Both the position numbers and the translations under genes were made by a program. From NCBI RefSeq assembly GCF_021028975.2, contig NC_059429.1, positions 20,398,001 through 20,462,000 of the forward strand: a DNA stretch of 64,000 bases, given 5' to 3'. This DNA is from Sphaerodactylus townsendi (lineage: Eukaryota). This document shows positions 1-64,000 of the stretch, one piece after another (position 1 is the first letter of the stretch; each line of letters starts with the position of its first letter). Under the pieces are notes generated by a model. It did not search any database. It saw only the letters and a program-made list of their open reading frames with translations, and had not been told where the DNA came from.

Positions 1-420
1 CAGGCCCGTCCCACCCCCGCCGCCGCCCTTGGCCACGCCCCGGAGGGTCCCCACCCGCCGGCCTCCTGCAGGGCGCGCCCCGAGGAGGCTGCAGCAGCAG
101 TCGCCTTTGCAACGGAGCCTCCTCCCCCTCCCCACGAACCCCCTTGCTGCGGAAAGGAACCTGTGCTCACAGCAGGAGAGCTCCAGCCGCCCTCCCCCCC
201 CCCAATTGGTCCAGTGGTTCGTGGGACTGTAGTACGGGTCTGGATTCTGCACAGCGCCGGGCGCACGTGTTCATCGCAAGCGCGGCGGTTGCAAACTTGG
301 CTTTTAAGTGCAAAACTTTGTGCAAAACTTAAGTGGAAAACTTTGCAAAGAAAGCCTGTGGTTGGAGCGGCGCTGATGCAGCCGACTCGGGGGGAGGCAA
401 GGCGGGCAAATGAATGAGAT
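1..420. promoter_or_regulatory. CpG-island-like segment at the window edge, probably part of a neighbouring gene (not identified)
   Basis: Very GC- and CpG-rich, with GC boxes, an E-box CACGTG (~264) and a GGGACTGTAGT motif (~223). No recognisable coding sequence. Confidence 0.45.
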
Positions 421-463
421 CCCCATATGCCAATAAAGGTCGTTTGATTGAATGAGATCCACC

Positions 464-658
464 CAGAGGTGGGATCCAACCAGTTCTCACCACTTCTCTA
501 GAAGTGGTTGCTAATTTTTTCTGAGTTCCGAGAAGGGGTTACTAAAGCAACCTCCTTGCCCAATAGGGACTGGAGGGGCGTGCGTGCAGCAGCGGCGCCA
601 CTGTTTGAATCCCACCACCATCTGAACCTGTTATTAAAATTTTTGGATCCCATCACTG
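464..658. mobile_element. Non-autonomous hAT element, short copy of the CAGAGGTGGGATCC family
   Basis: TIRs CAGAGGTGGGATCC...GGATCCCATCACTG. Perfect 8-bp TSD GATCCACC at 456-463 and 659-666. Confidence 0.9.
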
Positions 659-2489
659 GATCCACCCGCCTTGGGTGATACAGGATCTCGCTCTGCTTTC
701 CCAGGCCGAGCTGCTTCCATTAATTAAATTAATTAACGAGAGGCCGGGCAGGGTTCTCCCCCCCCCCCCCCCATGCTTGCTTTCCATCATGCCAGGAGAA
801 GCTTGCCCTGTTGAGTTCCTAGGGATCGGCCTGTTGCCCGAGGCACAAGAAATAAATGAATCTCCCTCTAATCTACCCTGTGTTGCAGCTTTCTTTGTTT
901 ATTTCTTCGTTGCATTTAATATATCGCCCACCCCCCGAAGGGCTCTGGGCGGTGCACAAAGATAAAAACCAGGACAATGTTATTACAATAATTTAAAGCA
1001 GAATGATTAGAATAACTTCATAACAATAAGAACCAAACCTCGGATGGCAACTCAGAGAAAAGGACCTCCCACCCTCATAGGAGGGGACTAGGTATACCAA
1101 TAATGGCAACCAGTGAGGATGGTATACAGGGGTCAAACTCCATCCATAAACGTGTTCGGCTGCTCTTGAGAATGGCAAATGGTAATGGCGAGATCAGAAG
1201 TCCTGTCTGTCTCTCTTTCCCCCCTTCTAGCAGCAGGTGCTATCAGGCTGGGCTGTCTGGAAACAAGAAGCCAAATTAGATCAACCCACCTTGATCCCAA
1301 TCCTGCAGAACTCTCCTTCCCTTTTTAGCTACATATAAGTTTTTATCCGTAAATATGAACTGTGAGAACGAAGGATAGAGCCTCCATGTTCCAAGGCAGT
1401 CTGCCCCAAATCCTAGGTGTCAGCAACAACGAGGCTGGGGGCGGGGAAAAGGCCTTCCTGCCCTGTTTGTCAGCTTTGGGGAGGAATCTGGCGAGCCCTG
1501 TGGACTTGAATCCAGTGGGCTCTTCTTATAACATGAAAGGCAGGAAATGAGAGTTTCCGGGGGGGGGGGGGGGTTTATGAGGCATTGGAGGTGAGGGAGA
1601 ATACAGCCTTGTGAGGATTTAAAGACTAAGGGATTTCTTGCAGCATGAATTGTTTGGGGGGCTCCTCTTCCCGAGCTGGTTAGTTGGCTGACTTGGCTCC
1701 TCTGGATTTGGCTGTCAAGAGATGCAAGGAACCCGTCAGTCTCTGTACCATCAATGCTCTGCCCTTGTGGAGAGCTGGATTCCCACCAGCATCAGCCAGG
1801 AGAAAGGACAGAGCATCGAACTGAGTCGGATTGGACTCCAGGAGTTGGACCCTGTCTCCAGGCACCCATGCGGAAGGCTCGGCTTTAAAGGTAACCGTTT
1901 GCTCACCTATTCAGTGGGAGATAGCCGCTTTAATTTGAACAAGCTCTTTCTGGGTTAATTGTTCCAGACATTGTTTTATTTTTATAATAGGCAAGCTGCA
2001 GCCGGTGCTTGTCTGTCTGTGTTTGCAGGCACAATCCTAAACGAACAACTCTGTTCTTAATACCAACTTTTTGAGTTCTTCATGGGAAGGGAGAAACACT
2101 AGACACCAGAAAGGCAACGGGGAGGACTGTCTGTGTCCTTTAAATTTTTGTTGTTAAAACCTCCCGATCGGCAAAGAGTTCTGGAGAAGCTAAACGTCTG
2201 CTCTAAGTTTTGTGTGATTTCTGAGTTCTCTGTGACTTTTTTGCTTTCTCTAGAACTCTTTGACTGTCAAGGGGGGGAGAAACTTTAGACACTTAAAACA
2301 TGTTTTTTCCTCTCCTTTTAAAAACGTCCTGACTGATGGAAGAATTGTGCAGAAACTGAAAGGTTGCACAATCTTGTGTAATAAAATGCATAATAATAAA
2401 AGTTATTGCATGACCTTTCGCTCGTCTCTGAAAATTCCACTCAGGATTGAGAAATCCACCCAGGATTGATAAAGCAAACCATCCAGCCG

Positions 2490-2670
2490 TGTATCCTATT
2501 TTCCCATCTTGAAGCTCAAGACAGTGTTCTCCCTGATTTCATTCTCACAACAACCCTGTGAGGTCAGACAGGTTGAGACCATGTGACTGTCTCAGATTAT
2601 CCAATGAGTTCATTGCTGAGCAGGAATTTGAACCCAGGCCTTCAGATTCCTCACCAAACTCTCAACCTTG
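2490..2670 (-). mobile_element. Degenerate tRNA-derived (MIR-like) SINE
   Basis: CTCACAACAACCCTGTGAGG body and a reverse-complement B-box (TTTGAACCCAGG). Confidence 0.6.
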
Positions 2671-3774
2671 GCAATGTTCAGGTGACTCTCTTTTGATTGT
2701 TTCCAATAACTTAAGGGGAAAAAATCAAGACAAGAATGCCTCAGAGTATACACAGAGTGTGCTTTCCGTTCCAAAGCTGGAACAAGTAGATATAGCATGA
2801 GCCAAGGGCTTCTTTTGCACAAGGGCTGAGAACGGGTTGAGAAATAAAAAATGGTCAGGAAGAGATATGTGAAGAAATTAGCCACTGGAGAAGTTACAGA
2901 AGTAGCCCTGCGTTCTAATGTCACAGCAAACCCTCTGGCTTTCAAGGGGACATACACAGGAAGGCCCTTCCACAGTTAATGCGCAACTGTGTTAACTTGC
3001 TCCTAAGATGTTCTCATTAAGAAGTCCCTGGCCGGATCAGACAAAGTGCCACATTCTTTCTTTGTGAGAACCTCAGCAAGGAAGTCTCCTGGAAAGGATC
3101 CAGCGGTGGTCGCATGATCAGGGCCGTGAGCGGCAAAATTGCACCTAAGCCATTTCCAAACAGCGAGAGCCTTTGTGCAACAGACAATGGCATCTTTCAT
3201 GCGTGTGGTGCACGTTCCTCTTCACTAGGCCCACATTGCCTCATTGCTATGGAATAGTATGCCAAGTTCCTGGGCATGCATTCTCTCGGGGATCTCTGCC
3301 GTGTCACGCAAGGCAACGCAGCAAAAGGTGCTCGCGTGAAAGGAGATGGAAGCACCAAGGTTTAGTCAGTGGTTGAGGAAACCAGTGCAGCCCTCCTAAT
3401 TAGGGAGGAATCTTGAATTACGGAATGACGAGGAAACTGGCAAGCCCACCAAATGACAGGATCAACCCCCTATTTTTCAGCCACTGCACGCTCCCCTTCA
3501 AAACCGTGCACTCGTTTTTTATTCAACGCAGATGTCTGCAAGCAGGCTAAATGTGAAATTGACGCTTACACTCTTTGACACCCCATCATTAAGTATGGAC
3601 ACACCTGAGATGATATAGAAAATTGCCCCTACTGTTGTCTCAGTCACAAAGCTTCATGCATTACACTTGTAACAGATGAAGCTTGTAGGACAATACTGAG
3701 GAATCAAGAACTGTACTGAGGAATCAAGATTTGTACTCTTAACCTTCCCCCCCCCCCCAAGCTTTAGACCAAGC

Positions 3775-3921
3775 CAGGGGTCTGCAACCTGGGCTCTCCA
3801 GATGTTCATGGACTACAATTCCCATCAGCCCCTGCCAGCTAGGCCAATTGGCCATGCTGGTTGGGATTGATGGGAGCTATAGTCCATGAACATCTGGAGA
3901 GCCACAGGTCGCAGACCCCTG
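3775..3921. mobile_element. Palindromic hAT MITE (ACTACAATTCCCA family)
   Basis: The element is one long inverted repeat, CAGGGGTCTGCAACCTG...CAGGTCGCAGACCCCTG. 8-bp TSD GACCAAGC on both sides. Confidence 0.92.
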
Positions 3922-4298
3922 GACCAAGCAAACTGTTCACACCACCTAAGAGATGTTCTGCTAGAACACCAATGTTTTGCATTTGTGAAAACCATGTTAG
4001 GTATGATGCCTCCATGCCAGTAAAGGAAGGGGCCACATTCAGATTGTATTTGCAGTAGTAGTTCAGGGTTGTGGCCCAGTAATAATCTGCCTGCCACATA
4101 GCAGGTCCGTGGTTCACAAGGGCTGGGCATCTCCAGTTACAAGAATCAGCTAGCTGGGGATGGGAAAAGGCCAGCCTGAGACCTTAGACAGCGGCTGACT
4201 TTTGGACTATTAGTCTGACTCTGTAGAAGACAGCTTCGTGTATTCAGTTATGCTTGCCCCACTTCTTCAAATGGCAAGAGGTTCCAGAGGCTAGCACA

Positions 4299-4835
4299 TA
4301 GAACCAAAGAATCATAGGCAGATTCCCCATGGGCCAAAAACAGCGGTGTGAAAACGGTGTAAACCCTTTTACACTGCTTTAAACCCTTTTACATTGTTTT
4401 CACACTGCTGTTTTTGGCCCAGGTGGAATCTGCCGTAGAGTTGGAAGAGACCACAAAGGCCATCTAGTCCAACCCCCTGCTCAATGCAGGATTCACCCAA
4501 AGCCATTCTTGACAAGTGTTTGCCAAGCCACTGTTTGAAGGCTGCTGGGGGTGGTGGGGAGGAACGCTCACAGCTCCCAAGGGCCATGGTGGAGAACCTA
4601 TGGCACTCCAGATGTTCATGGACTACAGTTCCCATCATCCCCTGCCAGCATCTAACAGGCACCTTACCACCCATAATTTAAACCCATTATTGTGAGTCCT
4701 ATCTCCCGCTGCCAACAGGAACAGCTCCCTGCCCTCCTTTGATAGCCTTTCAAATACATAGAGAGCAATCATGCCCCCCCCCCCTTCTCATCTCCAGACA
4801 AAACATTCCCAAGTCCCTCAGCCTCTCTTCACAGG
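4299..4835 (-). mobile_element. CR1 LINE 3' fragment interrupted by two MITEs
   Basis: AGAATCATAGAGTTGGAAGAGACC-type CR1 tail. The minus frame gives CEERLRDLGMFCLEMRR, a CR1 ORF2 C-terminal motif. A partial hAT MITE lies at ~4584-4651. Confidence 0.8.
4317..4434. mobile_element. Palindromic MITE, probably PIF/Harbinger-like, nested in the CR1 tail
   Basis: GGCAGATTCC...GGAATCTGCC with near-complete internal self-complementarity. 3-bp flanks ATA/GTA. Confidence 0.75.
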
Positions 4836-4946
4836 AGAAGAGCTTTGGTCCTACGCAGGCCCCGGTCATCACTTTGCCATTTTTCCGTTTCGCGCCTGCT
4901 CCCGTTCTTAATCCAAGCATCCATTCTTGAAGGTAAAAGCACCGAG

Positions 4947-5245
4947 AGGGAGCCAGTGTGGCGTGAGTGAGGTTAAGAGCATGATGTGGATTCTCTGGAT
5001 CTGGAGAACGGGGTTTGATTCCCCACTCCTCCACCTGAGTGGCTGAGGCTTATCTGGTGAACCAGATGTGTTTCTGCACTCCTGCTGGGTGACCTTGGAT
5101 GTTCTTTGGAACTCTTTCAGCCCCACCTGCCTCACAAGGTGTCTGTTGTGGGGAGAGGAGGGGAAAAGGAGCTTCTAAGCCACCTTGAATCTCCTACAGA
5201 AGAGAAAGGTGGGGTATAAATCCAAGCTCTACTACTACTTCTTCT
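4947..5245 (+). mobile_element. tRNA-derived squamate SINE (Squam3-like)
   Basis: A-box and B-box head (GTTTGATTCCCC), body shared with other copies in the window, simple-repeat tail. Confidence 0.85.
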
Positions 5246-5919
5246 AAATGTCCAAAATGTGTTCATGTAAAGCAATACCACCCCCTCCTGGCGACCAGGA
5301 GGATAGCAACTCCAAATATTTCAGAACTACTGGAGTCACTCACTACATGTTCATGATGGGAGGGAAACTGTACTGGTTAAACAGCCAACTCTGTGTTAAA
5401 GGTACTGCCTTGACACACCTTCAAGACACATCAGCATTACACTGGCAGAGGGCTTTTGGGTCATCATAAGATATTCAGCTGCTTCCTAAAATTTGGCCAG
5501 ATGACATCTGCCTGACCCCCGCTGATATATCACACACATGATTCCGTGTGGCAGCATTTCTCTTTGCCTCCTCCCTCACCCCAGCAGCTTCTTCTAAAAC
5601 ACTAGTCTACTACCTTCATGCATCGCTACACAGATAACCCAAGGAACAAATGTTTGCTACTGGTCCAGTAACGATGTGAGGTCCTGCGGGGACATCTTGC
5701 TAAGCAAGTCACTGCTTACTACACTTATTGGAACCACAATGATTATCCTTCTCAGCCAGAGGGTAAGGATGCCATCTTACCCAAAGCCCCACCCCGCAGA
5801 CCTCTGCACTCTCACAGGCCATTTTAAATCACAGCAGCACTGGCCACTTAGGCAAGCTACAACCCCATCTGCCTTAATGGGGATTTCTGGGAGATCTCCT
5901 CCAGACACAACACACCACA

Positions 5920-8900
5920 GACAGGTAAAATGCAAAACATTTATTGGTGTGTGTTGTACAAAAAGGCTTCCAGTCATAAAATGTAAATTACAAATCATTT
6001 TTTTAAAAATACAAGACATTTGGCATGCATATTCATAAAGTTTTTTTTTTAAAAAACACCCTGGTGAAATGGAGAAGTCTAGATTGCGCGTTCTCACAGA
6101 CCCGTGCGGTAGCCAGCTTGCTTTGTGGCGCTGAGCCCTTTCCAACATGTTTTCAGATGGCGAATTAAGGTAACCAAAGGCCATGCAAGCGTCCAAACCA
6201 TAGCCTTTGCTTTTAAAAAATTAGTGAAAATATAGCCTTTGCTTTTAAAAAAATTAGTGAAAAATGCATCATATACACAAAAGTATACTTGCAACAGGAG
6301 AAGATTGAGTACAAAATGTGTCACAATCTTCCTCCTCCTCCCACAGAGCTTATTGCTTTGTAAACTTAGTGTAACTCAAGAGCGAAGCTGTGTTTCTCTT
6401 GCAAAATGAGGGTCTGAGCAGCATGGCTTTGCCACTCATTTCCCTTCATCCACAGTGCGTGGGATTCCCGCAAAACACGGATTTACAGTGAATAAGGGTT
6501 GCCTTCATGGGTCACACCCAGAACCTGGATATGGCAGTAGTGGAACAAACCTTCCATCTTAGGCGTCAACAGGAAGATGAATTGTGGGGTGGGGTTGTGT
6601 ATGCGCAGCCTCAACCAACGGGAGTCCGGTGCTTTGTGCATCGATCGGCAGTGTGCTCTCTAGACTTCCACGTTTCAACAAGGCATTTTTACCTTTACAT
6701 GTAAATCATACATAGGAAAAAATGTACATAAAAAAGATGTAAAGCTAGGCATATTTCAAAGGGCAAAGAAAATTCTGCTTCTCAGGTCACACCCAAAAAC
6801 AAACCTGCTGTCCCCCCTCCTCCCCCGGATCTATTTCAACTTAGGTCTTGTACTGGCAAGAAAAGTAGCCCACTTAAATTTGAGATTAAAAGGAACAAAA
6901 AAAACAGGCGGAGAGAAGACTCACTTTCCTATTCAGCTATTGGCTCCTACTCCCTTATTTTGGTGGCAGGCCGAGACAGGGGAAGAGGTTACCTCGCTGC
7001 ATGGTGGGCTGCTTGAAAGGAAACAGGGGGAGAACACTATACAGATCACAGCCAAAGGCCTTTCTTTCTCAGCTATACACTGTACATTCCGTGGCAGCAC
7101 CAGCCCTTAAAAACTGCATGCTTTCAGATGGACCCAGTGATTCCCCTACAAGACTATAGTGTTTGTGTGTGTTTGGGGAGGTGGGCTGGGGGACGACAGC
7201 AGCACTTGGCTTTATTTAAAGTAGCACTGGAGGACATGCTATGTTCATGGTAGAACAGAGGGGAGGGCAGAAACAAATCCTGGCCAGGGTTGAAGAACTA
7301 ATGTTAATTTGAGACTTCTGGCTCAGAAAGTCATGGGAACGCGAGCTTAGCTGCAGGATCCCAACAGTGAAAACGCCAGCACAGCTGCAATTTAACTGAA
7401 GAGGTAATGGGATCCAGTAAACCCAGGTAGACATCTTACGGTACGAAACATCAAACATAAGCTTTCTGAATGGAAAAGGTTTAAGAATGCAAAGCGCTGG
7501 ACAGCAGTGCACCCAAATACATCCTGAATGAACAGGCATACACCAGCTTGTAAGAGAGAACCAATGCACGTTCACCTGATAAATTAAACTGAGGACCAGC
7601 GCCTGCATAAATGCATGGCTTGCGGCTATGTGCTGAACATGGGAATTACTCAGCACATGTATAAAGTAAAGTGTATGCTGTCCATGCACCGTATGTTTAT
7701 GACAACTTGTGAGCAAGGCTCCTGATTTCAGCTTGATTTAAGTCTTGTCCCTTATAATGCATGGAGACCCAACACACAGAAAGGGGGGAAGATATTACAG
7801 GGACAGAATTCCAGGGGGCCACCCCACCCTGTGGGCCCACACAGCCTAAGACACACTTTTATAGTTTTGGATTGGATCTTGAATCATCTTGGTCTCAGCA
7901 GCCCTACAAGCATCCCGAGACCCACATGAGGTGGCTTCCCCTTTTTTCAGCTAATGACTTCTCCAGGGTCAATAAAAGTAAAACTATTCTGCAACAAAAG
8001 CTTTAAGAAATGACAGCAGATTATATACATGTCTCCAGAGGTCCTCTTCCCCATTCTCAAACAGAGAATCTGCACGAATTACGATGGAGACAGTAGGGGA
8101 GGGCATAATCTTGGGAGGTAGATCCACAAAACAGAGTCAAGCATCTTGGAGATGCCAGCTCGAGGGATGGGGAATGGCTCAGACCGCATTTGCTCAGCTG
8201 CCTGCTTAACTCAGCCTATTTTAAGTAGTATGTTTGCACTGAATGGCACATTCACATCTTCAGGGCAATTTTAAGAAAATCACAGGAGCATGGGAATGAC
8301 TGGCCAGAGTCAAGGACGTCAAGCCTCTATAAATCTTGTAGTAGATAAGGCTCAGAGAGGAAGGGGGGAGCCAATGGTTAAGAACAACCCAGGAAAAGCA
8401 GCCTCCCCCCTGTGCCGGCCTGTGGCAGGCTGTAAAGAGGTAGGCGAAGCAGTTTTTGGGTTTGCCTGAGAAGCACAATTTTTAAGTTAAAAGGATAAGC
8501 ATGTTCAACTACATTTTCAGCCAACTATTCCAGCTGAGTGGGAAGATTATATATGGGAGAGACAAAAGTGACTGACTTTTGTTCCAGATCTTTTGCACAA
8601 ATGGCTCATAAAAGAAGAAATGTCATCAGAGTCTCTAAATCTAAACACAGAATTCAACATTGGTAGTCATCAACCCATCGGGCGGCATTGAAGTGTGAGT
8701 GGAAATCATATCGGGACCTTCAATATCTTCTTTTAAAATATAAAAGGTCAACATGTCATTTCCAAGAGACATTCGTTCCCGCCCAGCCCACCCTGCAGCT
8801 AAGCCCTTAAGAAGTAGCTAGGTCATTCTTAGTCGATCTAAATGTTCTGTGATCGTAATATCCAGCCGTCACCAACCCCCCCGCCCCCCCCCCACTACCT

Positions 8901-11005
8901 CAGCCACACTGTGCAGCAAGCCGGACACAGAAGCAGCGTGGTCAGTATCACATGGGAGTCAAATTAACAGGGCAGGGCTCTGTTCCATTTACATCACTAT
9001 AAAGCAAAAGTCACTGCCTCTGGTCTGCCTGCATGTTTTACATCCTGTTAAAAGTTCTACTGGCCCAATTAACTAGCTCTCTGGAAACCCGCTTCTCTGA
9101 CGGTCCTTTCAACAAGGCACGCTTACCCCTGACTGAAAAAATCACAGGATGACTTTCAGTGTTCTGAAAACCACCATCACAGATCTGATGTACCGCCACG
9201 CCGTTCTGCAGAGGCAGTCGAGAGCCAGTGGATGATGGGATGTTGGGCCAAGAGTGATGTCCACGTGCATGAAGCACAGTTCCCATGCTATGACTTTTGC
9301 ACAAAGGTTTTTTTTTTTAAAAAAGCAGTAGCAACCAGAAGCGGCCCTGAGCGAGCTTTGATGCCAAGTGTCCAAAAAGAAAAGGGGAGATGCCAGGCAC
9401 AAAGCTCAGGATCTTTCTGCCAACTGGTAAACTGCAATAAATTAAAACTTCAACCATCCGTCCCCACAGGAACAGACGGTGATTTCAGTTTTGTTCAACT
9501 AAAGAGCACACAACTAAAGCAGGGATGAGAATTTCAGTGTCTTTCCTATCAGAATTTGCAAGATTCAGATTTGGCGGGACTGACTTCAGTGGCCTGGTGG
9601 GATTTTTTTCAGCTAAAAACAATCAGGTGTCAGCGTTGGCAGACTGAATTTCAGCGCAGGATTATTTTTCGCTAAATCTTGGTTTCAAACGCCAGCTTTG
9701 TTTTTCCTTCCTTTCTTGCAAGCGGCACAGCGTTAACTGTCGTGCTAAGATGATGCACAGAATTTTACAAACAGGTCTAAAAGCTTACGCTTCCAAGCTG
9801 CATTCCCTGTGAATTCAGGGGCATGGGGAGGACCTGCCCAGAGTGAAGGTCCCCATAACCCTTCTTGCAAGGAAAAATGCGTTCGAGAATTCCACGTCAA
9901 GCATGTTTCAACACCCACGTTGGTGCATGATTTTTGAGACATTCAATCTGCGTCCAGTCCGGGAGCGCCTGCTTAAAGCGAACTGTAGCCCTACAGCCGG
10001 GTAAACCTGCCAAAGTGCGCATCTGCAGCGGTATGCAAGGGCAAGGGACACAGTTACAACCATGGGATACAGTGTGTGTCCCCCCTCCCCATGCATTCAT
10101 CTGCTGCTTTATCCACCAATGGCAAAGGCAGCACTAGAGGAACATGGTGGTTAGAAGCAGAGGCGGCGGGGAGGTATCCAGAATCATGAAAGTTGCTGGG
10201 CTGGTCAAGTGCAGCAGTTATTCAACAGCTAACAATTGATATATATTGTTGGTTTTTGTCAAGAGAATCTATTCGGGCCTGAGCTAGACACACAAGCATG
10301 TCCTTCTGGGTAAGACACAAGTATCAGGATTTACCTGTTGAGGAACTAAGACATCTTCGACCAGCGTTGCAGGATGAGGGCACCAACAAAAAGCAACAGC
10401 TGTGCCTTAGGGAAGAAGACCCACCTGCTTATCTTATAAACATTCCAATTCTGCAGCATTAGTTGATCTCTTCCTCACACAGCATCTGGCCGGCTACAGC
10501 TAGAGAGGTGGAATGCTGAAACCGACAGACCCTGGGTACAATCCAGCAAAAGTGCCTGACCACACTGCACACTTTAGGTACACGTAGCTCAACAGAGCAC
10601 AAGAGCGGCAGGTGCAGAAACCTTCAAATGGAGGCAGGAAATGCTGAAGCCTCCATTCATTGCCAAGGATTCTGAAGCCATGTTGGGGTTAAGTCGCGAC
10701 AGCATGAACGTGCACTTATGGGACCTTCTGGCTCCTAGGTCAAATGCGAAGGTCTTTTTTAAAAAATGGGAAATCTTGCAGCACTGGGGTACCGGGGAGA
10801 GATGAAGAAAAAGCCCAGGAAACCATGACCGTTCTGGCCAAATGAACACTTCCTTTAAAAATTAAGACCGCAGAATCGATTCTTTAAAAAAAACAAAACT
10901 CTAGTGACATATAAAAATAGTATTCAGTGGCTCTGGACAAAATCAACAAAATGAAACAAAAAAAAGGGGGAAAGGAAAGAAGAAGAACAGCAAAGATCTT
11001 TCCTT
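5920..11005 (-). other. LMNB2: LMNB2 3' UTR (~5.1 kb)
   Basis: Follows the TGA at 11006 and is nearly free of transposons. Ends at an AATAAA (minus strand, 5940-5945) preceded by TGTA motifs. A second AATAAA lies at 7211-7216. Confidence 0.7.
5940..5945 (-). terminator. LMNB2: Distal poly(A) signal of LMNB2
   Basis: AATAAA on the minus strand, with upstream TGTA elements and downstream GT-rich sequence. Confidence 0.75.
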
Positions 11006-11047
11006 TCACATGACTGCGCATCCTCTAGAGGTCGTTTTGGGATCCCC
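11006..11047 (-). CDS. LMNB2: Lamin B2 coding exon 12 (GDPKTTSRGCAVM*, CaaX box)
   Basis: Polypyrimidine tract and TAG acceptor, 42 nt, CAVM followed by TGA. Confidence 0.96.
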   Translation of the reverse strand, partial: GDPKTTSRGCAVM

Positions 11048-11816
11048 CTAAAACAAAAGGAAAAGGAATTGAGTTTGGAAAAGGGACCATGAGCACCAGC
11101 TGCTCCTCTAGCTTGAGGAGAGACTCAAGGCAGTCCTCACAAGGATAAGAAAGGTAGCAGCTGAACCCGAGGGCTGCTCAACATTCTGCAGTTCCAGCAT
11201 GTGTGTGGGGAGAGACCCTGAGCCCCCAGTAAACTCCACCCCCCTTCAGCTGAAGGGCTCAAACCAGACCCTGCTCTGCAAGCCAGACTCAGTGTGCTCC
11301 TTTCTATACAGCTGCTGATTCTCCTCAGACTTGAAATGCCAACATTTCTGTTTCAGCCAGAACCTCAGTGCAGAGAACTGCGTTTGGCTGTGCTCAGCTT
11401 AAGGAAGTTCACATCAGGCAAAAGTCCTGCGGGAATCTGCAGCCAGAGGCTACGTGGACGTAGCAAAGAACCCTGCCCTGAATTTCTCACATACGGTCCA
11501 GGACTGAGAGACACAGGAAGGCGCCACATAGCAGAGGCGAAAAAGGTAATACCAACTATTAAGTGAGAAATTTGCAATGCTCATTACTGCAAAACCAGCT
11601 TCCTTTGTTAAAGGGGGGGGGGGAGAGACCACCACTCTTTCCTGCCTTCACAGCTACAGAAATGTGACATTCTGGAAACCTTAAACTTTTAACAGTTTAG
11701 AGGCCCAGTCACCCCAAAGACGGCAAAAATAGTTTGCCCCTTCCGCATCTGACAAAGAGAACTTGGAGGTTGGAGCACTCTTTTGACTGGGCAAAGCAAA
11801 ACACCCTTTGCGCTAC

Positions 11817-11918
11817 CTGCTGGTGGAAGAGGTCTTCCTCCCCAAACTCTGCCTCGTCTTCTTCCTCCTCATTCTCCCGAAGAACACTGGACTGTGTCAA
11901 GCTCCTCACGGCTACTTC
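11817..11918 (-). CDS. LMNB2: Lamin B2 exon 11 (EVAVRSLTQSSVLRENEEEEDEAEFGEEDLFHQQ)
   Basis: AG/GT boundaries, 102 nt, acidic tail of B-type lamins. Confidence 0.96.
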
Positions 11919-11954
11919 CTAAGAACGAGAGACACAAGTTGCGATGCTATGTAA

Positions 11955-12444
11955 AAACTGCACTCCGTAAGAATTGGGCACAATTGGTACATTGCATTAT
12001 ACTCTTTAAGAGGACATGACGATGTGTGGAAGACCTGGGTGCCAATTTTAAACAACTTTCTAATTCCTCAGAAATTGTATTGATCTTTTTAATGTATATC
12101 TGAAGTGTTATATCAAATTGGCTAATTATTTGTTTTTGTTTACAGACAACTGGTCTCAATCATAAAAATGTTTCAATTGTAATTTGTACCCCAGGAATTA
12201 ATACACTGTATTATTGTTTTACTTTTGACCACTGACGAAAGCCAGCAGGCCAAAATGCATCTGATTTTAAGGGTCAAAAAAGTGTGCCTTTGTATACTGT
12301 CATTGTGATATTGTATACATAAGGCAGGCTATCATGGGCCTTCTATAACACGTTGATGATTTTAATTTGTAATAAGTACATATTTTTTTGATACTCAGAG
12401 GTTTATATTTAGTGGCCCTTTTAATTACTTTTAGGTATTTAATT
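11955..12444 (+). mobile_element. AT-rich insertion, probably a Penelope-like 3' fragment, with a decayed hammerhead motif
   Basis: Flanked by a ~63-66 bp direct duplication. Contains CTGACGA-AA-GCC-AGCA-GGC-CAAAATGC at 12232-12258. Confidence 0.55.
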
Positions 12445-13450
12445 CTGAGTCAAGCCGTTTTCAGCTACTTCCTAAGAAAAAAGAGAGACACAAATTGCAA
12501 TGCCATGTAACAAGTGAACTCAACAATCTGCACCAATATCACAAAACATTGGGACTCTCAGAAAGTAAGTGACCCAGAAAAAGAATTATTTAGTTTTTCG
12601 TTCTCTCATGCCAAAGTGTCAGCCGCCTACAGAATTACAGACCCCCCAGGAGGCTCGGATTCAACCAGAAAACTTTCTCCATTGTTCCAGAAATAGCAGT
12701 GGAATTCGATGGCTTTCAGAACAAGACACGCGCTTTAAATTAGTGAGCTGTGCAGGGGTCAGAAACGACCGACTGATTTAGATTCTCACCCCCCACTCCA
12801 CGATCATTTCACCTTCCCCTTCAAATCTCTCTCCACCCCCCGACTTCCACGTCTGCACCCTGCTTTGCCCTCCCTGAAGTGGCTTCTGCACCAGCAATCC
12901 CAAGATTCTGCAGCCAAAGGACCTCAAGCAAAATCTGCAGACTTGCAGGACAGAGAAAAATTAATCACAGGCCTAGTTATGAAGCAGTTTTAAGGACACA
13001 GGGATCCACTCCTGTTTCCATTAAGAGACATACAAATACCATGTCAGAGTGTCTGTGTTTGCTTAATGTTTGCTCTCTCGTTACACCTCTTTGGGTTAAG
13101 GGTTGTTTCTTTCCTTCTCTCCTTTTCCCATGCTGCCAACTGCAGATAATTAGAAGCCTCTCTGGCGTCTTCCCAGGAAGGGGGGTGGGCAGGTGGCCCT
13201 CTATCTCTCCAACGGCCTTGGGGTGTGGGCATTCGAGGGGACAAAGCGGAGGTCAGGTGTGCAAAGAGTGAGAACTGGCTTTAGCAAAGCCAGGTGCACG
13301 CGGTTCATTTCAATAAAGATTTCTGAGCTACAAAATCCAGAGTCTGTTGTTGAATGAGGTCGCAGACCTGACATACCAACATACCGGCCAGCAACTGTGT
13401 TGCATCCACTCCCCATTTTGCTCTCAGGTTGCTGCTCCACAGCCACCTAC

Positions 13451-13570
13451 CTCTCCATCAGAGTTCACCAGGTAAGTGCGGATGTTGGCTCCAGTGCCCC
13501 AGCTCCCCTGGCTCTTCCACACAAGGACCGATGGCGGACTGTGGGCCACTCCAGCATCAGCAGCCCAGAT
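13451..13570 (-). CDS. LMNB2: Lamin B2 exon 10 ([40 protein letters not shown])
   Basis: Lamin tail Ig-fold sequence, AG/GT, 120 nt. Confidence 0.97.
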
Positions 13571-13912
13571 CTAGAAAAGGGACAAGATAGTCATCTTCAG
13601 AGAGGGTTCACAGAGGGCATTCTTTTCCCAGTTTTCCAGAATGCAAAGACCTGGCTTCACTGTAACATCACCCCAGCCCAGGCCACCTCTCCACAACGAA
13701 AGGGGGAGCAGCTCAAGCTGGAATACCAAACATGGTATTGCTGTAGCCTCTCGCAACTGCGGGGTGCAAACGCTATACACTTCCCCTGGCCTGAAGGCAA
13801 GGCAAGGATTGGGCTTCCTACTGAGACCGCTGTAGATTAAGTGGAGCTGCACAGGAACAACCCAGCACTACATAAAGAGGTTCCTGCTATGTTGTGCATA
13901 CAAGCGCTAGGG

Positions 13913-14423
13913 CAGGGGTCGGCAGCCTTTACCACCCAAAGAGCCATTTGGACCCATTTTCCACGGCCCCAAAGATCTACCGAGCCGGAGAGGTGGCTCC
14001 GCACGGAACTGCCTCCAGTTCAGCCCCTCCACTCACCTTTCCTTCCAGTGCTGGAAGGCGAAAGCACCGGGCAGGGAAACCCCTCTACCCGACAAAGCAG
14101 GCAGCTGGCTGCTCTGTAGGACAGAGGGGGGATGGCGGCTGCTCTGGAGGGACACGCCCATGCTATCTTCTGACCTCCAGGGGTTGGAGGGCAGTGTGGG
14201 CGTGTCCCTCCAGAGCAGTGCTGGAAGGAAAGGTGAGTGGAGGGGACGCGAAAAGCGGCACTCTCACGTATGGAGCTGCCTCTGATTCCACTCAACCTTT
14301 CCTTCCACCGCTGCTCTGGAGGGACATGCCCACGCCACCCTCTGACCTCCAGGCCACGTGGAGCTGCAGTACAAGGCCAAAAGAGCCACATGCGGCTCCG
14401 GAGCCACAGGTTGCAGGCCCCTG
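13913..14423 (+). mobile_element. Non-autonomous hAT (Charlie/Buster-like) element
   Basis: TIRs CAGGGGTCGGCAGCCT...AGGTTGCAGGCCCCTG. TSD CGCTAGGG/GGCTAGGG. Internal inverted repeats. Confidence 0.88.
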
Positions 14424-14595
14424 GGCTAGGGAGACTGGCATGGGCGTGATCGTGACAAAAATATCCCTGCTGACCTAACACAGCACTATCCGTTGGTCAG
14501 AGTCCTTAACACACACACATACACCTTCCTTCATGATCACAAACAAGCTCAAATCAACACATACCAATAGCGAGTCTCAAAGAGGGATGGCTTAC

Positions 14596-14703
14596 CGTGA
14601 CAGTCTGCCCAGCCCTGAGGACATACTTTGGAGTAAACTTGTAAGCAATCTCTTCGCCATCTCCAATCCTTCTCTTCAGTCTCCAGTTGCCAAGAGACTG
14701 GTC
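14596..14703 (-). CDS. LMNB2: Lamin B2 exon 9 (DQSLGNWRLKRRIGDGEEIAYKFTPKYVLRAGQTVT)
   Basis: Ig-fold motif, AG/GT, 108 nt. Confidence 0.97.
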
Positions 14704-14898
14704 CTGACGAAGAAGAAACAACACAAAAAGGAATCTCTCAGCAGCGGAAGGTGACCTAGTACAGGTAAGTACTTCACAAATGACTGTGCTCAGACAGACT
14801 CCCAGGAGTCCACTTTGCCTGAGGCAACTGAGTGAACACTTTAGCAAGGCATCCGTTCTCAAGTTATTCTATTCCCGCTCTCATCTGAGCAAGCGTAC

Positions 14899-15184
14899 CT
14901 TGTCCGAGCGGTTCTTCAGCTGGACGTACTTCCCTTCCAAGTCTACGTCCTCGATGCTGATGCTCCCTTTGGCCGAGGCCTGCTGGGACACCTGGAAGGC
15001 GCTGCTGGCAGTGCTGCTGGTGCTCCCGGTCCCAATCCCGCTGGAGCTGCTGCGGGAAATCTCCTCCGCCTCAATCCGCTTGCGCTTCCCTCGGGAGGGG
15101 CGACCCATGGGGGTGCTGCTGCTGCTGCTGGAGGTGGCCCGGGAGACGGTGATGTGGGACTGAGGGCTGGGGGACAGCTTCAAC
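14899..15184 (-). CDS. LMNB2: Lamin B2 exon 8 (LKLSPSP...RGKRKR NLS...[10 protein letters not shown])
   Basis: Start of the tail with a basic NLS, AG/GT, 286 nt. Confidence 0.97.
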
Positions 15185-15427
15185 CTAATGTGGAAAGGCA
15201 GAGATCGAGTCACACATGGGAGACCAGATCTGACAGCATGGGATTACCTCTGCGAAATACACACAACCGTCCATCGCTGAAGTGCTGCTGGGAGAGATCC
15301 ACCACAGGTTGCAATGTCTGGTTTCTGACGCATGTGCAAAATGCATTTTTGAAAGGATCTTTAGCCCACACTTAGCGTGACTTTAGTTCCAGGAGCAGGC
15401 AGGGTCTGGTTGGGCTAGGTCCTAGCC

Positions 15428-15565
15428 CAGGGGTAGGGAACCTGCGGCTCTCCAGATGTTCAGGAACTACAATTCCCATCAGCCTCTGTCAGCATGGCCA
15501 ATTGGCCATGCTGGTAGAATGATGGGAATATGATTCCTGGCTATCTGAAAACGCAGGTTCCCCGG
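15428..15565. mobile_element. Palindromic hAT MITE with a degraded right arm
   Basis: Left arm matches the 61985 copy (CAGGGGTAGGGAACCTGCGG...ACTACAATTCCCATCAG). Confidence 0.8.
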
Positions 15566-16089
15566 GCTTAGGACAAGAGATTCATCACAGACACTACAGC
15601 CAACTCCTTTCCCAAAACATTACATAACGCCCAAGACAAAAAAGGGACACCATTCTACAACACCAAGTTGCCTTTCCTAAGAATTCAAATGTGATCTGAG
15701 CTTCCACTTTGTTTTAATCACTTGACTCTGCTACTGATTTACTCCACTTTTGAACACTTGGAACAAAATCTTGGCTCGTCTTTTTAAAAAAACCATGAGC
15801 TGTACTGGCAGACCTGTTAATAAGTGGAATGGAGAACAGGCTCATCTGAGCAGAAGGGAGAATGTTGCAAGGAGAAAGCAGCTGTAAAGAAAGATCAAAT
15901 CAAAAGAGCACACGAATCTAACTCCAACCAGATCCGCTCAGATCAGACATCATGTCAATCCTGCTTCATCTTATCAAGAGTTGGGAATGATCCTCACCGA
16001 ATGGACCGATTACTCTTGACTGGAATCTGTTTCAAGACGGCCTCTCCTTGTAATATTCCCCTGCCCCTTTGTTTAAATGAATGACGAAC

Positions 16090-16220
16090 AGTTCACACAT
16101 CTGACGAAGTGGCCTCTGACTCAGGAAAGCTTTTTTCATAACACCTGTGTTGTTAAGTTTTCAACATACCACTGGACTTTAATTTTGCTGCTGCAGGCCA
16201 ACACAGCTACCCTTCTGACT
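16090..16220 (+). mobile_element. Penelope-like terminal fragment with a hammerhead remnant
   Basis: CTGACGA-AGTGGCCTCTGACTCAG-GAAAGCTT (16101-16132), followed by a CAACACAGCTACCC-type end. Confidence 0.6.
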
Positions 16221-16646
16221 TTGCCTTGTTAGCTTAGTGGAGGACTCTGTATGGACAGGCACCTCCACAGCACTGTCAGTATGATGCGTGCCCAGGAGCC
16301 TTCTCTCACTCAAGAACAAGTTATCTCTTCACCCATGGAACAGCAAGAGCATCCAGCTGCCTAAAGCAGCCATTACCAGGTGGGAGGGAAGGCTGCCCCC
16401 TCCTTCCTGAGAAGCCACAAAGGCAAGGCATAGTCGTAACCTGCATTATCAAGCAATGTTCCCTCTCAACTAGAGGTCGCATTTTCAGCTTTGGGATTCC
16501 CTCCAGCTAAAGCTGAGCAAAAAAATATAAGGCCATCAAGGTTGGACGGATAGACCGTGAAACCCTTCTGCAGAGAACCTCGCCAGGCTGACTCGGGAGA
16601 CTTCTCTCCCACTTTCCCCCGGGAAAGATTCCTCGGTGGGGCTTAC

Positions 16647-16867
16647 CTCTCCTCTTCTCCTTCCAGGAGCTTCCGGTAAGCACTGATCTCCATGTCCAGG
16701 GCCAGCTTGACGTCCAGGAGCTCCTGGTACTCCAAGAGCTGCTGCTGCATCTGGTCTCGCATTTCCGTCATCTCCCTCTCCTTGGCATCCAGCATCTTCC
16801 TGAATTTCTCTCGCTCGTTGGCCATCAGCTCTTCCAGCTCCCGGATCCGTTCTTCGGCAACATTAGC
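16647..16867 (-). CDS. LMNB2: Lamin B2 exon 7 ([12 protein letters not shown]...[18 protein letters not shown])
   Basis: Intermediate-filament rod-end signature [13 protein letters not shown], 221 nt. Confidence 0.98.
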
Positions 16868-17655
16868 CTGCCCCGGAGGAGGGGAAGTGGAGAAAGGAGA
16901 GAATGCGGAGCTTAAGACTGGGGTCTAGGAAGTGTGAGTCCTGGAGGGTGTGGGGAGAACTAGCCTCAGTTTCTATAGAAGGAGGCGTTAGAGCGTGAAC
17001 TTCATGGGTTATAAGGGGAGGAGACACTCTGACTTCACAGACTGATGTAGAGCACTGGCATGGCTACCTTAGCAGTAAGATTGAGTGCAAAGAGGATATT
17101 GTGAATGCTCCATCAACATTAGCAGCAAAATGCCAATACAGAAGCTTAGCAGTACAGTCTAAGACTCTCGCCCCAAAATAAACAATGTGGGGGTACAGCT
17201 GGGTCATGAGGACTGCACTTATATCTGAGGAAGCCTGCAAGGATTACAGGGGGGATCCCATCTCCCCCCATCTGAATCGTGGCTCCAGGCCCCACCATCC
17301 ATCTTAAGCCCAGCAGCGACAGTGTCCGGGAGCTGCTCTGAGTACCCTAACGTGGCAGGAAAATCTGTTTAGTGTCCATGTGGTCATGATCAACAGATTT
17401 AGGTATCCACAGATGAGGGTCACATGTCACTATCAGAAGCATACATATTTCAGTCAGTTATGCAAAAGGTGCAGATGTGCACAGGATCTGACCTCTCCTT
17501 ACTTCTAGACTTACTACGGAGCTGGGGAACATGGAACAGACACCCTCACAGAGTTAAAAGCAACGGGGGAGTGATGTGTGTCTGGGGGTGGTGGTGGTGG
17601 AAGTTGTTGCAGAAGAAGTGGTGCTGAAAGAAATGTTCATCTGCTTCCGCCTCAC

Positions 17656-17781
17656 CTGCTTTTGTAGCCCAGAGAGCTGGTAGCTGAGGGACTCTATCCT
17701 CATGCGAGCCTCCTTCAGCTCCTCCCGGGCAGCACTGGCAGCCTTGTCGTTTTGATCAGAGCAGAGCTTGGCATTCTCCAG
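17656..17781 (-). CDS. LMNB2: Lamin B2 exon 6 ([13 protein letters not shown]...LSGLQKQ)
   Basis: Coil 2 sequence, AG/GT, 126 nt. Confidence 0.97.
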
Positions 17782-18151
17782 CTGGAACAACAGGGACACC
17801 ACAAGTCACTCCTCAGAGCTGACGACAACAGCCTATTATCAGCCTCTAAAGCAGGGCGTAACAAATGTAGTGGACGCCTAAAAAGGGAGGGCTCCCAAGT
17901 GCAGCCTGGGCTTGAGGTAATAATGAAAGAGGATCTCTGAAGCATGGAGAAAACTCTGTGGAAAGACCACATCCGGCAGGCAGTTCAAATGGACCCATCC
18001 AAGACCGTAGCAGCATGTGCCCTTCTCATCCATGGTGTCAATAACTTCTCAAGAACTCTGTTTTACATCTGAAAGGCTGGCTTCAACAGAATGGGATGAC
18101 AGCCAGACTCTTGGGAGGGAGGCTCTGTGGGCAGTTTCTCAGCAGACTCAC

Positions 18152-18322
18152 CTTGGCCTGGTAGGTCTGCTCCAACTCCAGCTTGTAGAGTCGGACCTGC
18201 TCTTCGTGCTGGCCGCGCAAATCCTCCAGGGCCTGGGCCATCTTGGACTGGTACTCATACTTTTGGCCGCTGTCCACTTCTACCAGGTGGCGCTCGTGCC
18301 GCTTCTGGGTCTCCCTCACTTC
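18152..18322 (-). CDS. LMNB2: Lamin B2 exon 5 (EVRETQKRHERHLVEVDSG...LEQTYQAK)
   Basis: Linker and coil 2 sequence, AG/GT, 171 nt. Confidence 0.97.
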
Positions 18323-18561
18323 CTACATGAAGTCAAGCCAGACAAGGTCCCAGATTAAGGGGTTCAAAAACACAAGCGCGAAAAAGGTGGCTCGAGTACC
18401 AGGTGGGGTGACAGAGCCTAGCCAATAGCTGCTGACCCCATCCGCCAAGGCACCACCTCTGAAACTAGAATGCCAACGCATGCTTCCTTGCCTATTAGAA
18501 TTGAATTGTCTGCCCTGGAAATGCTCAACCTCAAACTGAAAGCTATCCCTAACTTGGCTAG

Positions 18562-18742
18562 CCCCAGGCTATCAGATCTCAGATGCTAAGCAGGATTGGC
18601 CTTGGTTAGTACTTTGATGGGCAGCCTTCAAGGAACACCAGGGTTTTGACACAGAGGAAGGCAACTGCAAGCCACCTCCCAACATCCCTTCCCTTGAAAA
18701 CCTTATAGGGTTGCCAGAAGTTAGTTGCAACTTGACAGCACA
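18562..18742 (+). mobile_element. 5S rRNA-derived SINE
   Basis: CAGATCTCAGATGCTAAGCAGG...TGGTTAGTACTT resembles the 5S internal control region. It is joined to a non-5S tail (CCTTGAAAACC) shared with other copies. Confidence 0.75.
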
Positions 18743-18979
18743 CACACACACACCACTTGAAAGCATGGAATCTTGAGCATCCTCTAATCCTCTCCCTACC
18801 CCTTCCAACATAGGCTGGTCTCTCTGCACCTGCAGCCCCCTACACCCCCCCCCCTTCATGTCAATGTGGGTTCCACCACTGGGGCCCTCATGCCCTGCTT
18901 GTGACAACAGAATCCCCACCTACCAAGGTGCCATGGAATGACCTTCCGCATTAGGAGCATTCCAGGCTGATCAGCCTAC

Positions 18980-19105
18980 CTCATCGAAAATGCTCTTCCT
19001 GAAGTCAAGCTCCTCCTGCAGGCTCTGGCAGCGATTCTCCATGTCCACCCTCATCAGCGTCTCCTTCTCCAGCTGCTTCTTGGCCACCGCGTGGGCGTCT
19101 TCGGA
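18980..19105 (-). CDS. LMNB2: Lamin B2 exon 4 ([42 protein letters not shown])
   Basis: Coil 1B, AG/GT, 126 nt. Confidence 0.97.
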
Positions 19106-20999
19106 CTGGGTGGGAAGAGGTCAGAGGCAGGGAGGATTCAGTTTTGTGTGACACGGGGAGGAAAAAATACTCTCTCTCACACAGAAACATGAAGTATTAG
19201 ATCAGCAAGCCAATTGGTTTTAGTTTTTTTCTCCTAAGTGAAGACATATCTTTTCTCCAAGTGCTGAAAGGCATCAGAACAGACGCACCCAGACAGAAAA
19301 ATCTCTCCAGAAACCTGCATTTTGGGGGCATCACATGAAGCTAAGTGGTTGTTAGATCTGTTGAGAAAAAGGAACAATATACTCCAGCTTCTCCCAACTC
19401 CAGACTCTCAGCCCACCATTTCCCCACGCAGGGATCAACTTCAAGTAAAAGAACTGAGCTAATCGTAGCCTGCCTTCATTTACTGGAAATCTCCCAAAAT
19501 CTCAACCCTGAAAACTCTTTCCATCTACCCCTTTTTACGGCAAGCACGTTGACTTTCAATTTTCCTCAGTATAAATGAAGATGTCCTGAAAGACGGGAAA
19601 GAATCCAAGTCCACCTGAGTTCACAAACATTTACAGAGACCCAACGTATGCAGCACCTGTGGTCATCAAACTGGACTACTCTGCAGAAGTGCTGCCAGAA
19701 GGTTCACAGCAGCAGGACAGGCTTCCTCCAAGCATTGCTGAAGATTGCAGGGTCCCAGCATCCTTATAGCACGTCTATTATAATGCAGTGCTGCTTAGGA
19801 TTACTCCAGAAACTTGTGCATACACACCAGCATTGCAAGTAGCCCTCTAATCCATTACAATAATTTCCAGAGCCAAATACCACCTCTTAAGACTACTTTG
19901 CTTGCTTTAATAATGTGTCAGTATGTGAACAGTTAGTTGTGAGTTGCTAATCAGGGGAAGAGAGGAAGGTTGTTCGTAAAAATACATATGGACAGAATGC
20001 ATGGAGAAAAAACAATGGCTATGTATGCCAGAGAAAATAGCTTCACTAAATAAATAAGGCATCCAAGGTATACTAGCACCATCTACTGGCCACCAGTGGA
20101 AGCATCAGAATGTTCACAACAATTTACAGGTTGCAGCATCCAGGGGAAAAATACAAGAACAGATAAGGAATCCCATAGCTTCAAATAATTCTAAGGTTGC
20201 ACAATCAGGATCGAAAGAAAGATCAATCAAAAGACACACTTAACTCTGACCCATGCAGAGATGGAACCTAGCCACTTCCACCCCCCAAAACAAGGCAACC
20301 AAGCCACAGAAAGAGCTAGCAGACACATACTCCCAAGAGCATGAGCCCCAGGGTTCATCTGAGCACTCTGAAACAGAATCACTGGGAAAAGGACCACTAT
20401 GAACCCCAGCCAAGGTCAGGCTGTTTGCATGGCTGAAGCTTTGGCCCTTTATAGAAGAGACATAGGAGAGACACAAATGCTCAAGTAGGAAAGCTACATG
20501 CTATGGCTTCACACAATCTCAAGTACTCAGCTTTACATACAATAAATAATATACTAGGTGTGCTGTTTCTGAAAATCACCCCTGGGTTCTGCATTGTAAA
20601 TCCAACAAGGTAGCCTGCAAGAAAACATCCGTTCTGATTGGTGAACAACCTAAATGTGACAATGGCAATGCTCCTGGAACTGTGAACAGAAGGTTCTGAT
20701 AATTTTTGTCCTGCAGAAACCTGGTGCATAGGAGCACGGCTCTACAGGATACATTCCCAACTCAGGTTCTATGCTAAACAAATTTAGATTAAGGAAAAAG
20801 GTATCACCTTTACTGACTGAAGAAATGCAACACTGTACAATCCAGCAAGTAAAGAACAGGAAACACACCCTCTCTCCCCGCCAGCGCTGTGTCTAGCCAG
20901 TTAAGACTGTCATTGTCAAATCTAGCCAGCGCCCCAGCATTTCATTTGAGTCACACCACTCACCACTACCAAAACCTGCACCAGCACCAGCAGTTTTAC

Positions 21000-21156
21000 C
21001 TTAGCCAGCTGGGAACGCAAATCCGCCAACTCGGCCTCCAGGTTGCGCTTGTCAGTCAGGGTGGTCGTGAGCTCTGCTTCGCTTCTATGGAAGAGGACTT
21101 CAAGCTCTTTGATGCGACCCTGAGATGTGGACCACTCGCCATCTTTCTTTTTATAG
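21000..21156 (-). CDS. LMNB2: Lamin B2 exon 3 (YKKKDGEWSTSQGRIKELE...LRSQLAK)
   Basis: Coil 1B, AG/GT, 157 nt, phase matches exons 2 and 4. Confidence 0.96.
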
Positions 21157-22902
21157 CTAGGAAAACCGACAAGAGAGACATCAGCATCAGCTTCACCATC
21201 AGTGCAGAGGTAACAAACGCCACTTGGGGTCTTAGTGAGTGCAGCTTCAAGCCATCAGCTGTTGCATGGAGGCATCGACCCACACAAAGACTCAGAAAGA
21301 AGGACTTACTGTGCATTCTCCCATTCTCAGCCATGGAAGGAGAGTTACTCTTGGAGCAGATCAGGTTATACAGCCTACGTTTGGTCAGCAAAGTTTGGTC
21401 AGCAAAGTTTTGATTTACTTATGAGTCAGCCAAATCTGACTGTTCTCATAGTCAAATACATTTTCTTTCCTTTTTCTTTCTTTTTTGGGGGGGGGGGGGA
21501 CGCTCCCACCCAATAATTTATCCCAATATTTTTGTTATTGTGACTGCTCTCTGTCCATATATTAGGAGGTCTGCTGCAGAATGGCAGAAAATTGGAAACG
21601 ATGCATATTAATACAACAAAGAGCACTCCAGGATAATGGCACTAACTCATTTGCACCAACACAGCTAAGTTGTCCAAAACCATAAAGAAACAGGAGAACT
21701 AAGGTGATGGAAGGTGATGGAAGGAAACCTCTTCCTTTGGGACAGGAAGGTCATCCCAAAAAAAGGAGGGAGAGACTTTCAAAAAAACCTTGGATACAAG
21801 GAAGATGGGTCTCTTCCATTTGGGGCAGCTGTTCAAAGGGTAACATACTATGATGGACTAAGCTTTCACTAAGGGACTCCATCTTGTCCACAAGGCAGGC
21901 AATGTTGGACAACAGTCCCAACCAGCAAGTCTAAGGTAATGATGAACTTATTGCCACATCCAGTAAAGCCAGCCTATCCTAATATTCAACAACACTATTT
22001 TGGAAGCACCTAGTGCGGGAAAGAAGACTGCAGGTTTTCACCTTTTCTTTGTTCCCTCATTAACCAGAATAACTTGAGCAGAATGTGTATGCTCTTTTAT
22101 TCATTTATTAAAGTTTCTTATGTCATAAAAAGATGCTCCAAGTCTGATCTCTGGAAAAACACCACCCCTCTTTAGTCTTGCTACCTGAAGTGGGGTACTG
22201 AAAAGGGGCAGCAGCCCTGGGCCAAGATAGCTGGAAAGTGTGAAGCTTTGGCCTGCTGAGCAACATTAAAGTATGCACCAAAAGGGAGAGGGCATTCCAA
22301 AATAAAGGTACCACCACTGAAAAAGTTCTAGCTGAGAGCAGCTTCATTTCTGCACGCAAAGCGTGGAGGGCGGGGCTTGGGAACAGGCTCTTAGTTCATG
22401 AGCTGGAGGGGAAGGTTCTTTCAGGCAACAGTGCCAGAGGGGAAGGTTCTTTCAGGCAACAGGCTCCATAAAGAAGCACTTATAGCCCTGAGATGGGTTC
22501 AGTTGACCCAGACTATAGCTAACAAGAGCACCTAGAACAGTCCAGTAATGACTATCGTGGAAATGAGGCGGAAAGAAGGAAGATCTAGATGCCAAGGACA
22601 CCTTCTTAAAGTGCAACAAAGCAAGGTGTGGTATTTCAAATAGAGAAACTCAGTGGAGGTGGAAGGGTTAAATTTTCCCTTGCACAAGGCAAAACTGAGG
22701 CTGCATGATCCCTATAACTATAAATATGTCTACTGATCTTCATCTCCTCTGCTGGAGCCTTAAGTGTTGCCAAACCCTCAGCCAAATCCCTGATAAAGAA
22801 TACGGGGTGGGTCCTGATGCTGTCATATATTTCACAGTGCTGCCTGCTTAAGCCAGATAAATTCTGGGTCACATAATCAAATTGTACACCCACACTATAG
22901 CA

Positions 22903-23006
22903 CAGTGGTGGCGAACCTTTGGCACTCCAGATGTTATGGACTACAATTCCCATCAGCCCCTGCCAGCATGGCCAATTGACCATGCTGGCAGGGGCTGATG
23001 GGAATT
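22903..23006. mobile_element. Palindromic hAT MITE, right end truncated
   Basis: CAGTGGTGGCGAACCTTTGGCACTCCAGATG...ACTACAATTCCCATCAGCCCCTG plus part of the inverted arm. Confidence 0.8.
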
Positions 23007-23997
23007 ATCAATCCCAGTAACCCCTAGAATATAAGATGCATCTCCCTGTAACTATAACAGGACTTGCTGTTAAGAGCAGGAGCTAACATAGTTCCAAGAG
23101 GCCCCATATCTCTGCCCTTCGGTGGCTGGCTGATCTGTGCCCATGCATAACGGCCACCCCACCTCCACCTCTGCACACCTTCAGTATGTGCAGGAATGCA
23201 AAACCAAAGGGAGGAATCATTCCTGGCCTTTTCCCAGGAGCATTCCTGGGCTCCCTTTCACGTATGTTATCATCACACCAGACAAGGATGACAGACTACA
23301 GTCTGGGAAGATCGTATTTTAGAGCATCCGGAACAGTAAGAAAGTGACCAATGCAAACGGATGGAAGGCCACTGACCTGAACCCACCCAAGAGGTTCCTG
23401 GGCTAAGCGCAGCAACCTGGCACCTGCACCAACTACCACGTTTTAGCTGCCACTGACCATGGTGGAATTTTCCCAGAGTTTTCAATTCATGGTCGACAGG
23501 AGAAAATAAAAGAAGCAAACATAGTGCGAGCAACAGTGCAGAGGTGGGGGGAGGGGGAGGCCAGGGCATGGGGGGCCGGGGGGAAGACTATCATTGAGGG
23601 ATCAGTTGTCTGTGAAAATCCTATGCAATCTGGCCCCACCTGATTTGAAAGCCTCACTTAACAGCATCTGAGACTTACTCCACAGCTGAAAGAGCGTGAC
23701 TGATTTTCAGTTTAGTGAAAATACCACCCAACTTTGCAGCAGCTTAGAATGCCAAGGTCTTAGCAATCATACAGGACCTGGAATCCAGTACTGAGTGATA
23801 AAGGTCAAGGATACAGCATAATAGGGAGAACATGCCAGCAGCAGATTTTTTATTTGATTTTAGGAAAAAAGCTTTTCGAACCTACAGCTCCTCTGGCAAA
23901 AGCACCACGCAGATCCACACACTGCAAAGCAGAGGACAGAATATTTGGCATACTTCATACCAGTCTGCAAAATTAAAAGTCTTGGTATGCTAACAAT

Positions 23998-24200
23998 GCC
24001 TTGACCTGGATAGCCCAGACTAGCCTGATCTTGTCAGATCTCAGAAGAATGGACACTCCTGGTTGGTATTTGGATAGGAGAGCACCGGGAAAGACCAGGG
24101 CCGCTACGCGGAGGCAGGCAATGGCAAACCACCACGTAACATTTCTTGCCTCGAAAACCCCACCAGGTCACCATAAGTAAGTTCCTGATTGACATTAAAA
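23998..24200 (+). mobile_element. 5S rRNA-derived SINE
   Basis: CCTGATCTTGTCAGATCTCAGAAG...CCTGGTTGGTATTTGGAT plus the shared GGCAATGGCAAACCAC tail. Confidence 0.75.
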
Positions 24201-24725
24201 AAACACCTAACTGGCACAGAGTCAAAAAAGTATTGCGTGTTCAGACCAAGTGCATATTTCGGCTTTAAAGAAACAAGGTGTCACGAGCAGTGCCTGCAAG
24301 CCAAGCTGGCTGTCGAGAGTAGTTCGTTTGTACAGGTTTCTAACAGTCAGCACGAATGCGCTAGAAAAAGAACAGGAAGTAGGGCTGAAGCAGACTAAAT
24401 GGAAAGATTCATTTGGTGCCTGGTATCGCCGCTTGGAAGGGGTGTCCCCACTTCTGTATCTTGCAAGGAGGCAAGCTTAAGAGATCGTAGCAATTTCATC
24501 TTTGTAACACGTATTTGCACATAAACAACCTAAGCGGAAATCAGCGCTCAGGACTATTTTCACATAAATATGAAGGGAGCAATGGGGGACTAGCAAAGGG
24601 GTTATTGATAAGGAAGCTGAGGAAACGTTTACATGCAAGTGTGTGCAACGAAAGTACTAATGGATGAACAGAGAGGATGATCCTCTGTTTAACTTCAGAC
24701 TAGCTTACAGCTTCAGATTTTTCAT

Positions 24726-25020
24726 ATAGAATCATAGAGTTAGAAGGGGCTATGTAGGTCATCTAGTCCAACCCACCGATCAATGCAGTGTCACCCTAGA
24801 ACATCTCTGTCAAGTGTTTGTCCTGCTGCTTGAAGATTGCCAGTGAGAAGGAGCTTGCTACCTTTCTGGGCAGTCCATTCCATTGCTGTAGTCTTTCTAC
24901 AAAGCATTTTTCCTAATGTCTACCCTTCTGCCATCATTTATACCCATTATTGTGAGTCCTATCTTCTGCTGCCAAGAACAGCTCACTGCCCTTCTCTAAG
25001 TGAAAGCCCTTCAAATAATT
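24726..25020 (-). mobile_element. CR1 LINE 3' fragment
   Basis: ATAGAATCATAGAGTT tail, similar to 4299-4835. Confidence 0.75.
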
Positions 25021-26085
25021 AAATATAAATCAGCCCTCAATGTAAAGCTCTACCAACAAGATGTCACCAGCTGATTAATACCTTAAGGACAACTAGGGCC
25101 ATAAATAATCTGGAATTGGAGGTGAGCAGCATTAACGGCAAAGTTTTCAAATTATGCTGAACAATTCAACCTAGGGAAAACAAAAGCAAAGTGTGAAAAA
25201 CTCCAGGAAGACCTTACTCGGTTGGCTGAGTGGGGGCAAATGAAATCCACGGTAGTTGAGGATAATGCAATGCACCATGGATCAAACAATCTTAACTTTA
25301 AGTATAAACTGATGGGATCTGAATGGGCCAGCAGTGATAAGGAAAGAGATCTAGGGATTGGATAATTCAATAAAAATGTCAGCTCGGAGTTCGACAGTGA
25401 TGAAAAAGGTGCACTTTGTTCTGAAATGCCTTTGTACAGATCTATGACTAACTCTGAGATTTCAGAGGTGGGGCAATATGTCGATGGGCAATGCGGATGG
25501 ACAAAATAAAATTCTTTGTTTTTTAACAAGGAATTTCCTTGTGAAAATCCCTGCCAGTGGTTGTAGCGATGGCCAGGAGCACAGATTAGACAGATTCATG
25601 GAAAGGAAGAGGTCCTATCAATGGCTACTAGAAAAGATGAATAAAGGGAACCTCCCTGCCCAGAGGTAGTAAAGCCCTATGTATCAGTGGCAGGGACATC
25701 GCCAGGAAAAGCCTCTGTCACTGTGCCCTCTTGAAGGCCTTCCAAGTGACTGGTTCACCACTGTATGAAACAAAATCTTGGACTAGATGGGACTTCTGGT
25801 TGAATGACCACTTCTGTGCCCTGAAATTCAAAATATGATTGTATGAACTCCTGGTCTTTGAAAAGAGGGAGGCTGATTCCATCCCCTTCCTGAGAGGTGA
25901 AAGTCTATGCCCCCATTCCCAGAAAACTAGAGCAGTTCCGTTTTCCCATGATGTGGATGGATGTGAGGGGAGTTCAAAGGACTCGCAAAAGAAGCCACAT
26001 CTCTTTCGTGAAGTTGGTTTATAAAGGACTTCAGCAGCTTACCGCCATGTTCCGAAATGAAACCGCCCCAATTCCTCCTCCTTAC

Positions 26086-26222
26086 CTCTTGTTGAGTTCA
26101 TCAAGCTCGGATCTCAGTTTTCCTATTTCGATCTGAAGCTTCGCCCTCTCTCTTGCTGTCTCATCCAGAACTCGACGGGCATCTGCCAACTCCGACTCAT
26201 AGAGGGCCTTGATTCCAGTCAC
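26086..26222 (-). CDS. LMNB2: Lamin B2 exon 2 ([45 protein letters not shown])
   Basis: Start of coil 1B, AG/GT, 137 nt. Confidence 0.97.
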
Positions 26223-26566
26223 CTGGGTTTGGAAAAGCAAGAATCAACTGTCAGAACCGGTCTGGTACTACGCCATCTGGTACGTGGGAGACTCGCTGGG
26301 ACTTTCCTGACTCCTGAGAGCATGACTGAAGGGGAGATTTTTCAGAACCCATCTAAAGGGCACAACTGTTTACCAGTCCAATACAGATGGTGCAGAGGAT
26401 ACAGCAGATGAGCTCAACCATTTTCATACGGGCTCTCAAATATCTCTCACTGTTGACTTTCATGCAAAACAAGAGTAGCTGCAGAGATGGGGAGATGACT
26501 CCTGCTGCAGAGATGGGGAGAGGGAGACGAGAGGCTAAGCCAAAATCACCAAGTTAATGGCTAGGG

Positions 26567-26827
26567 CAGGGGTCTGCAACCTGTGGCTCCAGAGCCACAT
26601 GCGGCTGCCTGCTCCGTCGGGTAGAGGGGGTTTCCCTCCCTTGCGCCGCTACCTCCCACAGCACGAGAGGTGGCGGCACTGGGCAGGCCCTACAGAGCAG
26701 CACTGGAAGGAAAGGTGAGTGGAGGGGCCGAACCGGCACGGAGCCGCCTCTCCAGCTTGGTAGATCTTTGGGGCCATGGAAAACGGGTCCAAATGGCTCT
26801 TTGGGTTGTAAAGGTTGCCGACCCCTG
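26567..26827 (-). mobile_element. Internally deleted copy of the 13913-14423 hAT family
   Basis: Same TIRs in the opposite orientation. TSD GGCTAGGG/GGCTTGGG. Confidence 0.88.
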
Positions 26828-29800
26828 GGCTTGGGGAATGTGGTGGTTAGAGGGATGGATCAGGATTTGAAAGACCCAAGAGAGAATCCCCACTCTGACA
26901 CAGCAGCTTATTGAATGACCTTGGGCCAGTCTCTTCCTTGGCCTTACCTACCTTACAGGGCTGTTGTCAGCATAAAATGGAGAAAGGGAGAACGTTATGT
27001 TGCCTTGGGTTCCAATGGGGAGAAAAGTAGGGCATAACTGAAGTAAATAAATAATCTGTTGATGTTAATATATAATTCACCAACAATAACAGATGCCTGG
27101 TTTGAAGGGCTCTGTGTATCTGAATCCACAAGCAGGGCTAAGTTGCTTTACTGATTCCTATCAGGAAAAAGCCACCGACAGTCCTTGGATAATCAAGCAC
27201 ATCAGTCTTGCTTCCTTACTTGGCTTTTCCTAAGGCATTTCACATGAATTTTTCCAGGAAATATTGCAACACTTCCAAAGAGAAGCCAAGATTCTCCTCC
27301 TCATTCCCCTCTGGGGCTGGAGACAAGACAGGAATTTAAGCAACACCAATTCTCTTTGGACCCAATCTCCCACACGAGTGCCGCACGCATAGCCATTCAA
27401 ATGTATTCCAGAATTTCCCGTTGAGTCACAGGGGTACAGGATGGCACACGCCTGAGCGTTCATAGCAAGCTAAAGCTGGAAATGGCTGACCTCTGAACTG
27501 AAGAGTGCAACTTGTCTGTAAATATGAAGCCCTTTGCCAGAGGACCAGAAGGAAGCCAATGGAATGACAGGTGTGTGTGTTTTTTTTTAAAAAAAACAGT
27601 ATTATAAGAAAAGCAAGTACAGACCTGACTGCCAGGCAAGAACAGTTAAAAACAACTGAAGAATAAGCTTTGACACGTTTACAAAGAGAAAACTTGGCTT
27701 GCAGGCAGGCTCAAATCCTTCAGCATTAAAACAGGAGAAGGCATTGTAGCAAGGCTAATTCAGCAAACATACAATGCAATCCCACAGAGAGTTACAACAT
27801 TCTGATTCTACTAAAGTTAATGGGCTTAGAAAAGCATGTTTTTTGCTTAGGATTATACAGATGATACACTAATGTTTAATACTGATTTATTTTTAATATT
27901 GATAATTCAAATGATTTTTTTGTCATCCTACAGTATTGTTTTTACTTCACTGTGCTGCTGAGAGTCGTTGTCCAGATAGGTAGCAAACACACTCGCTAAA
28001 TAAAAATACCAAAATCTTTGGATGAGGTCCCCCCATCAAAGCTCTTAAATTTAGCATCTCTAGATAAGAGGATTTTCTTATGAGGCAGTAACTGATCCAA
28101 TGATAAACAGCAGTGGGTAAGGAGTAAGAGGCCAGGGACTTTGTACAATGATGGGAAGTGAGCAATGGGCTGGACTGAAACGGATATGCTGCTTGACTAA
28201 TTCATAAGTGAACCTGAGTCAGAAGGGGAAGACAAAGCGGAACTATTTGTAGAAAACGTGAAATTATTCAGGATGGTGAAATCCCAAGCAGACTGCTCAG
28301 AGCTCCGGAAGAATCTCTCCCAACTGGGGTGAATGAATGAGTGACAAAAAGACAAATGAGATTCGGTGTAAGACAGAACACAGGGAAGGAAGCACATCAG
28401 GGCAACAACTATCACCGGCTTCACACGCAAGCCAAAAGCCTGGCTTCTGAAAGGCTCCTAGATAGCCCCAGTGGTCAAGAGTGCTTCAGCTTAGGGTTAA
28501 ACTGAAAAACAAAGCCCACCATGTGAGCATAAAAACGGTCATTCAAGACAGGCTGGAAACTTCAGTTAGTTCCAAATGCTGCCGCAGCAATGTTAATAAC
28601 TAACTTGCAGCAATTTCACTAGGCCAATTCAAAGTACTACTTCTGAAACCCTAAATGGCTTCAGGGTAAAGGTTATCATCCCTTACAGCCTCCTCTACCT
28701 ACACTCCATGTTTTAAGATCTGGCAGTGAAGCCCTGTTCTGGTTACCATATTTTCTAGATGCAAGGGTGGTGTCTAACAGAAACAGGGGCTTTCCTGGTG
28801 CTACATGGATAATGTTCTGGCATGCCCTTTCCATGCCTCTGAAAAGAAAATGTCAAAAACATACTTGCCTGACCAGGTTTTTGAGAAAGTAGCTTCTGCT
28901 TACTGGTTTTATTTGCTTTTTCTGGTTTGTTTCATTGTCTTAAGTGTTAATTTTAAGCAATTACTATGGTTTCAAGTTGCAGACGACTTTGAAAACTGCC
29001 ACTGAACTGCAGCCAAACAAATAAATAAATTTGACAGCTCAGGAAAAATCTATTTGAGTTACGCTGGCTGAAGAGGATCGCAAATAAGCAAATTTGATGA
29101 CAGGAATTTAGTTAAGGTGGAAACCAAATAAAATAAGAGTGACCTGTAATGACATTGGTAGGTGACCACCGGTTGGCTCCAGACTATTTTCCACTACCCA
29201 AAGGAGTGGGATAATTTCTATCAATTCTATCAAGTCTGTTACAGACTTGAACTGCCATTCAAATGATGCTTCTGAAGGTCCCCTGTCCCCCGCCCCCAAC
29301 AATGGCTGTGATGAAGGCAGAAAGGCAGGGTACACATTTTGTAAATAAGTATGTTTCACAGAGATCAGCAGGCTTCAAGAGCATTATTCTTTTCCGTTGA
29401 CAGAAGGGCATCGTGTGAATGGAATATTTAGCCTGGAACGAATCCTATATTTAGTACACGGTGTACAGTGTTGGGCGCTAGACCTCAGAAAGGGAAAAGG
29501 GGCAATAAAGGGCTATCAAAAATGATCCAGCAAAGGGAGCAGTTTCCCTTCGAGGAAAAGTTCAAGAGTGGGGGAGGGGGGAGGAATTGTACGTTTATGT
29601 CCCAGTGATAGAAGATCTGCCTAGAATGCAGAAGGTTTCAGGTTCAATCCCCGGCATCTCCACTGAGAAGGATCAGATTGCATGCACCATGTGCTTGCGA
29701 CTGTGTGAATTAATGACCTCCAAAATGTCCTATCATTAACAGCCTTGCTCAGGTCTTGCAAACCAAAGATCATGGCTTCCTTTATTAGTCACAGAAGATG

Positions 29801-31609
29801 TGAAAGACCTCTTCCTGAGTCAGCTATTGCCTGAATAGATGCACCAAGAGGATCTGACTCAGTATATGGCAGCATCAGGCAAATATGACATCATGAATGG
29901 CCGTAGAACTAATAGAAAACATATTTTACTCAGAATGAAGCCTACTAGAGAAAGAAGGAGATGGCTGTTCTTCACACAATGCATAATTAACTTACAGAAT
30001 TAATCATCACAGAATGTGGTATGAGCTTCTTGCTTAGCCTACTTTTTTTTGAAGGAGGAAAGGATTAGCTAAATTCCTGCAAGGGTGGCCGGCCGATCAC
30101 TGAGAGTTTGCCATAATAAGCTGGCCAAGCAGTGCAGGGGAACCGAATGCTGGACTGATCCCCTGCTAGGCAGTATGTGTGTATGTGTTTTTAATGACTT
30201 TGTTAGCCAGTCCCTACAACTAAAAATAAACTGTCCTTTGCTCACCATAAGAGTTGGACTCACAGGAACTGTAAACTAAGAGCTCTGAATTACACCTCAT
30301 GAATTCTTTATCGACCAGCTTTGCTCCCTCCCTGCCTTCTTAGCCAGCGGCACACCGACTGTGCTTCTTTCTGCACTGCAAAGACCAGAAGCAAGCCTCA
30401 CTACGAGGCACAGGACCTGTTCCTTGCTCGATTAGCAATTTACTCAAAAACACTTGCTTTAAATGGCCAAAACCCAGCTATCCCTTCCTAGAAAGTTCCC
30501 CACAACTTGGTAGCACAAGTAGAATTTCTGCTCCTGGTCGCCACTTTTATAAGACTTTTTATAAGTCCTCGTTTCAATGCAGGCGGCCCTTGCTCCATTT
30601 GACAGTAAGGACAACCCCCAAGAAATGGGCCTATGGATGGGAAACGCACGGGATTGGGCAGCCAGCTCAACCCCAGAGCAGAAAATTCTGCTCCACGCCC
30701 TTCCTAATAACCAGTTCTTGGAGATAACGGTCATTTCAGATTTTCAAACAAACCGCGAAGTCTTTACACCAGGGAGCACCACAGACTGGCTGGCTAAGGG
30801 CCAAACTCCATTCATTCTACCAGACTCAGGCAACCAGAGACAAATGAGGGCCAGATTAGTCATAACTTATGCATCTCCAAAGATCTGCACGAAGGATAAA
30901 GTGCCTTTACAGCACTAAGCTTGTGAGTCTGGCAGAGAAGACTCTAATACAGACACACCCTTGGGTGCTTTGCAGAACTCCACCCAAGACACAGCTATTC
31001 CAAAAACTATTACTAAACATTCTAAAATGGCATTTTAGCCACCTTATTGCATAGAGCCTAGGAAATTAATTTCACAGAAATCGATGGAACCTAACTGAAG
31101 TCTGAGGTCAAGATACAAACCCCCTCCCCACAAAAAGGGCCCTGGAGTTCACAATAATGTCACTTTTTCCAAAGAACTGCTATGACATTTGCTTCAGACC
31201 ATGACACTGAAACGGGACTGCTTCGTTTCAGAGGAACTGCGTGTGCCTCTGCTTACAGGCAACCAGGTACAATGAAAAGGAAAAACACATGCACACACCA
31301 GTTCAAAAAAGGCTTAACCGCTTAGGGTATTTCTAAACGGAACTGAAATTAAAGTCAATGGGTGCATGCTACATAGTCTGGGAGTCTTATGCTATTAGTG
31401 GAGGGGGGGATCCCAACTGATGACGTGCCCTGCTACTGAACTGCAGCCAAACAAATAAATAAATTTGACAGCTCAGGAAAAATCTTGGGACTCTCCACAG
31501 ACCTCGTAGTGATGCTGCAGGAGATGGCATAGAACGGAAGAGTCAGGCCAACTTCCCAGGAGTCTTGGGAAGTGGCTATGGGTTATATGCGAGAAATGCA
31601 CCTTGATCA

Positions 31610-31870
31610 GCCTGGGGGCTATCTGCCATCAACTTATGGCAACCCAGAAGGGGTTTTCAAGGCAAGAGATATTGAGGGGAGGTTTGCCATTGTCTGCCTT
31701 CACATCACACCCCTGGTATTCCTTGGAGGTCTCCCATCCAAATACTAGCCAGGGTCAGGGCTGAGAGTGTGTGACTGGCTCAAGTTTACCCAGCTAGCTT
31801 TCATGGCATGAGTGCAGAACTGAACCTGGTATTCCGGGTCCTGGTCCAACACCTTAACCATTACACCAGC
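31610..31870 (-). mobile_element. 5S-derived SINE fragment next to a MIR-like SINE fragment
   Basis: GGTCTCCCATCCAAATACTAGCCAGGG (reverse 5S), followed by a TGAACCTGG B-box remnant. Confidence 0.6.
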
Positions 31871-33085
31871 TTGTATCTCTCCAGCTTGTATCTACTGCTG
31901 AGAAATAAGGATTCCAGGTAGGTGGCCCAATTAAAGACAGGCATGCACAGCCGTGCTTCTGCCTCATTCGCTCAAACACACCCTTCAACGAAACATCCCA
32001 AAGTCTTATATATGCGTGAGCACAGGATTACTACAGCTCTATGTCAGGATCCTGGCCCCAGCCTACTACATCTGGCACTTATCCCAGACATGGTGGAGAG
32101 GCACAGAAAATACCTGAGCAAGTTAGCATATCAGCCTCTTACATAATGTGCTGGGGGGGGGGTGCAGGGTGGAGATCCTTGTTTTTTCGAACAAAGGAGC
32201 CCCACCCTAATCCCCTCGTTTTCAGGGAGGTGGAAAGAACGGCCTTTTGTCCCAACTGCAAATGTTCACCAGGCTGTACATTTACTGTTCACTCGCAGGC
32301 ACAACTTTACATAAGTAGAGCACAATATACCAAGCGGGGCAAAGAAGACAGCAACAGCAAATACCAGTGCGACGCTGCTGTGCTTTTCCCTGTGCTTTTC
32401 CCGCCTTTCAGATTCTTACAACCCAGACTCATTCAAGGGACAGCTCTCAGAAGCCTACGAACTGGACTGGGGGTTTCTCAAATTCTCCTCCTCCAGAGTT
32501 TGAGTAGACCCCCAGGCTCCTTCCGCACATCTGGAATAATTCACTTTGCATCCAGATTCACAATTGTTTGCAAGTGGATTTTGTTCAAAGTGCATTGAAA
32601 GTGCACTAGCCTGCATGTGCGGAAGGGGCCCCAAACACAGAGTAAGAACATATAAGAGCAGCCCTTGCTGGATCAGACCAAGAATACCCATTCATATCAG
32701 AGCAGGAGGTCAGCAAGACTCCCAGAGGAGTTCCTGCAAAAGCAGACCTAGTTGAGAGAGACCTCCCAACCCCAGGAAGGAACCTGGCAGCGAACCCCTG
32801 CTCCATAAAAGCTTCCATGTTCAGAGGCAACCCCCCACCCGCACTGATCTGTAGTTACCAATGGGAGCCGCCATTAAATTCCATCACCATGCGAGCCTCC
32901 ACGTGCAGGGGCAGTCTACCTACTGACAAAGGATTGCAGTTCCTCAGCAAAAAAAGCTATCAGCGCACATGGAGAATCGGGGGAGGGGATTTCTCAGCTG
33001 CTCCTTCTGGCACGGCTCCCCCACTCGCCGTCTTGAGGACTAGCGCCTCGACAGCCCTGCGAGGTAGACCCCGGCGTGCACCCAC

Positions 33086-33295
33086 CTCGCGCGTGACCAC
33101 CTCCTCCTTTTCGGAGACGCGCAGCAGCAGGCGGTCGTTCTCGAACTCGAGGGCGCGCACGCGCTCGATGTAGTGGGCCAGGCGGTCATTGAGTTGCCTC
33201 AGCTCTTCCTTCTCCTGCAGCCGCGAGATGCGCGTCGGGGAGAGCGGCGTCGAAGAGCCGGGCGGGAGGCTGGAGCTGCGAGGGGTGGCCGACAT
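33086..33295 (-). CDS. LMNB2: Lamin B2 exon 1 coding part ([70 protein letters not shown])
   Basis: ATG in a GCCGCC context, CDK1 site TPLSPTR, coil 1A signature LNDRLA-YI, GT donor. The early intron position is typical of LMNB2 rather than LMNB1 or LMNA. Confidence 0.97.
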
Positions 33296-33600
33296 GGCGG
33301 CGGCTGTAGCGGCGGCGGCGACGAACGGCCGCTCATTCAATCCGCCCGGCACTCGGGCAAGTGGGCGGGCGGGAAAGAAGGAGGCAGAAAATGGCGGTGG
33401 CCGTTGGGCGCGAGCGGCGCCGACGCCTCGCGCGGCGCACCATGGGAAATGGAGTCCGACTCGCCCCCCCGCCGACCAATCGGAGACTTCAGAGCATTAG
33501 GCGGGCCGCACCTTAACCCATCTAAGCCATTGGGAAATGTAGTTTTTTTTGGCGCGGCTGCCATTTTGTGCCCTTGTACGGGACTAGAGCTAGGCAGAGT
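33296..33600 (-). promoter_or_regulatory. LMNB2: LMNB2 CpG-island promoter and 5' UTR
   Basis: CpG-rich, GC boxes, CCAAT at 33476-33480, YY1-like AAAATGGCG (~33388) and GCCATTTTG (~33560), ZNF143/THAP11-type TGGGAAATGTAGTTT at 33531-33545. Confidence 0.85.
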
Positions 33601-33947
33601 CTGAGTCTGACGCTGTGTCGGTGCGGTAGTGCTGCAAAAATGTTTGTGAATAATCCCTAGGTTCCTTCTGAGAACAGCAAATAAATAATAAAAAGGAGCC
33701 ATACAAACAGCGAAATCCCAATTTGCAGTAAGATGCTTGTAAAAAATACACTTCTAAAAATAATGGCCGCGCCTTTTCAGTTCTCAAAAAAAAGAAGGCC
33801 CGAAGGCTTTGAAGGGCAATTCTAAATTGCAGACATTTGCAGGGCAATTCTAAATAGTGAAACCACAGTCATAAACAGCCTTTAAAGGGGATTGGATAGA
33901 TTAATGGAGGATAGGTCTGCAGTCAACCTCTGAATAATTGTGCCAGG

Positions 33948-34340
33948 CAGTGGTGGGATCCAAAAATTTTAGTAACAGGTTCCCATGGTGGTGGGATTCA
34001 AACAGTGGCGTAGCGCCAATGGGGCTGGGTGGGGCCACGACGGGGGCGTGGCCGGGCATTCTGGGGGTGGGGCATTCCTGGCAGGGGCTGTGGCAAAGAC
34101 GCAGCCGCTGCGCCAGTCCTTGAGCGGGAAACGAATGCACGCAGGCGCAGGCTGCCACGCACGCTGGTGCACCTCCTGCTAGACTGCTTCAAGTTCTGCA
34201 CGCTACTGATGAGGGGAGAGGCGTAACTAAGGCAAAAATCGCGTGGCAAAATCACCAATTAGTAACTCCCTCTCAGCACACACAAATAATTAGTAACCTA
34301 CTCTCGGGAACCTGTGAGAACGTGCTGGATCCCACCTCTG
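33948..34340 (-). mobile_element. Non-autonomous hAT element (CAGAGGTGGGATCC family) inserted into an old CR1 fragment
   Basis: TIRs CAGTGGTGGGATCC...GGATCCCACCTCTG. Perfect TSD GTGCCAGG. Confidence 0.92.
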
Positions 34341-34696
34341 GTGCCAGGAGATAACGTCAGGAATAGACTGCGACCTATATGCCCTGTTGTTGGTTCTCCG
34401 GAGGAACGGGTTACCCCATGTGCCAGACAGGAAACTGGGCTAAATGGACCACATGTCTGATCCAGCAGGGCTCTTACATTCCTAAACTCACTGAAATAAA
34501 TGGCCTTCGAAGTCTATAACTATGCTAAAGATGGCAAATGCAAACAGCCTGCAAAACACATTGGCAGAGAACACCTCATTGTGCCATGTCCCCAACGTCT
34601 CAAAAGTAAGGAACTCATGTTACCTAAAAAAGAAGCTAAAATTGTGCAATAGTGAATCTCAGTTTTTTGAGATTCGCTAGTGCGCCATTTACACCA

Positions 34697-34912
34697 CACC
34701 AGCTTGGTGTAGTGGTTAAGAACAGGTGAATTCTAATCTGGAGAATCGGGTTTGATTCCCCCATACCTCCACCTGAGAGGCAGAGGCATATCTGGTGAAC
34801 CAGATGTGTTTCCACACTCCTGCATTCCTTGGGCTAGTCACAGTTCTTCAGAGCTCTCTTAGGCCCACCTACCTCACAAGGTTCTGTTGTGGGGAGAAGG
34901 AGGGCAAGGAGG
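34697..34912 (+). mobile_element. tRNA-derived SINE (Squam3-like)
   Basis: TGGTGTAGTGGTTAAG A-box and GTTTGATTCCCC B-box. Confidence 0.85.
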
Positions 34913-35311
34913 TAGCTAATCACAACCAAAATACCACAATGTGTACATTAAAGCTAGATAGTTATGTGGTGCCCAATATTTCTTTCCCAAATATCAAGCC
35001 AACAGAAGATAGTTTTATGTAGCTTCATTTGCAAAGAAAGGGGAGCCATCCCCACATGGGCAGACTCTGCGTACATCCACAGCATGTTTATTCCCTTCTC
35101 CCGAATTCACCACACCTTCTCTGTTCCCCCATTGACTAAGGGTACTTAGAGTCACAACTTTTCGGTCTGCCTATTTACATGTTACTCCTTAATATGTGGG
35201 CCCCCTCCCATATTCTTCCTGTATGTTCATTATACCTCCGGGGATAGGGCGGTATACTAAATCTAAGTAGTAGTAGCAGCGGAGGGGGCGGCAGTAGTAG
35301 TAGTAGTAGTA

Positions 35312-35756
35312 CCATCCCAAAAACACTTGAGACATCTTCGAATTGACGAAATTAACATCTGTCAAATTCAGAAGGCAGCCCTGCTGGGATCCACACAAAT
35401 ACTACACCGATACATTACAACTTCCTAGACCTCTGGGTGAGGCTCGAATTGTAATGAAGAATTGTAATGAAGCTCGAATTGTAATGAAGCTAAAGAACTG
35501 GCAGCTGTGAAATCTACCATAATAATGATGATGATCATCATCATCATCGGCATGCTGGGTGCCATTCCAAAGACACTAGGGCAGTACTTGAAACATCTTC
35601 AAATTGACAAAATTAACATCTGTCAAATTCTACTGGGATCCGCACGAGTACTACATTGACACATTACAACTTCCTAGGCCTCTGGGTGAGGCTCAAATTG
35701 TAATGGCCAACAACCAGCTGAAGAACTGGCAGCTGTGAAATCAACTCATAATAATA
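35312..35756 (+). mobile_element. Two tandem 3' fragments of an R4/Dong-clade retrotransposon
   Basis: Both match the 3' end of 44276-44662 (ATTAACATCTGTCAAATTC...GGCAGCTGTGAAATC) and sit among trinucleotide repeats. Confidence 0.8.
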
Positions 35757-36799
35757 CAGTTTGTCATCAGAGCAGGAGGAGAAGTTAACATGTATTAACC
35801 TACTAAGCATGCTCAATAGGTACAATCTGATACAAGCCTGGCCTTCAGTCTAGTCATCAAGCAATCTTATCTTGTCCTGCCACAAGCATCCTCCCTTATG
35901 ACTCATCTCCTCCTCTTTCTACTCCTAATAGAAAACACATTTCTTGTTTATCGTAGGTAGGTAGACAGATATTAGTATAAAAACATTAAATTTCAGATTA
36001 ACGAAAACTAAAATGGTACCCTAACAACGATTATGGCCAGATTATGCTAGATGGAATGCAGAAAGGAAAGGGAAGCCAGCTGCTGTAAAACCATTGCTGC
36101 CTTCCATCATAGGTCCAGCAGAATATTTCTGCTTGCAGGCCCCTGCAGAAATGAACGAAGTCAACAAAGCCTAGGTCTCATTCAATAGAGCTCCATCATG
36201 CTGACAGAGAACAAAGACAGCTAGACATTTCTTGGGCCAGGGACCATCAGGAGGTTATCAGCTGAGAGTGATGGTCTTTGGGAGGTGTAGTGAGAGAGGG
36301 AGTGGTGTAGCTACAATGGTCTCAGACCCTTTAGGGTTTTAAAGGTTAATATCAAAGTCTTGAACCTGATTTGGAATTCAATCTGGAGCCAGTGCAGTTG
36401 GCAGAGCACTGGTTGTATATGCGCTTCCCAAGGGGTTCCTGTAAAGACACACACAGCTGCATACTGGACTAGTTGCAGTTTTTGAAGCAGCTTCAAGGGT
36501 AGCGAGTTATAGTCATCTAAGAGCGAGTTACAGTCATCTAACCTGAAGAAGACTGTTGCGTGGATCACTGTGTCTAGGTCAAGGCGGGATAGGACTTGGC
36601 AAAGGTAGAAAAATACTGTCCTAACAGTATTAGCAACCTGAACCTCCAAGGAGAGGGAAGTATCCAGGATCACCCATGGATTATTGATCAAGGAAACTGG
36701 CATGAATTGAACTCCATCAAGAGTCAGAAGCTGGCCTTCCTACACTGGGCAGCAAACAGATCTGGGGAGGGGGGGGGAAGCAGAGGAGACAGACAACTT

Positions 36800-37500
36800 A
36801 GGTGCGACTTTAAGGCGTCACATGGAGGCACCATTGGGCTGGTTCTCCCCCACCCATCCCTGCCAAAAAAATCCCTTTTGGTAGGTACCTTTGGTACCTT
36901 TAAAATTCCAAGAGTTGCTGCTGGCTTGCAGCGGCGGCGGCCAGCTGCTTCCCCATCCTCTCCGGACCACAAGAGAGGCAGTGAGCAAAGAAGCAACAAG
37001 TGAGCAAAGTGAATTTGGGCAGTGGACAACCCCTGGCCAACCACTCAAGTTGGCCAGACCCTTCCTGACGGCATGGCAAGCTGATCTGCTGGTGTTGGAT
37101 TTCGGCTCAGCTGCTTCTTCGCCTGGCTTGCACACTGACACTCTTCCTTTTCCCTGTTTCTTCATTATATTCCACCCCAGGGAAAGGGAAAGAAGAGCAG
37201 GCAATAGAGTAGCCTACTGCCCTGCCAGGGAGGGCCCAGCCAACTTGAGTGGCCGGCCAAGGATTACCCAGCGCTTGAACTCACTTCGCTCGTTGCTTCT
37301 TCATTCACCGCTGGAGGAGAGGAAGCAGCCAGCCGCCACCGCAATCCAGCAGCAAGTCTTCCAATTTTTTGGCAGTTGTGGTGTGTGTGGGGGATTTGTC
37401 TGGGGGCCATCTTGGGGGGGCGTGGCACCCAGAGCAGCCAGGGAGGGGCACCAATTTCAACAGATACGCTCCAGGTGCTGGGCCACCCTGGCCCAGCCAA
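36800..37500. mobile_element. Probable non-autonomous DNA transposon with a long internal inverted repeat, nested in the L2
   Basis: ~36915-37085 is an imperfect reverse complement of ~37205-37355 (e.g. CCACTCAAGTTGGC / GCCAACTTGAGTGG). Ends not resolved. Confidence 0.55.
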
Positions 37501-37669
37501 AGGACCTCCATCTTTGATTAATTCAATGTCAGACAACTGTGCTTTAATTATTTCACCACATCCTCCAAGCACCCAGTAAGATTATCTTGGATAGTGTCCT
37601 GCCAGCCGTCAACAGATACAGCTGGGCACGTCAGCAGCATATTGATGACACCCCAGCCCAAAGCTCCAG

Positions 37670-37799
37670 ACTGTAGCGTTTCCAGATGTTCAGTTGTTTC
37701 CCATCAGTTCTTTCAGCATGGCCAATTGGCCATGCTGAAAGGGGCTGATGGGAATTGTAGTTCCTGAACATCTGGAGAGCCGCAGGTTCCCTACCCCTG
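37670..37799. mobile_element. Palindromic hAT MITE with a degraded left arm
   Basis: GGGAATTGTAGTTCCTGAACATCTGGAGAGCCGCAGGTTCCCTACCCCTG right end. Confidence 0.8.
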
Positions 37800-38079
37800 C
37801 TCCAGACTAAGTGGGCAAGGAAATGTACATGCTGAAAAGCATTGCAGAGATCGACCCTTGAGGGGCTCCACATACCAAAGGATATTGTGTCGAGACCCTC
37901 TCTCCTAGCAAACACTGTTTATCCCCAGTCTTGGAGAAATGAGATCGGCCACTGAAGGACTGTTCTCCATGCCCCAGTTTCAGCAGTGGGTCAAAAGTTC
38001 ATGACTGACCTTGTCAAACGTTGCTGAGATATCAAGTAATAACCACAGCCTTGAGCCGCCCCAATCCAGCTGACTACAG

Positions 38080-38227
38080 CAGTGACGAAGGGAGGGAAAC
38101 CACACCAGAGACATGAACTGCCCATGTGCCCACCCCATCCCTGCCACGCCCCACCCCCGACACGTGACTCCAATGGTAGCGCATGGGGAAAGCTGCCCCA
38201 GATGTCCCCAATGCAGCTCCACCTCTG
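38080..38227. mobile_element. Short hAT MITE nested in the L2
   Basis: CAGTGACGAAG...GCTCCACCTCTG with a perfect TSD GACTACAG. Confidence 0.8.
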
Positions 38228-38573
38228 GACTACAGAGATTGTCTCTGAGGGAAACCAGTACAGTCACAGTCCCATGACCAAGCTGGAAGCCAGATAGAAA
38301 TGGATCCAGTGCCAATATGTCCTCCAAGAAATCCTGGAGCTGCTTTGCCGCCGCTCTCTCAACTACCTTACCCAAAAACAAAAGACTGGATATGGGGGAG
38401 TAGTCGGCAGGATCAAAAGAGTCCAGAGATGTTTTTTTTTTTAATCTGCCTTGACTGGGCTGAACCTGCTCACCTTTGGGCTACAGCCTCCTTGCCCACA
38501 GCTGTCCAGTTTGGCTTTCTCAGTCTACTGAAACTTCCATTTGCCTCTGAATTACCCTCTTGCCACTGTGGGC

Positions 38574-38965
38574 CAGAGGTGGGATCCAGCAGGTTCTCAC
38601 AGGTTCCCAAGAGTAGGTTACTAATTATTTGTGTGTGCCGAGAGGGGGTTACTAATGGGTGATTTTGCCATGTGATTTTTGCCTTAGTTACGCCCCTCCT
38701 CTCAGCAGTAGCGCGCAGAACTCAAAGCAGTCTAGCAGGAGGTGCACCGACGTGGGTGGCAGCCTGCGCCTGCGTGCATTTGTTTCCTACCCAAGGATCA
38801 GCGCAGTGGCTGCGTCCTTGCCACAGCCCCGCCCAGGAATGCCCCTCCCCTGGAATGCCCGGCCACGCCCCCGTCGTGCCCCGCCCAGCCCCATTGGCGC
38901 TACGCCACAGTTTGAATCCCACCACCATGGGAACCTGTTACTAAAAATTTTGGATCCCACCACTG
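38574..38965 (+). mobile_element. Non-autonomous hAT element (CAGAGGTGGGATCC family)
   Basis: Reverse-complement match to 33948-34340. TSD CTGTGGGC/CTGCGGGC. Confidence 0.92.
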
Positions 38966-40649
38966 CTGCGGGCCCTCTCTTGCGACAGCTTCTTGCAGCT
39001 TTGCACTTTTCCCATTGCTTCGACTAGTCCTAACCAGGATAAAACTGGACAGAACTACAAACCAGAAAGAAGTCCCTCGCTTGGCACTTGTGCCTTTTTT
39101 CTTTGCACCTGCTGAAAAGATGGCAGCTGACAGAGAACTGAATGGAATCCAGTGACTTGGACATAGCAGCGGTTTCTCCAGCCAAGGGGGTGCTCAGCTC
39201 AGACCTTCAGTTCATCTTCCCAGAATCAGCCCTAGGACATGTTGGCAGTGCTTCTCTTCCCCTGTGCTGAATGTTTTTATTGTGTCTGTACAAAAATATA
39301 CTTTTAAATCTCTTTTTTAAAAAAATCTATTTTAGAAACATCCCTGAGGCCACACACACAAATTAATTTTCACACAATGTGATGCTAGTCTTTATTGGAC
39401 TACTAGCAGTGCCAGGAAACTGAACATGAAATGGGTGTTGCCTCTTCCTCTATCCACTCCATGGAGATGTTTCAAAGTTGCTGCTCTGAGGGGGGAGGAC
39501 CACCTACTCCCTTTATGAACCTACCCGATCACTGTAGTCACCTTCAGAGGCCAGGCTTCAGGTGTCCCCACCTTCTGAGATTAGATAGGTCAGTGATGGT
39601 GAACCTTTTCGAGACAGAGTGCCCAAATTGCAAATCAAAACCCACTTATTTATCGCAAAGTGCCAACACAGCAATTTAACCTAAATATCCCCCTCGAGCA
39701 AGGGCCATCCTGCTGTAGCCTCCAGCAAGTCCCACATGCGCCGCTCTGCGCCTCTCTAGCATCTCTGCTGCCTCTCCTCCTGGGCAGCAGCCACCTAGAG
39801 CACAGGCACCAGGCCTGCCAGCCGAGTCCTTCCTGCTTGCTGAGATGCACGCACATCAAGTCCAGAGGCCCAGGCCAGATCCAGGCTGGGAAACTCCTGA
39901 ATATTTGGGAATGGAACCTGATGAGGACAGCGACCTCAGTGGGCTACAATGCCCTAGAGTCCACCATCCAAAGCATCCATTTCCTCCACTGCTCTCTGTA
40001 GTTTGAAGAGGAGCTGTACACTTCTGCAAACACCTGGAGGCTGGCATCCCTACATGGAAATTAAATGAAGCCCTATATATAATAGCAAGGTCTGTAATAT
40101 GCTTATCAATGCATGCAATACATACAATTATATCTTCAAACCAACACCACCATACAGCATTGCATAAATGTGCATATCAATAAATAAAATAGTCTATTTC
40201 TATACTCCACAAGGTTGTTGTGTCAGTTATTTTGCAATTATCAGAATAGTTCCATAGGTTTTCTTATGGTCGCTAATCGAGTGAATAAACGTTTTTATGA
40301 ATGAATATATATTCTATCCATGATGCATCGCATATGGTGCCCCTGCAGGTTTCCAAATTTAGACATACAGTTATAATCCGTGGAAATATTTTGTAATTTA
40401 TAATCCCAAATGAATGAGTCTCAATGATGTCCATGAACTTGCGTGGGCACCATATGCAATGCATCATGGATGGAATATATATTCATGTATTGATAAGCAT
40501 ATTACAGACTTTGTTATTATATATACAGTTTCTGGTGTAATTTTTGGGTGATTGGCCGCCCAATTCACTTTTCCATTGTATTAGCTGGACTGTAGATTTG
40601 ACTTTCTTGGAAACTAAATGGGAAAAACTCCACTTACACAACAGAACTG

Positions 40650-41277
40650 AAAATGCGGATCTCCAAGATGGCGGCGTGTTAACTTCTGAGTCCGGGATAA
40701 TCTTAAGTAATTGCTTTCAGCCTTATCTTTTAATGTTTATATTAGCGTTTTATTGTGTTATGGCCCTCGGTTTTATTGCCAGTGGTGTTGTTGGCTGAGA
40801 TAAGCAGTGTGGAGATCAGGTAGTGGGAGTTACAGTTAACAACTAATAGCTGCCGGCATGGCTCCTAGCAAACGCTCCCGTGATTTAGAAGAAGTTTGCT
40901 CTCCTCCTGCCAACAAGCAATTGAAAATTGACTACTTCCTTGTTGGAGGAAATTCTACCATCTCCAATTCAGCTGGGTTGGAATTTGCAGTTCCCGTCTC
41001 CAACCGCTTCACATTGCTTCAGACAGACTCAAACTGCCCAGTGGACCATAGTGTCACAAAATCTCCCGTGGAAGACCATGGAACAACAAACGCACCCATT
41101 AATCATGCTCCTGGCTATGCGGGAGAGCAAGGGGTTAATTCCCCCGTTAATCCTGAGAAGGGCCTTGCTTCTAACTTTGAATCTGTCTCCATGTCTAATG
41201 AACAGTTAGTTAATCCTGAGCCTGATTTGCAATCACTTTGTATCCTTGCAGCAGCTTCTCTACAGGAAACTAAATGA
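40650..41277 (+). mobile_element. Probable 5' end of a LINE (5' UTR plus ORF1 N-terminus, ORF 40858-41277)
   Basis: YY1 motif CAAGATGGCGGC at 40664-40675. The ORF begins MAPSKRSR and contains VSNRFTLL, an NRFxxL motif common in LINE ORF1 proteins. No ORF2 follows. Confidence 0.55.
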
Positions 41278-41279
41278 AG

Positions 41280-41750
41280 CCGCCAGATCCAGGGGCAGTC
41301 CACCTCCAAGTGCCAATTTCTCGCCCTGCTTGTGACCTTCCTGCTGGGCTCTCCAGCTAGCAGCGCTTGGAAAGGGACAGGCAGCAGGCGACACACAGCC
41401 CGATTGCGATAGGCAGAAACGCTGCAGGCCAGGAACCTCCCCTCGCCTCCCATCCTGGCGGGGAGCTCGGGAAAGGCACGAACAACAACGCCCAGCATGC
41501 CCCGCGGCCGCCTCCTCTCCCAGGCAACTTTTCCGCAGCGCGGTTCAAACTTTGGGCGACTTTTGAATTTTGGCGCCTGCGGCGGTAACAGCTGCTGGCG
41601 GGGATCCAGTCCGGCGCTCCACCCCGGCCGGTCCCAAGATCCCTGCCCCGATCTCTCTCTCTTGGAAGGAAACCAAAGGGCAGGAACGAATGAATGAAGC
41701 CAGGCGTGGGGGTGGGGGGTGGGGGGTGGGGCTAGGGATCACGCCCACGT
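41280..41750. promoter_or_regulatory. Orphan CpG-rich element with E2F/CHR-like motifs
   Basis: CpG-dense. TTCAAA at 41544-41549, TTTGAA at 41562-41567, TTTTGGCGC at 41568-41576. Confidence 0.45.
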
Positions 41751-42370
41751 GGCTTCCCCGTTTTGAAACAAGCAAAGATTGCCATTGCAGGATGCCGATG
41801 GGAATCACGTCCCCAATAGCGCACACGGGGCATGCAGCTGTTGGCTTTGTGTCCAAACAGAAAACGTGTGTGTGTGTGTGGGTGGGGCGAACAAACATGG
41901 GAGCTGCCTGCTTTGAGATGTCAGTGCGAATCTTACCTTCCATATTTGCAGGGGATAAAGACGCACAGTCACGTGTCTGGAGGAAAATGCTCTTTGGAAA
42001 GGAGGCAAAAGGGCTGGGAAAAGTGGGGCCCCCGAGCAGGGATTCTGGACGCAGCAGCAAGTGGAGTGCGAGGTTGTACAAGCAGTTTGTTGTGTTTTCC
42101 TGGGCCGGGTGGCAGCCCCTGGCTTCAGCCCCCAAATCCAGTGGAATCAAGGGTCCCATTCTTACACGTTTGACATCTGCTGTCTCTATGGAGTGGGGGA
42201 AACAACTGCTCGCTCAGCACCTGTTAGGGGAGGGGGGGATGGCTTTCTCTCCCTCACCTCCATTTTTCTGTCCACCAACTGCAAGGAACTGGCAAAGAAC
42301 ACAAGATGTCCCGAGTAGAAACTGTGAAATTCAATCCCAGTCCAGTTGAGGGGTCAGACTCAATGCATTT

Positions 42371-42672
42371 TTGAAGGCTTTCACGCCTGGAATCAACGGG
42401 CTGTTGTGGGTTTTCTGGGCTCTGTAGCAGTACACAAGGCAGGTCTATACTTGCGTGTTCAGCAGCTTTTCCAGCATCGTGAAAAACAATCCCTTTGCTT
42501 CTGGAGATGTGTACCTTGAACTAGCTGTTGTGGTTTTTCCAGGTTGTGTGGCCACGTTCTGGTAGTTTTTATTCCTAACATTTCACCAGCATCTATGTCT
42601 GGCATTTTGAGAAGTATGTCACGGCGAGATGTAAGGTATGTCTCTCGCCGGGACGTAATTCTGAAGATGCTG
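42371..42672. mobile_element. Penelope-like terminal fragments
   Basis: TTGAAGGCTTTCACGCCTGGAATC end, and a ~150-bp block (42521-42670) directly repeated at 43904-44053. Confidence 0.7.
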
Positions 42673-42777
42673 TTACCCACAATAAATAAAAGATGCACAA
42701 TTTTATGTTATATTATTTTCTGTTCATTTAGTCATAAAGGTTTAGACAGGTTTTTTTTAAGGTCTCCATCATGTACG

Positions 42778-43750
42778 TGAGAGTTAAGGGCATCCAGGCC
42801 TGACTCAGGAAGCTACACCCTCTGCTTCAACGTTCCTATTCAAAACATAAAGAGACTCATGAACTGGTTCTGGAGGCTTTTCTGGGCTGTGTGGCCGTGG
42901 TCTGGTGGACTCATGAACCATCACAAAGGGCGCAGGTCTTGTGACTGTCTTTACCAGCCGCACCCAGGAAGAACACTTTTAGCCATGGCTACCACCTTTT
43001 GTCTCCTGAAGGGATTAGGTCGATAAGGTCCAAGGCAGGATGAAGTCGGCCCGCAAGGGTCGCAAGGAAGAGGCGAGAAGCAGCGATATCATCCGGTGGA
43101 GAGAGCCAGTGGCAGGAAGCGTGATCCGTGGATCTGGCAACTCTGCTGTGGTTTGGTCCCTGGCACCTTTTATTAGGGTTTGTCAAAAGGTGGGTCGGGA
43201 GGCGGGAGAATATTGTACAGTACATGACTCATGGGGCTGCATACGTGAGAGAGGAAACGTTCCCGTCTGGGCCTAATCCATACCTGGGGGTATGCACCCC
43301 TTTGTCCGGGACATCTTGTGACAGTGAGTCAGGCATCTCATGACCTATGACTCATGGGGGTCTTGTGACAGGTGAGCGTGTGCGCCCAGAAGGGCACAGA
43401 TGGCACAGGCATTCCTGCGCTCTGTCTGAGGCTCTGCTGGGTTCGCGGGGCTCACCCCTACAGCAGGAGCCTTGGGCCACTGATGAGATCACCCACAGCA
43501 GGGAAGACCCCTGTTCTACCCCTGGATTTGCCTTCCACCAATGAGAAAATAGGACCTTTTATTACTTACCCTCCTCCTATTATGTTTGAATTTGTCCCCT
43601 ATAAATTGTGTTGCATGTGCCTTGTTTGGCGTGTTCGTTTTAGTAAAGTGCTCCTGCATTCAAGATTCTTGTGTCTGTCCTCATTTCCATTGGGAATCCC
43701 TCTCTTCTTGCGGGGCCGGGTTTCGCTGCCGCCCGGTTGATCCCGTCTCA
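42778..43750 (+). mobile_element. Putative solo LTR
   Basis: TGAGA...TCTCA inverted ends, CCAAT at 43538, TATAAA at 43600, AGTAAA at 43642 and four AP-1 sites. The TSD is only partial (GTACG/GTTCA). Confidence 0.6.
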
Positions 43751-43903
43751 GTTCAGCAGCATTAATTGTTACTCTGGCAGCGGGTAAGCATAAGCATTTA
43801 AGCATAAGCATAAGCATTTTATTGTCATTGTGCACGCACAACGAAATTTACAGCAGCATTCCTCGATGCACACAATTTCAGACTCATACATCATCCTCAC
43901 TTT

Positions 43904-44120
43904 CTAGCTGTTGTGGTTTTTCCAGGTTGTGTGGCCACGTTCTGGTAGTTTTTATTCCTAACATTTCACCAGCATCTATGGCTGGCGTTTTGAGAAGTAT
44001 GTCACGGCGAGATGTAAGGTATGTCTCTCGCCGGGACATAATTCTGAAGATGCCAGCCATAGATTTAGGCGAAATGTTAGGGAGCAAAAACTACCTGGCC
44101 ACGACCACAAAGCCCAGAAA
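43904..44120. mobile_element. Palindromic Penelope-like fragment with a hammerhead remnant
   Basis: CTGAAGA-T-GCC...GGC-GAAATGTTA at ~44044-44079, with an inverted partner at ~43955-43993. Confidence 0.7.
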
Positions 44121-44275
44121 ATTAATGTTTTAATGTTTTAATTTAATTTAAAGTTTTAATTTATTTATTGTCTTAACTGAAATCATATGATGTATTGTGT
44201 TTCACTGTCTTGTACACCGCCCTGAGCCCTTTGGGGGTAGGGCGGTCTATTAAATTGAATAAATAATAATAATAC

Positions 44276-44662
44276 ATCACCGTGATCGAGGACGAGAACG
44301 TGACCATCATCGACATAGCAGTCCCCGGTGACAGCAGGGTCATTGAAAAAGAACACGAGAAGGTCACTAGATACCGTGATTTGAAAATCGAGCTTCAGCG
44401 TCTATGGCACAAACCAGCTGAGGTCGTCCCAGTGGTAATCAGCACACTGGGCGCCATCCCGAAAACACTAGGGCAGCACTTGAAACATCTTCGAATTGAC
44501 AAAATTAACATTGGTCAAATTCAGATCTGGGATCCGCACGAATACTACGCCGACACATTACAACTTCCTAGGCCTCTGGGTGAGGCTCGAATTGTAATGA
44601 AGGCCAACAACCAGCTAAAGATCTGGCAGCTGTGAAATCTACAATAATAATAATAATAATAA
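44276..44662 (+). mobile_element. R4/Dong-clade non-LTR retrotransposon 3' fragment (restriction-like endonuclease C-terminus)
   Basis: IIDIAVPGDSRVIEKEHEKVTRYRDLKIELQRLW...VVPVVISTLGAIP. (TAA)n on both sides, the known Dong target. Confidence 0.88.
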
Positions 44663-44952
44663 AGCCCACAGCAGCCAGTTGATTCCAGGAGTGAAGGCCT
44701 TCACCAGTACGTTGTACTCTGAACCCTCAACTGGAGTGGGATTGAATTTCCACCGCTTCGACTCGGGACATCTTGGCTTTTGCAAAAGAAACGTAGAAAC
44801 GTCCCAGTTAGCTTTGCCTGTCCTGTAACGACCCTGCTTGGTTTGCACAATTGCTGTGAACACATGGAGCTGCCCTATACAGAATCAGACCCTTGGTCTA
44901 TTGCAGGGGTCTCCAACATGGTGCCCAGCTCCAGGCTGAGAAATACCTAGAG

Positions 44953-45440
44953 CAGTGTTTCCCAAATGGTGGGTCATGACCTGGCGCTGGGTCACGAAAG
45001 CAAAATAGCGGGTCACCTAATGTCCAAGGCTGGGGCTGACCACCCCACCCCTTGTCCCTGCTTGGAGGGCACCACCCACCTGGAGGGCACCACCCACCAA
45101 CCGGGACGATACAGAAGCTTTGGGGCTCCTCCCTGGCCAGCCAACCACCCAGAAAGGGGCCGGGGTTGGGGCCGCAGCTTGTGGCAGACGCTGGTGCTGC
45201 AAGGGGGGGTGAGGGTGAAAGCAGCGCCCTGGGGAGTTTCCCTGCCGCTGCCGCGTGCAGTTGGAAGCCTGGCGAGGGGCTGGGCTCACCCCTGCCGAGC
45301 CAGCATGGGCAGACGCGTGGTGGGGTGACATTCACATTTGTTTATTTTGCTCATAAGTAGGCCATGACATTCTAGTGGGTCACGAAGGAAAGGTATTAAA
45401 ATAACCGGGCCATGGGGGAACAAAAGTTTGGGAAATGCTG
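44953..45440. mobile_element. Non-autonomous hAT (Charlie-like) element
   Basis: CAGTGTTTCCCAAA...TTTGGGAAATGCTG. TSD ACCTAGAG/ATCTAGAG. Confidence 0.88.
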
Positions 45441-47851
45441 ATCTAGAGAATCTGGGAGTAAAGCCCAAGGAAGGCAGCGTTTGGAGAGGGAAGGGGCTTC
45501 AATGCGGTTCCCCAGTTGTCATTTTCTTCAGGGAAATGATGTCTGTGGGAGGTCTTCAGCTACCACTTGGAGGTTGGCAAAGCGACATGACCCCTGCCAA
45601 CATCTTTCTTGGTGCCTACCGAACGATTTTTAAAAGTAGGTGGGACAAAGTGGGGCTCTTGCCCAGCGGTGCTCCTGATTGGCCAGCGGAGATCTGATTG
45701 ACTGCAGGTTAAAATGTGGTTTCATTCGAAATATTAATGTTGTTTCATTCAGAAACGAAGTGCGAGCATTTTCAGTCTCAAGATGCTCTGCTGCCCCGCT
45801 AGAAATCACCTCACTTTAAGGGGGCTCTGGGGTTCAACTGTTAGATTAGAATTCATCATGAACGTTAATCCCATCCATTAATCAACTTTGTAAAACGGGG
45901 GGGGGGGGTATTGTTATCAGCTACTGCTATTGTGAAAGATCACAGTGCTTACCTGGATTATACCTTGCTTAATGGGACTGCTTTTAACTCATTGGCACCC
46001 TTTCTAGGTGTGAGCGTGATTATGGAACACAGTATGTAAAGTTAGTCCTGTTTAATACATGATCTATTTTCTCGTTCCCTTTCTCAGCTGTCATTATGTA
46101 CTAAAACGGTGTCTGTCCCAGGGCTGCCTTCTAGTACATTTACCAGTATCAAATGAATTTGGAAATAATTCTGTTCTTTGAGAGTGAGATCTTAGAAAAA
46201 CTGGGGCCCAACAAACCCACAAACCCAAAATGCTGACCTCGCTTTAAAAGCTGATTAAAGTGAGCTGGAAAAGTCACAGTGGTTCTTTACTCACCTGACA
46301 TTCTTGGCAAAGATCGCGTAAATCAGTAGTTCTTGCGCACTCATCAAGAGACAGAGACACATGATCTTCATACATGATACTTTCCATCAGGGAACTCCTC
46401 CCCTCCTTCCAGTTTATCCTTCCAGTTTAACGCTCCAGATTCAGGATTCCCTGTCTCCCCCCCAAAAAACGATTCATAGACTAATGTTCACAATTAAGAA
46501 ATAGCGCTGATCAAATCATCAGGATGGACTCATGTATTCCAAGTTTTTAAAGTAGGAGAGGAGAGAAACATTTACTGCGTCTTCCCACCCAAGCAGGTAA
46601 AGCACAAAGCTCACCTTTAGAAAGCATTTTATTTTAAATTATCTGACCGTTGGCAGTCAATAAGGGGCCCGCGCTTGGGAGAGAGGCCCTCGGCAACTAT
46701 AATTTGCATCTCTTTTTGTTCTGGTCCTTGCCAGACACTTCTCAGTGAATGGTCCCCACAGGAGGGCACCCTTGTCTTGTTGGGAAACCTCCTGCGACGT
46801 CTGAGGTTGTCCAAAGAAGAGATTGGGGTGGCACAGGAAACATACAGCAGTCAATTGATATTCACCCTTCAGACATTCAAGCTCAGGAGCCTCCAACAGA
46901 TATGGTTACTGCTGAACAGGTCGTGCATTTCCTGGGAAACGCAGGGAATGGTTGCAGGGAAATCTAGCCTTAAAAATAAAAACTTCTATCTCATAATTTT
47001 TTCTCTGGGTTTATAATTTCATTTCTGGTGCCCTTTCTACCAGCCCAGGTTCTTATCAAAACTAGGAAATGTGAGTAGTGGTGGGATGTCATTAATTTAT
47101 GCTTAAGGACTGCCCCCTGGAATCTTTCCCACTTCCCGGCGCAGTACCACTCTTATCCGCTGACCGTAATGTCCCCTTCTTAAGTAAACCTGCCTTTATC
47201 GAGTTACGACAATGTTTTCAACCAGAAAAACATGATACAAATGTCATATTCAACATCAAAATATGGTAAAATGTGTTGGTAAAATGCTGGGAGTGGCTGC
47301 TGGTGGAGGAATGTGGCTGGCCTCAGGAGTTCGTACCCACTACACTGGCTGGGCTGCATATCTCCAGATTAACAACCTACCTCGCTAGGGTTGAATTGTG
47401 ATGACAAAATTGGGAAAAGAGAGTTGGTGGGGAGGCATGTATGTTTTTTACTGGGGGGGGGGTGTTTTGTGAGCCAGCCGCAGAAGGCCATTGCTTTCAC
47501 ATCCTTGTGTGGCAGGTGAGCTCCCAAAGGCACCTGGTGGGCCAAAACTGGGCGAAGTTTAGTCCCAGAGCCAGCTGGACTAGAATGGACTCTGGTCTGA
47601 TGTCATTAAGTTACATCTAATGCACTTCCAGCCACTTGGCTTGTTGCTGGGGAGGGATGTTCTTCAGCATAGCCAGGGTCTTTTCCTCCGCCTCCTGATT
47701 GTTGGGCTGGGGTGGGGAGGTAAGGGAAGGTGGCGGCTGTAGCTTGGCCTGGAAGGGCGAGTGAGCCGGCTTTCCGAGCCCCAAAGCAGCCTAGCAGCAA
47801 GGCGCCAGACCGGTTGGGGGCTCGGAAATCCCTCTCGCTCATCCTCCCCTG

Positions 47852-47943
47852 GAGTGGTGGGATTCAGCCGGTTCAGCAAACTGAGGAAAAAATTAGCTAC
47901 CGGTTCGACGGAACTGGTGTGAACCGGCTGAATCCCACCACTG
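47852..47943. mobile_element. Miniature inverted-repeat element related to the hAT family at 464, 33948 and 38574
   Basis: AGTGGTGGGATTCAGCCGGTTCA...TGAACCGGCTGAATCCCACCACT, a perfect 23-bp inverted repeat. Confidence 0.75.
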
Positions 47944-48803
47944 AGTGAGGGAGAGAATCATTCCAAATATTTTAAATTTTGCAGAAGATAGCTTTCAATA
48001 AAGAAAAGTTTGGTGGTTTCAGACACACCCAATGCCAGCCACTTGACAAAACCTGTTACCTTTTCACATGTATGCAAAGCAAAGATCACGTATGCAGCTG
48101 CACACCTTTCTTACACTGCTAAAATGAGAGACCAATAGCCATTTGCAGGAGTTACTAGCCGAGAGACGAATTTAACATGACCCTAATTGTACAGTTTCTG
48201 TATCCATTTGCTTCATTTCGGTAGGTTGGAAAAATAACAAAGACCACACAGGACGTGATGTTTTTTTTATAGATATATATCTCACTATATTGTCCATGCA
48301 CTGGTACATATAAAAATGTGCACAATGGGTATAAACAAGACCTCCCATGGAGACAAAGAGATTTCCCAGATCTCGGCAGTTAAAATTTCCCCACTCCCTT
48401 ATCCAAGTACTGTAACAAAAGTCAGCATGCAGAACACACACACACCCCTACACACACACGCAAGCCCATAGCTGGTTCTAAACATAACTGGGTTCTTGTT
48501 TCATGTTCCGGGTGCAAGGGATTCAGTTTTCCTTAGTTACCTGTAATTTTTATCCTCCTTTCCAGGTATTTATCCTCCTTTCCAGGCAAGATAGGAATTA
48601 ATAGCAGCACCGGCCCCAAAATGGTAAATAAGCTCCCTTCTTTATGATCACTTCCTAGGCATCCAAGATAACGTGGATCAATTTATAGAACACTTCCTTC
48701 GTTCTTAAAGCATGTTACAATCTTGAGGGAGGTTCTTCCCCAAAATTCTGAAAGTTCAGCTTGGATTCCATTTTACAAATGGACTGACGCACTGTGACAC
48801 AAT

Positions 48804-49246
48804 GGGGCTTTCCGCACTACAGGTCGACTCGGTTCCCTTCAGTGGGGCGTTCAGGCTATCCCCGCCACAGCAACACTTGGCCCTGGGGCGAGCTAAGTGA
48901 AGCGGGGATCATCTTAATGCCTGTTTAAATCTCGATGCATTGATTGAACTGTGTTACAGGAAGCGGGAATGCGTTCTTTACAGTTTACAGTTACATGCCG
49001 CCCGCGACTCTCCGTTCATAGCATGCCGCAGTTGGTTGAACTGATGAGGTGTCGTTTGATCGTCATGAAGCTTCAAAGCGGTATCGACCTTGTTCAGCAG
49101 AAGGTGCAGTTCGCCAGCTTTGCGACAGGGATATGGCAGTTCTGAGAGGGACTGGACAAAAAACAGCGTTGAGCTCGGTTGCAATCGCGGTTACTGTGGG
49201 AACCTGGAGCAGAAACCAGTACAACTCTGTCAGTGTGGAAAGCCCC
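48804..49246. mobile_element. Non-autonomous PIF/Harbinger-like DNA transposon
   Basis: TIR GGGGCTTTCCGCACT / AGTGTGGAAAGCCCC. 3-bp TSD AAT. CpG-rich interior. Confidence 0.8.
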
Positions 49247-50077
49247 AATGGAAAGACTGCCGAAGATCTCTGACATGTGTACTATTCTGGACTTCATCAC
49301 ATGCTATTTATGTACTTGCCTCGTAATTGATTCACAGTGGGGTTTCCTCATCGTTTTTTGTTTCTACAGGTTGCCCTCCTGCGAAGTGTCCCTAGCCGAG
49401 CTGGTCTGCCATTTTGCCTTTCCATCTGCTCATTGTTTCCATGCAACCTCCATTTGGTCTGCTGGGTTTTTTTTGTTGATGCCGCTGCAGTCTTTGGTCA
49501 AACGGTACTTTGCTAGACCAGACTTGTCGATTTCACTAGGTTCACTGCTACAGCAATACCCCCTTCAGTGTTAAATTAATTAAATAAAAAGGAGCCCTTC
49601 TGATCATTCTGAAATGGTGACCTCAAAAGTGGGAGGAACTGTTGTGGTGTGGGTTGGGGAAAGCAGGGAGGAGAAAACCCGAGGAAAGTCAAACACATGG
49701 TGATCTCTTTCACTTTCTCTGCATAGGGAGAGGAACAGCTGCACTTTAAGAGCTTTCGGAAACTGCAGGGATTCTCTGACCTAACAAAGAAGTGAGTGCT
49801 GGAAAGGGGAAAACGTGTGTGTAATCAAGAATAAAACCCAAACAGAATGCTCACTCAAAGCGAAGGAGACCATGTGTGCATAAATGGCCCAGACATACTG
49901 ATCTTTTCCTCCTCCCTTACAGAAACTGCACTACATGTTCACCCCACTCCACTGACACCTATGCTAGAATAAAATCTCATCAAATCTTTCAGATTCTTCA
50001 AAAATTTCATTTATTTTCTGCTGCAATCAACTAACTCTGCAACCATCGGGAATTAGTTTCTTCCAATTTAGGCGCTC

Positions 50078-50322
50078 TAGAGAGTGGTTAAGTGCAGGTG
50101 GACTCTAATCTGGAGAATCAGGTTTGATTCCCTGCTCCTCCCCGTAAGCGATGGACTCTTATCTGGTTAACTGAATTTGTTTCCCCACTCCTTCACACAA
50201 AGCCTGCTGAGTGACCTTGGGCTATGTTGTGAGGAAAGGAAGGGAAAAGGAGTTTACTGTAAGCAGCCTGGAAACTGCTTACAGGAGAGAAAGGTGGTGT
50301 ATAAATCCAAACTTCTCTTTTT
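50078..50322 (+). mobile_element. tRNA-derived SINE (Squam3-like)
   Basis: Head, B-box and tail match the other copies. Confidence 0.8.
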
Positions 50323-50450
50323 TCTAACCTGCCGCGCACACCCAAAATACACCTTCAAAGTTTTATCCCCGAACCATTCTCCTAGTCACAGCCTGGGAAC
50401 ACTTGAGGAATGGTGTGGGGGAGCACCTTAAGAGAGAGGGTGGCCTAGAA

Positions 50451-50586
50451 CATAAGTGTCAAACTCATGGCCCTCCAGATGTTATGGACTACAGTTCCCA
50501 TCATCCCCTGCCAGCATCATGCAGGCAGGGGGATGATGGGAACTGTAGTTCATAAGATCTGGAGGGCCGCACCTTTGACACCTGTG
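50451..50586. mobile_element. Palindromic hAT MITE
   Basis: CATAAGTGTCAAA...TTTGACACCTGTG. Perfect TSD GCCTAGAA. ACTACAGTTCCCA on both arms. Confidence 0.9.
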
Positions 50587-50907
50587 GCCTAGAAATTGTC
50601 CTGAGGGACATGGAACTGGAAAGCCAATGAAGGGCAAAAAGTGCTGGGTGAAAAAATATAATTACCAACCATCAGGTAGATCCTGGATATCTCCTTGAAT
50701 TCCAGCTGATCCCCAAATTACAGATATGTTGATCTGGAGAAAATAGCTTCTTTGGAGGGTGGACTCTATGGGACTTGCCCCAGCTGAGGTCCCTCCCCTC
50801 CCCTTCCCAAACCTCACCCCTCCCAGGTTCCACCACCTCAGTCTCCAGGAATTTGCCAACCTAGAGTCAGCAAACCTAGAGACGGCAGGCTGAGGAAATG
50901 AATCGGT

Positions 50908-51173
50908 TGAAGAAGAAGAAGAGTTGGATTTCTCTCCTGTAAGGAGACCCAAAGGGGCTTACAATTCCCTTCCCCACCCACAACAAACACCCGTTGAGGT
51001 GGGTGGGGCTGAGAGAGTTCCAAAGAACTGTGACTAGCCCAAAGTCACCCAGCTGGCGTGGGTTTGAGTGCACAAGCTAATCCGGTTCCCCAGATAAGCC
51101 TCCACAGCTCAAGTGGTAGAGAAAGGAATCAAACCTGGTTGTCCAGATTAGAGTGCACCTACTCTTAACCACT
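50908..51173 (-). mobile_element. tRNA-derived SINE (Squam3-like)
   Basis: (GAA)n tail, body, and reverse-complement head CTCTTAACCACTAC. Confidence 0.85.
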
Positions 51174-51299
51174 ACAGTATGCTGAGGGCATGACTTGGTC
51201 CCACTTCAACACAAGTTCTGAAACGCTTCCAGTAGTTTATGAAGGGAGTAAAAGTAAGGAGATGGCAGTTTGGGTAAAATAGACTGCTAACAGAGATGG

Positions 51300-51535
51300 A
51301 GGAGAGCCAGAGTGGTGTAGTGGTTAAGAGCGGCGAGCTCTCATCTGGACAACCAGGTTCGATTCCCCACTCCTCCCCATGAGATCTGCTGGGTGACCTT
51401 GGGCCAGTCATAGTTCTCTCAGGACGTTCTCAGTTCACACGGAGAAAGGCAGTGGTAAACCATTTCCAAACGTCTCTTGCTTGAAAACCCTACGGGGTCG
51501 CCATTAAAACAGCTGTGATTTGACGACACGTACAC
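51300..51535 (+). mobile_element. tRNA-derived SINE
   Basis: TGGTGTAGTGGTTAAGAGC A-box, GGTTCGATTCC B-box, CTTGAAAACCCTACGGGGTCGCCAT tail. Confidence 0.85.
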
Positions 51536-52138
51536 ACACAATAGAGATGGACTGGACAGGCAAGACAGCTGGGATGTGTTAACGTGGTTTTTGTCATGTG
51601 GCTGTACAGAGATGACCCCTCTGTGCATCCATCTATCTGCCAACACACAGTGTCGCAAACCGTCCCTCATCCACTAACCTTTCAGGACTGAGCTTTGGTG
51701 TAGAGGGACATACCCGGCAGGTGCATCTTGAATTCATTTCATTACCATCGATCCAGTCACTTTGCCAAGCTGAAAGCTGTCTGAACGCCCACACCTCCTT
51801 TCCTCAAGGTAAACATCGAGCTTATCAGATCTATGCTGAATGCTCAGTTTTCTTCCACCCCCATTGACCTTGTATCTCGTTAAAATAATAATTTCCTGTT
51901 GTAGGGAAGATGTCCGTCTTGCACGGCAGTTGGTGTTTTCGTTGGAAACTGACGCCTGAAAATATGGCAACCGAAACCTCCGGTAGCACTTATCGACAAA
52001 AATAATCTTCCAGCAGATGCCTGGATGTGTGTCCCACCCAGCACATTTCCACAGAGACCTGTGGTGGGAGGCATCAGTCAAGTGGTTGCGCTTCGGTTTC
52101 CTTTCTACTGGGGAAAAGGGATTTGGTGGGAGAGGAGG

Positions 52139-52520
52139 CGCTGATATTCTGCTATCGTTTCACATGCTGCCTATGACTGAGTACACGCAGTGGTGCCGAT
52201 ATTCTGCTACTGTTTCATGTACTGCACATAACTGAGTACCACTCAGTAGTGCCGATATTCGGCTATTTTTACGTAACTGATTACCACTCAGTAGTGCCGA
52301 TATTCGGCTATTTTTACATAACTACCACTCAGTAGTGCTGATATTCGGCTATTTTTATATAACTGAATACCACTCAGTAGTGCTGATATTCGGCTATTTC
52401 TACACAACTGAGTACCACTCAGTAGTGCCGGCATTCGGCTATTTTTACATTTGCTGCACATTTCTGATTATTACTCAGCAGTGCCGATATTCGGCTATTG
52501 TTTCATTTGCTACACGATTC
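52139..52520. repeat. 45-bp minisatellite, ~8 copies
   Basis: Unit AACTGAGTACCACTCAGTAGTGCCGATATTCGGCTATTTTTACRT, period 45 between 52231 and 52276. Outer copies are more diverged. Confidence 0.92.
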
Positions 52521-52929
52521 CGAATTTCACTCCGTGTCTCTCGGGTGCTTGACAGCCGTACTTGGTATTTTTGTAGCTAGGTTCCTTCGTCCCTTGAGAA
52601 GGATCACGGAAAGGCAATGGCTGGAGAAGTGACCTATGAGAAATACCTGTGCTGAGGACTGGTCAGAGGCAGGTTAGTTAGGCAATACCATTACAGGAAT
52701 ACCATGTGCAAGTCACTTGCTTCACTTTGCTTGTGTCACAGGGTGATGAACATGATAGGAGCTGAAACCCCAAAGCAGTTTATACATACTCCTCATAAAT
52801 GATATCTCTGTTTAGCAAAGTCAGATGCTGAACCCCTCATCCCTCATGCAGATTTGCTTTGTTTTCTAAAACTCATAGCCTGCCCTACTAACCCTTAGAA
52901 ATCAACAAGAGCCTGCTATTGGCATGGGG

Positions 52930-53065
52930 CCGTGGTGGCGAACCTTTGGCACTCCAGATGTTATGGACTACAATTCCCATCAGCCCCTGCCAGCATGGCC
53001 AGTTGAGGGAATTGATGGGAATTGTAGTCCATAACATCTGGAGTGCCAAAGGTTCACCACCACTG
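52930..53065. mobile_element. Palindromic hAT MITE
   Basis: GTGGTGGCGAACCTTTGGCACTCCAGATG...CATCTGGAGTGCCAAAGGTTCACCACCACTG. Confidence 0.85.
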
Positions 53066-53161
53066 GGGGATATATCCAATATTAAAACACTTTGAGGAAT
53101 GCTATTTCCCTTAGGCCTTGCTTGGAAGTATCTCCGGGGAACCAGCCTTAAATCTGGACAT

Positions 53162-53167
53162 TTTATT
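53162..53167 (-). terminator. LINGO3: Candidate LINGO3 poly(A) signal
   Basis: First AATAAA I noticed on the minus strand after the stop codon (~1.6 kb downstream), just before transposon-rich sequence resumes. Confidence 0.4.
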
Positions 53168-54800
53168 TGACCCTGAGAACAAAGAAGGAGTTGTCTTGGT
53201 CAAGCGGGGTTTCCTCCCTCGCCTTCGCCACGTTGACCTTCAAAAAGAAATGTAGCTTGCTGTACTAACAAGACACAGGATGCAGTCCACCAGGAAGACC
53301 TTGTAACAATCCCATTCAACTCAGTAAAGTTCCAGCAACACCTCCCCCGAAAATTGTAACCCCCTTGCTTGTTAAAAAGCTCTCCTTTAAACAAAAGCTA
53401 CACACACAGTTCTTTTTCCTTTCCTTTCCACGAAACCGGAAGTACACTCTTTCGGCCTTGCCAAAACCCAACAGTATCAATGGGATTCACTTCCTAGCAA
53501 GCTTACAAAGCCGGTGAGCCTACATTGCATGCACAATTTCTGTATGCGCACCCACAGAAGAAAGGAAGGAGTTCCATTCGGGTCACTAATAACCGGAAGG
53601 GTTCGCCCGTCCCTGTTAATTCCTGCTTCCAGGACGTTGTGTTCAATTCAATGTGTCTGAGTGGGAAAAAAGCACGTTATTGCTTTGGGCAGGTAGGATA
53701 AACATTTGCTGGAAACCCTTATTAAAAAGACTAGAAAGGACTCAAAGGCACTACACCTCCCCAGCAAGCTTTCACATCACTGGATCGCCTTCAAAGGGAT
53801 GGGAAGACGGGCTGGGATGGAGCAGTCACGTGTCACCCCCCCTCCCCGCTCCCCCGGGCTGGAATCCTCATCTGTACAGGAAGATGTTTGTTGGGAGTGC
53901 ATATAAAACAGTTTAAAAAGGAATCCATGCACTAGATCAAGATTTTCAAAAATAGTCACTAAAAAAAGGACAACGATATGAGGTTCTTCAAAGCCCAAAC
54001 ATATGGATGCTCTCGTTATTCGAGAAATGCATAGTTGATACTAGGAAGAAAAAGAAAAAAGCTACAGTGTGAGGACCTCAAAACCACAAGTTGTGTGTGC
54101 GCATGCCTCATTGGTACTAGGGGAATTCAGGGCAATGGAAGCACAGTTGTTCAGAGAGCACGAGAGATGTATCCGTAAATCGGAGAGAGACCTCCAGGAA
54201 GACAGCCACGGCTATCCCAAGGTGGAACGCTTCTGCTACGTTAATGTCTCCAGCAAGATCAGGGAGGTGAATTTGCAAGTTCACTGCTCACCTCTGAGCC
54301 CTTGAAGTAGAACTGGATGGATGGAGAAACAACGTCCCCCGTAATCATTCATTCTTATGGGGTTATCAACTTAAGCCCCCAGTGGAAGATTCCCCAGTAG
54401 CCCTAGGTCAGAGGCGTATCAGGAGGAAATGGTGCCTGGAGACACACCTTCTTGGGGTGCCCCCTGCACCCCCTGCGCTTGGGGGGAGTGGCTTGGGGAA
54501 CTGAGTCCCACCCCCGGCCTCTGTGCAGGCCAGCTTTTGCCTGGGGAGGAAAAAAGCCAGTCTGCACAAAGGCGGGGGGGGGGCCTCGGGGAGGTGGGGG
54601 GGCTTGGTGATGTGCGGCTGGGTCACACACTGTTTTGTCACATGGGGGGGCACCCGGCATGTGCCCGGGTATATGGGTGACCCCATGTCCCTATAGGCCA
54701 TACGCCTCTGCCCTATGTGGCTACTAAACCCCAAAAAACCCCAACCTGCCTTAATATCAGCAGATGGCACCTTGAAAGGCTCCCACCCATCCCCAGATCT

Positions 54801-56618
54801 TCAAATCATTTTCATGTTGAACTTCCTGGCACCACCTTGGCCCGCCGTCGTGGTCGGGCCGTCCACCTTACGGAAGGAGTACTCCACAGAGAAGTTGTTC
54901 TTATGCTGTCCACGGCCCCGGCTCCAGACAAAAAGGAGGAGGAAGCAAAAGAGGACCACACCTAAGAAAGTGATGCAGCCCATGGCCGTGGACACCAAGA
55001 TGGTTTTGAGGTCCAACGTAAACTTTAAGAAAACATGTGTGTTGTTGTGAAAAGTATCGTTGAACTCGCTGAGGTACAAGGTCCTGTTTGCATAGAGGGA
55101 ACTGTCAATGGAATGCCCTTTGACTGTCAAGGTGGCAAAGTATGTGTCATTGCCCCCCGCGTTACTGGCAATGCAAATGTAGGTGCCACTGTCTTGGACC
55201 TGGGCATAGCGGATTTCTAATGTCCCACTAGGCAAGACGGTGGCTCGCCCAGCAGTCTTGGTGGTGATCATCCTGTGCTGAGGAGACACCCAGATAATAG
55301 TTGGGATGGGGTCCCCATCGGCCCGACACAGAAAGGACACTGCCTGCCCTTCGTAAGCTGTGATATGCTGGAGCTTTCGGTCCCTTATTTGGGGCTTTTG
55401 GCAGGTGAAATATTCGAAGAGGACAGAGTCTGGGAAATCTTGCAGGGCGTTCCCCTGTATCTCAGGTGGCGAGGAACACATTGGAGGTTGTCCGTCAAAG
55501 TTCAGCGTCTTGCGGCGCTGAAGGATCCAGAGGAGACGGCAGTCGCAGACCAAAGGGTTCCGGTCTACTCTGAGAGTTTCCAGTGTGTTCACCGAGTGGA
55601 AGGTGCTTTCTTCCAGAGTGGACAAGAAGTTGTTGGATAGATTGACGAGGCGAATCTGCCTCAAGCCAAAGAGCGCCTGAGGTTCAACCAAGACCAAAAG
55701 GGCACCCACCATGTGGAGCTCTCTAAGCCGAAAAAGATCCTTGAAGGCCCCCTTGGGCACAGTGCTGATGGGGTTGTAGGACAAATTGAGGTACATGAGA
55801 TGGACCAGGTTCCTCAAGGCAGCTGTGGGCACCACTGTGATATTGGTGTAAGTTATGGAGAGGGAGGTGAGGTTTAATCCCTGGAAGCCGTTCGGTGAAA
55901 TGTCCTCCAGGAGCGGCCAATTTTCAACTTCCAGCTGCCAAAGATTATAAAGCTTCTTAAAGTTCTGATCATCTATTGAGGCAACGCTGAGGTGTCGGAG
56001 GCGGAGGACCTCTAGGTTTTGGAGGCGTGAGAGGGATTCGGCTGAGATGCCGGTCAGGTTACACTTCTCTATGGTCAGCTGCTGAAGACTGACCAGGCCG
56101 GAGAAAGCCTTTCGGGAAATATACACCAAGTCATTGTCTCCCACTTCCAGGGTCTTCAGATTCCTCAGGTCTTGAAAGACGTAGTCCAAAAGGATGACTA
56201 ATTTGTTCTCACTTATGTCCAGAAGAGTGAGATTGGACAGTTTACTGAAGACACCCAGTGGGATCAGTTTGAGCTGGTTGCCGCGCAACCGCAAAGTCTG
56301 CAGGTTGAGGAGATTACTGAAAGCCCCCGGTTCCACATTTGTGATGATGTTCTCACTGAAATCGAGCTCTTCCAGTAGAGGATACGGGGCCAAGTCCCCC
56401 GAGTTCAGGCAGCGTATGCGGTTCTTGTTCAGCTCCAGGATCTTTGTTTCTGTTGGTATCCCCTCAGGTATGGAGGTCAAGCGCTTGCGGTGGCAGATGA
56501 CCGACTTGATCTGAGGGACGCACTCGCAACGAGCTGGGCAAGCGGCAACCAGGGCAGTGCTAAGGAGAACGCAGTGGAGGACCAGGACCGGAAGACAACA
56601 TGTCATTGTGTAGTGCAT
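54801..56618 (-). CDS. LINGO3: Leucine-rich repeat and Ig domain-containing Nogo receptor-interacting protein 3, single coding exon, 605 aa
   Basis: Signal peptide, LRRNT CPARCEC, LRRs, LRRCT NPLVCDCRL, Ig domain, transmembrane helix, C-terminus GQGGARKFNMKMI. Motifs NRIRCLN, LRGNQLKLIP and DQNFKKL fit paralogue 3. Splice acceptor TCTTCCAG at 56653. Confidence 0.95.
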   Translation of the reverse strand: MHYTMTCCLPVLVLHCVLLSTALVAACPARCECVPQIKSVICHRKRLTSIPEGIPTETKILELNKNRIRCLNSGDLAPYPLLEELDFSENIITNVEPGAFSNLLNLQTLRLRGNQLKLIPLGVFSKLSNLTLLDISENKLVILLDYVFQDLRNLKTLEVGDNDLVYISRKAFSGLVSLQQLTIEKCNLTGISAESLSRLQNLEVLRLRHLSVASIDDQNFKKLYNLWQLEVENWPLLEDISPNGFQGLNLTSLSITYTNITVVPTAALRNLVHLMYLNLSYNPISTVPKGAFKDLFRLRELHMVGALLVLVEPQALFGLRQIRLVNLSNNFLSTLEESTFHSVNTLETLRVDRNPLVCDCRLLWILQRRKTLNFDGQPPMCSSPPEIQGNALQDFPDSVLFEYFTCQKPQIRDRKLQHITAYEGQAVSFLCRADGDPIPTIIWVSPQHRMITTKTAGRATVLPSGTLEIRYAQVQDSGTYICIASNAGGNDTYFATLTVKGHSIDSSLYANRTLYLSEFNDTFHNNTHVFLKFTLDLKTILVSTAMGCITFLGVVLFCFLLLFVWSRGRGQHKNNFSVEYSFRKVDGPTTTAGQGGARKFNMKMI

Positions 56619-56904
56619 TGTCTCACGGTTGCACTACCATTTTCTCACACACCTGGAAGACAGAGAGAGACAGGAAGATAGCCGCTTAAAACTGGTTTAT
56701 GATAACGTTAGGGCTCTGCGAGTTCTCTCAGGGTTCAGAGCCAAAATGTATGTGCATTTTGCCAAGCGTGTTCAGGGAATCGCAGGTTTGGCAGAAGGGT
56801 GCTGTCTTCATCCCCAGGATCCTTTCCCCCCTGGCCTCTCATTAGCTGATACTGCACTGGGAGTCCCACAACTCTCTCAAGTGAGTAACATTAAAATAAA
56901 TATT

Positions 56905-57112
56905 GTTGAAGGCTTTCACAGCTGGAATCACTAGTGCATTGTGGGTTCTCTGGGTTGCATGGCCGTGTTCCAGTAGCATTTTCTCCTGACGTTTTGCCTG
57001 CATCTGTGGCTGGAATCTTCAGATCTTCTGAAGATGCCAGCCACAGATGTAGGTGAAATGTCAGGAGAAAATACTATTGGAACATGGCCATACAACCCAT
57101 AAAACCCACAAC
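56905..57112. mobile_element. Palindromic Penelope-like fragment with two divergently oriented hammerhead remnants
   Basis: TTGAAGGCTTTCACAGCTGGAATC end. CTGAAGATGCCAGCCACAGATGTAGGTGAAATGTC at 57028-57062 and its inverted copy at ~56987-57022. Confidence 0.8.
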
Positions 57113-57279
57113 ACATTAAAAGAAATACAATACCAGTTGTGCTTAATTCAATACGAGCCCCAAGCAATGCAACTATGGTAAGAGTTATTTGAATCTTGCG
57201 CCCCCCCCAGCTCCATTTGGTCCCTGAAAACATGTACCAAAAGAAGGTTGTATGCCCCAAAAGAGATCACAACTGAAAT

Positions 57280-57790
57280 TAGGGTTGCCGGCTCCCATGT
57301 TGGAGCTGGAGATCTCCTTAAATCACAATTGATCCCCAGGCTACAGAAATCAGTGCCATTGGAGGAAATGGCCGCCTCAGAGGGTCAGCACTAAGGAACC
57401 GCCCCGCCCCCGGGCTTCCCAGACTCTGCTCTCCTCAGGGACAACCACTCAAATCTCCAGGAATTTTCCAAACCAGAGTTGGCAACTATAACTGAAGTGA
57501 AAACAACTAAATGGGTTCACAAGGCCAACAGAGACAAGCAGAAAATATTTAAACATTAACACATTTAAATCTACAACTAGGCCACGAATGGGACTGCTAA
57601 CCCAGGGATGGGAAATGGCGGGAAATTTGGAGGCAGAACCCGGGGAGGGGAAGGAGATCAATGAGTATATTATGCCATCAATTTCACCCTGTGAAGCTAC
57701 CAATTCTTTCAGGGGAGCTGATCTCTGTAGTCTGGAGATCAGTAGTAATTCTGGGAGAACTCCACCCCCCACCCCCGAGCTTGGCGACCA
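57280..57790. mobile_element. Two oppositely oriented copies of a TAGGGTTGCC-terminated short repeat (probably hAT-derived)
   Basis: TAGGGTTGCC...AAATCTCCAGGAATTT...TGGCAAC. Related copies at ~39860-40030, ~50660-50880 and ~60038-60225. Confidence 0.6.
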
Positions 57791-57807
57791 TAACCACAAC
57801 ACATATG

Positions 57808-59531
57808 AAGAAAAAGAGAAGAGAGAAGTTTTGGATTTATATCCCCCCTTTCTCTCCTGTAGGAGACTCAATCTCCTTGCCCTTCCCCCCTCACAACAAA
57901 CACCCTGTGAGGTAGGTGGGGCTGACAGAGCTCCGAGAAGCTGTGACTAGCCCAAGGTGTGATAGATGAAAATGTTGCTTTTACATATGCCAAAGAGGTG
58001 TTACTTTTATAAAGTATACACGGGACAATGACAATGATTGCCTTATAAGTTATAAAAGAAGGTAGCTTTAGGTGTTTTCATAAGGTGTAAGATTATATTG
58101 AGTTATCTACACACATAAACATATTTAGTGCACAAATATTGGATTTAGAAGTCACAAAGAATATACCCTTCACAGAATCACAAGATTTAGTAGGTGAACT
58201 CTGAATATAAAGTCCATGTATAGTATCTACACTTGAATAAAAAGCCTGTTAAGTTGGATAGAATTCAAAGAGAGATGGGAGTATGATGCTTAGTATATTC
58301 CATTTAGACTTTGTGTATTTTCTTATCATGTATCCCAATTAAAAGCACACCTGCTTTAAAAATGAGCTAGCAGAAGAACAAGAAAGGTCAATAGGGTTAG
58401 GGGAATAATAAGGTGATGTGGTGATGTAGTAGTTTATAATCATGTTTTGTATATTTGAATGCTTTTATATTAGTAGCTTAAATAAGGAAACTTTTAAAGC
58501 AATATGTTAATCACTCATGTTCAATATATGTATCCTAATGCTTCATGTGTAATGAATCTACTGCTACTAAATGTTATCTCTCTCAGTTTAAAGTGTAAAA
58601 ATAGCTAAAACAGCTTTGCTTCTCTAGATCCCTAATCAGTGGAGGTGCTATTAAGCTAAGAAACTCCATTCAGAAGCTTCTTAAGGCCTCTAGCTAAAGT
58701 CTTTTTTCTAAGATAGCTTCTGAAGCCTGGCTTCAATAGTCCTCTAAACAGTAATAGAACATGAGGTTCTTGTGCCAAAACCAGGAAGGGCACCTGCTGA
58801 TAAGAGGGGCCCCTAGCAAGCTTGGGATAGTCAGTCTTCAAACGCAGGGGAGTGGGTCAGGAAGACCTAGGGTTCTTGTGCCAAGAGAGTTACCCACTTA
58901 TAGGCGGCTAAGATCCTGTGCCAAGGTAGAAGGCACTTTGGATGAAGGGGTAAAATATGTATGGTGTCTTCTACAGTAAGATAAAGGGAACCAAAAGACG
59001 TGCTTCTTGCAGGTGCATGGATATATATCATGAGAGACGATGCTAACGGAAGGGTTGACAACTAAGAACCAAAATATTAATTGCAGGAAATGAGCATATA
59101 GAGATGTATTAAGTTGAGGAGATACCACCTGGTATATGACATAGTATGCCTAGATGAATTGTAATAGGCTATGGCCCTCATCTCCTAGCCAATGGAGAAG
59201 TGAGGGAGGGATTGGGTGGTCCTGAAAAAGTATTATAAACTGTTGTAGAACAAAGGAAGGGTGTGCCTACTACTGGGTGGACACCCGATCTTGCAAGACC
59301 GTAAACCAATAAAAGCTTTGTTACCTGCTTCACCAACTTTGTCCAGATTATTTTGAGGGTCCTTGGACCCACGTTTCTAACAAAGGTCACCCAGCTGGCA
59401 TGTGTGGGAGTGCACAGGGTAATCTGAATTCCCCAGATAAGCCTCCACAGCTCAGGCGGCAGAGCTGGGAATCAAACCCGGTTCCTCCAGATTAGATACA
59501 CGAGCTCTTAACCTCCTACGCCACTGCTGCT
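57808..59531 (-). mobile_element. tRNA-derived SINE split in two (57808-57957 and 59383-59531) by an LTR
   Basis: Removing 57958-59386 restores GTGACTAGCCCAAGGTCACCCAG, as in the intact copy at ~62430-62452. Confidence 0.9.
57958..59382 (+). mobile_element. Solo LTR, 1425 bp
   Basis: TGTGATAG...TTCTAACA ends. Perfect 4-bp TSD AAGG. CCAAT at 59189, TATAAA at 59234, AATAAA at 59308. Confidence 0.9.
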
Positions 59532-59701
59532 CAAAGCTGAATTTATACAGAGGCAGACCCTTGGTTGATCACGGCAAGGAACCTCTATTCTGAGTGACAG
59601 CGGTGTTTCAAAGTCTCACATTGAGTTCTTACAGGTCACCTACTACAGTGATCAAGGATTTACAGGGTGATCACCTGACCAGGCAAATGTTATTGGACTG
59701 T

Positions 59702-59970
59702 AAAGGTAAAGCTTCCCCTTCAGTCGTGTCCGACCCTGGGGTACCACTGCGAGCAGTGATTTCATAGGCAAGCCGTTTTTGTGGGGTAGTTTGCCATTTC
59801 TTTCCCCCGCCATTCTTTACCCCCTAGCTACTCATCTACTGACCAAGGAATGGATGGATGGCTGAGTTGACCATGAGCCAGCTGCCAGAATATCTGACCC
59901 ACAGGGGGCTCGAACTCCTGACTGTGTGAGTGGCAGTGCAAGCACTTAACCACTATGCCACGCGGCTCCT
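59702..59970 (-). mobile_element. Sauria-type SINE
   Basis: AAAGGTAAAG...AGTCGTGTCCGACCCTGGGG end and a reverse tRNA head (CTTAACCACTATGCCAC). Flanked by the direct repeat TGGACTGTAAA. Confidence 0.75.
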
Positions 59971-60247
59971 ACTGGACTGTAAATGAATATTACTCATGAT
60001 TCCTTCAAGGCCAGAAAGTCGCTGTACAGGTGGCAGCTAAGGGTGCCAGGGCCCAGGTGGGACTTGGAGACCTCTCAGAATTACAGCTCATCCCCAAGCT
60101 ACAGAGATGAGTCCCCCTGGAGAAAATGGATATTTTGGAGGGTGGACTCTGTGGCATTGTACCCCACTGAGGTCCCTGATCTCCCCAGGCCCCAATCTGC
60201 AAATCTCCAGGAAATTTCCAACCCTAATTCCCCCACCCCTCACACAA

Positions 60248-60895
60248 TTAAGGCACTCCTGACAGATGGTCATCCAGCCTCTGTTTAAAAACCTCCAAAG
60301 AAGGAGACTCCACTACACTCCGTGGTAGTGCATTCCACTGTTGAACAGCCCTTACTGTCAGGAAGTTTTTCCTGATGTTTAGGTGGAATCTCTTTTTCTT
60401 CTGCTTGAACCTATTACTCCTAGTCCTAGTCTCTGGAGCAGCAGGAAACAAGTTTGCTCCAACAGGACATCTTAACCTTCTCTTCACCACACTAAACATA
60501 CCCAGCTCCCTAAGTCTCTCCTCGTAGGGCATGGACTCCAGACTTTTTACCATTTTGGTTGCCCTCTTCTCAACCCGTTCCAGCTTGTCAATATCCTCCT
60601 TGAATTGCGGTGCCCAGAACTGTACACAATATTCCAGGTGAGGTCTAACCAAAGCAGAATAGAGAGGTACAATTATATCCCTCAATCTAGGCACTATACT
60701 CCTATTGATACAACCCAGAATCGCATTGGCTTTTTTGGCTGCCGCATCACACTGCTGACTCATGTTCAGTTTGTGGTCTACTAAGACTCCCAGATCCCTT
60801 CTGCATGTAGTGTTGTCAAGCCAGGCGTCACCCATCCTACATCTGTGCATTTCATTTTTTCTGCCTAAGTGTATAGTATCTTACATTTATCTCTG
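60248..60895 (-). mobile_element. CR1 LINE ORF2 C-terminal fragment
   Basis: RDLGVLVDHKLNMSQQC..AAKKANAILGCI..PLYSALVRPHLEYCVQFWAP..YEERLRELG is a canonical CR1 sequence. Confidence 0.95.
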
Positions 60896-61785
60896 ATACT
60901 ACTTGTCGGCAAGGACATGGGGGGCAGCTGTTTCCATCCTCCCCCACAAGACCTTAAAGTGGGGAAGAGTAGACAAAGCCCCACAGAAAGAAGCCCCTCC
61001 TACCAAGGCTGGATCTATGGGGCCAACGGGATGCTTGCCCCTTGCAGCATGCTGGGGAGAACAGGCAATAGCAGTAGCAGATTATATAAAGAAAAAAATA
61101 TACTATATAAAGGACATCAATTGGTACTTTTGTGCCCCCCTTCAACAAAAATGTAGATGCAGTCCTACCTAGAACAGCAGGCATATTCAGACGGATTTGG
61201 TGGTTTTTAACCACCTGCTGTTACCTTTGCTTTCCCCTACCCTTTTTAAAACCGAAGTTTCTAAATATACACTGACCCTCCAGTAAGAGCTAGCGGGGTG
61301 AGGAAGCTAGACAATGAATCATCCAGTTACCACAACCATAAGCTGCATCATTAAAAATAAAATAAAAAAATCCATTTACATGCTTGGCAGCAGGTTGGCT
61401 GCCTTCTGCCACTCTACTCAGCACCGTTTGAAGCCTGCCTTCGACTCCAGCAGTGCTCTCGCCCACGGAGCGGTAGGAGAATAGCATTGTTTTGCAAAAA
61501 AGAATTAAGGTTTTGCAGATGTGTAATTAGTAAAAATATTGTAGCTTCAGAGGAAAGACAGCTGCAAGGCTAGTATGGGAAGGTTCCCGAGTGGGAGAAG
61601 GAAACTGCTGGAGAGGACAGTAAGGGTTACAGAGAAGGGGTACAAACCAAGAGAAGGGAAGAGAGAGTTCTGTCCCAGTTATGCTCAGAATTCCTCCCAA
61701 TCTCTCTTCCCCTCCTTCCCCTGCTCCCCTTAGATCCCATCTTTGCACAGCCAGAGCTGGCCTCTCTCTAATCTTTTCAGATCCA

Positions 61786-62588
61786 GGATGATGATGATGA
61801 TGATGAAGAAGAAGAAGAAGAAGAAGAAGAAGAGGAGGAGGAGGAGGAGGAGCTTGGATTTCTATCCCCCCTTTCCTGTAGGAGACTCAAAGGGGCTTAC
61901 AATCTCCTTGCCCTTCCCCCCCTCACAACAAACACCCTGTGAGGTAGGTGGGGCTGAGAGAGCACCGAGAAGCTGTGACTAGCCCAGGGGTAGGGAACCT
62001 GCGGCTCTCCAGATGTTCAGGAACTACAATTCCCATCAGCCTCTGTCAGCATGGCCAATTGGCCATGCTGGTAGGGGCTGATGGGAATTGTAGTTCCTGA
62101 ACATCTGGAGAGCCGCAGGTTCCCTACCCCTGGACTAGCCCAAGGTCAGCCAGCTGGCGTGTGTGGGAGTGCACAGGCTAACCTGAATTCCCCAGATAAG
62201 CTTCCACAGCTCAGGTGACAGAGCTGGGAATCAAACCCGGTTCCTCCAGATTAGATACACGAGCTCTTAACCTCCTACGCCTCCTAAGAAGAAGAGGAGG
62301 AGGAGGAGTTTGGATTTATATCCCACCTTTCTCTCCTATAAGGAGACTCAAAATGGCTTATAAGCTCCTTTCCCTTCCTCTCCCCACAACAGACCCCTGG
62401 TGTAGGTGGGGTTGAGAGAGTTCCGAACTGTGACTAGCCCAAGGTCACCCAGCAGGAATGCAGGAGTGTGGAAACACATCTGGTTCACCAGATAAGCCTC
62501 CATCACTCAGGTGGAGCAGTGGGGGATCAAACCCGGTTCGCCAGATTAGAATCCACCTGCTCTTAACTACTACACCACGCTGGCTCCT
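61786..62588 (-). mobile_element. Two head-to-tail tRNA-derived SINEs with (GAT)(GAA)(GAG) tails
   Basis: Copies at ~61786-62285 (MITE-interrupted) and ~62286-62588. Confidence 0.85.
61985..62132. mobile_element. Palindromic hAT MITE nested in a SINE
   Basis: Near-perfect 148-bp palindrome. Perfect TSD GACTAGCC. Confidence 0.95.
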
Positions 62589-63084
62589 AAGTCCTCTGCA
62601 AGCTGGGACCTACTTTTCATTTCTGCATCTTCCTGTTTTGGTTTCCAGAAGTAAGGCAGAAACAATAAAAACTCCAGCATTGTTTATAGCTGCTCAGGAA
62701 GGCAAGGTTTTGGTAGAGGTTCCTCCTTGCACAAAGGTGAGAAAGGCTGCACCTTGAAAAAAAAACCCCTGCAACTATTTCAGAGTGCAAAAGCCCAGAT
62801 CATCTTCATCTCTGGTCAGTCTCTTTTAAAGTCCGCACAAGGAAAGAAAATGGTGACCACTGCCCTGCCGCAGACTACAACCCATTTTAAACTTGCTGGC
62901 CTCAATCCTATGCAGAGTTATTCCTGTCTAAGCCTCGCTGAAATAAATGGGTTTATACTGGAGTAACTCTTTTTAAGTCTGCATGGCAACTGTGTCTCAT
63001 GTGCCTGGAGAACACTTTGAAGACATGATCTCAGTTGTTCTCACAATGCCCCAGATACTTTATGGCTCGCTGAAGGCCCCTAAT

Positions 63085-63300
63085 GCCCTGACCAGGGTGG
63101 CGAAGCCTAGCAGATCTCAACAGCTCTTGGAAGTTCATCGGTGTCAGTTCGGGTTAGATGATTAGATGGGAGACCACCAAGGAATCCCAGGGTCCTGACG
63201 CAGATGTCGCCAATGGGCAACCACCTCTGAACACCCCTTGCCTTGAAAACCCTCCAGTGACACCATAAGTCAGTTGTGAGTTGACAGCACTTTCCACTGC
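63085..63300 (+). mobile_element. 5S rRNA-derived SINE
   Basis: GATGGGAGACCACCAAGGAATCCCAGG plus the CCTTGAAAACCC tail. Confidence 0.7.
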
Positions 63301-63604
63301 CCAGACACTCAACAAATGTGTGACTGAGGCCTGACTCACATGTCACACAGTCCTTGTGTCTGCTATGTGTGGTGTAGCAGTGGTTAAGGGCAGGTAGACT
63401 CTAATCCAGAGGACCAGGTATGATTCTCCCGCTCCTCCACATGAGCAGCAGACTCTAATCTGGTGAACTGGGTTTGCCTCCCCACTCCTACATTCCTCCT
63501 CGGGCTGTCACAGTCCGTGCAGACCTCTCTCGGTCCCCAATCCCTCGCAAGGAACCCGCCTAGCTTTTCCTTGCCAGATTCCAGCAACGGTACAAAGTAT
63601 TATA

Positions 63605-63608
<4 letters not shown>

Positions 63609-63646
<38 letters not shown>
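63609..63646. repeat. (GA)n microsatellite
   Basis: Direct reading. Confidence 0.95.
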
Positions 63647-63651
<5 letters not shown>

Positions 63652-64000
63652 CAGGAGAAAGGGAAATTAAGTGGATGAGGGAAAATTCCTGCATCCCCCT
63701 CCCTTGCATAAAAATAGAGAAAATGCGTCCAACGTTATTTTTAGCTGTCTAAAGACAAGCCTGTGTGCTTTTTTTTTGCTCAAGAGTGAGCTGCTGCTAC
63801 TAATCCATAATCTACAAAGGATAGATTGTGCAATCTGCAGTGTTCCAAAGGGGCAAAAAAAAACCCAAACGGGCAAGGATATATTTCTTTACAAACTGCA
63901 AGGAAAAGGAAATCACCTTGGCTTCATGCTACCAGCAGCGTTCTCAGGTTGTCCGGGGAGGGCACTAGACCCTCGGGACACATGTATGAGGGCCCCATTC

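Follow-up and report, generated by a model that had tools for sequence, protein, structure and literature searches.

A duplicated intron 10/exon 11 junction in gecko LMNB2 as a probable silent pseudo-acceptor, apparently left by a repeat insertion with a long target-site duplication

Introduction

Lamin C is an abundant LMNA product that has no CaaX motif and diverges after the immunoglobulin (Ig) fold. Transposon-derived pseudo-acceptors and intronic-polyadenylation exons, for their part, present a strong-looking AG that is ignored in normal splicing. These two kinds of system bear on the locus described here, in which a lamin gene, a mobile repeat and a second splice acceptor come together.

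With regard to the repeat, a hammerhead motif, an inverted truncated neighbour and an optional tail are among the traits listed for Penelope-like elements (PLEs) in excerpts of several papers (PMC8557442, PMC4209133; also PMC7761336), and an excerpt of a preprint states that reptiles carry non-autonomous PLE derivatives (bioRxiv 10.64898/2026.07.22.740005). The target-site duplications of PLEs are given as 8-10 nt or absent in the available part of PMC3846280. Much longer target duplications, of 126 bp for R9 and with a median of 900 bp for Dualen-4b, are described for these LINEs in the corresponding part of PMC9977147. According to an extract of PMC11167929, the enzyme of an Anolis PLE cuts and extends both strands in vitro.

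Here we analyse the LMNB2 gene of the gecko Sphaerodactylus townsendi, in which the junction between intron 10 and exon 11 is present in two copies flanking a repeat. All positions refer to the window, that is, the whole stretch of 64,000 nt that was analysed (contig NC_059429.1, positions 20,398,001 to 20,462,000).

Results

LMNB2 is encoded on the minus strand by 12 exons, running from 33295 to 11006, and their translation is exactly that of P0002, a protein labelled gecko lamin-B2 by its source. Exon 10 (13451-13570; residues 515-554; donor GAG/gtaggt) finds its best match among solved structures in lamin B2 (2LLL, 60 bits, versus 49 for lamin A and 47 for lamin B1); the same search with exon 11 alone returned no match. 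Exon 11 (11817-11918) contributes the acidic tract and the β-strand that is predicted to close the Ig fold (residues 555-565), and the coding part of exon 12 (11006-11047) ends in the CaaX motif CAVM and a stop codon.

The earlier note on this DNA had placed two copies of the intron 10/exon 11 junction at 11892-11954 and 12445-12510, around an insertion of ~490 bp. The duplication itself was borne out: the segments 12521-12445 (77 nt) and 11965-11892 (74 nt), both read on the minus strand, are identical at 60 of 77 columns (BLAST E 8e-11), with a local score of 90, whereas 1000 shuffles reached no more than 48. However, the copies reach ~11 nt further than the note had it, to 12521 and 11965, and the insert between them (12444-11966) measures 479 nt. 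The upstream copy (12445-12521) consists of 50 nt of the end of intron 10 and 27 nt of decayed exon 11, and the downstream copy (11892-11965) of 47 intronic nt followed by the opening 27 nt of exon 11; the 50 intronic columns contain 7 substitutions and one 3-nt gap, and the 27 exonic columns 7 substitutions. The local alignment ran on to 12573/12020, but this part is repeat sequence and the extension was discarded. A genome search with the segment 12440-12800 as probe found the junction sequence at these two places only (2 of 2 candidates).

The two copies thus provide two acceptors, 553 nt apart. The one in use is in the downstream copy (AG at 11920-11919), with a yTnAy branch-point match at -34, and its frame reads EVAVRSLTQS. 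The upstream, spare acceptor has, as claimed, kept its AG (12473-12472; first exon base 12471), and it opens a pseudo-exon frame that reads EVAENGLTQN followed by a stop (12471 to 12439, minus strand), the final codon and the stop being supplied by the insert. It was also correct that the pyrimidine tract of the upstream copy is the longer one (18 versus 15 pyrimidines in 20 nt).

The insert (11966-12444) is an old repeat copy, presumably lying in the plus-strand sense, antisense to LMNB2. A search for its family gave 517 candidates, and the 40 of them that were scored contain 76 matches, the long ones at 70-82% identity; similarity between the insert and other family copies ends at 12444-12446 on one side and at 11963-11970 on the other, directly at the edges of the duplicated junctions. 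Fifty distinct places were analysed: 30, the window copy included, and then 9 more came from this search, and 11 from a second one, in which 19 of 30 loci repeated places already in the set and were dropped. The p-distance between the insert and the 49 other copies is 0.129-0.219 (median 0.185). Family ends fall into two classes ~40 nt apart, at 1430-1459 (21 of 72 alignments) and at 1470-1489 (30 of 72) in the coordinates of locus L002, and paired pieces often differ by the same ~40 nt at their ends (e.g., 1478/1435 in L021 and 1435/1478 in L071). At 12444 the insert has the common end of the family; at 11966 it is truncated, presumably on its 5' side. An adjacent inverted piece accompanies 15 of the 50 copies, and in L021, L023 and L024 its junction lies at the end away from the tail. 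The copies form clusters of 300-1200 nt, single or as inverted pairs, in loci of 2.5-3.5 kb. Whereas non-LTR retrozymes occur as tandem arrays, the gecko family consists mostly of dispersed single copies, and tandem head-to-tail hammerhead arrays were found at none of the 50 places. The insert was also considered as a MITE or internal fragment; this reading was dropped because terminal inverted repeats were absent from nine loci and one end of the insert is the common end of the family.

Several features point to a Penelope-like origin. On its plus strand the insert carries a decayed minimal type I hammerhead-like motif (12227-12266; core box 12232-12238, stem II 12240-12251), which is predicted to be inactive, since A replaces G at core positions 10.1 and 12. 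In the plus-strand sense of the window, the core is intact in 9 of the 50 copies; the opposite strand gave 1, and 200 shuffles gave 2 at the most. The core pattern used for this count was checked against an excerpt of PMC4209133. In 20 copies, the three named hammerhead helices pair in 89% of cells, versus 27-39% when slid, and these 20 copies show no covariation in the helices beyond that of shuffles. Rfam returned nothing at gathering score for the window, and its hammerhead models had no match at E up to 10 in 11 loci, where only hairpin-type and weak chance matches appeared; single-strand folding did not produce the hammerhead in any of three copies. A linked reverse transcriptase or GIY-YIG frame was found in none of the 60 longest of 96 open reading frames near 49 copies, and the 17 GIY-YIG loci had no DNA in common with the probes. 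The lack of such frames is to be expected of a family that is old and non-autonomous. On these sequence features, and as no coding partner could be linked to it, we regard the insert family as no more than a likely non-autonomous PLE derivative.

It should be noted that 3 of the 17 GIY-YIG matches (L081, L085 and L087) have nearby another hammerhead-like motif, distinct in sequence, which is also found in L010 (1140-1329), within a 95-nt inverted repeat of 98% identity. These four loci probably belong to a younger Penelope-like family.

The length of the duplicated junction is unusual for such an element. The two copies differ by a p-distance of 0.189, close to the median of 0.185 between the insert and its family, and a second case is provided by L014, in which a 94-nt duplication (L014:1042-1135 and 1574-1667; 82 of 94 positions identical) is flush with the repeat at both ends. 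The 94-nt unit of L014 sits in a different host repeat (35 matches), of which five of five paralogues hold the unit once, with collinear flanks, and thus represent empty sites. Flank pairs scoring at least 80 and abutting both ends were found in 2 of 50 true pairings (1 of 49 without the window), versus 2 of 2450 mismatched ones. Shorter duplications, of 14-17 nt, flank four further copies, and a fifth has a match at 25 of 29 positions, while duplication went undetected in 43 of the 50 copies. No empty allele of the LMNB2 site was listed in sequencing runs X1-X4. The flush ends, the equal divergence of duplicate and insert, and the parallel in L014 together indicate that the LMNB2 duplication is a target-site duplication, which upholds the proposal that the insertion had generated an unusually long one. 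Long target duplication therefore recurs in this family, although it is exceptional (2 of 50).

Judged by its tract, the spare acceptor looks strong, as had been supposed. In a crude, home-made model trained on the ten other acceptors of the gene, it has the highest score of all (10.75, versus 4.75 for the true acceptor and 2.3-8.8 for the other ten), and none of 1404 intronic AGs scores as high. Its AG-free zone is also the longer one (45 nt versus 26 nt). An extra T in its tract segregates in runs X1 and X3, as expected of slippage. The sequence that follows it is of another kind. The 102 nt after the spare acceptor have 4 GAR triplets and a GC content of 29%, compared with 13 and 55% in the true exon, and no good donor lies within 500 nt, the best in the insert scoring 3.4 versus 7.9-12.6 for the true donors, which were the training set of the donor model. 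The ATTAAA motifs that had been placed at ~12420, ~12362 and ~12090 are present, and there is one more: four occur within 12088-12443 on the A-rich antisense strand of the insert (minus strand; 12443, 12425, 12366 and 12093). That strand contains no AATAAA, and the stretches 15-55 nt after the hexamers contain 19-31% T. Over the AG, the two copies share an identical core of 15 nt, which chance can account for (p 0.10, or 0.11 when the run alleles are counted), and the p for the AG being kept is 0.64; there is no sign of selection on the core of the spare acceptor. At 11910 each of the four runs departs from the assembly, and at 11943 and 11959 the three DNA-like ones do; the run alleles at 11910 and 11943 bring the true copy closer to the spare one.

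Although none of the runs is recorded as RNA, X4 is spliced, and it shows canonical splicing in use in one sample. Exon 10 is joined to the true exon 11 at 11918 (joint 11917-13450, depth 1309, GT-AG), and exon 11 is joined to exon 12 (joint 11046-11816, depth 1532, GT-AG). The junction 13451->12471, which the earlier note had proposed as a search target, is absent from the 15 joints listed for X4 at contig level, a result that weighs little for rare forms, which contigs drop. Across 12471 runs an unbroken contig (12024-12765) with a depth of 5.95, versus 2.3-6 for the neighbouring contigs of intron 10. Depth ceilings derived from X4, to be read as a hint only, are ~0.9% for long forms, 3-9% for short terminal exons and 25% for a 43-nt cassette; X4 is one run of contigs, with tissue and library unrecorded and decay unblocked, and contig depth is a poor measure of expression. 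A raised X4 depth in some bins of the insert was discounted, as it coincides with loose ends from other repeat copies. The isoform suggested in the earlier note, whether CaaX-less or poison, thus lacks support as an actual product.

As a separate observation, an X4 contig at 11234-11845 runs from exon 11 into intron 11 with a depth of 16.5, compared with the 2.3-6 of the intron 10 contigs. It is probably unspliced RNA, and read-through past exon 11 would stay in frame without exon 12.

A protein made through the spare acceptor had been envisaged as having an intact Ig fold, which is contradicted by the domain limits. The Pfam lamin-tail domain ends at residue 560, alignments of solved domains reach 561-576, and the last strand in the AlphaFold model (555-565; pLDDT 90 over 551-560) is encoded wholly by exon 11. 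The spare exon, in which 7 of 27 exonic bases are changed, replaces V558, R559 and S560 with E, N and G. The first two of these sites are near-invariant: among 120 lamin B2 relatives listed, 101 continue with EVA after exon 10, and of these 100 have V as the next residue and 100 have R thereafter. The tail that the spare exon would add after exon 10 is found in none of the 120. Because the altered V and R lie in the last predicted strand, the Ig fold would be expected to lose its intactness, and we infer from the model that it would be damaged in such a product. The loss of the CaaX motif itself may be of lower impact, given that mice with nonfarnesylated lamin B2 are healthy according to an extract of a review (PMC7529418).

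Discussion

The reading that we favour, and that we hold to be probable, is that the upstream junction copy is a silent, neutrally decaying pseudo-acceptor left behind by the antisense repeat insertion. It resembles transposon-derived cryptic or polyadenylation exons in that a strong AG and tract beside the poly(A) hexamers of a repeat are ignored in splicing, and it differs from them in that the spare acceptor does not come from the element but is a copy of the gene's own junction, created by the insertion. The spliceosome picks the downstream copy in X4, probably by exon definition: this copy precedes a purine-rich 102-nt exon with a good donor, whereas the spare one precedes AT-rich, donor-poor sequence. 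We infer that the spare acceptor is silent in other tissues as well. The locus offers a natural test of 3' splice-site choice, having two once-identical acceptors of which the weaker-looking one is used.

We consider it likely that the family sometimes makes duplications of 75-95 nt, and that an insertion into a coding exon of lamin B2 was rescued by one such duplication. The element would have inserted between two staggered nicks separated by ~75 nt, of which one fell within exon 11, 27 nt in, and the other within intron 10, ~50 nt in. Gap filling would have duplicated the target in such a way that the downstream side kept the branch point, the tract, the AG and the entire exon 11, and the insertion would thus have come to lie inside a lengthened intron. 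As a full acceptor would have been rebuilt in front of an intact exon, the hit on the exon was likely tolerated, so that the duplication probably rescued it. The activity of the Anolis enzyme on both strands (an extract of PMC11167929) is compatible with such a two-nick geometry.

The family agrees with described PLEs in its hammerhead core, which is of the minimal type I and has an additional base ahead of stem II and a G-C closing pair, as well as in the tiny helix III, the 5' truncation, the adjacent inverted piece, the optional tail of ~40 nt, the short target duplications of some copies and, as far as the excerpts cited above go, the reptilian host. It differs in that no reverse transcriptase or GIY-YIG frame is linked to it here and in that the window motif is decayed. 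A further difference is in the target duplications, which are 74-77 and 94 nt in the gecko family and 8-10 nt in the Adineta PLEs, according to the part of PMC3846280 available. Like R9 and Dualen-4b, for which distant staggered nicks are the explanation given in the corresponding part of PMC9977147, the gecko family can have more than 50 nt of host sequence flush on both sides; R9 and Dualen-4b are, however, LINEs of a rotifer and an alga, whereas here the element is Penelope-like, the host is a vertebrate, the long duplication is exceptional (2 of 50), and one duplication spans a splice junction. In the open-access literature, we found no prior report of long PLE duplications, nor of such a rescue of an exon. 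A vertebrate Penelope-like family with duplications several-fold longer than the published PLE ones, as far as the excerpts show, would bear on a poorly understood insertion mechanism, and the lasting point of this locus concerns transposons rather than lamins.

The view that the spare acceptor is silent has to be weighed against two ways in which it might be used. It may be used at a low level as splicing noise, the products being removed by nonsense-mediated decay and having no regulatory role; they would be either an exon 11 that is 553 nt longer or a cassette of 43 nt ending at a GT at 12428, and in both the stop at 12441-12439 would precede a later junction. The spare acceptor does have the strongest score in the gene, if only in the crude model, decay would hide such transcripts from steady-state RNA, and the X4 ceilings leave room for them (0.9% for the long forms and up to 25% for the 43-nt exon). 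Against this, the donor at 12428 scores 2.6, versus 7.9-12.6 for the true donors on which the model was trained, and the contig across 12471 is unbroken, with a depth (5.95) like that of the neighbouring intron contigs (2.3-6), and we regard noise of this kind as unlikely. Far less likely still is that the spare acceptor and an ATTAAA form a regulated alternative last exon, which in some tissue gives a stable CaaX-less lamin B2 ending in EVAENGLTQN. The in-frame stop, the strong tract and the four ATTAAA would suit such an exon, the depth hint bounds short terminal exons only at roughly 3-9%, and the product might be tolerated in view of the healthy mice with nonfarnesylated lamin B2 (PMC7529418, in the part cited above). 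However, no such product was seen in X4, none of the 120 relatives has such a tail, the V and R that it alters, each present in 100 of 101, lie in the last predicted strand, the core gives no hint of selection, AATAAA is lacking, and the downstream sequence is poor in T. We also give very little credence to the whole reading in which Penelope-like 75-95-nt duplications, the rescue of the exon and tissue-specific use as a lamin C-like, CaaX-less lamin B2 are all combined.

Two further explanations concern the origin of the duplication, of which that by double-strand-break repair or template switching, with the capture of a piece of repeat, is compatible with a silent acceptor. The junctions do show short overlaps (AG at 12446-12445 and GAG near 11965), and only 2 of the 50 family copies have a long duplication. 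Yet overlaps of 2-3 nt are easily due to chance, one end of the insert is the common end of the family, duplicate and insert are equally diverged, and other family members have duplications too, one of them long and flush and several short; such an origin seems improbable to us, and target-site duplication remains the preferred explanation. As to an assembly artefact, which the earlier note had named as a refuting outcome, runs X1-X4 all stem from one study, which may be the source of the assembly itself, and no single contig spans the whole stretch. However, both copies and the junctions are traversed by contigs of three samples (X2 records 11 and 13, X3 record 19 and X4 record 28), no joint that skips the insert is listed, and the copies differ at 17 of 77 columns (19% diverged). 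An artefact is therefore not supported, and its likelihood is next to nil. Around the spare acceptor, in 12393-12642, 12 differences and 7 gap letters were counted in X3 record 22.

Compared with lamin C, the hypothetical product of the spare exon would likewise end early and without a CaaX motif. Lamin C, however, is abundant and diverges after the Ig fold, whereas this product would diverge inside the last strand and was unobserved in X4. A CaaX-less lamin B2 made from the spare exon would, if true, be new as far as the literature listings go, but it is unlikely. Four turtle lamin B2 annotation models (P0065, P0066, P0072 and P0075, from two Gopherus species, Dermochelys and Pangshura) have a common alternative end after exon 11, VPVKDVP.[RK]AFCNPCS, in which there is no terminal CaaX, and in which the Ig fold and the acidic tract are kept. 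Because both are kept, these predicted models may be a better lead than the gecko locus for a lamin C-like isoform of lamin B2.

Some other features of the window may be mentioned. Within intron 9 of LMNB2, the segment 14024-14353 contains nested direct and inverted repeats of 30-53 nt that are MITE-like. Upstream of the gene, a weak RVT_1 match on the minus strand (37983-38480; E 2e-4, under the curated cut-off) may represent a decayed retroelement fragment. The minus strand also contains an open frame of 610 codons (54804-56633) that encodes leucine-rich repeats and one Ig domain, an architecture that we take to be LINGO-like.
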